Assembly (NCBI GenBank): GCA_963768215.1
Contig: CAVYHW010000075.1
Location: 1-63,989, forward strand
Source: an uncultured Gammaproteobacteria bacterium
Lineage (GTDB): Bacteria > Pseudomonadota > Gammaproteobacteria > SZUA-229
Direction of reading: 5' to 3'
DNA length: 63,989 nt
Positions 1 through 63,989 of this stretch are shown here, in pieces; position 1 is the stretch's first letter; the number at the start of each line of letters is the position of its first letter. The notes under the pieces were generated by a model. That model saw only the letters and a list, made by a program, of their open reading frames with translations, searched no databases and was not told the origin of the DNA. Made by a program: the position numbers and the translations under genes.

Positions 1-1263
1 ATCGCCTTAGGCAGCTGGTGGGCTATAACGAACTGGGCTGGGGCGGCGGTGGTTCCTGGGACCCGGTTGAGAATGCTTCATTTATGCCAGGGCCTGTTGG
101 TACAGCATTAATCCATTCGCTGGCAATGACGAAAAACGCGGCGTGTTTAAAAGCTGGACCGTGTCTCGTGGCCTATGACACTGGCTTTTTCACTTAGCCT
201 GCTTGGCACTTTTATTGTTCGTTCGCAATTTCCGTACACGCTTTTGCAACCGACCCCGCGCGGTGTGTTTATTCTTGCCTTCCTGGTCGTTGTTGTCGGT
301 GGTTCACTTGCTTTGAAATCTTGCGCTCTGCCACCGTAGTCAGTTACGGCCGTTTTCAGTGGTTCTCACGAATTTGGCATCGTTGTTAAATAACATTATT
401 TTCTTACCGCTGCAGCAGCGGTATTTGTTGGCACCATGTACCCTCTTGTTGTTGACGCTTTTGGCATAGGAAAGATTCTCCTGTTGGCCGGCCTTATTTT
501 TGACACCATGTTTGCGCTGATAGCTATTCCGCTTTCACTTCTGTGGGCATATTGGACCGATGGTGCGCTGGAAAGGTGATAGCTGGTCACGAATTGCTAA
601 AAAAGAGCTCTGACACCCTTATTTGTTGTTTCTACTGCTTGGTTTGCTGCTGCCTTTCTTGATTGAGGACCAATTAAACCTGACTACGGGACTAGGTCTC
701 GCCGCTGCATTGTGGATTGCTTTAACCACGCTCAGGGACCTGTTTTCACGTCTGTACAAACCTGCGCTTATCACTTTTCATGCCGGCATGATACGGTGCA
801 TTGGCGTAGCTGTTTTTATATCCGGGCCATAACGGTGACCATGAGCTACAGTGTAGAAAAAGATTTACGTGTAGTGCCGGGAAGCAGTTATAACATAGCA
901 GGGTTATGGATTTCCGTTTTCAGGGTACAAGAAAAGTAAAAGGTGATAACTATATAGCCGATGAGGCCTGTTATCGGAAGTCTGGTTGGGTAATGAAAAA
1001 TCAGGTGAACTGTTCCCGAAAAAAGAAACTATAGCGGTAAAAGCAGCCCGATGACAGACGCATCAATTGATAAAACTTTTTTCCGTGATTTATATGCGCC
1101 GACGGTGAAGAGCTGGAGAATGGCGCCTGGAGTATGCGGGTTTATTACAAACCGATGATTCGCTGGATCTACTTTTGGTGGCGTACTGGCAGTAAGTGAC
1201 CGTCGATATCGTCAATCAGTCAAACAGAAGCTAAACGAGAAGTTCGTCGTTTTGGCTGCCTGA
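1..1263 (+). pseudogene. Degraded mirror copy of the C-terminal two-thirds of ccmF
   Basis: Translated fragments reproduce CcmF peptides, for example LLLGLLLPFLIEDQLNLTTGLGLAAALWIALTTLRDLFSRLYK in ORF 623-832. No long ORF survives because of frequent indels. The mirrored stop TGA is at 1261-1263. Confidence 0.85.
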
Positions 1264-1302
1264 TTATTTATTGAATTTTTTAGCCTTTAGAAACTATCTG
1301 TA

Positions 1303-1500
1303 TGGAAAATAACCGCACCTTTACGTCGATTTATGCCGCTTATTTTGTTTGTGGCGCTGGTTGCGCTTCTGGCCTTTGGTTTGACGCTTAATCGACGACG
1401 GGCGCCTTCGCCATTTATCGATAAACCTGCGCCAGAGTTTGAACTTCCATTATTGTTTAAACAGGGAAGCTCTCCAAAGACTTAATGGGTCATGTGACCC
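1303..1500 (+). pseudogene. Degraded mirror copy of the ccmG 5' end
   Basis: atggaaaataacc... at 1303 mirrors the ccmG start at 1746. It has indels relative to the right arm. Confidence 0.8.
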
Positions 1501-1746
1501 GCGACAGGCAAAGCACCAGCTTGCCCAGACATTAACCAGGGTCACATGACCCATTAAGTCTTTTTTCGAAAAGCTTCCTTCTTTAAACAATAATGGAAGT
1601 TCAAACTCTGGCGCAGGTTTATCGATAAATGGCGAAGGAACCAGTCGTGGATTAAGCGTCAAACCGAAGGCCAGAAGCGCAACCAGCGCCACAAACAAAA
1701 TAAGCGGCATAAATCGACGTAAAGTAGAAGGTTGGTTATTTTCCAT
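1450..1746 (-). CDS. ccmG: CcmG/DsbE thiol:disulfide oxidoreductase, N-terminal fragment only. The sequence is authentic down to about 1501, and the last ~17 codons read into the inverted arm.
   Basis: It has an N-terminal membrane anchor and then VNVWASWCFACR (a WCxxC redox motif). It lies directly downstream of ccmF. The ORF tail after the CxxC is reverse-complement sequence from the foldback. Confidence 0.7.
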   Translation of the reverse strand: MENNQPSTLRRFMPLILFVALVALLAFGLTLNPRLVPSPFIDKPAPEFELPLLFKEGSFSKKDLMGHVTLVNVWASWCFACRGSHDPLSLWRASLFKQ

Positions 1747-1784
1747 ACAGATAGTTTCTAAAGGCTAAAAAATTCAATAAATAA

Positions 1785-3734
1785 TCATGCAGTCGAAACA
1801 GACAGCTTCTCGTTTAGCTTCTGTTTGACTGATTGACGATATCGACGGTCACTTACTGCCAGTACGCCACCAAAAGTCATCAGGATACAGCCCAGCCAGA
1901 TCCAGCGAATCATCGGTTTGTAATAAACCCGCATACTCCAGGCGCCATTCTCCAGCTCTTCACCCATGGCGCCATATAAATCACGGAAAAAAGTTTTATC
2001 AATTGATGCGTCTGTCATCGGGCTGCTTTTACCGCTATAAGTTCTTTTTTGCGGGAACAGTTCACCTGATTTTTCATTACCCGACCAGACTTCGATGACG
2101 GCCTCATCGGCTATATAGTTATCACCTTTTACTTTTCTTGTACCCTGAAAACGGAAATCATAACCTGCTATGTTATAACTGCTTCCCGGCACTACACGTA
2201 AATCTTTTTCTACACTGTAGCTCATGGTCACCGTTACGCCCGCAATAAAAACAGCGACACCAAAATGCGCCATTATCATGCCGGCATAAGAAAGTGATAA
2301 GCGCAGGTTTTTGTACAGACGTGAAAACAGGTCCCTGAGCGTGGTTAAAGCAATCCACAATGCAGCGGCAAGACCTAGTCCCGTAGTCAGGTTTAATTGG
2401 TCCTCAATCAAGAAAGGCAGCAACAAACCAAGCAGTAGAGAAACAACAAATAAGGGTGTCGCTACTTTAGCAATTCGTGACCAGCTATCACCTTTCCAGC
2501 GCACCATCGGTCCAATACCCAGCAGAAGCGAAAGCGGAATAGCTATCAGTGCAAACATGGTATCAAAATAGGGTCGGCCAACAGAAATCTTTCCTATGCC
2601 AAAAGCGTCAACGACCAAGGGGTACATGGTGCCAACAAATACCGCTGCTGCAGCGGTAAGAAAAATAATGTTATTTAACAACAATGCCGATTCACGAGAG
2701 AACCACTGAAAACGACCGTAACTGACTACGGTGGCAGAGCGCCAGGCATACAAAGCAAGTGAACCACCGACAACAACGACCAGGAAGGCAAGAATAAACA
2801 CGCCACGAGCGGGGTCGGTTGCAAAAGCGTGTACGGAAACCAGTACGCCAGAACGAACAATAAAAGTGCCAAGCAGGCTAAGTGAAAAAGCCAGTATGGC
2901 CAGTAACACGGTCCAGCTTTTAAACACGCCGCGTTTTTCAGTACTTGCCAGCGAATGGATTAATGCTGTACCAACCAGCCATGGCATAAATGAAGCATTC
3001 TCAACCGGGTCCCAGAACCACCAGCCACCCCAGCCCAGTTCGTTATAAGCCCACCAGCTGCCTAAGGCGATGCCCATGGTTAAAAAACTCCAGGCAATCG
3101 TGGTCCATGGCCTTGACCAGCGCGCCCAGGTTGCATCCAGCTTGCCACCAAGTAGAGCGGCCACAGCAAAAGCAAAAGCCACTGAAAACCCAACATATCC
3201 CATGTACAAAAGAGGTGGATGTATTATCAGCCCCGGATCCTGCAATAAAGGATTTAATTCGCTGCCATCAAGCGGTGTCGGGAAAATGCGTTCAAAAGGG
3301 TTTGAGGTAAACAGCATAAAAGCCAGGAAACCAGTGCTAATCATGCCCATTACCGCCAGTACGCGCGCCATTAAAATCTCTGGCAGGTTGCGACTGTAAA
3401 CTGCGACGGCAATAGTCCATATAGAAAGTATCAGCGACCATAATAATAAAGAACCTTCGTGTGAACCCCAAACGCCGGAAATACGATACATTAATGGCTG
3501 CACAAGGTTTGAGTGCTGTGATACATATAAAACAGAAAAATCGTACACAATGAAAGCATGGGTCAGAGCTGCATATGCCAGACCAACAAATAAAAGCTGA
3601 GCCAGGGCGGCGGGCCGCGCCAGGGAAATTAATGTGGCATCATTTTTTGCTGCGCCAATTAAAGGTACGACGCTTTGTACGATAGCAATGGCAAAAGCAA
3701 TTATTAATGCAAAATGTCCAAGTTCAGGAATCAT
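1785..3734 (-). CDS. ccmF: Cytochrome c-type biogenesis heme lyase CcmF
   Basis: 649 aa polytopic membrane protein with the WWD heme-handling motif ([18 protein letters not shown]). It sits between ccmE and ccmG. Confidence 0.97.
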   Translation of the reverse strand: MIPELGHFALIIAFAIAIVQSVVPLIGAAKNDATLISLARPAALAQLLFVGLAYAALTHAFIVYDFSVLYVSQHSNLVQPLMYRISGVWGSHEGSLLLWSLILSIWTIAVAVYSRNLPEILMARVLAVMGMISTGFLAFMLFTSNPFERIFPTPLDGSELNPLLQDPGLIIHPPLLYMGYVGFSVAFAFAVAALLGGKLDATWARWSRPWTTIAWSFLTMGIALGSWWAYNELGWGGWWFWDPVENASFMPWLVGTALIHSLASTEKRGVFKSWTVLLAILAFSLSLLGTFIVRSGVLVSVHAFATDPARGVFILAFLVVVVGGSLALYAWRSATVVSYGRFQWFSRESALLLNNIIFLTAAAAVFVGTMYPLVVDAFGIGKISVGRPYFDTMFALIAIPLSLLLGIGPMVRWKGDSWSRIAKVATPLFVVSLLLGLLLPFLIEDQLNLTTGLGLAAALWIALTTLRDLFSRLYKNLRLSLSYAGMIMAHFGVAVFIAGVTVTMSYSVEKDLRVVPGSSYNIAGYDFRFQGTRKVKGDNYIADEAVIEVWSGNEKSGELFPQKRTYSGKSSPMTDASIDKTFFRDLYGAMGEELENGAWSMRVYYKPMIRWIWLGCILMTFGGVLAVSDRRYRQSVKQKLNEKLSVSTA

Positions 3735-3785
3735 AATCGTTCTCTAGTAAGTTGTTATATCAACTTCGGGTCAATAAATTATCCT

Positions 3786-4268
3786 TTAGATTTTTCCACT
3801 CGATTTTTCAGCGGCCGATTTTGTAGCAGCTTTCTGTTTGGCTGCCTGCTCTGCCGCTTCCAGTGCGTCCGCAACTTCTGGCGGCATATAATTTTCATCG
3901 TGTTTGGCCAGTACTTCGTCAGCGATAAAGCTGCCATTTGCCTGCAGGCTGCCCATGGCAACTATGCCCTGACCTTCACGAAATAGGTCCGGCAAAATAC
4001 CGGTGTATTCTACCGTCATGGTTTCGGCGTTGTCCGTTAAATCAAACTGTACTGTCAGGCTGTCAACTTCACGTGATACGCTGCCATCAACCACCAGCCC
4101 GCCAACACGAAATGAATGTGTTTTAGGTGCTTCGCCCGCTTTTACCTGTGTCGGGGTATAAAAATACAACAGGTTTTCTTCAAATGCAGTTAAACCTAAC
4201 ACCGTTGCCACAGCTACACCGAATACAACAGCAAAAATCAATAATTTTCGACGACTTCTTTTATTCAT
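3786..4268 (-). CDS. ccmE: Heme chaperone CcmE
   Basis: 160 aa with an N-terminal anchor and the LAKHDENYMPPEV heme-binding His motif. Operon position supports the call. Confidence 0.95.
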   Translation of the reverse strand: MNKRSRRKLLIFAVVFGVAVATVLGLTAFEENLLYFYTPTQVKAGEAPKTHSFRVGGLVVDGSVSREVDSLTVQFDLTDNAETMTVEYTGILPDLFREGQGIVAMGSLQANGSFIADEVLAKHDENYMPPEVADALEAAEQAAKQKAATKSAAEKSSGKI

Positions 4269-4305
4269 ACCTGTTTATATACTCATTACTTAAGTTCTGT
4301 AGTTT

Positions 4306-4491
4306 TTAGCCCTTTTTTCTTGCTAAATCTATATTTTCACGCTGTATGTTGCGCTTAATACGCGCAATAATTTTTTTACGTTGCAAAATAGGAGAAATAA
4401 TATTTGCAACAACAACAGCAAACGTTAGTCCGTAGGATGTCCACACAAAAAACGCGTAACCACCCATATTAAAAAATTCTGACCAGTTCAT
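4306..4491 (-). CDS. ccmD: Heme exporter protein CcmD
   Basis: 61 aa single-TM peptide between ccmC and ccmE. Confidence 0.8.
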   Translation of the reverse strand: MNWSEFFNMGGYAFFVWTSYGLTFAVVVANIISPILQRKKIIARIKRNIQRENIDLARKKG

Positions 4492-4507
4492 GGTTATACC
4501 TGCCTTA

Positions 4508-5245
4508 TTAAAGCTTCTCTATCAATTCTCTTACCCAGCGGCGGTTTCGATCACGATATAAAGCTTCATTTCGTGTCCTGACCAGTACCACAGCCGCATA
4601 AAATAACTTAAATGCCAGCGCCATCAACAACAGTGGAATTAGCATATCAATATGCATGGATGGTTTGTCAAATTTTGTTACCGTAGCGCCCTGATGCAGG
4701 GTATTCCACCATTCAACAGAATAATGAATAATCGGGATATTAACCACGCCTACGATGGCCAGCAAACCACTGGCTTTGTCTGCACTGCGCTGGTCTTCAA
4801 TTGCTGATTGCAGCGCCATATAACCCAGGTATAAGAACAGCAAAATAAGCTCTGAGGTTAAACGCGCATCCCATACCCAGTATGCGCCCCACATGGGTTT
4901 GCCCCATAATGAGCCTGTTACTAATGCGAGAAAAGCAAATGACGCGCCAATAGGGGCGCTGGCGGCGGCAACCATATCAGCCAGTCGAATTTGCCAGATA
5001 ATGCCAATACCGGAGGTCACCGCCATTACCATGTAAACAAACATCGACATCCAGGCAGCAGGCACGTGAATAAAAATTATTCGATAACTTTCACCCTGCT
5101 GATAATCTGTCGGTGCCACGAACAGGCCTAAATATAACCCATACACCCCAATTAACAAGGCGCCAATGGCGAACCAGTTAATTAATGGTGCTGACATTCT
5201 GTAAAAATGTTTAGGTGAAGAAAATCGTTGTATCCAGTTCCACAT
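4508..5245 (-). CDS. ccmC: Heme exporter protein CcmC
   Basis: 245 aa multi-TM protein with a Trp-rich motif (WGKPMWGAYWVWDARLT). Confidence 0.95.
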   Translation of the reverse strand: MWNWIQRFSSPKHFYRMSAPLINWFAIGALLIGVYGLYLGLFVAPTDYQQGESYRIIFIHVPAAWMSMFVYMVMAVTSGIGIIWQIRLADMVAAASAPIGASFAFLALVTGSLWGKPMWGAYWVWDARLTSELILLFLYLGYMALQSAIEDQRSADKASGLLAIVGVVNIPIIHYSVEWWNTLHQGATVTKFDKPSMHIDMLIPLLLMALAFKLFYAAVVLVRTRNEALYRDRNRRWVRELIEKL

Positions 5246-5322
5246 AATAAAATTCTTTTAACTCAATCTATTGTGCTGCCTATTGTGCAGCCATCTATAT
5301 TGCAGTGCTTATTGTGGCGCTC

Positions 5323-5994
5323 TTATCGAGAAGCCGTAATGCGTAAAGCGACCGAGGTCGCTAATGGCGCCAGTGAGAGGGACAATGCTAACACAGCCCC
5401 CAAAAACAACAACTGGCCTGTAACAGGCAGGCCATCCATTGCCACATCAACCGCATTTGCACCAAAAATAAGTATTGGAATGTACAACGGTAGAATAATT
5501 AATGACAACAAAACGCCGCCACGGTTCACTGCTACTGTTAAAGATACTCCAATGGCTCCAATCAGGCTTAATACCGGCGTACCAAGAAGCAGGCTATAAA
5601 TCAGTACGTTGACGGCATCCGTGGGCAGGGACATAAATATCCCCAGTAGTGGCGCAATAATCACCAAAGGTAAACCGGTCAACAACCAGTGTGCGGTCAC
5701 TTTGGCCAATACCAGTATCACTAGTGGATTCGGGCTTAACATTAGCTGGTCTAACGAACCATCATCATAATCCTGCTTGAACAAACGGTCCAGTGATAAT
5801 AAGACGGCCAGTAAGGCCGATACCCAGATCACACCTGGTGCCATAGTTTGCAAAGCATCAGTGGTCGGGGTTACCGCCAGTGGAAATAAAGTCACCACTA
5901 AAACAAAAAATATCAAAGGGTTAGCTAATTCATGACGGTTACGTAATGCCAGCCGTAAATCGCGAATTAATAAGTGATAATAGGCTTTTAGCAT
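5323..5994 (-). CDS. ccmB: Heme exporter permease CcmB
   Basis: 223 aa hydrophobic protein lying between ccmA and ccmC. Confidence 0.9.
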   Translation of the reverse strand: MLKAYYHLLIRDLRLALRNRHELANPLIFFVLVVTLFPLAVTPTTDALQTMAPGVIWVSALLAVLLSLDRLFKQDYDDGSLDQLMLSPNPLVILVLAKVTAHWLLTGLPLVIIAPLLGIFMSLPTDAVNVLIYSLLLGTPVLSLIGAIGVSLTVAVNRGGVLLSLIILPLYIPILIFGANAVDVAMDGLPVTGQLLFLGAVLALSLSLAPLATSVALRITASR

Positions 5995-5999
5995 CAGTG

Positions 6000-6638
6000 C
6001 TAGTCCTTTGGACTCTGGTGAATAGTGCGGCCTAGCTGGACCGAGCGCATATCACAGTCCAGTTGCATACCATGATGCGTGGTAAAAATAACGCTGCCGC
6101 CAGCCTGCCTATGCCCCAGTATCATCGATTCCATTAAATCGACACCCTGTACATCCAGCGCAGTTAACGGCTCATCCAGTATCCACAGCTTTGCATGTGC
6201 CAGTTCGACAAAAGCCAGTAAAATCCTGCGACGCTGCCCCGAAGATAAGGCCTTTCCCGGCACATCCTCGTAACTTGCCAGGCCAACTTTTTCTAATGCA
6301 GTTTCTATCACCGGATTAGCCAGGGTAAGTGAACGCGTATCAAGCAGCGCTCGGACATTTTCCAGAACGGTTAAATCAGCCTTAATGCAAGGCAGATGAC
6401 CGATATAAACCATTTTTTCATAGTAATCTTCCCGGTTAGAACTAATCGACTTGCCCTGCCACATGACCTGGCCCGATTCAGGCAGGCGTAAGCCACAGAG
6501 AATTCGCAACAGGCTGGTTTTGCCGCTGCCATTATGGCCTTCAATTTGCAAAACCTCTGCCTCGGACACGGAAAAGCTTAAATCGCTGAACAGCAGGCGA
6601 TCATCACGTACGCATTCTAATGACTGGACTTCAAACAT
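6000..6638 (-). CDS. ccmA: Cytochrome c biogenesis ABC ATPase CcmA
   Basis: Walker A GHNGSGKTS, signature LSSGQRRR and Walker B LWILDEP. Confidence 0.93.
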   Translation of the reverse strand: MFEVQSLECVRDDRLLFSDLSFSVSEAEVLQIEGHNGSGKTSLLRILCGLRLPESGQVMWQGKSISSNREDYYEKMVYIGHLPCIKADLTVLENVRALLDTRSLTLANPVIETALEKVGLASYEDVPGKALSSGQRRRILLAFVELAHAKLWILDEPLTALDVQGVDLMESMILGHRQAGGSVIFTTHHGMQLDCDMRSVQLGRTIHQSPKD

Positions 6639-6708
6639 AGGAGTATCAAATATGGGATAATTGCTTATTTATAGTCTGAAACGGTTAGTAAATAAAGCTT
6701 TATATATT

Positions 6709-6738
6709 AAAGAAGGATGGCATCGGCCATCCTTCTTT
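6709..6738 (-). terminator. Hairpin terminator downstream of cytochrome c4
   Basis: aaagaaggatggc-atcg-gccatccttcttt forms an 11-14 bp perfect stem with T-rich flanks, 40 nt after the c4 stop. Confidence 0.55.
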
Positions 6739-6778
6739 AGTTTGTCTGAGACTTTTTAAAGACAGTCTTATGCTGGAC

Positions 6779-7387
6779 TTATTTGAGGCTGGCAATATAA
6801 TTTGCGACCGCAACCATATCTTCATCAGACAGTTTTTCAACAATTGAACGCATCAGCTTTTTGTCATCGTTAGTACGAGTACCGTCTTTAAACGCTTTTA
6901 ATTGTGCCAGTGTGTACACGGTGTATTGACCACCTAGCTGCGGATAGCCAATACCTGCTGTACCACCACCTGCAGGACCGTGGCATGCCTGACAGGCAGG
7001 TACACCAGTCTGCAAGTTACCGCCTTTATAAAGTTCACGGCCCGCTGCAATTTTGCTTTCATCAAAGGTGGCAACCTGGTTCACGCTTTGCGACTGGTAA
7101 TATGCGCCTATATCTTTTGCATCTTCATCAGATAAAGCTGCAGCCATACCAAGCATAATGTCATTTTTTCGCGCACTGTTAGCTTTGAAGTCTTTAATCT
7201 GTTTTACGATGTAGGCCTCATTCTGACCGGCAAGTTTTGGGAATGCCGGTGCTGGACTGTTACCATCCATGCCATGGCATCCACCGCAAGCTGCTGATTT
7301 AGTTTTACCTGCCTCTGCGTTACCGGCTAAGGCAGTGCCAGAAATGGCGAAAACAAACATCAGGCTGGCTAATAATAAATTTTTCAT
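6779..7387 (-). CDS. Diheme cytochrome c4
   Basis: 202 aa with a signal peptide and two class-I c domains (CGGCHG and CQACHG). It is arranged divergently with engB, as in pseudomonads. Confidence 0.85.
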   Translation of the reverse strand: MKNLLLASLMFVFAISGTALAGNAEAGKTKSAACGGCHGMDGNSPAPAFPKLAGQNEAYIVKQIKDFKANSARKNDIMLGMAAALSDEDAKDIGAYYQSQSVNQVATFDESKIAAGRELYKGGNLQTGVPACQACHGPAGGGTAGIGYPQLGGQYTVYTLAQLKAFKDGTRTNDDKKLMRSIVEKLSDEDMVAVANYIASLK

Positions 7388-7592
7388 TGTTTGAACTCCA
7401 AACAGATAAACCCAAAATGGGCAAAAAAAGTGACAAGATTTTACACCACCGGGGCCGCTCCTTCAATATCAATATATTATAATACGCGACTAAATCAGTA
7501 CTCCATTAAGGTTATATTGACGGATTCAGTTGATCCGTCAATATAACCACTAGTATTCACTAATCGGACATGAAAGCGCATAATGCCCGCCA

Positions 7593-8237
7593 ATGAACAA
7601 GCCAGCAACAAAACAGGCCCCAATAAAAAAAGCTGTGGACAACCGTTTTTACCGCCAGGCGCATTTTCTAATAAGCGCAGGCAAGGCCAGGCAGTTTCCG
7701 CAGCACGGTATTGAGGTCGCCTTTGCCGGTCGCTCAAATGCGGGCAAGTCAAGCGCAATAAATACCTTATGCGACAACAAGGGCCTGGCTCGGACCAGTA
7801 AAACCCCTGGTCGCACCCGACTGGTGAACTTTTTTGAGTTAGATGAGAAACACCGCCTGGTGGATTTGCCCGGTTATGGCTTTGCCAAGGTTCCGGTAGC
7901 CATTAAAAATGAATGGGAAAGGCTGATGACACAATATCTAAGTGATCAGCAGGCACTGAAAGGGCTGGTGGTAATCATGGACATTCGTCATCCATTAAAC
8001 GATTATGACTGGCAGATGTTGCAATGGTGTCATCATTATAATTTACCCGTACACGTGTTATTGACCAAAGCAGATAAAATTAAGCGCGGCGCACAGCAAA
8101 ACAGCAAACTACAGACACAAAAAAAGTTAAAAGAAGCCAATATCAATGCCAGCGTACAGGTTTTTTCTGCACTTAAGAAAAGCGGCCTGGAGGAGCTGGT
8201 GGCCAAACTGGATGAATGGCTTGAACTAACAAATTAA
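7593..8237 (+). CDS. engB: Ribosome biogenesis GTPase EngB/YihA
   Basis: G1 GRSNAGKSS, G3 DLPGYG and G4 TKADK. Confidence 0.93.
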   Translation: MNKPATKQAPIKKAVDNRFYRQAHFLISAGKARQFPQHGIEVAFAGRSNAGKSSAINTLCDNKGLARTSKTPGRTRLVNFFELDEKHRLVDLPGYGFAKVPVAIKNEWERLMTQYLSDQQALKGLVVIMDIRHPLNDYDWQMLQWCHHYNLPVHVLLTKADKIKRGAQQNSKLQTQKKLKEANINASVQVFSALKKSGLEELVAKLDEWLELTN

Positions 8238-8369
8238 ATTGGTTACACGAAATTCGTTAACCACATGCAGGCAGAGGTTTAATTGTTTGTATACGGTGGA
8301 CGTAATTGTAAATAAAAAGCTTTTCTATACGCCTCTGTGGTAAAGCGCTGTTGTTTTTTTTCTGTAAGC

Positions 8370-8397
8370 AAAAAAAAGCCCGGCCAAACGACCGGGC
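8370..8397 (-). terminator. Rho-independent terminator (minus strand)
   Basis: On the minus strand, gcccgg-tcgtttgg-ccgggc is followed immediately by T8 (plus-strand A-run 8370-8377). Confidence 0.75.
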
Positions 8398-8510
8398 AAA
8401 AAGAGGGAATCGGATTGGGGGGTTGCCGATTCCAATGGCTCGCGAAAGGGATTAAGCGAGCCCACGCCGGGCTACAGCGTATTCACAAAAAAGTACTTCC
8501 TGCTCACCAT
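8370..8510 (-). ncRNA. Candidate small RNA. The 5' end is uncertain. It consists of three stem-loops ending in the terminator.
   Basis: Minus-strand stems are 8462-8456/8443-8437 (ggctcgc/gcgagcc) and 8433-8426/8413-8406 (ggaatcgg/ccgattcc), with C-rich loops ttaatccctttc and caaccccccaat, followed by the terminator. There is no plausible ORF. The region is convergent with engB. Confidence 0.3.
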
Positions 8511-8796
8511 CATAAATAGATACATGAAGTTCTTTATATTGATTAAAGACTATGCAGATGATATGTCAAAAGACAACGGACAAACGGTAGGAAAAGCAGG
8601 ATTAAAACCGACAGGCGGTAGAAAAATTAGCGTTAATATAAATAATTGGCTTTTAAAACAATTAGTTATATCGTTATCCTGGTCTCAGGAGTAGTAAGTT
8701 CATGCAAGCTGTTAATTGTCGGTTAAACTTACAAGGCATGCGGAAATAATAATAGTGACAGGCTTATTCTGACGCACCAGGCTTGTTCAGATATTA

Positions 8797-10566
8797 TCAG
8801 AATCGCCAGACCTGAGGTACAACCAATATTGTTGTCAGTCCCACTAATATAGTCAAAGGGACTCCGATACGCAGGTAGTCAGAAAAACGATACCCTCCAA
8901 CACCGTAAACCATCAGGTTTGTTTGATAACCGATTGGGGTTGCGAAACTGGTGGAAGCGGCAATCATCAGCGTAATCACAAATGGCATCAAACTCACTCC
9001 CAGGCTGTCGGCTGTTGTAATTGCAATCGGGAACATAATAACTGCTGCAGCATTATTGGTTGCTACCGCCGACAGTAATGCGGTAACTGCAAACATCAAT
9101 GCCAGAGAAATACCTTTGCTACCACCGGCAAGTTCGATTAGGGAAACAGCGATGTTTTCTGCAGCGCCCGTGTTATGAAGCGCACTGCCAAGCCCGAATG
9201 AAGCAGCAATGACGATCAGAATCTGCCAGTCAACACTGCGTCTGGCTTCACGGCCCGTAGTACAGCGCATCAGAATCATCATTCCTGCTGCCAGCAGTGA
9301 TGCCTTCAACATTGTCAACCAGCCGGTCGCCACTGCTATCACCATCAGCGCCAGAATCATCATTGCCAGCATGGCTTTTTGATACTGTGGCGGTTTGGCA
9401 TCATCAATTTCGCTGACAAGAAAAAAGTCGCGAGAGTTACGCTGCTGCTCAGCGAATGAATGATGGGCTTCCAGCAGCAAGGTATCACCGGGGCGCAGAA
9501 CAATATCTCCGATTTTCTGCTGAACACGTTTGCCGTTGCGGGCCATGGCGATGATGACTGCATTATAGAAATTACGAAACTGCCCTTTACGGACACTTTT
9601 GCCAGCCAGTGGGCAACTATTAGAAACCACCGCTTCAACCAGCACCCGGTCCTGGCGTGAAGGGCTCAGCTTGTATATCTGGTTCGATGCCGGTGTTAGG
9701 CCCTGTGTTTTCTGTAGATCGACCACAGATTCTATGACGCCCGCAAAAACCAGCCTGTCACCATCTCGCAATATCTCGTAAGAAGATACCGCCGGCATTA
9801 TCTGTCCCTGGCGGTCGATTTCGATCAGGAACATTCCCGGTAACTGGCGAAGCCCGGCTTCTTCAATGGATTTGCCACTGAGCACGCTGCCTTTTTCTAC
9901 CAGCATCTCAACGGTGTATTCGCGGGCATCGTCATACCGGCTGATAGCAGGTAGTCGATCAGGCAGAAGCCATTTACTGCCAAGTAAGATAAAAGTAAAG
10001 ACAATCAGTATCACTGGAACACCGACCCAGGCGAGCTCGAGCATGTCCAGTCCGTCAGAGCCCGTTTCCCTGATCAACAGGCCGTTAACCACCAGATTGG
10101 TGCTGGTGCCGATGAGCGTACAGGTGCCACCGACAATACTGGCGTAACTCAGCGGGATCATCAGTTTCGAGACAGACAGGCTGTTGCGTTTGGCCCAGTC
10201 ACTGATTGCCGGGATAAACATCGCGACTACTGGCGTATTATTAAGAAATGCACTCATTGCGACCACCGGGGCCATCAGCCGAATTTGTGCGTGTGAAAGT
10301 GATTTAGGACGGCCCAGTACCGAGTGTACGATCCAGCCTATGCCGCCGGTCTCGCGCAGGCCAGCGACAACAACGTAGAGCACACCAACGGTCACCATAC
10401 CTTCGTTTGCAAGCCCTGACAGTGCCTGCTCGGGTGAAAGAACACCGGCTAACAGCAGCAGGGTAAGTCCCCCGACCATAACGATATCCGGTGAATATCG
10501 GGTCAGTGCCAACGTGGTAAAACACAAAGTGGTAACGCCAATTGAAAACCAGCCTTCCCAGCCCAT
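8797..10566 (-). CDS. SLC13/DASS-type anion permease with two central TrkA-C-like domains
   Basis: 589 aa. N- and C-terminal polytopic halves flank a soluble ~200-aa duplicated region (res ~210-390). The call is by architecture only. Confidence 0.65.
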   Translation of the reverse strand: MGWEGWFSIGVTTLCFTTLALTRYSPDIVMVGGLTLLLLAGVLSPEQALSGLANEGMVTVGVLYVVVAGLRETGGIGWIVHSVLGRPKSLSHAQIRLMAPVVAMSAFLNNTPVVAMFIPAISDWAKRNSLSVSKLMIPLSYASIVGGTCTLIGTSTNLVVNGLLIRETGSDGLDMLELAWVGVPVILIVFTFILLGSKWLLPDRLPAISRYDDAREYTVEMLVEKGSVLSGKSIEEAGLRQLPGMFLIEIDRQGQIMPAVSSYEILRDGDRLVFAGVIESVVDLQKTQGLTPASNQIYKLSPSRQDRVLVEAVVSNSCPLAGKSVRKGQFRNFYNAVIIAMARNGKRVQQKIGDIVLRPGDTLLLEAHHSFAEQQRNSRDFFLVSEIDDAKPPQYQKAMLAMMILALMVIAVATGWLTMLKASLLAAGMMILMRCTTGREARRSVDWQILIVIAASFGLGSALHNTGAAENIAVSLIELAGGSKGISLALMFAVTALLSAVATNNAAAVIMFPIAITTADSLGVSLMPFVITLMIAASTSFATPIGYQTNLMVYGVGGYRFSDYLRIGVPLTILVGLTTILVVPQVWRF

Positions 10567-10792
10567 ACAGTTAACCCTTTTTCTGCTTTTTATTATTCAC
10601 CAGGAATAGTACAAGCAAAGCTAAACGGTACAAATATGGTGAAATGCTATTCAATGGGATTCCATAAATTTAGCTAGCTTACTGTCAGGTGGTTTATTGA
10701 AGAACAGGGGGCGAGACGATAACATCAAAAAGATGATATTGCCTCGCCCCCTGTTTTTGTTGCTAAGCAGATATTCAGCTCATTTTACAATA

Positions 10793-13700
10793 CTACCATC
10801 CGCTGCTAGTGATTCTGTGACATCCGCTATTGCCACAATTCTTGTTTTGTTCTACCGTACCGCTGCTTCCGCCAATGTGTCTGCTTTCACTTCTGAAATC
10901 ATTTGCATGACAGGCAGCGCAGTAGGGTGCGTACTGGGAATAGGGCCACGCAAAATTACTGTTTATGCTATTGCCGTGGCAGGCGCTACATCCCGGGTCA
11001 TTTCTATGATCACCCGGGTAGTCACCGTTTGAGTCATGGCTGAAGATGTCAGGTGCCCAGCGTTCTGTTGAATGACACTCGTCACACTGTACATTGGTGC
11101 TTAGGTGACCTGATGGCTTGGAGGTCGCGCCGCCTGTATTGCTGTGACAGCTATCGCAGTTCCCGGCACTATTGGCATCGTGGGTCCAGGTGCCACCAAC
11201 GAAGGTTGCGGTTGTATGGCAGAAATGACAATCCAGGTCGGTTGCAACATGGTCGTTGTCCTTACCGGTCGCTGTCACCCCATGACAGGACTCACAATTG
11301 TTAGTGATGCCTGTGTGATCAAACGTCGCAGGTATAAAGCTTGAGGTGTTGTGACAAATACCACAATCCTGGTTGGTTACAACATGAGTGTCTGTTTTGC
11401 CTGTTGCGAAACCGGCGCCATGACACGACGAGCAGTTATTCACGATACCTGCATGATCAAAAGTTGCCGGTAAAAAGCCTGTGGTCTGATGGCAGTTACT
11501 GCAATCTTTGTTGGTTGGCACGTGGTTAGGTGTAGGGGCTTTGCCTGTGGCGATAATGCCATCATGGCACGTTGCACAGCTATTCACGATGCCCTGGTGA
11601 TCGAACCTGGCGCCAGCAAACGCAGTGGTGTTATGGCACACAGAGCAATCCTCGTTGGTAGGAGCATGGGTTGGGTTGGTCTTGGCATCTTTGCCGGTTG
11701 CCGCAATACCATTGTGGCATGATTCACAGTTATTCACGATGCCGGTATGATCAAACACTGCGGTAGCAAAGGTGCCGGGTACGTGACAGAGGCCGCAATC
11801 CTCGTTTGTTACAACATGACCATTATTTTTACCGGTTGCATTGACACCGTTATGACAGTTATCACACCTTTGGCTCAACACTTCCGGGCTGGTATGGTCG
11901 ACAAATGCATCGGCGAAATTAACGGTGTTATGACATACACCACAGTCCTCATTTGTGTTTTGATGAGTTGGCGTATTTGTTGCTCCTCTGGCTCCAACCG
12001 CAACATTGTTCACACTGCCGTCATGGCAGGAGGCGCAATTAGCGGTGATGCCCGTGTGGGCAAAAATTGAAGGGGTGAAAGAAGTATTTGTGTGGCAATC
12101 GCCACAATCCTGGTTCGTCGGCAGATGGCTTGCTGCCTTGACAACATTAGGATTACCGTTAGCCGTCGGCAGGAATGGACTGCTATGGCAGCCTTCACAA
12201 CCCTGGGTAAGACCGGGGTGTACATTACTCATAAAGATTGATGAAGCAAAGCCGCCAATACTTGTGTCATTGTGACACTGGCTGCACTCAGTCTGTGCTG
12301 GGATGTGATTAACCGCTTTGGGCGTAGCGATACCTGTATTATGGCAGGATGCGCAGTCATTAGGGTCTATGCCCAGATGGTTAAATGTTATACCCGCAAA
12401 AGTGACAAAATTGTTGGTGGCGTGACATGACGAACAATCCAGGTTGGTCGGTAGATGGTTCAGAGATTTTCCTTTGCTGATATTACCGTCATGGCATGAT
12501 GCACAATTACTGGTATTTATGCCCACGTGGTTAAATGCTGCACCGGCAAAGGTTGTGGTGGTGTGGCAATCGGCACAATCCTGGTTGTCCGGATTGGTTG
12601 GTATGTGATTTTCAAGTTTACCCACACTGATCACATTGTTGTGACATGAATCGCAGCTACCCACAAAAGAAGGGCCAGTATGGCCAAAGGTGCCAGTGCT
12701 AAAGGTACCTGGAGTATGGCATTCACCACAATCCTCATCGGTCGGCATGTGCTCGTAGATCCCAAGGATGGTTAGAGGTTTGCCGCTTGCCGAACCAGTG
12801 CCGTTAGCAACATGACAGTTATCGCAGCGTTGTGCCAGTACATCAGGGTCGCTGTGGTCGATGATGAATGCAGGAATAAAACTTTCGGTGTTATGACACG
12901 ATCCACAATCGGCGCTGGTTGTTGGGTGGTTAACCGCAGATGACTTGGTGGGCGCGTTAATACTGGTGCTATCATTGTGGCATGATTCACACGGTTGTAC
13001 CGTTGGATCAACCAGGCTGTGGTTGAAAATACCACCGGGTAGTTTGAAAGTCACGATGCTATGGCAGACGTCGCAATCGACGTTTGTTGACGTTGTGTCC
13101 GGATGGCCGACAGTTTGACCCGATGCCGAACCAGTACCATCAGCAGCATGACAGGAATCACAGGTTATGCCCGGACCCACAACAGAAGGGCCAGTGTGGT
13201 CCGGGTAGGCATCCTTAAAAGTCACAGTGGTATGACAGTAGCCGCATTCATGGTCGGTGTCCGGGTGGGTGCCGGGTGGAGTGTCAGCGATTGTGGGCGT
13301 CATGCCAGTGGCCACGGTACCGTTATGGCATCCTGAACATAATCTGGAAAGATTCGTGTGATCGAAGCTGCCGTCAGCGTTTAGTTCCAGAAAGCTGGTG
13401 GTATTGTGGCAGTCATCGCAAGCGGCGTCTGTTGGCTGATGAAATATGGATTTACCGACGACCTTTATTCCGTCATGGCATTCATCGCAATTCCCAAAAA
13501 CTTCCTGATGATCAATAAAAGAGGGAGATGCAAAATCAAAAGTTGAATGGCAGGACTGACATAGATTTGAGGTAGCCAGGTGGGTAGCTATTTTAGTACC
13601 AACCACCACGTAATCACCACTGTGACAATTAGTACAATTAGATGAAAAATTTTGATGTATAACCGGCCCCGTAGGCTCACCAGCCTGGACAATGGCAACA

Positions 13701-14089
13701 GTACGCTGACTAGTAACACCGCTGGCGCTGACCACCAGCTGTATTCTGTATGTCCCTTTCACATCAGCAATAAAACTGGGGTTCACGGTTGTTGAATTTT
13801 GTAATTGAGCGTTGCTGCCATGAGGTATAGAGGTAAAGGACCATTCATAGGCCAGTGCCTCATTTGTCGAGGCGCTGGAGTAACTGCCATCCAGAATTGC
13901 AGTCTCACCCACGCCTAATGTAATAATCGGGCCAGGTTGGACGTTCAATAATAGTGTCGAAGACGGTGTTACACCTGTAGATGTTCCTGAGTCTCCACCT
14001 GAGCCCCCGCTTGAGCATCCGACGGTAATTGCAGTTAGTACGAATATAAAAAAGTAACTAATTAACGCGCGTTGCGGCCCTTGTTTCAT
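10793..14089 (-). CDS. Giant multiheme c-type cytochrome lipoprotein with 36 CXXCH and 1 CX4CH
   Basis: The ORF track gives 10793-14104 from a TTG start. An ATG at 14089 (MKQGPQR...) has a GAGG 9 nt upstream. The lipobox is LTAITVG/CSSGG. An Ig/PKD-like domain is followed by ~18 tandem diheme modules. Confidence 0.9.
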   Translation of the reverse strand: MKQGPQRALISYFFIFVLTAITVGCSSGGSGGDSGTSTGVTPSSTLLLNVQPGPIITLGVGETAILDGSYSSASTNEALAYEWSFTSIPHGSNAQLQNSTTVNPSFIADVKGTYRIQLVVSASGVTSQRTVAIVQAGEPTGPVIHQNFSSNCTNCHSGDYVVVGTKIATHLATSNLCQSCHSTFDFASPSFIDHQEVFGNCDECHDGIKVVGKSIFHQPTDAACDDCHNTTSFLELNADGSFDHTNLSRLCSGCHNGTVATGMTPTIADTPPGTHPDTDHECGYCHTTVTFKDAYPDHTGPSVVGPGITCDSCHAADGTGSASGQTVGHPDTTSTNVDCDVCHSIVTFKLPGGIFNHSLVDPTVQPCESCHNDSTSINAPTKSSAVNHPTTSADCGSCHNTESFIPAFIIDHSDPDVLAQRCDNCHVANGTGSASGKPLTILGIYEHMPTDEDCGECHTPGTFSTGTFGHTGPSFVGSCDSCHNNVISVGKLENHIPTNPDNQDCADCHTTTTFAGAAFNHVGINTSNCASCHDGNISKGKSLNHLPTNLDCSSCHATNNFVTFAGITFNHLGIDPNDCASCHNTGIATPKAVNHIPAQTECSQCHNDTSIGGFASSIFMSNVHPGLTQGCEGCHSSPFLPTANGNPNVVKAASHLPTNQDCGDCHTNTSFTPSIFAHTGITANCASCHDGSVNNVAVGARGATNTPTHQNTNEDCGVCHNTVNFADAFVDHTSPEVLSQRCDNCHNGVNATGKNNGHVVTNEDCGLCHVPGTFATAVFDHTGIVNNCESCHNGIAATGKDAKTNPTHAPTNEDCSVCHNTTAFAGARFDHQGIVNSCATCHDGIIATGKAPTPNHVPTNKDCSNCHQTTGFLPATFDHAGIVNNCSSCHGAGFATGKTDTHVVTNQDCGICHNTSSFIPATFDHTGITNNCESCHGVTATGKDNDHVATDLDCHFCHTTATFVGGTWTHDANSAGNCDSCHSNTGGATSKPSGHLSTNVQCDECHSTERWAPDIFSHDSNGDYPGDHRNDPGCSACHGNSINSNFAWPYSQYAPYCAACHANDFRSESRHIGGSSGTVEQNKNCGNSGCHRITSSGW

Positions 14090-14610
14090 GATGGTTAGCC
14101 TCAAACATTAAGTTTTAAAAACTATTGTTTTCTTATTTGATTTTTGTGGTGCTTAAGAAGTGTAGAATTGCCAGACAGGTGTCAATACCAGCAAGTTAAG
14201 CACTATATATTTGAGGATCATTTGATTTTGTAGGTTAGAAATAATTCGGACCCAACCTGTTCTGCAGGCATCTAGTGCGAATAGTATCGCGGCTACAGAC
14301 CTAACTTGCTGAACATTGCCGAAAGTATAGTCCGTGATAAATAGTTTTGGTAAATCTGACGAAAAAAAAGCATAAAAGTTGAAATTTCAACTTTTACTGT
14401 GCTTTGCTGATGTTGCCTGCATATGAAACTTGCTGAGACCTTTTTTGTGGCCGCTTCTGTGACCTGATGTGACATCAGGGTGAGCATAAAATAACGGTTG
14501 TGAATAAATGAATTTCAAAATAATAGTCTAAATTTCAACATTTTCCCTGTGTTGCTGGAGTTACTTGCATTCGGTGCCTGCATCTGGAAAAACCAGATTT
14601 ATTTTCTCAT

Positions 14611-17331
14611 TTAATGCGCTTCATCCCAGTTATTGCCTGTACCAATATCCACCACCAGCGGCACCTTAAGTGTTGCTGCCTGTTCCATTTCCATCCTTAA
14701 CAGGGTTGCCAGCGCTTCAACATCTTTTTCCAGCACTTCAGCCACTAATTCATCATGCACCTGCATCACTACTTTTGCATCAAGCTGGCTGGTGGACAGG
14801 GCTCGGTCAACAGCAATCATCGCGCGTTTAATAATATCGGCAGCGGTTCCCTGCATCGGGGCATTAATGGCTGTTCGCTCAGCATACTGGCGCCGTTGCC
14901 CATTCTTTGAATTGATTTCCGGCAGATACAGGCGGCGACCAAACACGGTTTCGACATAACCCTGATCATGGGCCAGTTCACGTGTTTTTTCCATATACAT
15001 TTTCACGCCAGGGTAACGCGCGAAATACACATCGATGTATTCCTGCGCCTCGTAACGCCCGATATTCAGCTGCTTTGCCAGGCCAAAAGCAGACATGCCA
15101 TAAATCAGCCCAAAATTAATGGCTTTTGCCGCCCGGCGCTGATCAGCTTCCACATCATCCAGCGCCACACCAAATACTTCAGCGGCCGTTGCGCGATGTA
15201 CGTCAATACCATCAGCAAAGGCTTTGAGCAGGCTTTCATCTTCCGATAGATGCGCCATGATACGCAGCTCAACCTGTGAATAATCCGCCGCCAGCATTTT
15301 GTAACCTTTGGGGGCAATAAAAGCCTGCCGAATGCGCCGGCCTTCCTCACTGCGTATCGGGATGTTCTGTAAATTCGGGTCGGTCGAAGACAGTCGACCG
15401 GTGGCGGCAACTGTCTGATTATAGGAGGTATGTACACGACCGGTATTTTCATTGACCTGCAACGGCAGTTTGTCCGTGTAGGTCGATTTCAGCTTACTGA
15501 CACTGCGGTGCTCCAGTAGAATTTTTGGCAGGGCGTGGTCAATGGCCAGTTCCTGCAACACGTCTTCTGCGGTTGAGTATTGACCTGTTTTGGTCTTTTT
15601 CTTTGACGGTATTTTGAGTTTTTCAAACAGAATGGCGCTTAATTGTTTTGGCGAGGCAAGATTAAACGTTTCACCGGCTTCATCATAAGCCTGCTGTTCG
15701 AGTTCTTTCATGCGTTCAGCTAGCAGTTTGCTCTGTTTTTGTAGCATCGGCACATCAACCAGTACGCCTTTGCGTTCAATGTTGAGCAGCACATTAAGTA
15801 ACGGTAATTCGATTTCCTGGTAGACACTTTTAAGTTTTGGCTCTTTATCCAGTTCGGCACTTAACTTGTGATGGATTTGCAGCGTGATATCAGCGTCTTC
15901 TGCTGCATAAGGCCCGGCCTGCTCAAGAGCGATCAGATTGAAAGTCAGTTGTTTAGCGCCTTTGCCGGCAATATCTTCAAAATGAATGGTGGTATGGCCT
16001 AATAAACGCAGCGCCAGATCGTCCATGCCATGACGTTTGGTAGAGTCCAGTACGTAAGATTCCAGCATCGAATCCTGTGCAATCCCCCTAAGCGCTATGC
16101 CATGATTGGCCAGCACATGCGCGTCATATTTCAGGTTCTGTCCAATTTTCTTTTTGTTTTCATCTTCCAGTAGCGGCTTTATCGCGCCCAGTACATCCCG
16201 CTCACTCAACTGCTCAGGCGCATCCAGGTAGTCGTGTGCGAATGGCACGTAAGCTGCCTCACCTGCTTCGATGGCAAATGACACACCAACGGCCCTGGCT
16301 TTCATATAGTCCAGGCTGGTGGTTTCGGTATCAAAGGCAAATTGCTCAGCATTGCTGAGTCTATTTAGCCAGTTTTCCAGGGATTGTTTATCCAGTACGG
16401 TTTGGTAACGGGTTTCGGGCATGGCGTCGTGTGAATGGTTGCCAGCTGTCTGAATTCCCGCTGCTTCGCTACCATCGATAGATAAATTAGCCAGCCAGGA
16501 TTTGAATTCCAGATCGGTATAAATCTGTCTGAGTTTATCGATCTGTGGTGGCCGCATGACCAGGTTGGTAATGTCCTGTTCAAGTTCAACATCGCATTTA
16601 ATCGTGGCGAGTTTGCGAGACAATAACAACTGGTCCAGGTTCTCTCGCAGGTATTCTCCTACCTTGCCTTTAATTTCATCTGCATGTGCTATCAGGCTGT
16701 CCACTGTTTCATATTGTTGTAACCATTTTGCTGCTGTTTTTGGGCCTACCTTGGGCACGCCCGGGATGTTATCTGAGGTGTCACCCACCAAAGCCAGGTA
16801 ATCAATAATCGCACTGGCCGGCACATCAAATTTCTGCTTCACACCGGCTTCATCCATCAGCACATTGTTCATGGTGTTGATTAAGGAGATATGTGGGTTT
16901 ACCAGTTGCGCCAGGTCTTTATCGCCGGTAGAAATCAGCACGTCTATTTTCTGATTAGTAGCCTGTCTGGCGTAGGTGCCGATGACGTCGTCCGCCTCAA
17001 CATCCGGTACAATAATTATTGGGTAGCCCAGCGCTTCAACCAGCTCATGTAAAGGGGCGATTTGAACTCTTAAGTCATCAGGCATCGGCGGGCGGTTCGC
17101 CTTGTAATCAGGGTACATGTCATTGCGAAAGGTTTTACCTTTGGCATCAAATACCACCGCTATGTGCTCAGGTTTATAGTCTGCAACCAGTTTATTGAGC
17201 ATATTAATTACCCCGTAAACCGCGCCTGTTGGCTGGCCTTTACTGTTAGTCAAAGGTGGCAGGGCATGGAAAGCGCGAAACAGGTAGGAAGAACCATCTA
17301 CCAGAACGAGTGGCGGTTTTTTTTCAGTCAT
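14611..17331 (-). CDS. polA: DNA polymerase I
   Basis: 906 aa with a 5'-nuclease N-terminus, a 3'-5' exonuclease domain and Pol A motifs (ADYSQVELRIMAH, QVHDELV). Confidence 0.97.
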   Translation of the reverse strand: MTEKKPPLVLVDGSSYLFRAFHALPPLTNSKGQPTGAVYGVINMLNKLVADYKPEHIAVVFDAKGKTFRNDMYPDYKANRPPMPDDLRVQIAPLHELVEALGYPIIIVPDVEADDVIGTYARQATNQKIDVLISTGDKDLAQLVNPHISLINTMNNVLMDEAGVKQKFDVPASAIIDYLALVGDTSDNIPGVPKVGPKTAAKWLQQYETVDSLIAHADEIKGKVGEYLRENLDQLLLSRKLATIKCDVELEQDITNLVMRPPQIDKLRQIYTDLEFKSWLANLSIDGSEAAGIQTAGNHSHDAMPETRYQTVLDKQSLENWLNRLSNAEQFAFDTETTSLDYMKARAVGVSFAIEAGEAAYVPFAHDYLDAPEQLSERDVLGAIKPLLEDENKKKIGQNLKYDAHVLANHGIALRGIAQDSMLESYVLDSTKRHGMDDLALRLLGHTTIHFEDIAGKGAKQLTFNLIALEQAGPYAAEDADITLQIHHKLSAELDKEPKLKSVYQEIELPLLNVLLNIERKGVLVDVPMLQKQSKLLAERMKELEQQAYDEAGETFNLASPKQLSAILFEKLKIPSKKKTKTGQYSTAEDVLQELAIDHALPKILLEHRSVSKLKSTYTDKLPLQVNENTGRVHTSYNQTVAATGRLSSTDPNLQNIPIRSEEGRRIRQAFIAPKGYKMLAADYSQVELRIMAHLSEDESLLKAFADGIDVHRATAAEVFGVALDDVEADQRRAAKAINFGLIYGMSAFGLAKQLNIGRYEAQEYIDVYFARYPGVKMYMEKTRELAHDQGYVETVFGRRLYLPEINSKNGQRRQYAERTAINAPMQGTAADIIKRAMIAVDRALSTSQLDAKVVMQVHDELVAEVLEKDVEALATLLRMEMEQAATLKVPLVVDIGTGNNWDEAH

Positions 17332-17460
17332 CAGGTGTCACAGCTCTTTGGCCTGGTTATTGTGCAGAGCACAGATTATCGCAAACCATGTGGTGCTTTA
17401 ATAGTGAATAATTAACTTCATGTTTTTATTGATCACTGGTGCAGTCGGTTTGGGACTGAT

Positions 17461-17558
17461 GGTGTGGCCTGTTGATTTTTCAGGCTTCTGCAACTGGACG
17501 TTGCAGTAGAGCTTACATGGACGTATTTACGCGCCCTGAAAAATCAACAGGCCACGCC
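17461..17558. repeat. 98-bp hairpin repeat, family A copy 1
   Basis: The terminal inverted repeats are ggtgtggcctgttgatttttcagg / cctgaaaaatcaacaggccacgcc. The core cttctgcaactggacgttgcagtagagcttacatggacgtatttacgcg is shared, in reverse orientation, with 40430-40529. Confidence 0.85.
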
Positions 17559-17697
17559 ATTAGAAACAACAACTGAATCAGCATATTATTTTAATCTTTA
17601 ATGTGTTTCACAGACTGACGTTTTTTAAATCCCGGATATACGGTAAAATTGCGATCTTTGTCAATTTGCGTGATTGCATATTCACCCCTGATATCTT

Positions 17698-18672
17698 ATG
17701 TCTGTTTATACCACTATCGAAGAGGAAGAGCTAATAGCCTTCCTTTCAAATTATAATGTTGGTCAACTGCTGGATTATCAGGGCATCAGTGATGGTATCG
17801 AAAACACCAATTATTTTATAAACACCACGGGTGGCTCTTTTGTATTAACTATTTTTGAGCAACACAGCTTTGAAGAGATGCAGTATTACCTGGGCCTGAT
17901 GCATCATCTCGCAGAGCATGAAGTTTCCAGTGCAGACCCGGTTGCTGATAATCAAGGTCGGTATTTAAACCATTTTAAAAATAAACCTATCGCCCTGGTT
18001 GAAAGACTGGATGGTCGCAGCATTACAGAAACCAGCGTTTCACATTGTGAGCAACTCGGAGCGGCAATGGGTAAAATGCATACCGCCGGGTTAAGTTTTG
18101 AAACCAGGCAGACCAATCCTCGAGGACCTGCCTGGTGTCAGCAGACAGCGCTGAAAGTTCTTAAAAAAATTTCAGCAGGTGAGCAGGATATGCTCGAACT
18201 GGAGGTGCATTATCAGAGAGAAAAACGGCACGCCGAGCTGCCTCGGGGTGTTATTCATGCCGACCTGTTTCGTGATAATGCGCTGTGGACAGGTAGTGAA
18301 AGCAAACAAGATAGTTTAAGTGGTATTATCGATTTTTATTATTCCTGTGATGATGTTTTACTGTATGACCTTGCCGTTGCAGCCAACGACTGGTGCTGTA
18401 ATGAGGACTTTAGTTTAAACAGGGACAAGGTCATTGCACTGCTTACTCATTATAATAATTTCAGGCCACTGGTTGATAATGAACAGCAGTACTGGCCGGC
18501 AATGTTGCGAGCGGGCGCTTTACGTTTCTGGCTGTCACGACTGTATGACAAACATTTTCCTCGCCCAGGCGAACTGGTGCATACAAAAAACCCGGATGAA
18601 TTTAAAGCGATACTGGCTGACCGGGTTGAACATAGTGATGACTATTTTAATTACTGGCCCGTTTTAAGCTGA
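17698..18672 (+). CDS. thrB: Homoserine kinase, APH-fold (ThrB type II)
   Basis: 324 aa with the N-terminus MSVYTTI...GIENTNYF and the catalytic loop IHADLFRDN. It is adjacent to polA, as in pseudomonads. Confidence 0.85.
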   Translation: MSVYTTIEEEELIAFLSNYNVGQLLDYQGISDGIENTNYFINTTGGSFVLTIFEQHSFEEMQYYLGLMHHLAEHEVSSADPVADNQGRYLNHFKNKPIALVERLDGRSITETSVSHCEQLGAAMGKMHTAGLSFETRQTNPRGPAWCQQTALKVLKKISAGEQDMLELEVHYQREKRHAELPRGVIHADLFRDNALWTGSESKQDSLSGIIDFYYSCDDVLLYDLAVAANDWCCNEDFSLNRDKVIALLTHYNNFRPLVDNEQQYWPAMLRAGALRFWLSRLYDKHFPRPGELVHTKNPDEFKAILADRVEHSDDYFNYWPVLS

Positions 18673-18681
18673 TGTTCAAAA

Positions 18682-19209
18682 ATGTCCATGTTTAATAAAA
18701 CACTGGTCAGTATTGAATCATTCATCGACTGGAGCGGTCGCACAGTTTCCTGGCTAAGTTTATTTCTGGTGCTTGTTACTTTTATCGTCGTTATCCTAAG
18801 GTATGTTTTTGATAGTGGCTCTATTGCACTACAGGAAGTCTCAACTTATTTACATGCCTCGGTTTTTCTTATCGGCATGGCATACACCATGCAACATAAT
18901 GCACATGTTCGCGTTGATATTTTTTATGCTCGCTTTTCCAAACAGACAAAAGCCTGGATAGACCTGTTCGGCGCTGTGTTTTTGCTGTTGCCATTCATGT
19001 TATTTATCAGTTGGATTAGCTGGCAATATATAGTAGAAAGCTGGTCAGTGTTTGAAGGCTCACGTGAAGCCGGTGGACTGCCTGGCGTATTTCTATTAAA
19101 AAGCCTGATATTAGTAATGACCTTTTTGCTCAGCTTGCAGGCATTCACGCAAATCGTGCGTCATATCGAAACCATACTGTATAGAAACAGCAACCAGGAT
19201 GATGACTAA
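18682..19209 (+). CDS. TRAP transporter small permease (DctQ-like)
   Basis: 175 aa with 4 TM segments. Its stop overlaps the start of the large permease. Confidence 0.85.
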   Translation: MSMFNKTLVSIESFIDWSGRTVSWLSLFLVLVTFIVVILRYVFDSGSIALQEVSTYLHASVFLIGMAYTMQHNAHVRVDIFYARFSKQTKAWIDLFGAVFLLLPFMLFISWISWQYIVESWSVFEGSREAGGLPGVFLLKSLILVMTFLLSLQAFTQIVRHIETILYRNSNQDDD

Positions 19210-20582
19210 TGGAATACATGTCACTATATCTTTTTGCTGCTGTTTTTGTTTTGCTGTTAATTGGCTATCCGGTGGCATTTACCCTGGCGGGTACAGCCTT
19301 AATATTTACCGTAATAGGTGGGGTTACTGGTACTTTTGACCCCGCTTTTTTAGAAGCATTGCCTAATCGGTTATACGGCATCATTGGCAACCAGGTTTTA
19401 ATGGCGGTGCCTTTATTTGTTTTTATGGGTGTTATGCTGGAGCGGTCAAATATTGCTGATGAACTATTAAATACGATGTCGCGTTTATTCGGCAGCTTAC
19501 GTGGAGGGCTTGCTATATCTGTTATTCTCGTTGGTATGTTGCTTGCTGCAAGTACTGGTATTGTAGGCGCAACGGTTGTCACTATGGGACTGTTATCTTT
19601 GCCTACCATGTTAAAACATGGTTATGATGCAAAAATATCAACGGGATTGATCTGTGCTTCCGGTACGCTTGGGCAAATCATCCCGCCTTCCATCGTGCTG
19701 GTAATGTTAGGCGATGTGCTGTCTAATGCCTATCAACAGGCACAGCTTGATATGGGAATTTTTTCTCCCGAAACTATCTCTGTTGGTGACTTATTTGTTG
19801 GCGCCTTAATTCCTGGTTTGTTGCTTGTCTTTTTATATGTGCTTTATATTGTCGCTGTGGCATTACTTAATAAAGAGGCCATGCCTGCGGCAAATGAAAC
19901 CATCAAAAAGTATGACAACCATTTATTACATGATGTTGTTAAAAGTTTGTTCCCGCCAGTAGTTTTAATAGTTGCTGTTCTCGGCTCTATCATTGCCGGA
20001 CTGGCAACGCCAACCGAAGCGGCCGCCATCGGTGCTGTGGGCGCTATATTTTTAGCGCTAACAAAAAACATGTTAACACTTGAGAACATGCAGGAGGTTG
20101 TACGCAGTACCACACGTATTAGCTGCATGGTGTTTATGATCCTGATCGGCGCTGCATTATTTTCCCTGGTATTTCGCGGCTTCGAAGGCGATGAGTTCAT
20201 ACAGCAACTATTGAGTGACCTGGATGGTGGCAAGTATCATGCTTTATTTGTTGTCATGTTAGTCATGTTCCTGCTGGGTTTTGTTTTAGATTTCATTGAG
20301 ATTACATTTGTTATTGTTCCTATTGTTGGTCCGGTTTTACTTGCTATGGGCATTGACCCCGTATGGTTAGGCATTTTAATTGCCATCAACCTGCAAACTT
20401 CTTTTCTTACGCCGCCTTTTGGTTTTGCTTTATTTTATTTACGCGGGGTTGCGCCTGCAGAAATAAAAACCAGGCAGATTTATCAGGGCGTTTTACCGTT
20501 TATAGTTATCCAGCTTATTGCAATGGCAATGATTGCTTACTGGCCTATGCTCGCCACCTGGCTGCCTGCTCAAATATCCTGA
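19209..20582 (+). CDS. TRAP transporter large permease (DctM-like)
   Basis: 457 aa polytopic protein, translationally coupled to the DctQ-like gene. Confidence 0.9.
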   Translation: MEYMSLYLFAAVFVLLLIGYPVAFTLAGTALIFTVIGGVTGTFDPAFLEALPNRLYGIIGNQVLMAVPLFVFMGVMLERSNIADELLNTMSRLFGSLRGGLAISVILVGMLLAASTGIVGATVVTMGLLSLPTMLKHGYDAKISTGLICASGTLGQIIPPSIVLVMLGDVLSNAYQQAQLDMGIFSPETISVGDLFVGALIPGLLLVFLYVLYIVAVALLNKEAMPAANETIKKYDNHLLHDVVKSLFPPVVLIVAVLGSIIAGLATPTEAAAIGAVGAIFLALTKNMLTLENMQEVVRSTTRISCMVFMILIGAALFSLVFRGFEGDEFIQQLLSDLDGGKYHALFVVMLVMFLLGFVLDFIEITFVIVPIVGPVLLAMGIDPVWLGILIAINLQTSFLTPPFGFALFYLRGVAPAEIKTRQIYQGVLPFIVIQLIAMAMIAYWPMLATWLPAQIS

Positions 20583-20711
20583 TGCTGGCTAACGATTACA
20601 GGCGACTGTTTATAATGTCTTGATAACAGCGGTAATAAAGCGTAAAAAGAATTATTAGAAGTTACACAAAAAGACTACCTGATAAGTAACGAAGTTAACC
20701 GAGTTTATTGA

Positions 20712-21176
20712 ATGGCAGCGAATAAATTATATTTTATGCAACACGGGCTTGCCGTAAGTAAAACCGATAATCCTGAGCGTCCATTGTCCGAAGACGGCAT
20801 TAAACAAACCCGCGGTATCGCAAAACAGCTTCTCTCTTCAAATACGCTGATATCCAGTATTTTTCATAGCGGTAAGTTGCGTGCACAGCAAACTGCTGAA
20901 ATTATTGCCGATGCTTTAGACATAAATACTGTTTCCGTCATTGATGGTTTATCACCTAACGATGATGTAGCGTTAATCAAACAAGATTTAAATGTAGACA
21001 AAGCATTGTATGTTGGGCATTTGCCGCACCTGGAAAAATTAATCTCAAGCCTTGTAAGCGGTAAAGAAAAGCCTGAGATTATAAAATTTCAAAACAGTGC
21101 AATTGTCTGTTTAGAAAGAAATGATAGTTTGTACCATATAGTATGGTATTTGACACCACAGCTAACAAATGATTAA
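20712..21176 (+). CDS. SixA-like histidine phosphatase
   Basis: 154 aa that aligns by eye with E. coli SixA (FMQHGLA ~ FIMRHGDA, RPLSEDG, LRAQQT, GHLP). The RHG arginine is replaced by Gln. Confidence 0.6.
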   Translation: MAANKLYFMQHGLAVSKTDNPERPLSEDGIKQTRGIAKQLLSSNTLISSIFHSGKLRAQQTAEIIADALDINTVSVIDGLSPNDDVALIKQDLNVDKALYVGHLPHLEKLISSLVSGKEKPEIIKFQNSAIVCLERNDSLYHIVWYLTPQLTND

Positions 21177-21205
21177 TAACACATATACAAATTAATTCAT
21201 TCCCC

Positions 21206-23692
21206 ATGGATTTAATTTCACCTATAAATTTCATCGCACAAAAAATACTTTATTTGTGGATTAAAACAGATGTCATTACGGCGCCAGAACCTCAAATAAA
21301 AGACCAGGTAAATGACCAAATAAAAGATGACAATACAATCGTTATTTATGTGCTGGAATCAAGGGCATGGTCAGATTTACTTGTTGTTGAACATGAATGC
21401 AAAACTTTACATATAACAAAACCCCGCTCGCGAATAAAACATCAACAATTTAAAAAGTGGCATCATGTTTATACCGTGGCGCAGGCGCAACCGCTTAAAG
21501 CCTGGTTGCAGAGCAAAGCTAAACATTCAAGAATGTTAAGTGATATGCACCAGGTGTTAATTAACAATGCCGATCTTGATGTACACTTTGTTCCGGTGGT
21601 TGTGTTTTGGGGTCGGCCGGTATTAAAGCAGAAGCACTGGCTGCGAGTTCTGTTCTCTGAGACATGGGGATTCGCCGGGCGGACCCGCCGCTTCTTTACC
21701 ATTTTGTTCAATGGCAAAAGCACTTTAATTCAATTCTCTCCAGCCATTTCTTTTCGTCAGTTAATTAATAACACGCCACAACAGGAAAGCAGTGTCGATA
21801 ACTTACAGGATGCGTTATCTGCACGGCTAATAGAAATTAAAGCCGCAACCCTTGGGCCCGATATATCACACCGCCGTACATTAGTACTAAAGTTATTAGA
21901 AAATGCCGACATTGTAAAAGCCATAACGAATCGATGTGCAAAAGATAATATTACACACTACGAGGCAACAAAAATTGCGCATGCCTATCTGAATGAAATT
22001 GTTGCTGATCGCAGTTACATCACTATTCAAATATTACAGCGAATATTGACTACGTTCTGGAACAGGTTTTATTCAGGCATCAATATCAATTTCAGTGACA
22101 GGCTGCATCAGCTGGCGCTGTCCCATGAAATGGTTTACGTTCCCTGTCACCGGAGCCATATAGACTATTTATTGCTTTCGTATGTGATACACAAAGAAGG
22201 CCTGGCCATTCCCTACATCGCCGCAGGTAAAAATCTGAACATGCCGATTATCGGCCCGGTGTTAAGAAAAGGCGGTGCATTTTTTATTCGCCGCAGTTTC
22301 AAGGGCAACGAGCTTTATTCAACGGTTATGTTTGAGTACCTTGCTACGCAACTTTCAACCGGCATGCCAATTGAATATTTTATCGAAGGCGGACGTAGTA
22401 GAACGGGCCGCTTACTGCAACCGAAACCCGGTATGCTGGCAATGACTATTCGCGCTTTTTTAAAATATCAGCGCCGGCCAATCGCTTTCATTCCGGTTTG
22501 CATCGGTTATGAAAAGATGATCGAAAGTAAATCATATCTTGCTGAACTTAAAGGAGATGATAAAAAATCGGAAACACTGCTTAACTCTATACGTTCCATT
22601 CTAAATATTCGTGGATTGTATGGAAGTGTCACCACCAATTTTGGTCAGCCTGTTTTATTATCAGAGATATTAAACGAACAAAATTCAAACTGGAAAAACC
22701 AGGCTTACAACGATTTGCAGCGGCCTGACTGGTTAAGCTCGACTGTTAAACAAACCTCGCAGTTGATTATGCAGCGTATTAATGAGTGTTGTGCAGTAAA
22801 CGCCATTAACTTAATCGCTACTGTTTTACTTGCTACACCTAACCAGGCAGTGGATGAAGGCGAATTAGTTCGCACATTGTCTTTTTACACAAGTTTAATT
22901 AAAAGCCTGAATTACTCCGACAGTATCACCTTGCCACATTATGAAGCGCACAGTCAGATACATCATGCCGAGGCCCTGGGCCTGGTGCGCAGGCGTAAGC
23001 ACGAAATGGGAGACTTTATTTACCTGGATAATGCGCATGCCATAATCATGACATACTATCGGAACAATGTTTTACACCTGTTTGCGATACCTTCACTCAT
23101 TGCCTGCTGCTTTATTAACTTCTCCACCCTGGATCGCGAAAAAATAATACATTATATAAAAGTCACTTATCCTTTCCTGAAGTCCGAACTATTTTTGCCA
23201 TGGCATGCTTCTGAAATAGAAAATGTAATTGACAATTTATTAAAGCATTTATCCGCCGAGAAAATATTAGTTCATAAAGAAGGCACTGATGTTTTCTGCA
23301 AACCACGCATAAGCACAGAGCAGCATGCGCAACTGTCAACACTGGCAAAGATAATTTCACCCGTACTTGAACTGTATTACATGATTTTTGCCTTGCTTGC
23401 TGAACACGGCTCCAGTACCTTGTCACGTGAGCGTCTTGAAGAACTGTGTTATCTAATGGCGCAACGGCTCTCGCTGATGTACGAAATTAACTCACCAGAC
23501 TTTTTTGATAAAAAGCTGATTGCCAATTTTATTAATTCATTAATCGAGTTAGGTTATGTAAAGTTGAATGACTCTGGTAAATTGGAATTAAGTGATACCG
23601 CATTAAATGAAGGACGCTTTGCACGCCGTTTACTAGACAGGAACATGCAGTATAATATTTTGCAAATGCTGCGCACATCTAACAACAAATAA
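21206..23692 (+). CDS. plsB: Glycerol-3-phosphate acyltransferase PlsB
   Basis: 828 aa with the H(X)4D motif VPCHRSHIDYLLLSY and FIEGGRSRTGR. Confidence 0.93.
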   Translation: MDLISPINFIAQKILYLWIKTDVITAPEPQIKDQVNDQIKDDNTIVIYVLESRAWSDLLVVEHECKTLHITKPRSRIKHQQFKKWHHVYTVAQAQPLKAWLQSKAKHSRMLSDMHQVLINNADLDVHFVPVVVFWGRPVLKQKHWLRVLFSETWGFAGRTRRFFTILFNGKSTLIQFSPAISFRQLINNTPQQESSVDNLQDALSARLIEIKAATLGPDISHRRTLVLKLLENADIVKAITNRCAKDNITHYEATKIAHAYLNEIVADRSYITIQILQRILTTFWNRFYSGININFSDRLHQLALSHEMVYVPCHRSHIDYLLLSYVIHKEGLAIPYIAAGKNLNMPIIGPVLRKGGAFFIRRSFKGNELYSTVMFEYLATQLSTGMPIEYFIEGGRSRTGRLLQPKPGMLAMTIRAFLKYQRRPIAFIPVCIGYEKMIESKSYLAELKGDDKKSETLLNSIRSILNIRGLYGSVTTNFGQPVLLSEILNEQNSNWKNQAYNDLQRPDWLSSTVKQTSQLIMQRINECCAVNAINLIATVLLATPNQAVDEGELVRTLSFYTSLIKSLNYSDSITLPHYEAHSQIHHAEALGLVRRRKHEMGDFIYLDNAHAIIMTYYRNNVLHLFAIPSLIACCFINFSTLDREKIIHYIKVTYPFLKSELFLPWHASEIENVIDNLLKHLSAEKILVHKEGTDVFCKPRISTEQHAQLSTLAKIISPVLELYYMIFALLAEHGSSTLSRERLEELCYLMAQRLSLMYEINSPDFFDKKLIANFINSLIELGYVKLNDSGKLELSDTALNEGRFARRLLDRNMQYNILQMLRTSNNK

Positions 23693-23695
23693 GAA

Positions 23696-26416
23696 ATGAC
23701 CGCTATGACTACAGCAACCGCCAATATAAAAAACCTTTATGCTAATAACCCGTGGAAAGGACGCTTAATACTAACCGTTTTAATAATTGTCATTATTTTA
23801 ACTATTATACGTGTGACGCTTTCTCCGGCAATTGTCTACAGCACAACATCCTGGTTAAAGAAGCAGGGCATCGAGTCTGCTATTGAGGAGATAAAAATTA
23901 ATTTACACGATGGCAGTATCTCGCTGGTAAATGCAAAAGGTTTTAAAGACAATGACCCTTTGTTTAATATTGGACTGATTGACATACACTGGCGTTGGGC
24001 GCCATTATCGGAAAAACAGGTAGTGGTTACAAAAGTTGTTGTTGATAAAATCGACGTTGACATAAAACAGTATACAGACGAAATTATTATTAGCGGTGTG
24101 CATATATCGCTAGGCCAGGCGTCTTCAGATGAAGCCAAACAAACTGAAGATACAAAAACCAGACCATGGGCTATTTCACTTGGTGAGCTTGTCTTAACTA
24201 ATTTTAATGTCTGTTATTTACAGCACACATCAGCGAAAGCCAACGCAACAAAAGATAATAAATTTGTTGATTATTGCGTGCAGCTGGAGGAGATGACCTG
24301 GGGTGGAACCATAAGCTACGCAACTGATGCCGGGCTTGTCGCATCGGGTGACCTGCCATTGTCCTCCAGCGGAAGTTTTGCACTCAATGGTTTTAATATT
24401 ATTGATAACAAAATCAATAAAAAATTACTTGTTTCAGAATCAAATACGCTTAGCAATGTAGTTGTGTCAGGACTGAATAAAATTCATATTGACGAGCTTG
24501 TAATGAATGGTCTTTCGGCTTTGCAACGTGAGGACAGTCAGCATCATGATGCGGTTCGTTTTCAGCAGATAGCTATTTCCGATATAAAGCTAACAACGCT
24601 TAATTCCCTTTCTGTTAAAAGTATTAAGGTAAGTAAACCGGGGTTATATATAGTCAGGCAAAACCAGTCAGACTGGGAGTATCAACAATGGGTGCCTGCA
24701 TCTGGCAAAGCTAATCAAAAGACTGATACTGACAGCAATAACACGAAGAAAGATAGCGAAGCTTTATTTAAATTTACTGTTGATAATATCAATATCGATA
24801 ATTCAGATATGTGTTACCTGGAGCAGGACAGTTCTCTATATTATTGCTTTGTGCTTGATGAGTTTAACTGGAAAGGCGCTGTTAAATTTAGCACGGAGCC
24901 ATCAGGTAGCGGTGGCCCTGCCCTGTCTGTCAGCGGCGACCTCAAGCTGTTGCACCCTAATGTGCATAACCATACACTGAAGCGAAATCTGCTTGATGTT
25001 AAATCCATAGCTGTGGCCAATCTAAATATTGCTGATATAGAGAATATTACTCTGAGTAAACTAAACGTGAAGGGTTTAAGTGCTTTACAGCGTAGTGAAA
25101 ATAAAAGTGATAACACACTGTCATTCGATGAGCTTGATATTAAAGATATAAAACATTCCACTAACAAAATTGCCATCAATACAATCAAGCTGGATGGGCT
25201 GGCCGATAAAGTTTCAAAAAACAAAGACGGAACATGGGAGCATGATAAATGGTCAACCGCTAACGATGGGTCTGTGGTTTCTAACGAAACAACAAAACGG
25301 CAGCCATCAAAAGCACAGCAAGCACCAGAAAAAAAGCCTTTTGTTATTTCTTTAAATAAGTTAAATATTAACTCTGATAAAGAGATTGCATTTACAGACA
25401 ATAGTACCGAACCGGGGATGACAGTGGGACTTCAGAGCCTGTCTTTTGATATAAGCGAGCTTCATTCAGATAAACCAGAAACAGACAGTCCTTTTAAACT
25501 GCACGCAAAAACCAGGGAACATAGCACTATTGATATTGAAGGTACTATAAAACCTTTTGCTGAAAAAGTGTCGATGGATGCGAAGGGGAAACTTAAAGGT
25601 CTGGACCTGCGCGTTGCCTCGCCTGCTGTCAAAAAGGCCATTGGCCATATAATTAAAACCGGACAATTAGATGCAGATCTGGATCTGAAAGCTGTTGAAG
25701 GTAAACTTAACAGTAATATCGCACTGTCGCTTTATCATTTTCAAATAAAATCAGTCAGTAAAGATGATGCGAAAAGACTGGACGAGAAGTTTGGCATGCC
25801 TTTAAACCAGACGCTGGTATTACTGCGCAATAAAGACGACAGTATCCATCTCGATATTCCGATCACTGGCGATGTAAATAATCCTAACTTCGATCCTATG
25901 GATGCAATTGTCAAAGCCACCTCAAAAGCAGCGACCTTTAGTTTAATTACTTTTTATACACCTTATGGGCTGATATATGCCGGTGGAAATTTAGCATTGA
26001 ATCTTGCCACTGCGCTTAACTTTGATCCGATTGAATTTGCTTCCGGTTCTTCAGAGTTGCAAACCAGCGGCAAAGAGAAGTTAGATGGACTATCAAAATT
26101 ATTAATCGAAAAGCCACAGGTGCACCTGACCCTGTGTGGCATTACCAGCAAGCAGGATGTGCTGGCTCTTTATCCTGAAGCTAAACCTGAAGCTAAGGCC
26201 AAAAATGAAAACGGAAGTGAAAAAGGGAAAAACAGGAATGCCCAGCTAACAAAAGAACAGGTTTTAAAGCTGAATCAACTGGCCAGCGAGCGGCAAATAA
26301 ACAGCAAGAATTATCTGGTTAATAAACACAGCATTGATCACAGCCGCCTGATTTTATGTGAGCCTGAATATAAAGAAGATAATGAGGGTGTTTCCGGGGT
26401 GGAGATAAATATCTAA
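23696..26416 (+). CDS. Large N-terminally anchored envelope protein (DUF748/AsmA-like) with a degenerate OmpA-like C-terminus
   Basis: 906 aa with one N-terminal TM segment and a long beta-rich repetitive body. The C-terminus reads IEFASGSSELQTSGKEKLDGLSKLL. The family call is tentative. Confidence 0.4.
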   Translation: MTAMTTATANIKNLYANNPWKGRLILTVLIIVIILTIIRVTLSPAIVYSTTSWLKKQGIESAIEEIKINLHDGSISLVNAKGFKDNDPLFNIGLIDIHWRWAPLSEKQVVVTKVVVDKIDVDIKQYTDEIIISGVHISLGQASSDEAKQTEDTKTRPWAISLGELVLTNFNVCYLQHTSAKANATKDNKFVDYCVQLEEMTWGGTISYATDAGLVASGDLPLSSSGSFALNGFNIIDNKINKKLLVSESNTLSNVVVSGLNKIHIDELVMNGLSALQREDSQHHDAVRFQQIAISDIKLTTLNSLSVKSIKVSKPGLYIVRQNQSDWEYQQWVPASGKANQKTDTDSNNTKKDSEALFKFTVDNINIDNSDMCYLEQDSSLYYCFVLDEFNWKGAVKFSTEPSGSGGPALSVSGDLKLLHPNVHNHTLKRNLLDVKSIAVANLNIADIENITLSKLNVKGLSALQRSENKSDNTLSFDELDIKDIKHSTNKIAINTIKLDGLADKVSKNKDGTWEHDKWSTANDGSVVSNETTKRQPSKAQQAPEKKPFVISLNKLNINSDKEIAFTDNSTEPGMTVGLQSLSFDISELHSDKPETDSPFKLHAKTREHSTIDIEGTIKPFAEKVSMDAKGKLKGLDLRVASPAVKKAIGHIIKTGQLDADLDLKAVEGKLNSNIALSLYHFQIKSVSKDDAKRLDEKFGMPLNQTLVLLRNKDDSIHLDIPITGDVNNPNFDPMDAIVKATSKAATFSLITFYTPYGLIYAGGNLALNLATALNFDPIEFASGSSELQTSGKEKLDGLSKLLIEKPQVHLTLCGITSKQDVLALYPEAKPEAKAKNENGSEKGKNRNAQLTKEQVLKLNQLASERQINSKNYLVNKHSIDHSRLILCEPEYKEDNEGVSGVEINI

Positions 26417-26496
26417 AAGCTGGCCTGGTTTGTTGGCGTGCATAAGCGAAGCATTGGGGTATGATGAATATTTTTTCGCACTCTGCGAGAAAACAC

Positions 26497-26663
26497 GTCA
26501 TTGCGAGCGGTAGCGTGGCAATCTCCTGGCGTCTGCCTGCCTGAGATTGCTTCGTACCTCGCAATGACGGGAGTTTCGGCTTAAGTAAGCGCCATTCGGC
26601 TAAGAGAGCAATTAACTAAAATATTAGTAACAATTACTCTTTTAGACCGGTTTACTTAAGGGG
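26497..26663. repeat. Composite palindromic repeat, family B copy 1
   Basis: One hairpin is gtcattgcgag...ctcgcaatgac (26497-26568). A second is cttaagtaag...cttacttaag. The modules gtcattgcgagcgNtagcgtggcaatct and cttaagtaagNgccatt recur at 41304-41529. Confidence 0.8.
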
Positions 26664-26676
26664 TTAACGATGATGC

Positions 26677-27030
26677 TTACATATAAACAATCTGGCTTTC
26701 ACCATTTCCTACGCTTTCTACTATTGTAATTAAAGTCAGGCCGGGATCAGTGGTTGTTGTTGATACCATCAGGTTGCCATTATTTAACGTTTCAATAGCC
26801 GCTATTACGTCGTTAACCATCGAAGTTTCGAGTTCTATGGTGGTCACAACAGTGCTGTCCATTAAAGTAAAGTCCAGATCCAGATGAGGGCTGTCAGCGG
26901 CTTCTAATAAGTCGTCTACCATTTGCCAGATATCATCGGAAACTATACCTTCGGCTGCATGATGTGAAAACGCATTTGTAGAGAATAAAAAGGCTGTTGA
27001 TACAAGTAAAGCTGCTAATAAGTTTTTCAT
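26677..27030 (-). CDS. Small secreted hypothetical protein
   Basis: 117 aa with a signal peptide MKNLLAALLVSTAFLFSTNAFS. I recognised no motif. Confidence 0.6.
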   Translation of the reverse strand: MKNLLAALLVSTAFLFSTNAFSHHAAEGIVSDDIWQMVDDLLEAADSPHLDLDFTLMDSTVVTTIELETSMVNDVIAAIETLNNGNLMVSTTTTDPGLTLITIVESVGNGESQIVYM

Positions 27031-27241
27031 GGTTTTATACCAAAATAGTTAACGTTATTATATGTAACGATAATTCTCAGCAAATGGTTCCATTTAAATT
27101 GATGTAGATTGTAATTGATTTGATGTTAATAAAATGGGCCAGGCCCAATGTGAGTGAGTTAAGCAATATCTGGTTGATATTGCTAATATAAACGCGTACA
27201 CATAATGGACTTAAGTGTACTGGTTTTAGCAGAGAGATATA

Positions 27242-27694
27242 GTGATGGATATCTCCGTTAGCATAGCAACTGTATATTTGACTATTAGGCAGATAAATAT
27301 GAACCTGAACTTTAACTTAGAGGATGCGAGCCAGGTTGCTATTGGGGCATTTGCTTTAGCTGTGCCTGTTTCATTCTCGGAAGAAGCATGGAAATTAGGC
27401 GAAACTCTTCCATTAACAAACCTGCTCCTGGTTTTTGTTTTGTCTGTTGTGTTCTTAGGTTTTTTCGCATATGAAAGCGTATTCCAGGCAAACATCAAAT
27501 ACAGAGTCTCAGTTTTTTTAATCCGGATTGTTATTGCGTACTTGATAGCGGTTTTTGTTGTATCGCTTGTTTTGATTGCGCTGGATAAATTTCCTTTGCT
27601 TACAGAGCCAGCTATTGCGTTGAAGCGTCTAATATTAGTAACAATGCCAGCATCTATGGGAGCTATCATTGTCGATAGTTTTGATAAAGAATAA
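27242..27694 (+). CDS. Small integral membrane protein (DUF2391-like). The likely start is the ATG at 27299.
   Basis: 4 predicted TM segments. The family assignment is from memory only. Confidence 0.45.
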   Translation: MMDISVSIATVYLTIRQINMNLNFNLEDASQVAIGAFALAVPVSFSEEAWKLGETLPLTNLLLVFVLSVVFLGFFAYESVFQANIKYRVSVFLIRIVIAYLIAVFVVSLVLIALDKFPLLTEPAIALKRLILVTMPASMGAIIVDSFDKE

Positions 27695-27736
27695 ATGCCT
27701 GGCCAAATATAAACATAGCGAACAAATCCTGACACT

Positions 27737-28081
27737 ATGATTAAAATCTATATCGTCGTAACTATGGTTGTGTTTCTTATCACTGCTTGCACAAGCACCG
27801 TAGAACAGGCAAATGAGCCCGGGTAAACTAAGTCTGCTGAATACACATGTGAAAATGGAAAGAAACTGAACTTAAGCTATTACACTACAGCAGAAAAAGT
27901 TCACCATGCTCGAATACAGTTTGAAGGTGCTCAATATAATTTACAAAGAGTTCCTTCAGCTTCCGGTGAAAAATATAGCAGTGGAAAATATACCTGGTGG
28001 GCAAAAGGCCCTTCTGGTTTCCTTGAAATTGACGATTTATTAACAATGAGAAGCTGCGTCCTCATGAATTATCCGAGTTAG
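27737..28081 (+). pseudogene. MliC-like lipoprotein (lysozyme inhibitor family) interrupted by an in-frame TAA at 27824
   Basis: The same frame reads MIKIYIVVTMVVFLITAC(lipobox)TSTVEQANEPG*TKSAEYTCENGKKLNLSYY...GEKYSSGKYTWWAKG... Confidence 0.6.
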
Positions 28082-28092
28082 GAAATATAACA

Positions 28093-28644
28093 ATGGGCCA
28101 ACGATATTCTGAAATTTCCGATAAGCTGAAACAGTTTATCGAAGATCAAAAAATATTCTTTGTAGGTACGGCAACTGCTGACGGACGAGTTAATATATCG
28201 CCAAAAGGAATGGATTGTTTACGGGTCCTTGGTAACAACCGGGTTGTGTGGCTAAACGTGACAGGAAGTGGAAATGAAACATCTGCCCATATTCAGGAAA
28301 ACCCTCGAATGACAATAATGTTTGACGCTTTCAATGCAAACCCAATGATCCTGCGTCTTTATGGCAATGCAACTGTGGTCCATAAAAATGATTCACAGTG
28401 GGATGAATTATATTCCTTGTTCAATCCTGTTCCCGGCGCAAGACAGGTGTTCGGTGTTACGGTTGACCTTGTTCAGACATCCTGTGGCATGGCGGTGCCA
28501 TTATTTGATTTTATTGAAGACAGGCAACAGCTCAATCAATGGGCTTCCAGGAAAGGTGATGCTGGAATAAAGGAATACTGGTTAGAGAAAAACCGGGTAA
28601 GCCTAGACGGCAAGCCTACGCATATCAAAAATAAAAATACATGA
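28093..28644 (+). CDS. Pyridoxamine 5'-phosphate oxidase-family (FMN-binding split barrel) protein
   Basis: 183 aa with FFVGTATADGRVNISPKG...NVTGSGNETSAHI. Confidence 0.7.
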   Translation: MGQRYSEISDKLKQFIEDQKIFFVGTATADGRVNISPKGMDCLRVLGNNRVVWLNVTGSGNETSAHIQENPRMTIMFDAFNANPMILRLYGNATVVHKNDSQWDELYSLFNPVPGARQVFGVTVDLVQTSCGMAVPLFDFIEDRQQLNQWASRKGDAGIKEYWLEKNRVSLDGKPTHIKNKNT

Positions 28645-28695
28645 GACATTACGGCGTATCATTGCTGGGTACGCCTGGTTCATGTCTCGATTGAG
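28643..28695. repeat. Hairpin repeat, family F short copy
   Basis: gagacat...atgtctc. The reverse complement resembles 48237-48290 (ctcaatcgagacatgaa..gg.tacccacc.aatg). Confidence 0.6.
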
Positions 28696-28712
28696 TTTAA
28701 TGCATTACCTGA

Positions 28713-29786
28713 TTACCGAACATTAAAATATATCTTTTCAGAAATTTCATGCCATGCGGATACCTGTTTATAAAACTTGCTGTATGAGTTATAAATTTTT
28801 TGTGCAGCAGGGTTTTTCGCAGCAAGTTCAGTTACCACCTCATTGGATAAAGTTTTTAATTTAGTTAATACGTCATCCGGTAGTTTGCGTACATCCACTT
28901 TATGTTTATTTACCAGGGTATCCAGCGCAGCATTATTTTTTGCAGTAAATTCCAGTGACATGTCCTGGTTGACGATCTTACATGCGTTCTCAACGATGGC
29001 CTGTAAATCTTTAGGTAAAGCATCAAAGGCTTTTTTATTAATGATGGCTTCCAGCGTGGTGCCGGGTTCATGCCAGCCTGGGTAATAATAATATTTCGCA
29101 GCTTTGTGCAGTCCAAAGGCCAGGTCATTGTATGGCCCGACCCATTCGGTTGCATCAATGGCGCCAGACTTTAATGAGGTAAACAATTCGCCACCGGGCA
29201 GATTGACCGGCGTACCACCGGCGCGTTTTAATACTTCGCCGCCCAGGCCGGGGATGCGCATTTTCAGGCCGTGAAGATCATCGGTGCTGTTTATTTCTTT
29301 ATTAAACCAGCCGGCCATCTGAACATTAGTATTGCCTGCCGCAGCCGGGATAATACCGAAGGGTTCATAGCTTTCTTTCCACAGTTCCATGCCGCCGCCA
29401 AAATATAACCATGATGTCATTTCCTGCGCATTCATGCCAAAAGGTACGGTTGAAAAAAACTGTGCTTCTTCAATTTTACCTTTCCAGTAATAAGCCGAAC
29501 CGTGGCCTATCTGTGCAGTACCGCGTGACACGGCATCGAACACTTCAAATGCGGGGATTAATTCACCCGCACCATAAACTTTTACCTTGATACGGCCATT
29601 CGTCATTTTGGTAATCAGTTTTGCCAGCTGGTTTGCGCCGGTGCCTAATACCGGAAAGTTTTTCGGCCAGGTCGTGACCATCTTCCATTTTATTTTAGTG
29701 TCCGCACTGACGATGGCAGGCGCTACTGCTGTTGATGTTGCAACTGCGCCAACACTAACCTGTTTAATAAAATCACGACGTTTCAT
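28713..29786 (-). CDS. TRAP transporter solute-binding protein (DctP family) with a Tat signal
   Basis: 357 aa with MKRRDFIKQVSVGAVATSTAVAPAIVSA. Confidence 0.85.
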   Translation of the reverse strand: MKRRDFIKQVSVGAVATSTAVAPAIVSADTKIKWKMVTTWPKNFPVLGTGANQLAKLITKMTNGRIKVKVYGAGELIPAFEVFDAVSRGTAQIGHGSAYYWKGKIEEAQFFSTVPFGMNAQEMTSWLYFGGGMELWKESYEPFGIIPAAAGNTNVQMAGWFNKEINSTDDLHGLKMRIPGLGGEVLKRAGGTPVNLPGGELFTSLKSGAIDATEWVGPYNDLAFGLHKAAKYYYYPGWHEPGTTLEAIINKKAFDALPKDLQAIVENACKIVNQDMSLEFTAKNNAALDTLVNKHKVDVRKLPDDVLTKLKTLSNEVVTELAAKNPAAQKIYNSYSKFYKQVSAWHEISEKIYFNVR

Positions 29787-29817
29787 ACAAATACCTTATC
29801 TAATATTTAAAACGATT

Positions 29818-29928
29818 ATTCACCACAGAGGCACAGAGGGCACAGAGTTGTACTTTGTTAACAGCGCCTACGGCGCAGTTAACAATAAAAAAGCACTTCT
29901 CTGTGTCCTCTGTGCCTCTGTGGTGAAT
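29818..29928. repeat. 111-bp long hairpin repeat, family C
   Basis: attcaccacagaggcacagagggcacagag ... ctctgtgtcctctgtgcctctgtggtgaat, with an inner gttaacagcgcc/ggcgcagttaac stem. Confidence 0.85.
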
Positions 29929-29941
29929 ATTCTTTATTTTT

Positions 29942-32203
29942 TTATGCCGGTGATAGATTCGCATAAGCCATTACCAGCCACTTGCTGCCTTCATATTCAA
30001 AATTAACCTGCACCCGCGCATGGCTGCCGCTGCCTTCTAAATTGGTTACTATGCCTTCGCCAAATTTTTTGTGGTTTACACGTTGTCCGACATATATGCC
30101 GTTAACTGTTTCTTTCGATTTGTAAGCTTGCGTGCCATATTGAGATGATCTGTATTGAGAAGCAGAAACATTATGGTTTGTTTTATGCCTGCCTCTTACT
30201 TCATTAATCAGGTTCTCGGGGATTTCACTGATAAAACGAGAAGGTGAAGGATACAGGTCCTGGCCGTATAAGCGACGGTGTTCGGCGCAACTCAGCACCA
30301 ACTGTTCACGCGCACGTGTTATGCCTACGTAACAAAGCCGGCGCTCTTCTTCCAGCTTGCCTTCTTCATCCAGTGATCGCTGGCTGGGGAACAGGCCTTC
30401 TTCCATGCCAACCATAAACACTAATGGAAACTCCAGGCCTTTTGCGCTATGCATGGTCATCAGCTGAATGCAGTCATCCCATTCAGCTGCCTGGCCTTCT
30501 CCTGCTTCCAGTGCGGCATGGGTTAAAAACGCGGTCAGCTCGTCCATCGGTACTTCCAGTTCTGACGGGTCGTAATCAAAACCGCGCGCTGCGGTAATTA
30601 ACTCTTCGATGTTCTCTACCCGCGCCTGGGCTTTTTCGCCTTTTTCTTTTTCATAGAACTCAATGAGTCCAACATTGTGCACCACGTGATCAACCTGCTC
30701 ATGCAATGACATCTCACTGCTATCACTTTGCAGGCCTTCAACTAAATGAATAAAGCCAAGAAAGGCATTCGACGCTCTTGCCGGCAAAGCTTTATCTTCG
30801 ATAATCTGTTTAGTCGCCAGCCACATAGAGCTATTAAACTGTTTTGCGACCTCACGCACTTTCTCAACACTGCGTTCACCGATGCCCCGCGTTGGGGTGT
30901 TAACCACACGTTCAAACGAAGCGTCATCATTTACATTATTCATTAAACGCAGATACGCCAGCGCGTTTTTAATTTCAGCTCGTTCGAAGAAACGCATACC
31001 GCCATATACGCGATAAGGAATAGCTTCGCTGACAAAACGTTCCTCGAATACACGGGACTGTGCGTTAGAGCGGTACAAAATGGCGACATCGGCACGGGCA
31101 TTGCCCTGATCTACAAACTGTTTTATTTTATCGATAACAAAGTGGGTTTCATCGCGCTCATCATAAGCATGATAAAAAACCACCGGCTCACCATCTTCAC
31201 CACTGGACCACAGCTTTTTACCCATGCGGTCCGCATTGTTATCAATCAATGCATTGGCCGCAGATAAAATAGTTGTTGTTGAACGGTAATTTTGTTCCAG
31301 CCGAATAACTTCGGCGGATGGAAAGTGTTTCTGGAAACGTTGAATGTTTTCTACGCGCGCGCCACGCCAGCCATAAATTGCCTGATCATCATCACCAACA
31401 ATGAAAACCTTATTGCTGTGTCCGGCCAGTAATTGAATTAAGGCATATTGAATGGTATTGGTGTCCTGAAATTCATCAACCAGGATATGCTGAAAACGTT
31501 TTTGATAATGACTTTGTAATGCTTCGTTATCACGAATCAATTCCAGAGTACGCAGTAACAGTTCAGCAAAATCAATAACACCGGCGCGTTCACAGGCCGC
31601 TTCATAAGCGGTATAAATTCTAACCAGCTGTTCATAAATCGGATTGCGCGAGGTGTCAATATGCGAAGGCCGTTTACCTTCGTCTTTGCGTGCGTTGATG
31701 AATCCCTGCGCCTGCTTTGGCGGCCACTTTGCCTCATCCAGTTCCAGCGATTTTAATACCCGGCGTATCAGTCGATACTGGTCATCGGAATCCAGAATCT
31801 GAAAAGTTTGTGGCAGCTTTGCTTCTTTCCAGTGATTGCGTAACAGTCGGTGCGCCAGGCCATGAAAGGTCCCAATCCACATTCCGGTAACGGGTGTGCC
31901 CTGTAGTTTTTCAACCCGCTGGCGCATTTCTTTTGCGGCTTTATTGGTAAAAGTAACCGCAAAAAAGTTATACGGGGAAATGCCTTCCACCTGGTTTAAC
32001 CAGGCGATGCGATGGACTAATACACGTGTTTTGCCGCTGCCGGCGCCTGCCAGCACCAGCATGTGCTCTGGTGGCGCAGTGACTGCGCGGCGCTGTGCGT
32101 CATTTAAACCATTTAAAATATGCGAAACATCTGCATGTTCTGCCTGGTCTATAATTTGTTGAAATGGGTTGTCTGTGACTTCTGGCATGCTCTGGGCCGA
32201 CAT
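29942..32203 (-). CDS. uvrD: DNA helicase II UvrD
   Basis: 753 aa. LVLAGAGSGKTRVLVHRIAWL is near-identical to the E. coli UvrD motif I region. The C-terminus has a Tudor-like tail. Confidence 0.93.
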   Translation of the reverse strand: MSAQSMPEVTDNPFQQIIDQAEHADVSHILNGLNDAQRRAVTAPPEHMLVLAGAGSGKTRVLVHRIAWLNQVEGISPYNFFAVTFTNKAAKEMRQRVEKLQGTPVTGMWIGTFHGLAHRLLRNHWKEAKLPQTFQILDSDDQYRLIRRVLKSLELDEAKWPPKQAQGFINARKDEGKRPSHIDTSRNPIYEQLVRIYTAYEAACERAGVIDFAELLLRTLELIRDNEALQSHYQKRFQHILVDEFQDTNTIQYALIQLLAGHSNKVFIVGDDDQAIYGWRGARVENIQRFQKHFPSAEVIRLEQNYRSTTTILSAANALIDNNADRMGKKLWSSGEDGEPVVFYHAYDERDETHFVIDKIKQFVDQGNARADVAILYRSNAQSRVFEERFVSEAIPYRVYGGMRFFERAEIKNALAYLRLMNNVNDDASFERVVNTPTRGIGERSVEKVREVAKQFNSSMWLATKQIIEDKALPARASNAFLGFIHLVEGLQSDSSEMSLHEQVDHVVHNVGLIEFYEKEKGEKAQARVENIEELITAARGFDYDPSELEVPMDELTAFLTHAALEAGEGQAAEWDDCIQLMTMHSAKGLEFPLVFMVGMEEGLFPSQRSLDEEGKLEEERRLCYVGITRAREQLVLSCAEHRRLYGQDLYPSPSRFISEIPENLINEVRGRHKTNHNVSASQYRSSQYGTQAYKSKETVNGIYVGQRVNHKKFGEGIVTNLEGSGSHARVQVNFEYEGSKWLVMAYANLSPA

Positions 32204-32359
32204 AAATGGGCGTTATTAACAGTTTCAATAATGGCTATTCTACTGTGTCGGTCCAGCAATGAACAACTGTTTACATATTGCCACACTAGTGTCATGCAAA
32301 AATTATAGTTATCCACTTGAAAGACCTGTAGGTAATGACTTTTTACTCGATTGCAGGTT

Positions 32360-32426
32360 ATCGCGGAATAAATTCCGCTCCTACAAGCACCCTATACCTC
32401 CGTAGGAGCGGAAATTATTCCGCGAT
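32360..32426. repeat. Hairpin repeat, family E
   Basis: atcgcggaataaattccgctcctac ... gtaggagcggaaattattccgcgat. Confidence 0.8.
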
Positions 32427-32466
32427 GCAGGGGCTAAAACTTAGTAGTATTGCCAAAATGAAACCA

Positions 32467-35332
32467 CTAAAAACTGCTTCCCAGTTTAAGGTATAAACGA
32501 TCTTCACCTATATCTTTATCAAAACCATGTGCGTAACCCACACGAGTGCGTAAAGGTATATGGTAGAACAGGTTAACATCTGCTGTAAGCTCAAGCCCTG
32601 CGCTGGAATAATAACTATCCGGTGAGTCATGATAAGCGCTACCGGTCTCTGCAAACACGGTAGCAAACCACTGCATTAATCCGACCGGTGGCGCCATTAC
32701 ACCCTTTTCCAGACGCTGCAGTGGAAATCGCCATTCGGCAGTAAGCAGTTGTGCACGGCGTCCGCGTAATTGCGGTAAACCTTCTTTATAACCACGAAGC
32801 GCATATTTTCGCTGATTAAAAACGGCTTCATTATTATTCGCGCCTAGTAGTATGCCTACTGCATCTTCACTAACGCCTTCGCCACCTAATTTAAAGTTTC
32901 GGGGCTGTTCCGTACCCCAGCCCTGTAAAAAACGGAAAGCAAAAACACTTTCTTTTCCTGTGCGTATATATTGCCGCCAGTCCAGGGTATAAATCTGTCC
33001 GCTAAAGTCAGAGTTTAAAATATCGCTGTCCTCTGCAACCAGGCGTAATTTCACGCCGTCATTTAAGCTGATTGATAATGGGTTAAAATTTGCTGAACTG
33101 TACAACCAGGCAAGACCCAGTAGATTATCTTCATAATCCTCATATGGGACCGCGCTTGCAGATAATGTGTTATCCGAGGTTTTATCGTATATCGCACCAA
33201 ACAATAAATTAGTTTGTGTTTGTATGTGCCTGTTTGGAAATGCAAGTACCGCAGCGGCTATATCACGATTAGAAATTCGATCTATATTTGCGTTTGTATC
33301 AAGTGTAATCTCATTCAATCTCTGGGCTGACAGGAAAAGACGGTCTGCATAGGAATAAGTTAACTGGCCCGCAGGCATCTTTAATTTTGAATCATAACTC
33401 GCATTGATAGAATAATTATGTATCCCCAGGGCGTCCGATCCCATCGTAGATATGCCGAACTCGCTACGCTGTTCAGTTAAGCCAAAGGTTGGAAACCACC
33501 AACGTGGATACATGTTTGACAATGCAGAGTAGTCATTCTGTTGATGCGCTCTGATGGGGTAATCTATGATCTGTAAACGGTCATCCGAAAAATCGGCTGA
33601 TATTGCAGCAGTACCGTTATCCTTACGTTTATCTACGTCAGGTTTATCCATGTTAAGTTTATAGACGGCCATAACCTTCTGCCGTGTAAGCCGTATAATA
33701 TATTGCGCCATTGCTTCTTGCCTGGCTTGACTGAAAAGCACCGCCAAGTAGGTTGGTAATTTGTTCAACTTTTCCGCTAGTAGAAATATAACGATGAAGA
33801 TTGTAAACACCGTTTTTTTCCAGGCTAAACAGAATGTTTCCATCCGGATCAAATTGCGGGTTTGCAGTTATATTTACATCACGGGTAATTTTATCCCAGC
33901 GTTTGCTGGTGAGATCAAATAACTCCAGGTTCCAGCCATCACCTTTTCTCCATATCGAAGATACAACTTTATTGCTATCAGCTGAAACATCAATCTGGCC
34001 GAGAATTTCGCCATTGCCTGCCTGCCATAAAATCTCCCGCAACTGCCCGCGCGCATCTAACAAATGCAGCTCAAACCGGTTTTTTTCGTTATGTACTGCC
34101 ATGATCTGTTTGCCATCTGGAAACCAGCTGGCGAAAAGATAGCGACCGCATTCAGTTAACCGCTTTAGCTTATTGTTGTTTTTGTTGTATAAATAAATAT
34201 CTTTATAGATCGTATAGTTATTACAGAACTCATTCTGTGTCAGTAACAAACCAGCTTCAGGATGTATATCCAGGTCCACATTATTATTTAAATCTATTAA
34301 TTCTTCGCTGCTGCCATCCGGTCTGATAATTATAAGTCCCGGGCGTTTATATCCGTTGTTGCGCACATAATAAATTTCATCACCCTGGTCTGTTGCCACT
34401 GCACGAACAGAGTCTGTTTTATATGCATCTGCTGTCAGCTGAATACCCTGTTTGATCCCTCTGGATTTAATCGCCTGAATTTGCGGCTGAAATTTTTCAT
34501 CTAGCCAGTGCTCATACTCTTCCCACAACGCGGTTATATTTTTACCTAAAACCTGGCTCGCATTTGTGTTGATGAAGAATGGAAACAAATTATCACTATA
34601 TTCGTCAATCCACTCCTGTAATTTATTTTCGCCATAGGTTTCAGCTACAAAATTCATAAAGTACACGCCATACAAATAACCTGTGGTTCCAGATGGCCAG
34701 GTATTAACAGGTAAGTTCACATGGGAAACCGGTTGCAGTCCATTATCAACTTCTACACGCATCATTGAAGCAAACATCGTGCTTTGGCCGCGGCCAATTC
34801 CGCGGTCTGGAAAGGTTTCCTTATAGGTTGCTAAACCTTCTATCACCCAGCCCGGTTGAAATAAATTCGGAAATAATAAAAAGAATCGTCCAAAGATATT
34901 TTTTAAATATTCAGGTGAGCCTGCACTTTTATCGAGATGAATGATATGTGTGTATTCATGAATAATTAATGTGCTTAACCAGTCGTCAAAATCTTCCAGC
35001 GTATTAATACTGGTTGGAGGCGCCAAAAATATAACGGTACGATTAAAATAAACCGGAGTAGCAAAGCCATTTGGATGGTCGCTTTCATCACTAAGGATTA
35101 CATGGGTTTTTTCTACGGGAGACCAGTTAAGCTCTTTTGTTAATCGTAGATGGGCAGCCTCTGATATGGCTAATACTGTTTCAGCAATCTCTTTATTGTC
35201 ATCGGCATAATGAACATACAGGTGTTCACTTTCTATGGTTTTCCAGTTAAGGCCCGGGTCTACTGCATAAGCAGTGTCATTGATAAATATAAAACATGCA
35301 ATTATAACGATAAGTCGTTTTAATATAACCAT
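32467..35332 (-). pseudogene. Secreted HExxH peptidase-like / TolB-type beta-propeller / C-terminal beta-barrel protein, split by one frameshift near 33665
   Basis: ORFs 33659-35332 (signal peptide, IHEYTHIIH, propeller repeats) and 32467-33852 (ends ...YLKLGSSF) overlap by ~190 nt in adjacent frames. The junction is ...TAEGYG(R L *) / AVYKLNMDKPD. Confidence 0.65.
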
Positions 35333-35337
35333 CCAGG

Positions 35338-36999
35338 TTATTTTTTAAGTCCATAGGTAACAAACAGGATACCGGTTATACCCATTATCCATGTCATAAG
35401 CGGGGCGCCAAACATTAATGCGGCTTTCTCATCTAATGTATATATAACAGAAGCAGCGATTAATAAACTCGATCCGGTGAGAACAATCAAACTGCGCTGA
35501 TGATTGTGATTTAACTGTTCTCGAATTTTCTCTATTTCAGTAATTTGTTTTAAATGATATTCGCCATCAGCATAAGCCTTCAGGCCTCTGTAGAGCAGAC
35601 CGGGCATTTCCGGCATTTTCTCAACGAAATAAGGCAGGCTATCTTTAATGTTTCGAAGTAGTGCCCGGGTGCCAACCTGCTCCTCCATCCAGCGTTCTAA
35701 AAATGGTTTTGCTGTTTTCCATAGATCAAGCTCCGGATATAACTGTCGGCCCAGGCCTTCAATATTCAACAGGGTCTTCTGTAATAAAACCAGCTGTGGC
35801 TGTACTTCCATATTAAATCGACGTGCGGTCTGAAACAGTCTTAACAGCAACTGCCCGAATGAAATTTCTTTTAATGGTTTTTCAAAAATGGGTTCGCATA
35901 CACTGCGTATCGCCGATTCAAATTCATCAACACGCGTATGTGAGGGTACCCAGCCCGATTCCACATGCAGCTTGGCCACCTTATTATAATCACGCTGGAA
36001 AAACGCCAGAAAATTTTCCGCGAGATAACGTTTGTCCGTCTGACTGAGGGTGCCAATAATGCCAAAATCAACGGCAATATATTTTGGTTGCCTGGGATTA
36101 GTTGTATCGACAAAAATGTTGCCGGGATGCATGTCCGCATGGAAAAAGTTATGGCTGAATACCTGGGTAAAAAATATTTCTACACCCATGGCGGCCAGTC
36201 TTTCCATGTCGGTATGCTGCTCTATCAACGACTGGGTATTTCGTATTGGTGTGCCATAAATTCTTTCCATGACCAGAACATTTTTGCGTACAAAATCCCA
36301 GTGTATTTCTGGCACATATAAATCGTTTGAGCCTTCAAAGTTTCTGCGCAGTTGACTGGCATTGGCCGCTTCACGCATCAGGTCCAGCTCATCAATAATC
36401 GTTTTTTCGTATTCAGCAACCACTTCGACCGGTCTTAGACGCCGCAGCTGTGATGAATACATGGCCGCCAGTTCGGCGATAATATATAATAGTGAAATGT
36501 CGCGTTTAATTACCGGCAGCACGTCCGGGCGCAGGACTTTTACAATAACATCTTCGCCGGTTTTTAAGACAGCGGCGTGTACCTGTGCAATAGAGGCTGA
36601 AGCCAGGGGATTTTCATCAAAGGTTTCAAACAGGTCTTCTACCGATTTGCCAAAAGCTTTTTCTATTATTATCCTGGCCTGTTTCCCCGGAAAGGGTGGT
36701 ACATTGTCCTGCAGGCGCTGTAATTCTTCTGCTATATCATCGGCTAACAAATCGCGACGTGTCGATAACATCTGGCCGAATTTAATAAAAATCGGGCCCA
36801 GGTCTTCCAGTGCTTCACGCATACGAACAGCACGCGGTTCGCGTTTACGGCGAAACCAGTTCCATGGAAAAATATAAATAATAAAACGAAATGGGCGAAA
36901 CAGGTGAGTGGTAAAAACAACATCATCCAGGCCATGCAACATTAACACCCAGTTAATGCGTAATAATCTAATAAATTGTCCTGGCGTTAATATCAGCAT
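35338..36999 (-). CDS. ubiB: Ubiquinone biosynthesis protein kinase-like UbiB
   Basis: 553 aa ABC1/ADCK kinase-like fold with 2 C-terminal TM segments, following ubiE-ubiJ. Confidence 0.93.
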
Positions 37000-37027
37000 G
37001 CTTTTATGTGTTTATTGTGGGTAAGGT

Positions 37028-37624
37028 TTATCTGGATAAGGCCTGTTTGGATAAAGATTGTATTTTTGCCTGCAGACGATCAACATCATTTCTCAGTTGG
37101 TCAACCGCATCATTAAAAATTTCAAGCTCTGTTTCTGTGACCACATCGCGACTTTCTTCCTGAAGGTATTCACTAACACTTCGGGAGACTGATTTAATCG
37201 TATCTTTTCCCCATTGCCCCAGCCTTTTACCTGATTGCTGAATCTGATAGGCAACACTATCGCCCAGTATATCTGCCAGTGGTTCAGACCAGTCTATGTC
37301 CATTTGTGAAAAAACATTTTTAAATTGATGACCTAATCTTGTGTCACCGCTTATTTCTACTTCACCTTTTAACAGCATGTCGGCGGCATTTGGAACCAGT
37401 CCCATTTTGAATAGTGAAACAGGGCTGCCGGATAAAACAGTATCAACTGGACCTTCGTGTTCTGTTTTTACCTGAATGCCACGGTCATTGGGAAATAGAT
37501 AAAACGCCCTGTTAATGCCGGTTATTTCCAGCTTGATGATCTTGCCATTAAACACCGCCAGTTTATCCAGTGTTTCAGGGTCCAGCGCCAGGTACTGATT
37601 TATGACTGATTCAAGTATCAACAT
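37028..37624 (-). CDS. ubiJ: Ubiquinone biosynthesis accessory factor UbiJ (SCP2 domain)
   Basis: 198 aa, located between ubiE and ubiB as in E. coli. Confidence 0.8.
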   Translation of the reverse strand: MLILESVINQYLALDPETLDKLAVFNGKIIKLEITGINRAFYLFPNDRGIQVKTEHEGPVDTVLSGSPVSLFKMGLVPNAADMLLKGEVEISGDTRLGHQFKNVFSQMDIDWSEPLADILGDSVAYQIQQSGKRLGQWGKDTIKSVSRSVSEYLQEESRDVVTETELEIFNDAVDQLRNDVDRLQAKIQSLSKQALSR

Positions 37625-37649
37625 AAGGAAGAGGCTTCGTTGAAAGAAG

Positions 37650-38396
37650 CTACAATTTAAAACCTTTATGTAAGGCCACGATACCGCCTGTCATATTATG
37701 GTAGGTGCAGCGTTCGAAACCCGCCTGTTTCATCATTTGTTTTAGTGTTTCCTGGTCCGGATGCATACGAATGGATTCAGCAAGATAACGATAACTTTCT
37801 TCGTCGTTGGCAATTAATTTGCCCATTTTTGGCAATATATTAAATGAATAAAAATCATAGACTTTATTCAGGCCGGGCACGACCGGTTTGGAAAACTCTA
37901 AAACCAGTAACCGCCCACCGGGTTTTAAAACACGATACATGGATTGCAGTGCTTTGTCCTGATGCGTTACATTGCGCAGGCCAAAGGCGATAGTAATACA
38001 GTTAAAACTGTTGTCTTCAAAAGGAAGGTCTTCCGCGTTTGCTTCTACAAAATCAATGTTACCCGCATAGCCTTTATCGAGCAGACGCTTGCGTCCTTCT
38101 TCCAGCATCGATGCATTAATATCAGAAATGATGATCTTTCCAGTCGGGCCGACCTGTTTTGACATCTGCATGGTCAGATCGCCGGTACCGCCAGCGACAT
38201 CGAGTGCGGTGTCACCCGGTTTTAACCCGGTGTGCTGCATGGCGATTTTTTTCCAGATGCGGTGAATGCCAAAAGACATCACATCATTCATGATGTCATA
38301 TTTACTGGCGACAGAATCAAACACGCCGGCGACTAAACTTTCCTTCGCCTTTTCATCTACTGTCTTATAACCAAAATGTGTTTCTTTTTTTGTCAT
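37650..38396 (-). CDS. ubiE: Ubiquinone/menaquinone C-methyltransferase UbiE
   Basis: 248 aa with the SAM motif [10 protein letters not shown]. Confidence 0.95.
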
Positions 38397-38411
38397 ATTT
38401 TTTATCTCTGT

Positions 38412-38581
38412 CCACAGATTAACGCAGATGAACGCAGATAACGCAGATGAACGCAGATGAACGCAGATAAAAATGATTTCTGTTTTTATTAAAACAAAGA
38501 CAAAAACCTTTGCGCATTTTGCGTTTTTCGCGGCTAAAAAATTATTTGCTCTTATCCGTGTTCATCTGCGTTCATCTGTGG
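38412..38581. repeat. Hairpin repeat, family D, with an expanded tandem 9-10-mer (aacgcagatg) arm
   Basis: The left arm is ccacagattaacgcagatgaacgcag plus 5 tandem units. The right arm is ccgtgttcatctgcgttcatctgtgg. Confidence 0.85.
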
Positions 38582-38591
38582 AAAATATCTT

Positions 38592-38966
38592 TTAATCTAT
38601 CTTTCTACGCTCGTGGCCGGCTTTTTTCAGGCGATTAAGATAGTCCTGCCATTTTTCCTCATAGTTATTGCCCAGTTCGTACAAATACTCCCAGGTATAG
38701 ATGCCGGTATCATGCTTATCATCAAAGATGAACTTCAGTGCGTAATTGCCCTGCGATTCAATGCCTTCGATATTAACTTCTTCTTTATTTAATTGCAGAA
38801 TTTCCTGGCCCGGGCCATGACCGGTTACTTCTGCTGAGGGTGAATACACGCGTAAATATTCACAGGGCAACTGGTGTTTAGTGCCGTCTTCATATTCAAT
38901 TTCTAAAACGCGGCTTTTCTGGTGCAGATTAATATTTACGGGTTTTGCTCTACTGGGTTTTGACAT
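38592..38966 (-). CDS. DUF971 (gamma-butyrobetaine hydroxylase-like N-terminal domain) protein
   Basis: 124 aa. It holds the conserved position after hslU, as in pseudomonads. Confidence 0.7.
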   Translation of the reverse strand: MSKPSRAKPVNINLHQKSRVLEIEYEDGTKHQLPCEYLRVYSPSAEVTGHGPGQEILQLNKEEVNIEGIESQGNYALKFIFDDKHDTGIYTWEYLYELGNNYEEKWQDYLNRLKKAGHERRKID

Positions 38967-39014
38967 AATTTGTCTCGTTTAACTTGTCTTATTTAATCTG
39001 GGTACGGTATTTTT

Positions 39015-40346
39015 CTACAGGATATACCGGCTTAAATCTTCGTCTTTAACTATATCGGATAAACTGTTATTAACGTACTCAGCATCTATGTTTATAGATT
39101 CGCCGGATCTGTCCGGCGCAGAAAACGATATCTCTTCAAGCAGGCGTTCCATAATGGTGTGTAAACGTCGGGCGCCAATATTTTCAGAACTTTCGTTCAC
39201 ATCAAATGCTGATTTTGCGATTTGCTTAATGCCATCCTCGGTAAAGCTAATGCTTAAACCTTCAGTCTTCATTAATGCTTTATATTGAATGGTTAATGCC
39301 GCATCAGGCTCCGTCAATATACGTTCAAAATCTTCTGCATTCAACGCGCTTAATTCAACACGAATCGGTAGTCGTCCCTGTAATTCAGGAATCAGGTCAC
39401 TGGGTTTGGTCATACTAAAGGCGCCTGAGGCGATAAATAAAATATGGTCGGTTTTTACCATGCCATATTTGGTTGTCACCGTGCAACCTTCGACCAATGG
39501 CAGCAGGTCACGCTGTACGCCTTCACGTGATACATCTGCGCCGCCACCGCTTTCAGCACGTTTTGCCACTTTATCTATTTCATCAATAAAAACGATACCG
39601 TTTTGTTCGGCATTTTCAACTGCCTGCGTCTTGATCTCTTCTTCTTTGAGCAGTTTGCCAGCTTCTTCGTCTAGAATGACCTTGCGTGCTTTGCCAATAG
39701 ACATTTTGCTGGGTTTTTTTCTGTCAGTGCCCATATTCTGAAACATGCCCTGCAGCTGAGAGGTCATTTCTTCCATGCCCGGTGGCGCCATAATCTCAAC
39801 GCCAATGGGTGATGCGGAGACTTCCATTTCTATTTCTTTATCATCCAGCTCCCCATTGCGCAATTTTTCTTTGAATTTCTGGCGAGTGGTATTATTTTTG
39901 TCCTCTTCAGGTTCGCCAAACTCATTCCTGGCCGGTGGCAACAAAACATCTAAAATACGTTCTTCAGCTGCCTCTTCCGCCAGATGAGATACTTTTTTCA
40001 TTTCCTGTTCACGCGTGGTTTTTATCGACATGTCAACAAGATCACGTATGATTGAGTCTACTTCGCGTCCAACATAGCCAACTTCGGTGAATTTTGTCGC
40101 TTCAACCTTAACAAAAGGCGCGTTCGCCAGGTGCGCCAGTCGGCGGGCGATTTCAGTTTTACCGACCCCGGTCGGGCCGATCATTAATATGTTTTTCGGG
40201 GTGATTTCATTACGCAGCTCTTCATCTACCTGCATCCGGCGCCAGCGGTTACGTAATGCAATCGCCACCGCACGTTTGGCATCATCCTGACCGACGATGT
40301 GCTTGTCTAATTCCTGAACAATTTCCCGGGGTGTCATTTCAGACAT
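39015..40346 (-). CDS. hslU: ATP-dependent protease ATPase subunit HslU
   Basis: 443 aa with [15 protein letters not shown] and Walker [16 protein letters not shown]. Confidence 0.97.
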
Positions 40347-40429
40347 ATATCTTTAACCTTCTTTAAAATTTTCTAACTTGTTGTGTTTGTTGCTAAAACA
40401 ACTTTGTAACTATTCACCGAATAGGGTAT

Positions 40430-40529
40430 GGGTACAGCTTGTTGATTTATAAGGACGCGTGAATACATCCATGTAGGCTCTGCTGTAACGTCCTGTTGCA
40501 GAAGCCTTATAAATCAACAAGCTGTACCC
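40430..40529. repeat. 100-bp hairpin repeat, family A copy 2, inside the hslV-hslU spacer
   Basis: The terminal inverted repeats are gggtacagcttgttgatttataagg / ccttataaatcaacaagctgtaccc. The core is the reverse complement of the 17461-17558 core. Confidence 0.85.
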
Positions 40530-40579
40530 TCCGATAACAATGTGTTGACTAGTTGCAATATTTTTACCTAATCGCCATT

Positions 40580-41113
40580 TTATATTTCTTCAATCGTGCG
40601 GCTGTGATTGGTGTAAATACAGATGTCTCCGGCAATTTCCAGGCTTTTCTCTACGATATCTCTGGCAGTTAAGTCTGTGCTGTCGAACAGTGCCCTGGCT
40701 GCTGACTGGGCATATGGGCCGCCCGAACCAATAGCGATTAAATCATCAAATGCTTCAATCACATCGCCCGTGCCTGAAACCAGCAAAGAGGCTTCTTTAT
40801 CAGCAACAATTAACATTGCTTCAAGCTTGCGCAATACGCGGTCGGTACGCCAGTCTTTTGCCAGTTCAACCGCTGACCGCTTTAGCTGGCCGCTATGACG
40901 CTCAAGCATGGCTTCGAAACGATCTAATAAGGTGAAGGCATCAGCAGTAGCACCCGCAAAACCAACAATAACCTTATCACCATAAATTTTCCGTACTTTG
41001 GTGGCGTTACCTTTCATGATGGTATTGCCTAAAGTCACCTGGCCATCACCACCAACAACGACTTTTCCGTCGCGTCTCACTGTAAGAATGGTTGTGCCAT
41101 GAAATGTTTCCAC
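40580..41113 (-). CDS. hslV: ATP-dependent protease subunit HslV
   Basis: 177 aa with an N-terminal ...[11 protein letters not shown] (catalytic Thr). Confidence 0.96.
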
Positions 41114-41303
41114 TGTTTAACTCCGAATATTAACAATTAGCTACAGGTTGTGTTGTCTGTGTAAAAAAGGGGCCCATGTGAAAAAATGAGGCCTGTCTTA
41201 TAAAAAGGAATTTTACACTATGGCGGCAGTTACTCATACCATAGCTAGTTAGTGGTTTCTTCTTTTTGCCGAAATAAAAAATCAGGGCCAGTCAGGAATA
41301 GTT

Positions 41304-41529
41304 CTTACTTAAGCCGAAAATGCCATTAGTGTAGTAAATTCGTCATTGCGAGCGTTAGCGTGGCAATCTTTAGCGCTGATACTCTGCAATTAAGAGAGTA
41401 TGAATTACATCCTTGTAATCCACCCTTCGGGCCGCAAAAAAGCGTTCAATTTTTCTCCTGGAAAAATTAGTGCTTCATTCTTCGCATGACAGTATAAAAA
41501 CGTACTTCTCTTAAGTAAGGGCCATTAGG
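41304..41529. repeat. Composite palindromic repeat, family B copy 2
   Basis: cttacttaag...cgtcattgcgagcgttagcgtggcaatct...cttaagtaagggccatt. It shares modules with 26497-26663. Confidence 0.7.
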
Positions 41530-41545
41530 ACCGGTCGGGACTTTA

Positions 41546-42145
41546 TTACTTTAGTTCCATTGAAATAGCATCAATGTCATTTTGTTTTAGTATTTTTTGA
41601 TTTTTATATAACTGCTGTTTATCTTTGTAGGGTCCGGTCCGTACCCGGTGCCATGCCTGTTTATTAACGGTCACATGCTGAATATTGGCTGCAAGTCCTA
41701 AAAAGGCCAGATTGGCTTTTAATTTCTCAGCATCGTTGAGATTTTGAAATGAACCGACCTGGAGTACGTATTGTTTATTATTGAGATGACTAGTGTCTTT
41801 GGATCTTGTTTGATTTTTACTTTCCGCTGCCGTGTCTGGTGGACGGGTTTCACTTTCTGGAATGAGGACTTCAAGTTCAGGTAATATGGTATAGAAATTA
41901 AACTTCTGTTGTTTTGTTGCTGTGGTTTCAGTTTCTGTCGTGGTTTTCTTTTTTGCCTGCTGTTTTAGCTTTTTCAGTTCCTGCTGGACAGCACTGCCAA
42001 AGTCCTGCGTACTTTCAGGCTGTTTGTCCAGGTATATGATAAAGGCAACAAACAGGCCAATAGCAAGACCTGATAACAGCCAGACATAGCCAGGCAATGA
42101 TTTTTTCTGCTTTCGTGCAGCACGTGATTTGTAGTCTCTTGGCAT
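41546..42145 (-). CDS. SPOR-domain cell division protein (FtsN-like)
   Basis: 199 aa with an N-terminal anchor, a low-complexity linker and a C-terminal SPOR-like domain. It lies between argS and hslV. Confidence 0.7.
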   Translation of the reverse strand: MPRDYKSRAARKQKKSLPGYVWLLSGLAIGLFVAFIIYLDKQPESTQDFGSAVQQELKKLKQQAKKKTTTETETTATKQQKFNFYTILPELEVLIPESETRPPDTAAESKNQTRSKDTSHLNNKQYVLQVGSFQNLNDAEKLKANLAFLGLAANIQHVTVNKQAWHRVRTGPYKDKQQLYKNQKILKQNDIDAISMELK

Positions 42146-42318
42146 TTACTGGTAAGTTTTTAATTATCAGGAACGGGGTTCATGAACCCGGATATATTTC
42201 CAAAAACTGCATAGCGTTGTCGGATACATAGTGTACTTTTTTAATATACTGCCATTTATTATAACAATCATAGTGTTAAGTGAAATTTGGAGCGTTCCTG
42301 TGAAATATCCGGGTTAGC

Positions 42319-44076
42319 TTACATTTTTACCGGCGCAGTTACGCCCAGTAATGTCAGGCCATTATGCAGTATCTGTTTTGTGGCGCTAATTAAATTGAAA
42401 CGTGCATCACGTAAGTTATTTTCATCAACAATAAACGGGTGTGCATTGTAATAAGAATGCAACAGGGTTGCCAGTTCACGCAGGTAATGCACCAGCAAGT
42501 GTGGCTCGGCATTAAATGCTGATTTATGGACAACATCTGCATACGCATCCAGTTTGCTGATGAGGTCGGTTTCGTGACTTTCAGTTAACAGGTTTAAATA
42601 TTTCTGACCGTTTTCAATATCGTGTTTGAACTGTTTGTCTGACAGCAGTGCAATAACACTGCAAATTCTGGCATGTGCGTATTGTATGTAATAAACCGGG
42701 TTGTCGTTACTTTGTGACTTTGCCAGGTCCAGGTCAAAATCCATATGCTGTTCGCATTTACGCATCACATAAAAGAAGCGCGCCGCATCGGTGCCGACTT
42801 CTTCACGTAATTCCCTTAAGGTAACAAATGAGCCTGAGCGGGTAGACATTTGCACACGTTCGCCATGGCGATATAAATTTGCAAATTGTACTAACAATAT
42901 TTCGAGCTTATCTTCGTCTTTGCCCAGGGCGTTTAGTGCAGCTTTTACACGGGGAACATAACCGTGGTGATCTGCACCCCAGATATTAATAACGCGCTCG
43001 TAGCCACGTTCAAATTTATCGATGTGATAGGCAATGTCTGAGGCAAAATAGGTGGCCTGTCCGTTATCGCGAACAACAACACGGTCTTTTTCGTCACCGA
43101 AGTCGGTTGAGCGAAACCACAGTGCGTTATCCTGTTCATAAACATGGCCCGTGTGCTGTAACTGTTTAACCGCTTTGTTTATTAAATCGCGATCGGCAAG
43201 AGACTGTTCTGAATACCAGTTTTCATAATGCACGCCAAACTCTTCGAGATCTTCACGAATGTCTGCAACAATAGAATTTAGCCCGGCCTTAAAAATGATG
43301 TCGTAGTTTTCATCGCCGAGTAAAGTCCTGGCGCGTTCGATTAAAGCATCGATATGCTGTTCCTTGTCGCCGCCATCGACTTCGTCTGCGGGAATGTCCT
43401 GCATCACAGCGTCTGTCGTTTTTATGAAGGCATTGCCATGCTGCTGTATGAGGCTGCGTGCGATATCGTAAATATATTCTTCGCTTTTATAACCATTGCT
43501 GGGGAAAGTGATGTCGATGCCGCTTATCTGTAAATAACGTAACCAGATGCTGGTCGCCAGGATATTCATCTGGCGGCCCGCATCGTTAACGTAGTATTCG
43601 CAGTCAACATCAAAACCCACAGCGCGCATAAGTGAAGCTAATGTCGCACCATAGGCTGCGCCGCGACCATGACCAACGTGTAACGGGCCGGTAGGGTTAG
43701 CTGAGACAAACTCGATTTGCACCTTTTGCTTATTTGCGGCATTGCTTTCACCAAAGCGATAACCTTTGTCCAGGATATCCTTGATGATACTTAAGGTGCT
43801 TTCCTGTGCCAGGAAGAAGTTTATAAAACCCGGACCGGCTATTTCGATTTTTACAATGTTATCGTTATCATAAATGGCATCAATAACCGTCTGTGCTACA
43901 TCACGCGGCGGTTTTCCGGCCTGCCTGGCCAGCATCATGGCTATGTTACAGGTGAAGTCACCATGTGCCGCATCCTTGGTGCGTGTGATTTGCAGTGCCG
44001 GTTTTGCTTCAATCAGCCCGTCAGCAATAAGCTGGTCCAGCGCCTGATTAAGTAATAACTCTATTATTTCTTTCAA
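42319..44076 (-). CDS. argS: Arginine--tRNA ligase
   Basis: 585 aa with the HIGH-type motif NPTGPLHVGHGR and MSTRSG. Confidence 0.96.
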   Translation of the reverse strand: MKEIIELLLNQALDQLIADGLIEAKPALQITRTKDAAHGDFTCNIAMMLARQAGKPPRDVAQTVIDAIYDNDNIVKIEIAGPGFINFFLAQESTLSIIKDILDKGYRFGESNAANKQKVQIEFVSANPTGPLHVGHGRGAAYGATLASLMRAVGFDVDCEYYVNDAGRQMNILATSIWLRYLQISGIDITFPSNGYKSEEYIYDIARSLIQQHGNAFIKTTDAVMQDIPADEVDGGDKEQHIDALIERARTLLGDENYDIIFKAGLNSIVADIREDLEEFGVHYENWYSEQSLADRDLINKAVKQLQHTGHVYEQDNALWFRSTDFGDEKDRVVVRDNGQATYFASDIAYHIDKFERGYERVINIWGADHHGYVPRVKAALNALGKDEDKLEILLVQFANLYRHGERVQMSTRSGSFVTLRELREEVGTDAARFFYVMRKCEQHMDFDLDLAKSQSNDNPVYYIQYAHARICSVIALLSDKQFKHDIENGQKYLNLLTESHETDLISKLDAYADVVHKSAFNAEPHLLVHYLRELATLLHSYYNAHPFIVDENNLRDARFNLISATKQILHNGLTLLGVTAPVKM

Positions 44077-44138
44077 GGGACTGTCTTCGTTTGGTCTTCG
44101 TGTGTTTCAAGGAGTGCGATTATACGGAAAGAGACGTT

Positions 44139-44224
44139 AAAAGTTAGCAGTTGGCAGTTGGCAGTAATTTTAAAACAGTTTTTCGCTTTTAACTGATAAC
44201 TGCCAACCGACGACTGCCAACTTT
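44139..44224. repeat. Hairpin repeat built from gttggcagt units (family H)
   Basis: aaagttagcagttggcagttggcagt ... actgccaaccgacgactgccaacttt, between priA and argS. Confidence 0.7.
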
Positions 44225-44226
44225 CT

Positions 44227-46467
44227 TTAAAACGTGTCGTATGGATCAACATCAATTGACCAGCGTACTTTTCGAGCGGCTGGCAGTTGCTGCAGTTGCG
44301 GCGCCAGGCAGCTTAAAAATTGATGTAATGGTTTTCTGTGTCTGGATTGCAGCATGAGCTGGTATCTAAATCGTCCGGCGCGTCTTTCCATGGGGGCAGG
44401 TATCGGGCCGAAAATATCGACACCAGTTTTATCGAGCTGTTGCGTATATTCAACGGCCTGGTTTAGAAAAGTCTGTGCTGCGCTGGAGTCGACTGATTCA
44501 CAGCGAAGTATAACCAGGTGGCTGGCGGGTGGTAATCCTGCTGCCTGCCGTTCTTTTAGTGCAGCATCTGCAAACGCTGGATAACCTTTGTGTAAAAGGG
44601 TCTGTAATAGAGGGTGTTCAGGGTGGTGTGTTTGAATCAATACTTCCCCGGGTTTTTCTGCACGGCCGGCGCGGCCTGAAACCTGGGTGATTAATTGTGC
44701 CAGGTGTTCTGCCGCACGAAAATCTGCGCTGAATAAGCCCTGGTCGGTGTCCAGTATGCAGACCAGTGTCATGTTGGGAAAATCATGGCCTTTTGCCAGC
44801 ATTTGTGTCCCTACCAGTATGCCGCTTTCGCCGCTATGTGCTTTGTCCAGTTTGTCCTGCAAGCTGCCTTTATTGCGGGTGGTATCGCGGTCAATCCGGC
44901 TGACATGGGTGTTGGGAAAAGTATTTTGCAAATACTGTTCAATGCGTTCAGTGCCTGCACCGATGGCCAGTATATTGGTGCTGCCACATTCTTCACATTG
45001 CTCCGGTGCAGCACGCTGCGAGCCGCAATGGTGGCAATGTAATTGATTGCGCCGTTTATGAAAAGTCATGTGTGCATCACAGCGCAAACAGTTTGTGGTC
45101 CAGCCGCAATCGTGACACATTAATAACGGGGCAAAACCGCGTCGATTAATAAACAACAGCACCTGGCCCTGCTGATCCAGATGCTGGCCGATTTTTGAGA
45201 GTAGAGTTTCCGCCATGCCTTCATGCAGTTTTTGATTGCATAAATTGATTAATTCAATCCGTGGTAGTGGTCTTTTATTGGCGCGTTGCTTTATAAAATG
45301 TGCCTCGTAGCGCTGTTCATTTGTATTGTTCAGGGTTTCCAGCGAAGCTGTGGCCGATCCAAGGACAATCGGGATGTTGTTGTTTTTTGCGCGCAGGATG
45401 GCCAGGTCACGGGCATTGTATCGAAAACCATCCTGTTGTTTATAACTGCTATCGTGCTCTTCGTCGACAATGATTAAGCCTAATTCTGGCAGTGGCGTAA
45501 AAATTGATGAGCGGGTGCCAATAATTAACCGGGCCTGACTGGAGGCAGCAGCGTGCCATGCAGCATAACGTTGCCTGTCGTTCATTGCTGAATGTAAAAC
45601 CACAATAGAGGTATCCAGGTGCTCAAGAAAACGTTGTGTTAATTGTGGAGTTAAACCGATCTCGGGTACCAGAATTAATACCTGTTTATTATCAGCAAGT
45701 TTTGATTTGCAAAGCGCCAGGTATACTTCTGTTTTACCACTGCCGGTAATGCCGTTAATGACATGAACTGCATGTTGATGACTGTGTGATTCAATGTTAT
45801 TTATGACGTCTTTTTGTTCTTTGTTTAACTTAAGATTGCGGATGTTTTTGTTTTGCTTTGTTAATAGTGCCGGTTTTACAAAGCTTTCAATAAGTTCTTT
45901 ATTCAGTAAAGCCTTTACAGGCGCACGCCAGTTTTCAGTGAGTGAAGTTAATGTTTCTGCATCCATGCCGTTGTCTGCGCCAATGTCAGCATTGTGCAGT
46001 AGCTGATATAGCTGAAGCTGTTTGGGTGCCTTGCTAAGCGTTTTCAGGATATCATCCTGTGTCATGGTTTGTGTGCGTTTGATACGCCAGTATTGTGTGA
46101 GTGAAGGTGTGGCATCGTCGTTATTGCGCAGGTACACAGGTAACGCGGTGTGTAAAACCTCTCCCAGAGGGTGAACGTAATATTTTGCCGACCAGAATAA
46201 TAATTTAAGAATATCGCTATTGAGCAGGCTATGATCATCTAACACAGCAATTATCGATTTGAGTTTGTTTGCCGGTACCTCAGTGCTCTGTACCTCTTCA
46301 ATAATAATGGCAATCAGTTTTTGTCTGCCAAAAGGCACACGAACACGCATGCCTTGTTGAATGTTTTTATTGTACAGCGAGGGGGGCAGGGAATAATCAA
46401 AAGTTTTGTATAAGGGACAGGGAACTGCCACTTTAACAAGGCGTTGCTTAGATATTTCAAGTGGCAT
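44227..46467 (-). CDS. priA: Primosomal replication restart helicase PriA
   Basis: 746 aa with GITGSGKTEVY, VDEEHD and a Cys-rich zinc-binding region (CHDCGW..CLRCD..CHHCG..CEECG). Confidence 0.96.
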   Translation of the reverse strand: MPLEISKQRLVKVAVPCPLYKTFDYSLPPSLYNKNIQQGMRVRVPFGRQKLIAIIIEEVQSTEVPANKLKSIIAVLDDHSLLNSDILKLLFWSAKYYVHPLGEVLHTALPVYLRNNDDATPSLTQYWRIKRTQTMTQDDILKTLSKAPKQLQLYQLLHNADIGADNGMDAETLTSLTENWRAPVKALLNKELIESFVKPALLTKQNKNIRNLKLNKEQKDVINNIESHSHQHAVHVINGITGSGKTEVYLALCKSKLADNKQVLILVPEIGLTPQLTQRFLEHLDTSIVVLHSAMNDRQRYAAWHAAASSQARLIIGTRSSIFTPLPELGLIIVDEEHDSSYKQQDGFRYNARDLAILRAKNNNIPIVLGSATASLETLNNTNEQRYEAHFIKQRANKRPLPRIELINLCNQKLHEGMAETLLSKIGQHLDQQGQVLLFINRRGFAPLLMCHDCGWTTNCLRCDAHMTFHKRRNQLHCHHCGSQRAAPEQCEECGSTNILAIGAGTERIEQYLQNTFPNTHVSRIDRDTTRNKGSLQDKLDKAHSGESGILVGTQMLAKGHDFPNMTLVCILDTDQGLFSADFRAAEHLAQLITQVSGRAGRAEKPGEVLIQTHHPEHPLLQTLLHKGYPAFADAALKERQAAGLPPASHLVILRCESVDSSAAQTFLNQAVEYTQQLDKTGVDIFGPIPAPMERRAGRFRYQLMLQSRHRKPLHQFLSCLAPQLQQLPAARKVRWSIDVDPYDTF

Positions 46468-46564
46468 TGACAGCTTTTTTATTGCGCGCGAAGGTTAATA
46501 AACGCTGATTTTACTGCAAAATACGACCGGACTTATAAGAATCATCTACGGAATGTTTTTAGCT

Positions 46565-46616
46565 TGTGGATAAGTCGCCTGACACTGGACTGATCCTGTG
46601 GATAACTCTGTGGAAA
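46565..46616. promoter_or_regulatory. DnaA boxes: tgtggataa at 46565-46573, then the doublet tgtggataa-ctc-tgtggaaat at 46597-46616
   Basis: Two exact reverse complements of TTATCCACA, plus one near-consensus box. Confidence 0.6.
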
Positions 46617-46910
46617 TAATGATTAGCAGAAATAAATATTTTTGGCTAGTCTTTTTTTTGTAAAAAATGTGTAATTTTTTTTTCATATTTAAATTCATTT
46701 TAATCAATATGTTGCAGAAACTGACTCTATAATAATAGAATAAAAAACAGGGTTGACCCGGAAAAAAATATATGATTTTAGTGATGTGTATAAGTCTTCA
46801 CTGTTAAAGTATTAATGCTTTTAGTTTAATAAGATATCTTAATAAATATTCTAGGTTAAGGTTTATAAGTCATTAAAATACCATATAAAAGGCGAGTTAC
46901 TCACAAATTC

Positions 46911-46932
46911 TGTGGATAACACTGTGGAAAAG
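46911..46932. promoter_or_regulatory. DnaA box doublet tgtggataa-cac-tgtggaaaa
   Basis: One exact TTATCCACA complement and one TTTTCCACA complement (fits TTWTNCACA). The 3-bp spacing matches the doublet at 46597. Confidence 0.6.
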
Positions 46933-47239
46933 AAAAAAATATAACTCTTTTCACTCTATAAAAATAGTATTTTTGTTAGTTTGGTTGCTTTTTGAGCATT
47001 ATTATATTCTCTATGTAAATCAATGGTTTATATAATAATAATTATCTGTTTGATGTTTGACACATGCTTTTTTAGAAAAAAAGATAGCAGATTAGAGTTC
47101 TCTAATATACCTTGTGTAAAACACAGGTATTTGTTAACAAATAACAGTTGCTTAGTGATTAAAACAGTTGTTTAAGAGCAAAGCCGATTAACAGGCCAAT
47201 TTCTATCGTGAAGCCTTCGTGTAATCAGATGAGATCAAA

Positions 47240-48121
47240 ATGAAACAGTGGCAATCTATCATTCAGCATATTGAGCAAACGACCGGGCAGGTCTTTTCAG
47301 TCAAACAACAGCAAACTATGGCCGGTGGCAGCATCAATGCTGCTTATTTGTTGACTGGTGATGATGGTACACAATATTTTGTTAAAACTAATCGCTCGGG
47401 ACGGCAGGACATGTTTGAAGCAGAGGCCAGGGGCTTGCATGAAATGGCGTCAAGCAACACTATAAAAGTTCCCCGGCCTGTTTGTTTTGGCGATGACCAG
47501 TCACAAAGTTATATAGTACTGGAATATCTTGATATGGGCGGGCGAGTGAATCAGAATGTGTTAGCTGAACAGTTGGCGGCAATGCACCATGTAACAGCGG
47601 AACAATTTGGCTGGGTAATAAATAACACTATCGGTTCCACGTTTCAGGACAATACCTGCAACAGTAACTGGATAGCTTTCTGGTCTAAGCAGCGCCTTGG
47701 TTTCCAACTAAAGCTGGCGGCAGAGAATGGTTATGGCGGGGCGCTGCAATCACTTGGCGAGAAGTTACTCATTGAGATGCCTAAACTGTTCACCGGCAGG
47801 GAAATAAAGCCTTCAATGTTGCATGGTGATTTATGGGGTGGCAATGTCGCTGGCTTAAAAGATGGCACGCCGGTAATTTATGATCCCGCATTTTATTATG
47901 GTGACAGGGAAGCCGACCTTGCCATGACCTATGTGTTTGGCGGATTTAATGCGGACTTTTATGCCAGTTATCAAAATGCATTTCCACTGGATGATGGTTT
48001 TGCAGTACGCAAAACTTTTTACAATATTTATCACATCATTAATCACCTGAATATATTTGGCGGTGGCTATCACGGTCAGGCCTTGCATATGATGGAGCAG
48101 GTACTTGCAGAACTTCGATGA
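47240..48121 (+). CDS. Fructosamine/ketosamine-3-kinase family protein
   Basis: 293 aa with GGSINAAYLL..YFVKTN and the catalytic LHGDLWGGN. Confidence 0.85.
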   Translation: MKQWQSIIQHIEQTTGQVFSVKQQQTMAGGSINAAYLLTGDDGTQYFVKTNRSGRQDMFEAEARGLHEMASSNTIKVPRPVCFGDDQSQSYIVLEYLDMGGRVNQNVLAEQLAAMHHVTAEQFGWVINNTIGSTFQDNTCNSNWIAFWSKQRLGFQLKLAAENGYGGALQSLGEKLLIEMPKLFTGREIKPSMLHGDLWGGNVAGLKDGTPVIYDPAFYYGDREADLAMTYVFGGFNADFYASYQNAFPLDDGFAVRKTFYNIYHIINHLNIFGGGYHGQALHMMEQVLAELR

Positions 48122-48155
48122 AGAATTATTGCATTCGTCGCAATAGGTGATTTAT

Positions 48156-48403
48156 ATGGATTATCACTGCTGTCCCGTTAACTTTAAATATCATTTCCAG
48201 CAGATGTTGATGCAGTTAACAAAATCAGCATTAATCTCAATCGAGACATGAATTGGGTATACCCACCAATGCCACGCCCCATGTTGATTAATCTTGGACC
48301 ATCCATGGTGGCTCAACACCCGCATCCAAGCGGGTGATGGTCATTGCTGGATGTGCCCAATCCATGTCTCTGACAGTTAACGGGACAGCAGTGATGGATT
48401 ATC
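48156..48403. mobile_element. 228-bp MITE (48166-48393) with 17-bp terminal inverted repeats and a 10-bp direct duplication
   Basis: The TIRs are actgctgtcccgttaac (48166-48182) and gttaacgggacagcagt (48376-48392). It is flanked by atggattatc at 48156-48165 and 48394-48403. It has no ORF. Confidence 0.8.
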
Positions 48404-48510
48404 TATGAGGTGTGTGATTTCAAACAGTGCATCTATAATACTTAAAACTAAGTTTTTGTCCCTGTCTGTTTCAGAGCTGACGTGGAAACCAGGATATAAC
48501 CTGAATAATA

Positions 48511-49603
48511 ATGAATCACACTGGAGTAACTATGAAAGCTGTTCAGTTTAATGCACTGATCATTATGGCAGTGCTGTCTTTATCTTCCTCGCAATATGCT
48601 CATGCTGACGAGCATGACCATAGTAGACATGTTAGTCATGCTAATCACTCTGGTCATGATCACAGCAGACCTGATAGTCACGCACCGATTGGCGTTATGG
48701 GTGATCACCTGATGCGTGAAGGCGAACACATGATAAGTTACCGTTTTATGTCTATGGACATGGAAGGCAACCGAACTGGTACAGACCATGTTGATGTGCC
48801 TCTGACAGGTTATATGGTCAGCCCACTGGCGATGGACATGGATATGCATATGCTTGGAGCTATGTATGCACCATCAGACAAGCTTACTTTAATGGTAATG
48901 GTTCCATACGTATCCATCTCTATGGACCACCTCAGACATATGCCTATGCCTAACGGACTTGAGTTTACGACAGAGTCTAGTGGCATTGGTGATGTAAAAC
49001 TGGCGGCAATATATGGTCTGTTTGCTAAACCTGGAACTGATTTCCTGTTTAACTTTGCTGTCAATGCACCGACCGGGTCGATTGACGAGGAAGATGACCT
49101 GCCAACTATGCCAACGCCTACCAGTAATGCGCATTTGCCTTATCCCATGCAGCTGGGTTCGGGAACCTGGGATTTCACACCGGGTCTGACTTTTGTGCAA
49201 ACCTACGATAACTGGTCGTGGGGAGCGCAAGGTCTGTACACATTCAGAACGGGTGAAAATGATAATGGGTACACACTAGGTAACAAACTGGAGGCGACTG
49301 CATGGGCTGCTAAAAAGGTATCGAAATCAACCAGCCTTTCTTTTCGTTTGAAAGCACTGGACTGGGACAATATCGATGGCGCTGATACTAAGTTGACGTG
49401 ATGCCGACTAGGTGCCAACGGCCGATCCAAACCGTCGCGCTGGTACACGCGTTGATACGCTCGTTGGTATCAACTTCGTTCCGCCTGGATTAACCAGTCT
49501 GCGTCTTGCTGCTGAAGTGGGTGCACCTGTTTATCAGAAACTGGACGGCCCGCAACTGGAAACTGATCTTGTGTTTACTCTGGGTACGCAATATACCTTC
49601 TAA
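48511..49603 (+). pseudogene. Outer-membrane beta-barrel (phenol-MetA/transporter-like) with a His/Met-rich N-terminus, frame-disrupted near 49400
   Basis: It has a signal peptide, HADEHDHSRHVSHANHSGHDHSRPDSH and MDMDMHM. ORF 48511-49401 stops, and the C-terminal strands (...LVFTLGTQYTF) continue in another frame from 49412. Confidence 0.6.
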
Positions 49604-49702
49604 ATAGAAAGTCCAGGCTGAGTAGGGAAACTCAACATTACAAAATAAACAGCTATGTGTATCAGTCCGTCAGGATCTGACGGACAATCAGCTGACCTTT
49701 TA

Positions 49703-50206
49703 TCAGAGATTCTCATCCGATTTCGGGTATTTTTCTTTGACCTGGCTGATTAGAGTATCCAGCCTGATCTGTTCTGAATGATCACCCCGGCGCGCCTTGT
49801 AGGCAGCATCCAGCTGGTCCCCTACACTGGGATATTCTTTAAGACGCTGGGCGGCATGGTCCTTCGTCGGATCAATACCAGAGATCGTTTTCAATGCCTG
49901 CTCAAGTTCTTCGGGATTTGGCTGGGGTACAGTGGAATTAAACCATTCTTCAATAAAAGCGCCCTCTCCAGGGCCTCCTTCCTTAACGATGTAATCAATG
50001 CCGGCATGTATTGTTGGATGAAGGTAATGTATGGCGCGACAGAGTGAGCGGACCTCATCATTTTGCCTGATATTGGATTGCTGCCTGGCCACCTGCTGAA
50101 CCAGTGTTTTCGTGGCATGTGTGTTCAACCTCAGGACGTATACCCAGATACATACGAACAACAGGATAACGAGGATGGTGTTGATTGTCGGGTTGTCAAA
50201 TAACAT
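49703..50206 (-). CDS. Membrane-anchored hypothetical protein with an XkdW-like (phage) central region
   Basis: 167 aa and intact. GAFIEEWFNSTVPQPNPEELEQAL resembles the Bacillus XkdW motif SYIEKWNLRAPLPTQAELE. This comparison is from memory. Confidence 0.35.
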   Translation of the reverse strand: MLFDNPTINTILVILLFVCIWVYVLRLNTHATKTLVQQVARQQSNIRQNDEVRSLCRAIHYLHPTIHAGIDYIVKEGGPGEGAFIEEWFNSTVPQPNPEELEQALKTISGIDPTKDHAAQRLKEYPSVGDQLDAAYKARRGDHSEQIRLDTLISQVKEKYPKSDENL

Positions 50207-50706
50207 GGCGAGTAATTCTCCTGATGATGAAAACAGTAGTGAATTGTTGCAAGTATCAACAAAGTCAGTTTATCTTATTCCTTAAAAGCGTGAAAGACGC
50301 CTGGCTAGTATGTAATCTTTATATATGTCTCTTAAGTGACGCATTTTACTTTCAGATGATGTAGCAGTCAGCTTGTTGCGGGTTTGTTGTATTTTCTGCT
50401 TAATTTTCTTTTATTACTTCAACATTAATAATGAGATATTGAATTCATTTTTGTAACAATCGCCACGGCATCAAAACAAAAATTAAATATAAGTACTATC
50501 GTCTTGAATTATCAAGATTGCATGGCAGTTCAAAATACCGCATCAGCAAGCTTATTCAATTCTGTAAACAAACTCTACAAGCTGTGTTATATCACGCACT
50601 TTTAAGTTGAGTATTTTTGTAACTCTTTGAATTTACATGGCTAAATAATTGGCGCGTTTATTGCTATAGATGTTATTAAGTAAAATAAATAAAGTGTGGA
50701 GAAAGC

Positions 50707-52334
50707 ATGAAACATATATCGATTATTAGGACAGTATTAAAATTGACGCTGGTTGGCGTGACAGTTTTACTTGTTGCCTGCGGTGGTTCTAGTGGCAGCT
50801 CTAACGATGCCAGTATCAGCGGCACTATTGTTGCGGCACCGGTTAATGGTGCGGACGTCAGTGTCGTAGATGCTAATGGCAATGTTGTGGCAGGCCCTGT
50901 AAAAACCGATGCTGCTGGTAAGTACACATTAAGCATACCAAATGCCAGCCTGGCTCAGGACCTGATTGTTAAATCTACAGGCGGTACATTTACTGATGAA
51001 GCAACCGGCAATTCTGGAACGGCTGGTGAAATGTATGCTTATGCATCAGCTAATTCATTAAGCAATGGCAGCAGTGTATCAGCAACACCGGGATCAGCGA
51101 TTATTGCAAATCTTGTTATGGATCATGGTAAAACTATGACCCAGGCACAGGATGCTTTTGCTAGTGCATTTGGTTATACACCGGATATGTCAGTTACTCC
51201 TGCAGATGCAACAACGGCTCCAGCAGCGGATGAAACTGCATGGAATCTACACTGGCAGGTTTCCGTGCCGCTGCATTCAGTCAGCTGGCTATGGACCTGG
51301 GTTTATCGCAGGATGATCAGTTTGAATTGTTTGCCGCTCTGGCTCAGGATTTATCTGATGATAAGCTGGATGGGGTTGATGCCTCTGGTGCTGTTGCTAT
51401 AGGGACTACCGGCTCTACGCTTGAAGCGGATATTCAAAATCGCTTTGCAATGGCGCTGATAAATTTCAAAAACAATCCTAATAATTTGACAGAGCTTGAT
51501 AATAACGAGTTTGGCGATATTCCATTTGCCAAAGTGGCGTTAACAACCAGTTACCGGGTTGATTATATATTCGACAGGTTCGATGGCTCCCGTCAATGGT
51601 AAATCTACCTTCCAGATCCATGTTACCAATCGTAGTGATGGTAGTGATGCAACGGGTCTTACAACTATGCTGATGCCGGTGATGAATATGCTTGGTACTC
51701 ATAAGCATAGTACGCCAATGCCGACACCTGCTGTAATTGAAGACTGCTGGTGGTGGCTTATATAACGTTACACTTTACTATTTGATGCCTACCGCAATGG
51801 GGGGATACTGGGACCTGAAATTTATGGTTGCTGGTGAAGAAGCGCATTTTTATCCAACAGTAATGATGGCAATGGGCGATACAGCTCAGGTCAGGCTTAA
51901 AGGTGTTGATGATAAAATCATGTCTATGATGACCGGCACTATGGTTGGTCGTACTTATTTCATGTTTAAAGATAGCCTGACAGGTGGTATGGGATCTTAT
52001 GATTTTTCTGTCTTTGTTGCTGCTCAGGAAACCATGATGAATTTCCCTGCTGTATTTGATAACAGCATGCTAAGTGGTAATACACTTGTTAATGCAACAG
52101 TTGAAATTTCTGATGATGATGGTGCTAGCTGGACTCTAGCAACAGACGGTGGTAATGGCGTCTGGACTGCAACTGGTTTGACATTAACTGATGGTGTGGA
52201 AGATCAGATCAGGATCAGAGTTAACTATTGACGATACTGTTGTTGATGAAATGAAAACTACAAATGGTTTAATCAGAGAAGTTGATGTTAATGATTACCA
52301 GACGTTCACAGTAACCCCCGGCATGAGCATGTAG
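50707..52334 (+). pseudogene. Lipoprotein with a YtkA-like metal-binding-type C-terminal domain, at least 4 frameshifts
   Basis: The lipobox is LLVACGGSSG. The coding signal passes through frames 1>0>1>2>0 (ORFs 50707, 51240, 51559, 51737 and a tail to 52334). Contains MPVMNMLGTHKHSTPM...GGYWDLKF. Confidence 0.65.
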
Positions 52335-52375
52335 GCTGTTAATGTGAAAAAAGAATATCTCACCCCTGCATTTCG

Positions 52376-53341
52376 ATGCAGGTATTCTGTGGCCTCCTTA
52401 TGGGGGCCACTTTTTTGTTCAGTTCGTCAGCATGGTCTGCCTCCTGTTGTGGCGGTGGTTCTGCCACCTCGCTGGTTCTGCCCAAGTTCTCCAAGTCGAT
52501 GATCAATATTGCGTTGGACGTGGAGAGTTATGATGGTTTCTGGGATGGCGATGGTAATCTATCGGAATGATCCGCCGGGTTCTGATCTTAACCAGTATCG
52601 TTTGAATTTTGGTTATGCCCATCGGTTGGCGCCGCGCTGGCAGGCCGCTATTGTTGCGCCTTATGTGTGGAACAGTAACCAGTATGCCGGTTTGTCATCC
52701 AATACCAATGGACTGGGGGATATGACACTGGGCCTGACCTATGAAGCCTTCGATGGCATCAAGTGTGTGTGGAAAGTGCGAGACTGGAAAGACCTGGTTC
52801 CCGCTGCTTACTTCGGTCTGGCTTTAACCGTACCGACAGGTATCTCACCCTATGATAATGTGGAAAACAGTTTTGATATTACCGGGCGAGGATTTTATCG
52901 CCTTGACGGCAACATCCTGCTCGATAAAACCATTTATCCGTGGAACGCTTCACTGCTGTTTTCTTATGGTAAATATCTTGAGCGGGATGTTAATCGTGAA
53001 TACGGTAACTATGTCGAACCTTATAAAAAGGAGCTGGGTGACAGGATGCTGGGCACTGCAACTTTTGGTTACACTCACTTCCTCGATAATATGGATACCA
53101 TGACTTTTAGTCTTTCCTATTCACACCTGCAGGAAGATGCAGGGAAGTATCGATGGTCGGCCATGATGTTACCAGCGAGATGGAAAAGAACTCGGTTGGT
53201 GCGATACTGGCTTACTCTACGATGAATCGTGACTGGGTCTATAAACTCACCTTTATTCATGCCTTTCCGGAAGATGGTCAGGGCCAGAATTTTCCCGTCA
53301 CTGATATTTTGACACTGGGGGTTAGCCATGTTTTCCGCTAG
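52376..53341 (+). pseudogene. Second outer-membrane beta-barrel protein, 2 frameshifts
   Basis: ORFs 52376-52570, 52509-53225 and 53153-53341 overlap in frames 2>0>2 and read as one continuous barrel-like sequence ending ...LGVSHVFR. Confidence 0.6.
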
Positions 53342-53901
53342 ATTGATTATGCGAATCGTATATACTTGGCGCTTCACTGGGCATGGCAGGATGTGATGGT
53401 ATAACCGATGACCTGCTTCCTTCAGGTGATGATAACCGGCCAGTCTGTTGAGGCGGGAACTATTGGGACAAATGTTGGACAGATTGCACCTGATTTTCCA
53501 GTAGAGGTTCTGGATACACTTGGTAACAGCTCGTGGCCTCTATGATGAGCTTTCAAAGCCGGGTGTCACTGGCGTAGTGCTTTATTTCACATATGTGGTG
53601 TCCTGTCTGTGATAGTCACATGAGCCATATGCGTGCCAATGTTATGCCAAATTTTCCCGCAGTTAGTTTCTTTCTTGTCGATTATGTGAGTGGTTCGGTT
53701 TCAGCCTCTCGTAATGCGCAACAGTCTAGCGGTTATGGCAGCATTGAAACGCTGGTTGACACCGATCAGGCTGTGACTGATTTATACCAGGCATCCATGG
53801 GTACGACCGTTGTTATAGACAGTGCAGGCAACATTGTCAGGATGAATGAAGATTACAAGGACGGCGTAAAGCTCAGCGAAACATTGCAGGCACTGCCATG
53901 A
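53328..53901 (+). pseudogene. Thioredoxin-fold lipoprotein (WCPVC), at least 4 frameshifts
   Basis: Fragments lie in different frames: MFSARLIMRIV, LGASLGMAGC (lipobox), TIGTNVGQIAPDFPVEVLD, LYDELSKPGVTGVVLYFT, then MWCPVCDSH... (ORF 53593-53901). Confidence 0.6.
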
Positions 53902-54240
53902 AAATGATTCAGATTATTTTCATCTGTTTGATTTTGCCGGTGTCTTTTTTGCAGGTTGCACAGGCCGATGAGAAACAAAGCTCATCAGAGCAGACAGAAG
54001 AGGAAATGACAGGCAGTGAAAGAGCCGTCTATGCAGAAAGTCTGTTTGACAGGCAGGTGCCAGATGTGTCATCAGCTTCCGGAGCCGGGTATGCTGAGAC
54101 CAAATCAATGGAAATTAATACTTGTGACCATGCAGCAACGAATGCAGCAGGCTGGTGTACCACCGTTGACGGAAAAAGAAACTGAATTGCTACTCGCCTA
54201 CTTGCGGAAAGGTCACGTTAGACGTAGCGTCAGCAAGTAA
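53898..54240 (+). pseudogene. Small monoheme c-type cytochrome, 1 frameshift
   Basis: The signal peptide ORF (53898-) and the CQMCH-containing ORF (54016-54240) lie in adjacent frames. Confidence 0.55.
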
Positions 54241-54260
54241 CGGAAACGAAGAAAACTTTC

Positions 54261-54782
54261 ATGAGAAAACAAATTATTTTTCCGTTATTGTTTATGTTGA
54301 GTGGAGCAGTTCAGGCAACAGCACCGCTGGCCGATTTATTTGTTGTGCCTGAGGTTGCTCGACATACTGCGCCGGATTTTGTCTCAGAAAATCTGCGTGG
54401 TGGAAATACTGGCCTGGAAGATTATAAGGGCAAGATCGTGCTGCTTAATTTCTGGGCTACCTGGTGTATGCCTTGCCGCGCTGAAATGCCGGGAATGGAA
54501 ACACTGTGGCAGAAATATAAAGAACAGGGTCTGGTGATTGCCGCTGTCTCTGTTGACGAAGGATCTAAAGGACGGATTGAAACATTTTCAAAATTACTCG
54601 ATTTGAGTTTTCCCATCTTGCTGGACCCGGAAAGCAAGGTGAGTGACCTGTATAAAGTATCCAGCATGCCTACCAGTTTTTTGATCGATCGCAATGGAAA
54701 AATTATCAGTCGTATTGTTGGTACAGAGGAATGGTCATCGCCGGAGGCTATTCAGTTTGTTGAAGGTCTTCTTTCTCAATAG
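54261..54782 (+). CDS. TlpA/ResA-family periplasmic thiol:disulfide oxidoreductase
   Basis: 173 aa with a signal peptide and NFWATWCMPCRAEMP. Confidence 0.85.
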   Translation: MRKQIIFPLLFMLSGAVQATAPLADLFVVPEVARHTAPDFVSENLRGGNTGLEDYKGKIVLLNFWATWCMPCRAEMPGMETLWQKYKEQGLVIAAVSVDEGSKGRIETFSKLLDLSFPILLDPESKVSDLYKVSSMPTSFLIDRNGKIISRIVGTEEWSSPEAIQFVEGLLSQ

Positions 54783-54997
54783 ATGGCGTGATGCCCGTTG
54801 CTTATTACGACCTGCAATATTCTCTATCATTATCTCTTCTTGACCCTGATTTATGAAAAAAAAACTTGGAAAACGTATATAAAATGTCTCTATGATGACA
54901 TATTTTATTGTTTTTTTACGGGGTATAATATATTTTAAGGTTTGATTTAAATAAATTATTCTAATAATGTTTTTTTACATTCGTGTATAATCCAGCA

Positions 54998-55050
54998 GTG
55001 TAACGATTTAGTCATATTCTGTAACAATTCTGTAATATTCTGCTGATATT
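54998..55050 (+). promoter_or_regulatory. Pho-box-like array upstream of pstS
   Basis: Heptamers phased at 10-11 bp: gTGTAAC gatt tAGTCAT att CTGTAAC aatt CTGTAAT att CTGCTGA. The E. coli PhoB half-site consensus is CTGTCAT with an 11-bp repeat. Confidence 0.5.
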
Positions 55051-55186
55051 ATCTGCTTGTTCAATCTGCTTAAGCAGCGAAAACACAGTCGTGGTATGTA
55101 TATTATGCAATGCTCTGATATCTGCTTATTGCAACAGAGGTAAACCTGTTTAACAACAATAGTTTAAATATTTCAGGAGTTAACGA

Positions 55187-56056
55187 ATGAAGACCATATC
55201 CATGCCAGTAGCAACGTTACTGATTGCAGCCTTTTTAACTGTTCAGCCAGCACATGCACGTACCGTTCTTCAGAACAAAGGTTCTGATACTCTGGTTAAT
55301 GTCGCACAGGCATGGGCAGAGGAATATCAGAAAGTGAAACCAGAAGTTGCTATCGCGGTTTCAGGTGGTGGTTCGGGCACGGGTATTGCTGCCATGATTA
55401 ATGGTACCGTCGATATCGCGAATGCCAGCCGTAAGATGAAAGAAAAAGAAGTTAAGCTGGCAAAGAAGGGCGGCCAGAACCCGGTTGAACATGTTGTCGG
55501 TTATGACGCGCTGGCTGTTTTTCTTCATAAAAATAATCCGATTAATGAACTCTCCTTTGCACAGCTGAAGGACATATATGGCCGTGAAGGAAAGGCGCGT
55601 AAATGGTCTGACCTGGGTGTCAAGGTTCCTGGTTGTAACAGTGATAAGATTGTCGTAGTTAGCCGCCAGAACAACTCCGGTACCTATGTCTATTTTAAAA
55701 AGGCAATTCTGGGGAAAGGTAAATACCGATCTGGCACCCTTGATATGCATGGCTCAAAAGATGTTGTCGACCTGGTTGAGCATACAGCCTGCGCCATTGG
55801 TTACAGTGGACTGGCTTACGCTAATGAACACGTAAAAATGGCCTGTATCAGTAAAGATGGCGCTAAATGCGTTAACCCAAGTGTGCCAACAGCCGTTGAC
55901 CGCAGTTACCCGGTTGCACGCCCATTGTTCATGTACACCAATGGTGAGCCAAAAGGTGATATCAAAGATTATCTTGACTGGATCTTAAGCGATGTAGGAC
56001 AGTGTATTATTTATAAAAAGGGATATGCACCAACGACGTCGGTTGAGTGTAAATAA
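55187..56056 (+). CDS. pstS: Phosphate ABC transporter substrate-binding protein PstS
   Basis: 289 aa with a signal peptide and GSDTL...VSGGGSGTGIAAMINGTVDIANASR. Confidence 0.9.
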   Translation: MKTISMPVATLLIAAFLTVQPAHARTVLQNKGSDTLVNVAQAWAEEYQKVKPEVAIAVSGGGSGTGIAAMINGTVDIANASRKMKEKEVKLAKKGGQNPVEHVVGYDALAVFLHKNNPINELSFAQLKDIYGREGKARKWSDLGVKVPGCNSDKIVVVSRQNNSGTYVYFKKAILGKGKYRSGTLDMHGSKDVVDLVEHTACAIGYSGLAYANEHVKMACISKDGAKCVNPSVPTAVDRSYPVARPLFMYTNGEPKGDIKDYLDWILSDVGQCIIYKKGYAPTTSVECK

Positions 56057-56243
56057 CGGAGTACTTTTGCTGTCATCCGTGTAAATAGGCATGGTTGAGG
56101 TCGCTGAATTTGAGCTGTTTGTATGCAGGCGGGATAAAATTCGTTAACATGGATGTTAAACGAACTCCGTTGTATGTAAACTAAACGTCACGCGTTACAG
56201 CAATCATACACTTGATTTATACACAAGGTAAAGTAGGTAAATT

Positions 56244-57326
56244 ATGTCGCATTACGAAGAACGTCTGGAAAATGACCTGGATAATATACGCAGTGAAGTC
56301 AGCAAACTGGCAGGCTGGGTGGAGATCGCGGTAAATAACTCGGTCCATGCACTATTGAGCGGAAATGATGAACTTGCCAGTGCGACCATACTCGGTGACG
56401 GCCCTATCAACCGGAAGATGCGGGAAATCGACGCTCTGTGTCATCGCTTCGTGGCCGTGCATTTACCCAGTGCCGGTCCCTTGCGTCTGATTTCATCGGT
56501 GATACGGATCAATATCATACTGGAGCGTATCGGTGATTATGCGGTAACTATCAGTCGTGAATTGAAGCAGATGGACGTTGAGCTAGATAAGAGTTTCACT
56601 CTTGGCATCGAATTACTGGCAAGTGAAGTTCAGTTGATGTTGAAACAGGCAGTTACTTCATTCGAAGAGGACAACGTTGAACTGGCTAAAGGCACGATTG
56701 CCATGGCATCCCAGGTAACCAATACCGTGGCCGGTTTATATCAGGGATTGTGTGATGAGAAGTTAAACTTGCCACTAAAGGAAAAATTTGCGGTATTTTC
56801 TGTTTATCACCGGCTTGAAAGAATTGCTGATCAGGCAAAAAACCTGTGTGAGCAGACAGTTTTTACCGTTGCGGGAGAGGGCAAGGCCAGCAAGGTATAT
56901 CACATTTTGTTTATTGATGATGACAACAGTTGCCTCAGCCAGATGGCTGAAGCCATTGCCCGCAAACATTTTCCTGAAAGCGGTGTTTATCTTAGTGTGG
57001 CTGGTGTTAAGCCGGCCGCAAATTTGTCAGCAGGGCTGCTGGAATATATGGATGGGCACGGTATGCCAACGACTAATGTTGAACTCAGGGCAAACGAACT
57101 GACTCCTATTCAATTGGGCGGCTTCCATATTATTGTCAGTTTGCAGGCGCCTGTTAGCGCTTATATTCAAAGCCCTCCTTTTAATACAACATCGATAACC
57201 TGGAAGTTGGCCTCTGTACCGGAAGGTTGTGTTTGTGATGAGCAGGCGTATGAAAATATACATCGCGAGCTTTCGGTACGTATAAAAGACCTGATGGTTC
57301 TGTTGCGCGGAGAGGATGCGTCCTAA
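56244..57326 (+). CDS. PhoU-domain protein fused to a degenerate ArsC/LMW-PTP-like domain
   Basis: Residues 1-~215 form two PhoU repeats (LERIGDYAVTIS, LERIADQAKNLCE). The C-terminus ILFIDDDNSCLSQMAEAI...SVAGVKPA...IIVSLQ aligns with pI258 ArsC IYFICTGNSCRSQMAEGW...SAGIE...VVTLC. Confidence 0.8.
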   Translation: MSHYEERLENDLDNIRSEVSKLAGWVEIAVNNSVHALLSGNDELASATILGDGPINRKMREIDALCHRFVAVHLPSAGPLRLISSVIRINIILERIGDYAVTISRELKQMDVELDKSFTLGIELLASEVQLMLKQAVTSFEEDNVELAKGTIAMASQVTNTVAGLYQGLCDEKLNLPLKEKFAVFSVYHRLERIADQAKNLCEQTVFTVAGEGKASKVYHILFIDDDNSCLSQMAEAIARKHFPESGVYLSVAGVKPAANLSAGLLEYMDGHGMPTTNVELRANELTPIQLGGFHIIVSLQAPVSAYIQSPPFNTTSITWKLASVPEGCVCDEQAYENIHRELSVRIKDLMVLLRGEDAS

Positions 57327-58254
57327 GATGGGTAAGGCCAATACACAAACTGCACACGATAATTATGATCGCCGCACCATGGACTGGTATATCGATAAAC
57401 TCATGCAAACGCTGGTCTTTATTAGCGGTATATCAGCCATTATATTCATCATCGGGATATTTGTTTTTATCACGAAGGAAGGCATGGGTTTTGTTGTTCA
57501 CGACATGGATTTCACTGAGTTTTTCACTTCCCAGTACTGGTCACCCAGCGATGAAGACGACCCGGAGTATGGTATTCTTGCGCTTATTGCCGGTACGGCC
57601 AGTGTCACCGGCCTGGCAATGGTGGTTGCTATTCCGTTCGCATTAGGTGCGGCCATTTATATCGGTGAATTTTCCAGTGGTAAAACACGTGAATCCCTCA
57701 AGGTGCTGGTAGAGCTGCTGGCAGCGATCCCTTCAGTTGTCTGGGGTTTTATCGGCCTGTCAATTATGAACCCGCTGATCATTGCTGTGTTCGATGTGCC
57801 GGTTGGGCTTAATATTCTTAATGCCGGTATTATTCTCGGCTTAATGGCGGCGCCCATTATGGCATCCATCGCCGAGGATGCATTGAAAGCAGTTCCAGAC
57901 ACTTATCGTGAAGCTGCAGAAGCGATGGGCGCCACACGCTGGCAGGTGATTTTCAAGGTTGTACTGCCTGCCGCCAAAAACGGCCTGTTAGGTGCTGTGT
58001 TGCTGGGTGTAGGTCGTGGCTTTGGTGAGACCATGGCGGTGTTGATGGCCACCGGTCACTCGGTAAATATGCCGGGCAGTATTTTCGATTCAGTGCGCGC
58101 CTTAACTGCAACCATCGCCGCTGAGCTGGGTGAGACTGCCGTCGGTTCGCCTCACTATGGCGTACTGTTTACCATCGGTATCTTCCTGTTCCTGATAACT
58201 TTCGTGATTAACATGACTGCGGACCTGATTATTCGTGATGTGCGCAAGGGCTAA
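57316..58254 (+). CDS. pstC: Phosphate ABC transporter permease PstC
   Basis: 312 aa with 6 TM segments. Operon position supports the call. Confidence 0.92.
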   Translation: MRPKMGKANTQTAHDNYDRRTMDWYIDKLMQTLVFISGISAIIFIIGIFVFITKEGMGFVVHDMDFTEFFTSQYWSPSDEDDPEYGILALIAGTASVTGLAMVVAIPFALGAAIYIGEFSSGKTRESLKVLVELLAAIPSVVWGFIGLSIMNPLIIAVFDVPVGLNILNAGIILGLMAAPIMASIAEDALKAVPDTYREAAEAMGATRWQVIFKVVLPAAKNGLLGAVLLGVGRGFGETMAVLMATGHSVNMPGSIFDSVRALTATIAAELGETAVGSPHYGVLFTIGIFLFLITFVINMTADLIIRDVRKG

Positions 58255-58270
58255 AACTTGGTAGTAAATT

Positions 58271-59140
58271 ATGTTTAAAACTTCAGAGATCAATAAACGC
58301 AATCAGAAAAATCAGAAACTGTATCAGTTGTTGTTCATGACAATGACACTGTTACTCATCCTGCCAGTGACAATCATACTGGGTATGCTTGTTTATAAGG
58401 GTGGCAGTATGATCTCGGTAGATTTCCTGTTCTCGAGCCCTACAGACGGTATGACCGCAGGCGGGATTTTCCCGGCGATATTTGGAACCATCTGGCTGGT
58501 TGCTGTTGCCTTGCTGGTATCGGTACCGATAGGCGTGGCTGCGGCAATTTATTTAAGTGAGTATGCACCGGACAACTGGCTGACACGTATTATCAATCTC
58601 GCCATTATCAATCTTGCGGGTGTTCCTTCTATTGTGCATGCGCTGTTTGGTGTAGGCGCCTTTGTTATCTTTTTCGGTTTTGGTACCAGCATACTGGCCG
58701 CCAGCCTGACGCTTGCGATTATGACCATGCCGGTTGTTATTGTTGCCAGCCGTGAATCCTTGCAGGCGGTACCGCAGGCATTTCGTGTGGCATGCTGGAA
58801 TATGGGCGCAACGCGCTGGCAGACCATCAGGCGTGTGGTGTTGCCAAATGCGGTCAGTGGTATTCTGACGGGTGTTATTCTGGAAGTTTCGCGCACCACG
58901 GGTGAGACGGCGCCTATCATGTTTACTGGCGCGGCATTCTTTCTGCCATTTCTGCCACAGAGTGTGTTTGATCAGACCATGGCACTGTCGTTGCATTTGT
59001 TCGTGGTATCAACCCAGGTCCCGAACGTACCGGAAGCTTTGCCTTACGGTGTAGCACTGGTGTTAATTGGCATGGTACTTATCATGAACAGCCTGTCTAT
59101 CGCATTCCGTATGCATCTGCGTGGTAAGAAAAAATGGTAA
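58271..59140 (+). CDS. pstA: Phosphate ABC transporter permease PstA
   Basis: 289 aa with 6 TM segments. Operon position supports the call. Confidence 0.92.
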   Translation: MFKTSEINKRNQKNQKLYQLLFMTMTLLLILPVTIILGMLVYKGGSMISVDFLFSSPTDGMTAGGIFPAIFGTIWLVAVALLVSVPIGVAAAIYLSEYAPDNWLTRIINLAIINLAGVPSIVHALFGVGAFVIFFGFGTSILAASLTLAIMTMPVVIVASRESLQAVPQAFRVACWNMGATRWQTIRRVVLPNAVSGILTGVILEVSRTTGETAPIMFTGAAFFLPFLPQSVFDQTMALSLHLFVVSTQVPNVPEALPYGVALVLIGMVLIMNSLSIAFRMHLRGKKKW

Positions 59141-59958
59141 GCACTGCCGAAGCGGCTAATGAGACTACAGACATGCAAATGAACGAAGCCAAAATGAATG
59201 AAGCACCGATCAAGCTTGATGTCAGAGATGTTTCTATCTATTACGGTGATGACCCGGCCATTGAAAATGTCACGCTGGATGTCAGAGAGCATGAAATATT
59301 CGGCATCATCGGCCCTGCCAATGCAGGTAAAACATCGTTTCTAAAAGCGATAAACCGTATGGATATGTTTACCTCGAATATGAAGGTGAAGGGCGATATT
59401 TTTTTTAGTGGATATGATATCCGTAAAGCCCGTAACATTTATGCCCTGCGTAGCCGAATTGGTGTGGTTTTTCCGCTGCCGGTCGGGTTGCCTATGACGA
59501 TATACAACAATGTCGCACTGGCGCCACAGCTTTCTGGCATCAAAGAAAAAGCGGAACTGGATGTCATTGTCGAGCGCTGCCTGACCAGGGCCGCATTATG
59601 GGATGAGGTCAAGGACCGGCTTGATTCACTGGGTAGCCTGTTATCGGGTGGTCAGCAACAGCGTTTGACCATAGCGCGTGCATTGTCACAGTCACCTGAA
59701 GTGCTCATGCTGGATGAATTTTCAATTGCGGTTGACCCGGTCACGACCATGCGTATTGAGGACGTGCTCAAGGAGCTGAAGTCTGAGATGACCATTATCC
59801 TTGTTACCAACCTGGTACAGCAGGCTCGCAGGCTGGCAGACCGGACGGCCTTTTTCCTGGACGGTGAATGTGTCGAAATAGGAAAGACCGAAGACCTGTT
59901 CAACGGCAATGTGAAACATCAGAAAACGCTGGATTATATTCAGGGTAAATTCGGTTAA
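59134..59958 (+). CDS. pstB: PstB-like ATPase 1. The signature motif is intact, while the Q-loop and H-loop are degenerate.
   Basis: Walker A GPANAGKT, signature LSGGQQQRLTIARAL and Walker B LMLDEF. The Q-loop is VVFPLP (no Gln). The H-loop is LVTNLVQQARR (Asn in place of His). Confidence 0.88.
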   Translation: MVSTAEAANETTDMQMNEAKMNEAPIKLDVRDVSIYYGDDPAIENVTLDVREHEIFGIIGPANAGKTSFLKAINRMDMFTSNMKVKGDIFFSGYDIRKARNIYALRSRIGVVFPLPVGLPMTIYNNVALAPQLSGIKEKAELDVIVERCLTRAALWDEVKDRLDSLGSLLSGGQQQRLTIARALSQSPEVLMLDEFSIAVDPVTTMRIEDVLKELKSEMTIILVTNLVQQARRLADRTAFFLDGECVEIGKTEDLFNGNVKHQKTLDYIQGKFG

Positions 59959-60008
59959 TTATAAACATGCTGAATAGATACAATTAGAAACCATACTGTA
60001 GAAAAAAT

Positions 60009-60812
60009 ATGAATCATGCAAGCCAGATAATTGAAGACGTAAATACAGACGAATATGCAATCCATACGTCTGACCTGAACCTGTGGTATGGCACATTTCA
60101 GGCGCTGTTTGATATCAACCTGAATATTAAAAATGGCATCATTACATCACTCATCGGGCCATCCGGATGTGGTAAAAGCACCTTTCTGCGCAGTGTAAAC
60201 CGGATCAACGAGCGTCTGGGTTATGTGCGTATTGAAGGTTCGATTGATGTTAGGGGACAGAACATTTATGATGAAAATGTTGAGATTCTCCAGGTTCGTA
60301 AACAGATTGGTATGGTCTTTCAGCGGCCAAACCCGCTGCCTTTATCTATTCGTGAAAATATCCTGTTTGGTCACAAGATCCATCAGAGCGGCAAATCAAG
60401 CAGTCGCAGTGAGCAGGACGACATTGTTGAATCTGCTCTGCGTACCGTTTTATTGTGGGACAAGGTAAAAGATCAACTGGACCGCAAGGCAACAGAGTTA
60501 TCACTCGAAGAGCAGCAAAAATTATGCATTGCCCGTCTGCTGCCGGTGAAGCCCAGTATCCTGTTAATGGATGAACCCTGCTCTGCGCTAGACCCAAAAG
60601 GCACAGAAGCGGTGGAAGAGCTGATCTGGGAACTGCGTGGTGAGTATACGATTTTGATTGTGACACATAATATGTCACAGGCAAGACGCGCCAGTGAAGA
60701 GTGCATCTTTATGCTGATGGGAAAAGTTGTTGAGCATACTGCAACAGATGAACTGTTTGTCACACCTAAGCACAAGGAAACGGCGGATTATATTGAAGGT
60801 CGCTACGGCTAG
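60009..60812 (+). CDS. pstB: PstB-like ATPase 2. The catalytic motifs are intact, while the signature is degenerate.
   Basis: Walker A GPSGCGKST, Q-loop MVFQRPNP, Walker B LLMDEP and H-loop IVTHNMSQARR. The signature is LSLEEQQKLCIARLL instead of LSGGQ. Confidence 0.88.
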   Translation: MNHASQIIEDVNTDEYAIHTSDLNLWYGTFQALFDINLNIKNGIITSLIGPSGCGKSTFLRSVNRINERLGYVRIEGSIDVRGQNIYDENVEILQVRKQIGMVFQRPNPLPLSIRENILFGHKIHQSGKSSSRSEQDDIVESALRTVLLWDKVKDQLDRKATELSLEEQQKLCIARLLPVKPSILLMDEPCSALDPKGTEAVEELIWELRGEYTILIVTHNMSQARRASEECIFMLMGKVVEHTATDELFVTPKHKETADYIEGRYG

Positions 60813-60888
60813 AGTCTTTCTAGGCCTGCTTTGCGCCTTGACGAGAGAATGAACTTGATGGCTGTCAGTAGTCCTATGCGGACGGCGG

Positions 60889-61521
60889 TTATTTTTTAAA
60901 CGGTACTTTTATTATCCCCTGTTTGATGAATCCTGATTCTACACCTGCTTCTTCATAGTGAACACGGATATTGTGCTTAATGTCGAGGATACCAATATAG
61001 CGGTGGCCTATGTGCTGCTTCAGGTTTGAAGCATAGTCCAGGTCAAGAAAATGACACAGCAATCCGCGGATAACTCCCGCATGGACCACGATCATAACGA
61101 CATCCTTCGGGTGCTTGTGGGCAAGTTTTAGTATATAGGCAACACTTCGCTTCTGCATTTGCTTGAAACTCTCACCATTTGGGAAAATATAATCCGGGTC
61201 TTTTTTATATTCAGGAATGTGCTGCTGGACCCATTGTTTGCTTTTTTTACTGATATCTCCGTAATTGATTTCATTCAGCGCAATTGAATGCTGGACTTTG
61301 CTGATATTGTGGAAATGGCTATAGAACCGGCCGGTATTGCGTGCCCGCCGCAGTTCACTTGTGTAGATGTGGTCAATATGGATTTTTGATTTGCGTAGTA
61401 TATCGTTTACGTAGTTGATGTCCTGTCGCCATTCTTTGACGGGTGGTGAATCACCCCAGCCAATGATTTTCTCGGTTTCATTACTGGTTGTTTTGTAATG
61501 CCTGACAATAATTACGCGCAT
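60889..61521 (-). CDS. Histidine phosphatase superfamily (phosphoglycerate mutase-like) protein
   Basis: 210 aa with VRHYKT (RH motif), SELRRARNT, NEINYG and VVHAGVIRG. Confidence 0.8.
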   Translation of the reverse strand: MRVIIVRHYKTTSNETEKIIGWGDSPPVKEWRQDINYVNDILRKSKIHIDHIYTSELRRARNTGRFYSHFHNISKVQHSIALNEINYGDISKKSKQWVQQHIPEYKKDPDYIFPNGESFKQMQKRSVAYILKLAHKHPKDVVMIVVHAGVIRGLLCHFLDLDYASNLKQHIGHRYIGILDIKHNIRVHYEEAGVESGFIKQGIIKVPFKK

Positions 61522-61556
61522 TTTATTTTACAGCCTGAATATTTATCAATGTAGTT

Positions 61557-62795
61557 TTAGGTATTACTGTCAATAGCTGTAAAGTCAGGCGGAAAACGTT
61601 GGATAATAATCTGGCTGGTAATTTCCAGTATTTCACGTATGGTGTCTTCTACATTTACATTGGGGACAATATGGACATTTTCATTGTCAGCCAGCTCTAG
61701 CAGCCAGGTTTGCAGTTCCCAGATCTCATCGATAAACTCTTCATGATCAGATTGTCTGTATTGGCTTTGTTTTCGGATGCGTTTCTTTAGTTGCTTTTTC
61801 AGTGACTTCTTGTCCATTGTTGCCAGCATAAACTGTATACAAACCACTTCCTTTTCATCATCACATATACCGAGCTCGGCAGGAACAATATGCACACCTT
61901 CCAGGATCAGGTGTTCATTTTCCTGAAATGCCCGTTGCAGGGTTGTTTCAATAGCAGGTTTCATCGATGATAACTGGGCCAAAAAGCCGGTAATAACCTT
62001 GTTGTTGCTTTCATCCTGTATGGCAGAACTTAATGGCGGCAGTCCTCGCCATGCTTCAAAACTGGAGTATTGTAAGGTAGGTGTAATCTGGCTGGGCAGG
62101 TAAGGGCGAATGACCTGACGAATCATATCTGTTGATTGTGTTCTTGAGATATCCAGCCGATATGCCAGTTCGGCAGCAATAGTGCTTTTACCCGTGCCGG
62201 TTGCACCACCTATCATGATGATTAAAGGTATGCCTGAATTCTGGAAACGTCGCCACGCCAGATATTTGTCTGCTGCTTTTTCGGAACAATGATCGCGCAA
62301 ACAGCGGTATATAAGCTTGCGTAACGATTTATGATCAATTTCTTTGTGTCCGGTTTTTCGAATGGTTGCCAGTACCTTGCTTGCACCTTCAAGTGCAAGT
62401 TTCGGGTTTATTGAGCAAGCTTCCAGGGAATGGCTCATGATGCCAACAGAAAAAGCTGTGCTCCGTGTCGGAGTGTGTACGATAACATCTGATTTAGGCC
62501 GGTGCCTGGCAAGATATGCCATTTGTGCCTGTTTGCCATAACGTCTGGCCAGTGCTGATGAAACCAGTTCCTGCAACTCACTGTTGCTAATTTCGGACCT
62601 GTTTTTTATTTCATCGCGAATTGACAGGGACAGATCATAAGCCTCGTCGAACGGGATGTCGATACTGGCGAGTGAACGCACCAGAATGCCTTTCAGGAAA
62701 GGTGTTTTATCACCGTCAGGGGTATGTGCAACGAATACTTTTGCCATTATTGAGAATTTTGTAATATTGAGGCAGGTGTCATTTGAGCTTATCAC
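61557..62795 (-). CDS. ATP-cone + P-loop kinase (COG2074 2-phosphoglycerate-kinase-like), paralog A. The probable start is at 62747 (MAKVFV).
   Basis: The N-terminus is ATP-cone-like (VFVAHTPDGDKTPFLKGILVRSL...). The Walker A is IGGATGTGKSTIA, followed by RTQSTDMIRQVIR. Confidence 0.65.
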   Translation of the reverse strand: MISSNDTCLNITKFSIMAKVFVAHTPDGDKTPFLKGILVRSLASIDIPFDEAYDLSLSIRDEIKNRSEISNSELQELVSSALARRYGKQAQMAYLARHRPKSDVIVHTPTRSTAFSVGIMSHSLEACSINPKLALEGASKVLATIRKTGHKEIDHKSLRKLIYRCLRDHCSEKAADKYLAWRRFQNSGIPLIIMIGGATGTGKSTIAAELAYRLDISRTQSTDMIRQVIRPYLPSQITPTLQYSSFEAWRGLPPLSSAIQDESNNKVITGFLAQLSSMKPAIETTLQRAFQENEHLILEGVHIVPAELGICDDEKEVVCIQFMLATMDKKSLKKQLKKRIRKQSQYRQSDHEEFIDEIWELQTWLLELADNENVHIVPNVNVEDTIREILEITSQIIIQRFPPDFTAIDSNT

Positions 62796-62915
62796 TCCTT
62801 ATTTTTGTCGTCCAGCGTTACACTCTCTTGTAATTGATTTGAGTTAAGGGCCTTTTGCTTATAGTAAAGCAAAATGTATATAATAGAATTTGTGATTTTT
62901 ATATGCATAAACAAT

Positions 62916-63186
62916 CTAGGGTCTGTTAACACTAATTAAATTATCACTGTTGTGATTGAGAAAGTGTCAATCAAGGCACGAGGAGAGCAGTTTGGTTATT
63001 CCAAATAAACGACGAGTAACGCTGAGTGGCACTTTTTAAACCACAACCCGAAGGGTCGGGTCCATTTTTCCGTCCAACTGCGTTGTCAATCGTTTGAGTA
63101 GAATGACTACACTTCACTCTTTCCGTCTTGTTGGTCAAAAAAATGGCCCCGACAGCGGCAATTTAATTAGTGTTAACAGGCCCTAG
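62916..63186. mobile_element. 263-bp MITE (62920-63182) flanked by CTAG on both sides
   Basis: The TIRs are ggtctgttaacactaattaaatt / aatttaattagtgttaacaggcc (1 mismatch). CTAG lies at 62916-62919 and 63183-63186. It has no ORF. Confidence 0.75.
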
Positions 63187-63200
63187 GAAACTGAGTCGCA

Positions 63201-63989
63201 ATGTCAAAAATTCTGGTTGAAACCCTTGGAGAAATGACAAGAGTACCCTTTTTGAGGGGCATTCTTATACGCTCGCTGCAGGATTCAGGGATTAATTTTG
63301 ATGATGCTCTTGAATTTGCAACCGCTATTAGATCAGAGCTGGGTGACACGTCTGTTATTACAACAGATGAGCTTCGTAACATGGTCATAAGCAGGCTTAA
63401 GCGTTCATTCAGGGCTGATCTTGTGCAGCGCTATGAAGAACGCAAATTGCCTTTCATGATACAGATTGAAAGCAGCGATGGTCAGGTTACTGAATTTTCG
63501 TTATCAGAATATTGTAAATGTCTGGAGACCATTGGCCTGAAAGCTGATGAAGCCAAGTCTGTCGCTGAAACAGTTAATGCACATTTAATAAAACGTGAGA
63601 CCGGTATTATTAAATCCAGTTATATCGCCTATTTTACCTACCGTTTGTTGCATAAATTGAAACAATTCGGTCCGGCAGTGGCACATCGATGGCTGGTCTG
63701 GCGTGATTTTATTACCAGTGGCCGGTCAATGATATTTATGATTGGTGGTACAGCAGGTTGTGGCAAAAGTACCACAGCAACTGACCTTGCCAGTCGCCTT
63801 AATATAGTGCGCACGCAGTCAACAGATATGTTACGTGAAGTGATGCGTGTTATGGTTCCCAGGCACCTGCAGCCGATGCTGTATGAGTCGTCATATACAG
63901 CCTGGAAAAAACTGCCGTATGCCAGTAACAGTCAGAAGAAGCAGGAAGAGCTTCTTATTGATGGTTACTGTGCGCAGGCGGATATTATG
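63201..63989 (+). CDS. ATP-cone + P-loop kinase (2-phosphoglycerate-kinase-like), paralog B. It is 5' complete and runs off the window end.
   Basis: Hand translation gives MSKILVETLGEMTRVPFLRGILIRSL...MIGGTAGCGKSTTATDLASRLNIVRTQSTDMLREVMR... The frame is open for 263 codons to position 63989. It is absent from the ORF track because it has no stop. Confidence 0.7.
   Translation, partial: MSKILVETLGEMTRVPFLRGILIRSLQDSGINFDDALEFATAIRSELGDTSVITTDELRNMVISRLKRSFRADLVQRYEERKLPFMIQIESSDGQVTEFSLSEYCKCLETIGLKADEAKSVAETVNAHLIKRETGIIKSSYIAYFTYRLLHKLKQFGPAVAHRWLVWRDFITSGRSMIFMIGGTAGCGKSTTATDLASRLNIVRTQSTDMLREVMRVMVPRHLQPMLYESSYTAWKKLPYASNSQKKQEELLIDGYCAQADIM

Follow-up and report, generated by a model that had tools for sequence, protein, structure and literature searches.

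A 37-heme lipoprotein cytochrome of an uncultured gammaproteobacterium and its candidate link to PCC3-type porin-cytochrome conduits

The DNA considered here (the window, a 63,989-nucleotide stretch from an uncultured Gammaproteobacteria bacterium) contains a gene for a lipoprotein with 37 heme-binding motifs, which raises the questions of whether such a protein belongs to a known kind of cytochrome and what its role and partners might be. The kind is already covered, bioinformatically, by the "extracellular MHC" of the PCC3 clusters (PMC5566968), and the 37-heme protein is a further member of these PCC3-type giant cytochromes, which are known from bioinformatics and unverified in function. 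A first-pass annotation of the window had made the novelty of the protein conditional on the lack of a well-characterised family; homologs have indeed proved to be many, while what exists for their kind is a bioinformatic prediction. A literature search on 36- or 37-heme cytochromes, or on Thiodiazotropha multiheme cytochromes, found no match.

Gene, protein architecture and heme ligation

The coding sequence is complete and begins with an ATG (Table 1). The sequence around the Shine-Dalgarno site and the start, GTTTGAGGCTxACCATCATGA, is kept in the closest relative (L003), and a TTG at 14104 is an unlikely start codon because it overlaps the Shine-Dalgarno GAGG. The motif count agreed with the 36 CXXCH motifs and the terminal CX4CH (CGNSGCH) listed in the first-pass annotation, although the conserved heme total becomes 37 rather than 36. 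Likewise, its remark that nearly all cysteines other than that of the lipobox belong to heme motifs holds for 74 of the 75 Cys residues, the sole exception being Cys25 of the lipobox itself. The protein also has 77 His and 4 Met, and shuffles of its own residues gave a mean of 0.35 CXXCH and a maximum of 3. The calculated mass is 111.8 kDa for the apoprotein and would be about 134.6 kDa with 37 hemes. Each heme corresponds to 25.9 aa within the heme region and to 29.7 aa over the whole protein, the composition of which is rich in T (11.4%), G (9.3%), S (9.0%) and A (7.6%), as well as in N. The GC3 of the gene, 0.476, is inside the range of its neighbours (0.37-0.54), and a recent horizontal transfer was rejected on this ground; its higher overall GC stems from the second codon position.

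Table 1. Features of the 37-heme cytochrome gene and its surroundings (window coordinates)
Feature	Position	Strand	Basis and remarks
ccmA, ccmB, ccmC, ccmE, ccmF (System I heme attachment)	1785..6638	-	Pfam; 4-9 kb downstream
GC-rich terminator-like hairpin	10703..10755	-	RNA fold; directly 3' of stop
37-heme lipoprotein cytochrome, complete CDS	10793..14089	-	1098 aa + stop; ORF list, motif count, >100 homologs
Non-repeat C-terminal cap, hemes 35-37, residues 1007-1098	10796..11071	-	Per-heme listing; homolog conservation
16 regular diheme modules of 45-60 aa, hemes 3-34, residues 182-1006	11072..13546	-	Module alignment
Irregular first heme pair, hemes 1-2, residues 141-181	13547..13669	-	Per-heme listing
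PKD/Ig-like beta domain, residues 51-140	13670..13939	-	Pfam PF22352; AF2
Gly/Ser/Thr-rich tether, residues 26-50	13940..14014	-	Sequence; conservation 0.21; AF2 pLDDT <50
Signal peptide and lipobox ITVG/C (Cys25), then SSGG	14015..14089	-	Sequence; Cys25 conserved in homologs
Shine-Dalgarno GAGG	14099..14102	-	Sequence; 9 nt 5' of ATG
Inverted repeat GTGCTTAA-N39-TTAAGCAC	14149..14203	-	60-115 nt 5' of start codon

Searches detected over 100 homologs, each about 1,100 aa long and 54-72% identical, all from metagenomes or MAGs and mainly from uncultured Gammaproteobacteria, and they match the protein in length and in all 37 motifs. Among 117 full-length homologs the lipobox Cys25 is conserved in at least 95%, most frequently within a V/I-A/S-G-C lipobox. 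The signal peptide therefore ends in a lipobox with an invariant Cys, as in bacterial lipoproteins, which supports the lipoprotein signal proposed earlier, and the lipobox points to an outer-membrane location. The Ig/PKD-like domain that had been suggested after the signal has been supported as well: residues 62-133 match a K319L-like PKD domain (PF22352) with 31 bits, above the cutoff of 27 (E 2.7e-7), and the AF2 model of the region (about residues 50-140) consists of beta strands with a pLDDT of 79-94.

The heme region had been described as about 18 tandem diheme modules. The diheme build has been upheld, but not the equality of the modules, as there are 16 regular ones between an irregular first pair and a three-heme cap. 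Each regular module comprises an A half (xTxxFxxxxFDHxGIxxNCxSCH) and a B half (DGxxAxGKxxxHxPTNxDCxxCH), with a mean pairwise identity of 41% among the 16 modules. The modules correspond position by position across the family: for 12-13 of the 16, the best match in a distant member is at the same position (identity 0.60 against 0.38), which makes them positional orthologs. At the DNA level, Tandem Repeats Finder detected no array in the repeat region, in agreement with the earlier view that the repeats have diverged, and the absence of such an array together with the positional orthology led to the rejection of a collapsed or expanding repeat. The cap contains the motifs CSACH, CAACH and CGNSGCH (CX4CH), with distal His at 1018, 1028 and 1071, and its pattern ...CAACHxxDF...HIGG...GTVEQNKNC(x4-6)CH is kept in orthologs as well as in relatives that carry 70-80 hemes. 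Relatives of the C-terminal region span from about 100 to 3,592 aa. A search of representatives with a 114-aa C-terminal query gave 625 matches at E <=1e-3, and since this query held half a regular module, the matches represent a wider modular superfamily and not cap carriers only.

Conservation among the same 117 homologs also bears on heme ligation. All 37 motif His are conserved at 100%, all Cys at 0.95 or more, and exactly 37 non-motif His at 0.97 or more, while no Met is conserved above 0.81. It had been proposed that the extra His match the number needed for bis-His ligation, and 37 conserved non-motif His do fit 37 bis-His hemes, which would be expected to be attached at the motifs and would make this a pure electron-transfer protein. 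Structure prediction was less informative. The full-length AF2 model (36 sequences) reached a pLDDT of 40 and was confident only in the PKD domain, whereas a 12-heme fragment (118 sequences) reached a pLDDT of 63 and a pTM of 0.31, with no significant match in the PDB (Foldseek), the top one being GSU1996 (3ov0; E = 4). The long linear heme chain foreseen in the first-pass annotation was thus not confirmed. Owing to this poor prediction, we infer the linear heme geometry, the surface exposure and the direction of electron flow discussed below.

Comparison with known multiheme systems

By its published description, the PCC3 extracellular MHC has a median of 34 CXXCH motifs, with 39 in the Riftia pachyptila endosymbiont (PMC5566968). 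The protein studied here resembles this description in its very many CXXCH motifs (37, at about 26-30 aa per heme), in being low-complexity and rich in T/S/A/G, and in its heme-bearing internal repeats, which are the 16 diheme modules at about 23-24 aa per heme. A further likeness concerns the gene order, where orthologs follow the barrel gene of clusters that also encode a 21-heme cytochrome and an inner-membrane protein (IMP); these three genes are absent from the 64-kb window. The 37-heme gene differs from the PCC3 of He et al. in being unlinked from PCC3 genes within 64 kb, and the gammaproteobacterial clusters differ from published PCC3 in adding a 7-15-heme cytochrome between the 21-heme and barrel genes. 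Neither the lipobox nor the PKD domain is part of the description in PMC5566968, and nor is a constant number of 37 hemes. As to the position outside the outer membrane given for the PCC3 protein, the present sequence offers a lipobox and a PKD domain.

Shewanella MtrC/OmcA, which constitute the distal end of a porin-cytochrome conduit, are likewise N-terminal lipoproteins with all-bis-His multiheme character. Nonetheless, they have 10 hemes rather than 37, and the present protein is without their staggered-cross four-domain build and without mtrAB genes. The sequence match to MtrC (9eov) is weak (E 0.0016), and marginal matches to MtrC, OmcS and c7 were all that the PDB sequence searches returned with the whole protein and the module profile. 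The Pfam MtrC/MtrF II-IV domain scored 69 bits, while the OmcA/MtrC (TIGR03507) and DmsE/MtrA (TIGR03508) families stayed below their cutoffs, at 94.9 versus 209.3 and 117.5 versus 192.2 bits, respectively.

Among models of small heme domains, Pfam Cytochrome_C7 matched 18 stretches, and NCBIfam nanowire_3heme (TIGR04257) matched 9 stretches and passed its cutoff (84.2 bits versus 40). The repeat period, however, spans 45-60 aa with two hemes, unlike the triheme c7 unit. The protein is similar to the Geobacter dodecaheme GSU1996 in that one polypeptide is made of repeated small heme domains. It differs from GSU1996 in having a diheme module of about 48 aa instead of a triheme c7-type domain, a lipid anchor, three times the hemes and no conserved Met ligand, GSU1996 containing His-Met hemes. 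Long-range extracellular conduction along a heme chain would be expected here as in OmcS, OmcE and OmcZ, but these are polymers of 4-8-heme subunits and the chain in this case would be a single polypeptide; no significant sequence similarity to them was detected (OmcS, E 0.017 with the module profile).

Genomic context and linkage to PCC3 clusters

The ccm and c4 genes had been placed upstream; given the minus-strand orientation of the 37-heme gene, they are downstream of it. Another statement, that an anion permease is the only co-directional neighbour, has to be revised, given that polA and the ccm genes share the strand with both the permease gene and the 37-heme gene. Genes for ccmG, ccmI or CycH-Ig domains were found within 10 kb of the ortholog at 15 of 47 loci. 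The downstream hairpin (-43.7 kcal/mol, z = -8.6 against shuffles) stands between the 37-heme gene and the SLC13 permease gene; the SLC13/CitMHS anion permease was rejected as a partner, being missing from the syntenic L003 locus and behind this strong hairpin. On the other side, the intergenic region of 521 nt is diverged from that of L003 except in its best-conserved block, into which the inverted repeat falls; this repeat may act as an operator or form a stem of the 5' UTR. An 8-mer enrichment analysis gave no convincing shared operator upstream of 44 orthologs, and scans of the window found no Rfam families or tRNAs. With this upstream gap and the strong hairpin, the gene appears to be monocistronic.

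The PCC3 cluster has been defined by a barrel/porin, a periplasmic cytochrome of about 21 hemes and an IMP of about 300 aa carrying two WX3HX13H motifs plus SGxxG (He et al., 2017; PMC5566968), with the 21-heme cytochrome proposed to span the periplasm (PMC9900912). A tblastn search found no PCC3 genes in the window. The earlier observation that no MtrB-type partner is adjacent therefore stands, but the orphan status that it implied does not, because orthologs occur in or beside PCC3-type clusters. In relatives these clusters comprise the inner-membrane protein, 21-heme and 7-15-heme cytochromes and a barrel of about 685 aa, and every IMP examined has the two WX3HX13H motifs and SGxxG of the published signature. 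The order in loci L083 and L079 is IMP, 21-heme MHC, 7-heme MHC, barrel and a 36-heme lipoprotein, the last two genes being separated by 31 bp and 932 bp, respectively. PCC3 parts were found within 10 kb of the ortholog at 9 of 47 loci; 32 family loci, irrespective of heme count, are flanked on either side by 8 kb or more, and in 26 of these no PCC3 part is nearby. In the MAG of the closest relative (JAJDNP01), where the MHC is 73% identical and its locus syntenic with the window, the MHC gene (contig 73) is on another contig than a full PCC3 cluster (contig 8), and a second MAG (ENJ87 locus tags) likewise has both in unlinked positions. The barrel family resembles the 37-heme family in size, identity range and sources. 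The absence of PCC3 genes from the 64 kb suggests that the gene was relocated to its present place next to polA and ccm.

Proposed role and biological meaning

On balance, and with confidence only a little above even, we take the 37-heme protein to be a wire tethered to the cell surface at the distal end of a PCC3-type porin-cytochrome conduit; sediment bacteria probably use this widespread family together with the PCC3 complex for electron exchange outside the cell. Electrons would pass from the quinone pool to the inner-membrane protein, which is of a di-heme-b type (two WX3HX13H motifs), from there to the 21-heme periplasmic cytochrome, and on to the outer-membrane barrel with its 7-15-heme cytochrome, which in turn would hand them to the 37-heme protein. 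Tethered through its lipid, the Gly/Ser linker and the PKD domain, and presumably docked to PCC3 and exposed at the surface, this protein would act purely as an electron conductor or store, extending the conduit by perhaps 30 nm towards redox partners that are insoluble or cellular. The gene would, in this lineage, have left the PCC3 cluster for the polA-engB-ccm locus, where it would be transcribed alone. Against the conduit role stands the lack of PCC3 genes in the 64-kb window and around most well-flanked family loci; against a surface role, that no surface-export signal is readable in the sequence; and against a wire, that neither a confident heme-wire model nor a significantly similar solved structure was obtained. 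PCC3 has been called functionally unverified in 2025 (10.1101/2025.02.27.639646), and its extracellular cytochrome was undetected in Sideroxydans ES-1 proteomes (PMC11429942).

A smaller but real probability is given to a wire or capacitor on the inner leaflet of the outer membrane, never at the cell surface, whose 37 hemes would bridge inner-membrane oxidoreductases to the outer membrane or buffer electrons. By default the Lol system delivers lipoproteins to the outer membrane on its periplasmic side, and the Ser or Gly after the lipobox Cys predicts this sorting; no type II secretion or Slam-type genes are near the gene, which is often close to cytochrome-maturation rather than export genes, and all-bis-His hemes suit storage as well as conduction. 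PKD domains are nonetheless typical of surface proteins, a 37-heme chain would exceed the width of the periplasm as judged from known heme spacing, the place after the barrel gene mirrors the published "extracellular MHC", and PCC3 already has a 21-heme cytochrome proposed for the periplasm (PMC9900912). Less probable again is a free-standing outer-membrane or extracellular cytochrome that is independent of PCC3 and either uses another conduit or is released into the matrix, for instance in metal reduction, detoxification or as an electron sink. The apparently monocistronic gene, its lack of linkage to PCC3 at most loci and the size range of its relatives, which suggests reuse of the modules in many contexts, would suit this explanation, but in several lineages the gene stands tightly beside the PCC3 barrel gene, and in the closest relative's genome it co-occurs with PCC3, both of which argue against independence.

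Two further explanations are very improbable. Enzymes do occur among multiheme families, and NrfH and HmcA match weakly, below threshold; a catalytic enzyme such as a reductase acting on a soluble nitrogen or sulfur compound is nevertheless hardly to be expected, since the sixth-ligand His is conserved at all hemes and no open coordination site is therefore expected, all named enzyme families score far under their cutoffs, and Pfam revealed no non-heme catalytic domain. That the gene arose from misassembly or is a repeat gene in decay is the least credible of all: a fold-back artefact does exist at the other end of the contig, but the ORF is intact, homologs share its length and its 37 motifs, the modules are positional orthologs, the DNA shows no tandem repeat, and GC3 is in the range of the neighbouring genes.

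PCC3-type giant multiheme cytochromes have reportedly been predicted since 2017. What has now been defined is an orthologous group with a lipobox, a PKD domain, 16 diheme modules and a three-heme cap, in which 37 hemes and 37 distal His are constant over more than 100 lineages, mostly uncultured Gammaproteobacteria. The gene can sit far from its presumed porin-cytochrome partners, so that screens for extracellular electron transfer based on gene neighbourhoods would miss it, and the protein is a well-defined target for expression in other hosts and for structural study. A bolder and rather doubtful reading is that one polypeptide forms a nanowire of set length (about 30 nm), with the exactly conserved 37-heme array as a molecular ruler, through which uncultured sediment Gammaproteobacteria would exchange electrons at a distance. 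The partners in that case might be minerals or other cells such as cable bacteria, the hosts being often of sulfur-oxidizing lineages, and the gene would mark this lifestyle even when unlinked from the porin-cytochrome cluster. If the 37-heme protein is a surface wire, it would be relevant to the question of how sediment bacteria that cycle sulfur and iron gain access to electron partners, whether solids or cells.

Reading frame, heme modules and ligands

The reading frame of the multiheme cytochrome (MHC) is intact, and its ATG is preceded at 9 nt by a GAGG Shine-Dalgarno sequence. This block is kept in the closest relative (locus L003), and the ATG has therefore been taken as the start codon, with an upstream TTG at 14104 being rejected. 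A motif count returned the 36 CXXCH motifs and terminal CX4CH (CGNSGCH) of the lipoprotein described in the first-pass annotation, refining the heme count to 37. Nearly all cysteines were said to lie in heme motifs, and Cys25, in the lipobox, is indeed the only one of 75 outside them; the protein also contains 77 His and 4 Met. Residue shuffling yielded a mean of 0.35 CXXCH and a maximum of 3. The GC3 of the gene (0.476) is within the range of neighbouring genes, its raised overall GC being due to the second codon position, i.e., to amino acid composition.

As depicted in the table, the lipoprotein signal and Ig/PKD-like domain proposed earlier were both recovered. The proposed array of about 18 tandem diheme modules stands as regards its diheme build, with the number of regular modules corrected to 16, accompanied by two irregular heme units and a three-heme cap. 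Each regular module comprises an A half (xTxxFxxxxFDHxGIxxNCxSCH) and a B half (DGxxAxGKxxxHxPTNxDCxxCH), with a mean pairwise identity of 41% between modules. Tandem Repeats Finder detected no tandem array in the repeat-region DNA, in line with the claim that the repeats have diverged at this level.

Ligand conservation was scored on an alignment of 117 full-length homologs. The 37 motif histidines are invariant (100%), and exactly 37 non-motif histidines are conserved at >=0.97, bearing out the suggestion that there are enough for bis-His ligation at every heme; the three others (H90, H280, H955) are not conserved. Every cysteine, including that of the lipobox, is conserved at >=0.95, and no methionine exceeds 0.81. 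On this alignment, the His stoichiometry is that predicted for 37 bis-His, low-spin electron-transfer hemes without an open catalytic site. The CX4CH type of heme site is usual among cytochromes of the c3 family, and the terminal one here is replaced by CX6CH in some orthologs.

Features of the window (nucleotide positions) and of the cytochrome (residues)
Feature	Position	Remarks
Degraded reverse-complement copy	1 to ~1,500	of about 1540-3050; 94-100% identical, indels and frameshifts
Fold-back pivot	near 1520	cuts ccmG ORF
3' part of ccmF, 5' part of ccmG/dsbE	about 1540-3050	
Strong hairpin	10703-10755	downstream of cytochrome gene; -43.7 kcal/mol, z = -8.6
Cytochrome ORF	10793-14089 (-)	1098 aa
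Inverted repeat GTGCTTAA-N39-TTAAGCAC	14149-14203	60-115 nt 5' of cytochrome start codon
Perfect 20-bp palindrome AAAGTTGAAATTTCAACTTT	14375-14394	followed by T-run
polA	14611-17331 (-)	same strand as cytochrome gene, upstream
DUF748 protein, 906 aa	23696-26416 (+)	lower-GC stretch (about 0.40), beside plsB
Two overlapping ORFs, 461 and 557 aa	32467-35332 (-)	about 190 nt overlap
Signal peptide and lipobox (ITVG/C)	residues 1-25	
Gly/Ser/Thr tether	residues 26-50	weakly conserved
PKD/Ig domain	residues 51-140	Pfam PF22352, E 2.7e-7; AF2 pLDDT 79-94
Two irregular heme units	residues 141-181	
16 regular diheme modules	residues 182-1006	45-60 aa each
Non-repeat cap	residues 1007-1098	three hemes, last on CX4CH

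The homolog family

Among the best 120 matches of a protein-database search, more than 100 are 1,050-1,160 aa long and share 54-72% identity with the window cytochrome. The full-length homologs in this set, annotated as "hypothetical" or "cytochrome c3 family", derive exclusively from metagenomes or MAGs; 84/120 proteins carry 36 CXXCH and 34/120 carry 35, with the same cysteines present. In a one-genome-per-species collection, the best 77 loci are likewise all from MAGs, mostly with Gammaproteobacteria labels (Thiotrichaceae, Candidatus Thiodiazotropha, Sedimenticolaceae, Thiohalomonadales, Ectothiorhodospiraceae and Candidatus Azotimanducaceae among them), and with Nitrospirota or Leptospirillia labels on a few bins. 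Of the 16 modules, 12-13 have the same-position module as their best match in orthologs at 54-56% identity (0.60 vs 0.38 identity). The modules are thus positional orthologs, so the array is old and fixed, and a recently expanding repeat was rejected.

Remoter relatives have about 32, 38 or 70-80 hemes, with the cap common to some. A query with the last 114 residues retrieved 625 representatives of 100-3,592 aa (E <=1e-3), which constitute a wider modular superfamily, since the query contained part of a regular module. The relatives with 70-80 CXXCH (L027, L033, L041, L044, L046, L054, L058; about 1,880-2,110 aa) have a roughly doubled array; their MAGs include Candidatus Thiodiazotropha and Sedimenticolaceae, and several carry the same C-terminal cap. 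A 7-11-heme cytochrome of ~200-300 aa with a Sec signal peptide also recurs near the 36-heme gene (the relatives' counterpart of the window gene), sometimes beside ccmG, having been seen at L016, L029, L049, L062 and PCC3 clusters. Its diheme modules are of the same kind, sharing 30-43% identity with those of the window protein.

Gene surroundings and linkage to PCC3

The permease had been called the only co-directional neighbour, which overlooked polA, separated from the cytochrome gene by 521 nt. The cytochrome c4 and ccm genes, placed upstream in the first-pass annotation, are located downstream, where the hairpin is followed by an SLC13/CitMHS permease, engB, the c4 gene, ccmA, ccmB, ccmC, ccmE and ccmF. 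The remaining window genes are housekeeping (plsB, uvrD, ubiB/E/J, hslUV, argS, priA, pst). The order polA, MHC, engB, c4, ccmA recurs in L003 (73% identity) without the permease, which has therefore been rejected as a partner.

In the polA-cytochrome intergenic region, the inverted repeat lies inside the only block well conserved with L003 and may act as an operator or form a structure in the 5' UTR; the palindrome, not conserved in L003, may be a binding site or serve as a weak terminator. Elsewhere, positions 1-3050 look like a fold-back chimeric contig end, i.e., an assembly or read artefact. The overlapping ORF pair, with no family match except a faint TolB-propeller match, may be one frameshifted gene.

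PCC3, a bioinformatically defined porin-cytochrome cluster type, combines an inner-membrane protein (IMP) and a porin with two MHCs, one periplasmic and the other extracellular (medians of 21 and 34 hemes, respectively). [quoted passage not shown] No PCC3 component was found by tblastn in the 64-kb window. The earlier claim of no nearby partner thus holds locally, but the cytochrome is not of an orphan kind, being PCC3-linked in some relatives.

No universal neighbour of the 36-heme gene was found across the relatives' loci. Among 47 loci of this type, ccmG, ccmI or CycH-Ig genes occur within 10 kb in 15, and PCC3-like cluster parts in nine. The clusters, often flanked by an FAD/4Fe-4S oxidoreductase and an ankyrin-like protein, comprise an IMP of ~280-310 aa, two cytochromes with 21 and 7-15 hemes, and an outer-membrane protein of ~685 aa that terminates in an aromatic residue. 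Every IMP has two WX3HX13H motifs and SGxxG, matching the published PCC3 IMP signature (PMC5566968). The barrel family resembles the 36-heme family in size and identity spread.

In L079 and L083 the 36-heme gene lies between the barrel gene and nrdAB, following the former by 932 and 31 bp, respectively; in other loci, nrdAB separates the two. The closest relative's MAG (GCA_022340645.1) has a full PCC3 cluster on JAJDNP010000008, where this slot is empty and the barrel gene is directly followed by nrdAB, with the 36-heme gene at the polA-engB locus on JAJDNP010000073. This indicates a single-gene relocation away from PCC3 in the lineage of this relative and the window, and on that basis a PCC3 cluster would be expected at another site in the window organism's genome. 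A second MAG, with ENJ87 locus tags, shows the same unlinked co-occurrence.

Structure and proposed role

The proposed HMM search matched Cytochrome_C7 (18 stretches), Cytochrom_c3_2, the MtrC/MtrF II-IV domain and Paired_CXXCH_1 in Pfam. Among NCBIfam models, DmsE/MtrA, OmcA/MtrC, GSU2203 and HmcA all scored below cutoff, with only the nanowire_3heme domain model passing (84 bits vs 40). Sequence comparison with solved structures gave no significant match (best MtrC 9eov, E 0.0016; module profile, E 0.006). Published AF2 models of PCC3 cytochromes are described as long and mostly linear (PMC9900912). For the full-length window protein AF2 performed poorly (pLDDT 40; heme region about 35). Modelling of a fragment of 286 residues and 12 hemes from 118 aligned sequences gave pLDDT 63 and pTM 0.31, and Foldseek retrieved nothing significant for it from the PDB (top hit dodecaheme GSU1996, E = 4). 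The linear wire is therefore still an inferred one, based on the published models and on the figure of 25.9 aa per heme, at which there is little room for more than heme packing. MtrA, OmcS and GSU1996 have roughly 0.8-1 nm per heme, and with this spacing the wire would be about 30 nm long.

The best-supported reading, held with slightly better than even confidence, is that the protein is the distal cytochrome of a PCC3-type conduit. Tethered by its lipid, it would hold a position analogous to that of MtrC/OmcA, though with a single chain carrying 37 hemes. Default Lol sorting favours a rival reading, a wire or capacitor facing the periplasm; a free-standing, PCC3-independent cytochrome is another. 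A catalytic enzyme is disfavoured, as all hemes appear hexacoordinate, and an artefact is excluded. PCC3 itself was described as "functionally unverified" as of 2025 (10.1101/2025.02.27.639646), and no extracellular PCC3 cytochrome was seen in proteomes of Sideroxydans ES-1 (PMC11429942).

Apart from the orphan kind, the earlier interpretation was largely right. The window cytochrome is a well-defined addition, with predicted function, to a bioinformatically known class, contributing a fixed architecture of 37 hemes, each with its own conserved distal His, a lipobox and PKD front end, and a gene separated from PCC3 in the window lineage.

Follow-up and report, generated by a model that had tools for sequence, protein, structure and literature searches.

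Operon-wide pseudogenization under relaxed selection is known from host-restricted lineages, e.g., Mycobacterium leprae and Shigella. Natural bacterial indels favor deletions and homopolymer slippage, and mutation-accumulation work places the neutral substitution-to-indel ratio at roughly 10:1. Indels that fragment genes have also been documented in long-read assemblies (PMC12007338), in which errors gather where coverage or polishing fails and foldback chimeric reads occur at contig ends (PMC12007338, PMC6487183). The window analyzed here, a 63,989-nucleotide stretch of an uncultured gammaproteobacterial draft genome, contains an envelope gene cluster that resembles both situations. As in the decay of M. 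leprae or Shigella, adjacent genes of one unit are all disrupted and relatives keep intact copies; however, real decay combines frameshifts with nonsense codons, deletions, and raised amino acid change, whereas this cluster carries small indels only and its conserved residues are untouched. As in assemblies with long-read (nanopore or PacBio CLR) errors, conserved genes are cut into overlapping ORFs by small indels, with few substitutions. Unlike typical long-read errors, the lesions are insertion biased and unusually dense relative to the rest of the contig. On balance, we regard the locus as an unpolished long-read consensus patch over an intact operon, i.e., as sequencing error rather than natural gene decay, with a probability of about 0.85.

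Frame disruptions across five consecutive genes

The features that bear on this reading are as follows.

1..3071, no strand: imperfect foldback that opens the contig; ~1540-3071 recurs in reverse complement as bases 1 to ~1500
48532..49603, + strand: gene 1, outer-membrane barrel of ~356 aa when the frames are joined, N-terminus His/Met-rich; lesions -1 near 49399, +2 near 49410
49703..50206, - strand: intact 167-aa ORF from the ORF list, between genes 1 and 2, with an N-terminal hydrophobic helix
50707..52334, + strand: gene 2, lipoprotein of ~535 aa, lipobox LLVAC; lesions +2 near 51241, +1 near 51570, +1 near 51745, and +1 (or -2) near 52220
52376..53341, + strand: gene 3, second outer-membrane barrel, ~321 aa; +1 lesions near 52556, 53142, and 53164
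53328..53901, + strand: gene 4, thioredoxin-fold lipoprotein of ~189 aa, WCPVC; +1 lesions near 53355, 53440, 53531, and 53592
53898..54221, + strand: gene 5, small secreted protein of ~107 aa, probable monoheme cytochrome c, CQMCH; lesions +1 near 54051 and -1 near 54205
54261..54782, + strand: intact TlpA-type thiol:disulfide oxidoreductase, 173 aa, WCMPC; Pfam AhpC-TSA 1.6e-29, Redoxin 1.7e-22
49399..54205, no strand: putative error patch of 4.8 kb holding 15 frame-shifting indels (~1 per 320 nt), with clean sequence on both sides and whole flanking genes

Each of the five co-directional genes appears in the ORF listing as overlapping pieces in different frames, and frameshift-aware protein-to-DNA alignment against intact orthologs placed 15 frame-shifting indels in them (48.5-54.2 kb), all inside 49399-54205. 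Both analyses bear out the preliminary description, which had found five consecutive genes readable only by hopping between frames. Its lesion counts (1-2, 4, 2, at least 4, and 1) agree with ours (2, 4, 3, 4, and 2 for genes 1-5) in genes 1, 2, and 4, whereas genes 3 and 5 each hold one more than it had counted. The lesions are mixed in sign and size (+1, +2, -1) and share no slippery motif; insertions make up 13 of the 15, and no lesion falls within a homopolymer of at least 4 bases. After frame correction, not one in-frame stop is left in the ~1,560 codons of the five genes.

Intact orthologous clusters occur in at least seven genomes of the same genus. As had been proposed, the cluster was compared with them: in an eight-genome DNA alignment, all seven relatives are intact and every frame-shifting indel in genes 3-5 is private to the window. 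In the sequence outside both patch and foldback, where about two comparable lesions had been claimed, one was confirmed, at ~33.7 kb, in a core gene split into 561 + 461 aa (orthologs, 945-952 aa); ~56 kb of the window holds just one lesion. With 15 of 16 lesions falling within 4.8 kb of a ~61-kb contig, a uniform scatter is impossible. The TlpA-type gene and the opposite-strand ORF at 49703 are both whole, as previously described.

In the retention of conserved residues, the corrected proteins match intact orthologs. Gene 1 aligns to its orthologs with 279 of 350 identical residues, two frameshifts, and no stops, and an intact 351-aa ortholog occupies the same position in one relative (G001). 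The gene 2 alignment (406 of 523 residues identical) requires four frameshifts and no stops, with a single deviation at 77 conserved columns; intact orthologs measure 530-573 aa. Gene 3 has more than 1,000 homologs at E <= 1e-20, the 120 listed spanning 275-347 aa (mostly 306-338 aa), and the closest database protein among these is 94% identical. Its alignment contains three frameshifts and no stops. Set against 113 homologs, it shows no deviation at the 86 columns conserved to at least 97% and one conservative change at the 133 columns conserved to at least 90%, where the median intact homolog has four; the mature N-terminus A-S-C-C-G-G-G-S is kept in 113/113 homologs. Alignment of gene 4 to five references gave four frameshifts, no stops, and no deviation at any of the 58 columns invariant in all other sequences. 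This gene also carries one in-frame 6-nt insertion, private to the window, and its intact orthologs are 180-196 aa long. The start of gene 5 overlaps the gene 4 stop (ATGA); two frameshifts and no stops were found in its alignment, together with deviations at 3 of 47 conserved columns, and its intact orthologs have 109-117 aa.

Assembly quality and the origin of the lesions

Signs of raw-read quality recur in this assembly. The arms of the foldback at the contig start share 91% identity, with 53 mismatches and 45 indel events, and imperfect multi-kb palindromes of 85-97% identity are also present in contigs C29, C60, C97, and C101. Neither short-read assembly nor natural duplication at contig ends would be expected to produce such structures. 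At least 10 further frameshift-split genes were found elsewhere in the genome; Pfam profile coordinates continue across the break in the heme-copper oxidase subunit I, a ribonucleotide reductase copy, DctP, and a sugar kinase, and splits were judged by eye in a NorD-like vWA protein, an AMP-ligase, a porin, and a SurA-like PPIase. A same-strand ORF-overlap heuristic returned 100 candidates and served to pick cases for verification rather than to count split genes, its specificity being ~1/5 for all overlaps and ~10/16 for overlaps of at least 100 nt. A hexamer coding-potential Viterbi model with frameshift transitions recovered 2-3 of the 15 known lesions and was dropped. An argument based on the breakage of an essential gene was likewise abandoned, as C66 carries an intact paralog of the ribonucleotide reductase that is split on C27. 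The 12 large housekeeping genes examined are whole, and the errors are therefore patchy.

Our reading starts from a normal, intact envelope operon, conserved in relatives, in the order His/Met-rich barrel, Met-rich lipoprotein, second barrel, thioredoxin-fold lipoprotein, small cytochrome c, and TlpA. An assembly built from noisy long reads would be accurate over most of its length, and the ~4.8 kb at 49.4-54.2 kb would have kept long-read-only consensus quality, with ~0.3% error, nearly all of it small indels. Uncorrected consensus errors would thereby break the reading frames in this record. A local failure of polishing or coverage is the probable cause, and such a failure could plausibly reflect strain variability of this accessory cluster in the sampled community. 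The preliminary description had left the choice between decay and a low-quality assembly patch; indel-only lesions without nonsense codons, the retention of conserved residues, and the raw-read-grade foldbacks and split genes elsewhere favor the latter. Natural indels in bacteria, in addition, do not typically show such an insertion bias or such a lack of homopolymer context.

Of the 25 genomes of the genus, this one included, 11 carry the cluster. Its content varies from relative to relative: gene 1 and the 167-aa ORF are found in some and missing from others, and the lipoprotein has a mosaic structure. In one relative's MAG, two near-identical but diverged copies lie on different contigs and have separate sets of frameshifts; the copies differ by +1 insertions, which in one copy break the thioredoxin-like and TlpA genes and in the other break trpB. 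By analogy, these private +1 breaks would fit the consensus-error reading of the window. The contig names of that MAG suggest a long-read assembly.

Genuine and very recent pseudogenization, in which one inactivating hit abolished the selective value of the unit and frameshifts then followed in all five genes, would account for the confinement of the lesions to one functional unit with intact neighbors, in a cluster that is accessory in the genus. It nevertheless seems unlikely. At a substitution-to-indel ratio of ~10:1, 15 indels should have been accompanied by ~150 substitutions, several stops, and ~9 changes at conserved columns in the second barrel alone, where 0-1 were observed; the lesions include no nonsense codon, and conserved residues show no excess change. 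The insertion bias outside homopolymers does not match the natural indel spectrum either, and raw-read artifacts are demonstrable in the same assembly. Real indels might also have been left by a localized, insertion-biased, indel-only process, e.g., an error-prone repair or recombination tract, acting on one accessory envelope operon. We rate such a process as quite improbable; if it did operate, the five genes were inactivated almost at once, before substitutions accumulated. Recoding, by contrast, has a negligible probability: the one point in favor of frames being joined in the cell, through transcriptional slippage or programmed ribosomal frameshifting, is that the pieces add up to full-length proteins, and the 15 sites differ in sign and size, lack a common slippery motif or homopolymer, and are not conserved in any of the seven relatives, which encode these proteins in one frame. 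The comparative alignment effectively refutes it.

Within the artifact explanation, the patch might be a chimeric consensus, in which reads of two co-occurring strains, or of a paralogous copy, were blended at the assembly or polishing stage and indels arose where the variants differ. This is conceivable, though doubtful. These communities do contain strain pairs of that kind, as the two-copy MAG shows, and cluster content is variable between relatives; but the contigs of this genome hold a single cluster copy, and a chimera should also have left substitution mosaics, yet conserved positions are clean. Consensus error as such has observations against it as well. The assembly is mostly accurate, with 12 large genes whole and ~56 kb carrying one lesion, so that the reading needs some special local cause. 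The patch also falls on an accessory operon, where relaxed selection would be expected. Finally, the residual errors of a nanopore consensus are not, by the textbook, strongly biased toward insertions.

Gene content and possible function of the cluster

TlpA/ResA/CcmG-type periplasmic thiol:disulfide oxidoreductases reduce apocytochrome c, ScoI, and CoxB. In resemblance to these enzymes, the cluster has two secreted or lipid-anchored thioredoxin-fold CxxC proteins, adjacent to a probable c-type cytochrome; it differs in having no above-threshold Sco1/SenC match and no PCuAC or Ccm partner. Most of the gene identities first proposed from the sequence were sustained: those of the two barrels, the thioredoxin-fold lipoprotein, and the TlpA-type reductase by profile searches, and that of the small cytochrome by its CxxCH motif together with weak profile hits below cut-off. 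Both barrels score above the gathering threshold of Pfam PF13557 (Phenol_MetA_deg), gene 1 at 44 bits and gene 3 at 30.1 bits (cut-off, 22), and thus qualify as members of a family whose named role is itself just putative. The literature on PF13557 yielded no functional lead for this cluster. To our knowledge, neither a His/Met-rich N-terminus, as in gene 1, nor the A-S-C-C-G-G-G-S N-terminus of gene 3 is a described feature of the family. Intact orthologs of gene 4 match AhpC-TSA at 28.3 bits (Pfam cut-off, 26) and, weakly, a ResA-like NCBIfam model; the C-terminal fragment of the window alone reaches 20.3 bits. The monoheme form of gene 5 scores 18-20 bits with cytochrome profiles, under the cut-off of 22.2, which dihaem orthologs pass. 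In relatives, the TlpA-type gene closes the conserved part of the cluster and has the same length and position.

The lipoprotein is the exception. Its C-terminus forms a conserved Met/His-rich beta-sandwich region, which had been taken for a YtkA-like domain. This assignment fails: Pfam searches returned no YtkA-like match in the window pieces (E <= 0.1), in three intact orthologs (E <= 0.05), or in seven orthologs at E <= 5, and gene 2 orthologs hit no Pfam family above threshold. An AF2 model of a gene 2 ortholog (pLDDT 64.6) retrieved generic Ig-like fold matches only in a Foldseek comparison with the PDB, and a profile search of PDB sequences found nothing. Profile searches likewise found no family match for the 167-aa ORF, which is absent from this position in relatives and has a 68% identical homolog in only one of them (G022).

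The cluster had further been interpreted as a module for handling copper or another soft metal. The redox components of this proposal hold, but copper-handling families are not matched: no CopB/PcoB, CopC, or PCuAC profile was hit at E <= 0.05 in the window pieces or intact orthologs, or at E <= 5 in seven lipoprotein orthologs, and SCO1/SenC gave just a weak trace of 13.5 bits on the TlpA gene, below its cut-off of 22.8. In more distant relatives, the cluster adjoins NHL-repeat multiheme MtrC-like cytochromes and di-heme peroxidases, a neighborhood that points to cytochrome or redox biology as much as to copper. A copper-handling role of the cluster is unproven. One candidate substrate of the thioredoxin-fold proteins may be the invariant N-terminal Cys-Cys of the second barrel.

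The main value of this case is cautionary, since frameshifts crowded into a single operon of a long-read metagenome draft can pass for gene decay. Error and decay can be separated by tests that need no reads, i.e., counts of nonsense codons against frameshifts, the state of conserved residues after correction, the indel spectrum, and foldback artifacts. Calling these five genes pseudogenes would misstate the envelope and redox repertoire of the organism. The underlying operon is real, widespread, to judge from the homologs of its second barrel, and uncharacterized, and it may merit study in an intact relative.

Frame breaks in five genes of a six-gene operon, probably a consensus error

The window spans an entire contig of 63,989 bases from a draft genome of 2.27 Mb (124 contigs, 81% complete) that belongs to an uncultured gammaproteobacterial genus; six co-directional genes lie at 48.5-54.8 kb. 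When several intact ortholog proteins were aligned to this DNA with frameshifts allowed, 15 frame lesions were placed in the first five genes, within a patch at 49399-54205.

Features of the operon and its surroundings, with lesions and ortholog sizes in relatives
Gene 1, plus strand: His/Met-rich outer-membrane barrel (PF13557); 2 lesions; orthologs 340-351 aa
Gene 2, plus strand: lipoprotein of ~535 aa; 4 lesions; orthologs 530-573 aa
Gene 3, plus strand: second barrel (PF13557); 3 lesions; orthologs 322-331 aa
Gene 4, plus strand: thioredoxin-fold lipoprotein, a CxxC protein with WCPVC; 4 lesions; orthologs 180-196 aa
Gene 5, plus strand: small putative cytochrome with a CxxCH motif; 2 lesions; orthologs 109-117 aa (monohaem) or 159-173 aa (dihaem)
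Sixth gene, 54261-54782, plus strand: TlpA-type oxidoreductase, a thioredoxin-fold CxxC protein; intact; orthologs 173-177 aa
49703-50206, minus strand: intact 167-aa ORF between genes 1 and 2
32467-35332, minus strand: conserved secreted protein cut into 561 and 461 aa by one frameshift

The dense frame disruption with intact flanks proposed in the preliminary description is borne out by this alignment and by comparison with relatives, where the same gene order is found downstream of priA and a fructosamine-kinase gene and all the genes are whole. In an eight-genome DNA alignment, each frame-shifting indel of genes 3-5 was private to the window. The genes flanking the patch are whole, and beyond it and the terminal foldback one lesion was confirmed, at ~33.7 kb in the secreted protein (945-952 aa in most relatives, a 649-aa truncated frame in two). 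Such clustering of lesions is thus genuine and much denser than chance would give. The gene cluster is accessory: 11 of the genus's 25 genomes have it, this one counted, and its content varies between relatives. The 167-aa ORF, which has an N-terminal hydrophobic helix and is followed by an AT-rich spacer of ~500 bp, has a 68% homolog in a single relative (G022), at another genomic place.

Probable assembly artefacts in this genome and possible ones in relatives' MAGs

The window opens with an imperfect foldback (1-3071): read as its reverse complement, the stretch from base 1 to ~1500 matches ~1540-3071 at 91% identity, and the two arms differ by 53 mismatches and 45 indel events. A single raw long read set against a polished consensus would diverge in this way, and the structure resembles a chimeric long read at a contig end. 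An ORF on the accurate arm (1785-3734) is whole. Imperfect multi-kilobase palindromes (85-97% identity, many gap openings) recur on four other contigs of the genome, C29 (5' 0.3-6 kb), C60 (2.9-6 kb), C97 (last 3.8 kb) and C101 (last 5.3 kb), and are apparently artefacts of this type. An ORF-overlap screen, with candidates checked against Pfam or by eye, verified at least 10 other split genes across the genome, among them haem-copper oxidase subunit I, a ribonucleotide reductase copy, a DctP binding protein, a sugar kinase, a NorD-like protein, an AMP-ligase, a porin and a SurA-like isomerase, and contig C6 carries split SurA-like and cytochrome genes. Twelve large housekeeping genes are whole, among them those for RpoC, GyrB, SecA, EF-G, DnaK, GroEL, IF2, Lon and UvrA; the assembly is therefore mostly accurate and its errors patchy. 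The ribonucleotide reductase large subunit occurs in two copies, 81% identical, one with a LAGLIDADG intein and a frameshift (C27, 2968-4411) and one whole (C66, ~23.8-24.4 kb), which may come from a strain mixture or bin contamination.

Parallel lesions occur in a relative's MAG, which holds two copies of the cluster, 97-98% identical, on separate contigs (L014 and L021). The thioredoxin-like and TlpA genes of L021 are frameshifted and trpB is split in L014, in each case by +1 insertions like those of the window; contig names suggest a long-read assembly. In another relative (G004, L011:5460-5530), the conserved ATG start of the lipoprotein lies one base out of frame with the gene body and the longest ORF begins at a downstream TTG, which may likewise be a minor consensus error in this relative's long-read MAG.

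Decay weighed against consensus error

The nearest protein among 5.8 billion database clusters is 94% identical, so the source population offers no independent copy for comparison. Decay and error were weighed by indirect tests, namely lesion type, conserved residues, indel spectrum and the assembly itself. In real decay, nonsense mutations arise together with frameshifts, and no in-frame stop was found in ~1,560 frame-corrected codons. In mutation-accumulation work substitutions usually outnumber indels, so that 15 neutral indels would be accompanied by roughly 100 substitutions or more; no such excess is visible at conserved columns of the corrected proteins. Aligned with 113 intact homologs, the corrected second barrel deviates at 0 of 86 columns conserved at ≥97% and at 1 of 133 conserved at ≥90% (Ala to Ser), against 4 for the median intact homolog. 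The corrected lipoprotein (1/77), thioredoxin-fold protein (0/58) and cytochrome (3/47, with two of the three in the signal peptide) likewise resemble their intact orthologs in the retention of conserved residues. Natural bacterial indels tend toward deletions and toward slippage in runs, whereas insertions make up 13 of the 15 lesions, none of which falls in a run of four or more identical bases.

The preliminary description had offered decay or a poor assembly patch. Lesion type, retained residues, indel spectrum and foldbacks favor the patch and make genuine recent decay of the operon unlikely; the comparative alignment leaves practically no room for recoding that joins the frames. We consider it about 85% probable that the frame breaks reflect unpolished long-read consensus over an intact operon. 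The organism would carry the genes whole, and a stretch of ~4.8 kb would have been left as long-read-only consensus with an indel error of roughly 0.3%. Shallow coverage or ambiguous placement of reads at the polishing step is a plausible local cause, since the cluster is accessory, variable in content and present as two diverged copies in at least one community. The observation is confirmed, but the clustered frameshifts most probably do not represent a genuine biological feature.

Function of the underlying operon

Both barrels of the preliminary description are PF13557 members, gene 4 and TlpA are thioredoxin-fold CxxC proteins, and gene 5 has a CxxCH motif. The YtkA-like domain that the description placed in the lipoprotein is not supported: YtkA, CopC and PCuAC profiles matched none of the cluster proteins scanned, and SCO1/SenC gave a weak sub-threshold match on TlpA only. 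In the lipoprotein, a domain like Ig/CarboxypepD_reg at the N-terminus is followed by a helical middle part and by C-terminal beta-sandwiches that bear invariant Met/His/Trp motifs (LMPxMxM...H, YYxMP, GYW and FYPxVMMxM); a fold search with this protein was uninformative. The mature second barrel begins with A-S-C-C-G-G-G-S-x-S-S-L-x-L-P-K (52445-52470), a motif invariant throughout this barrel family (113 homologs). Its vicinal cysteines have two thiol:disulfide oxidoreductase genes as neighbors and may therefore belong to a redox-controlled or metal-binding plug. In more distant relatives, the gene immediately upstream of the cluster encodes an NHL-repeat beta-propeller fused to a multihaem MtrC/MtrF-like cytochrome (L022:668-3142, L020:58-2058 and L023:442-2910), and several closer relatives have a di-haem cytochrome c peroxidase gene a few genes downstream (L014:9976-10971 and L016:4313-5833). 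A role in soft-metal (Cu(I)) handling would be compatible with the operon because the lipoprotein carries Met/His motifs, and an outer-membrane redox or cytochrome role is equally open. For functional work, the operon as preserved intact in relatives would be a sensible target in its own right.
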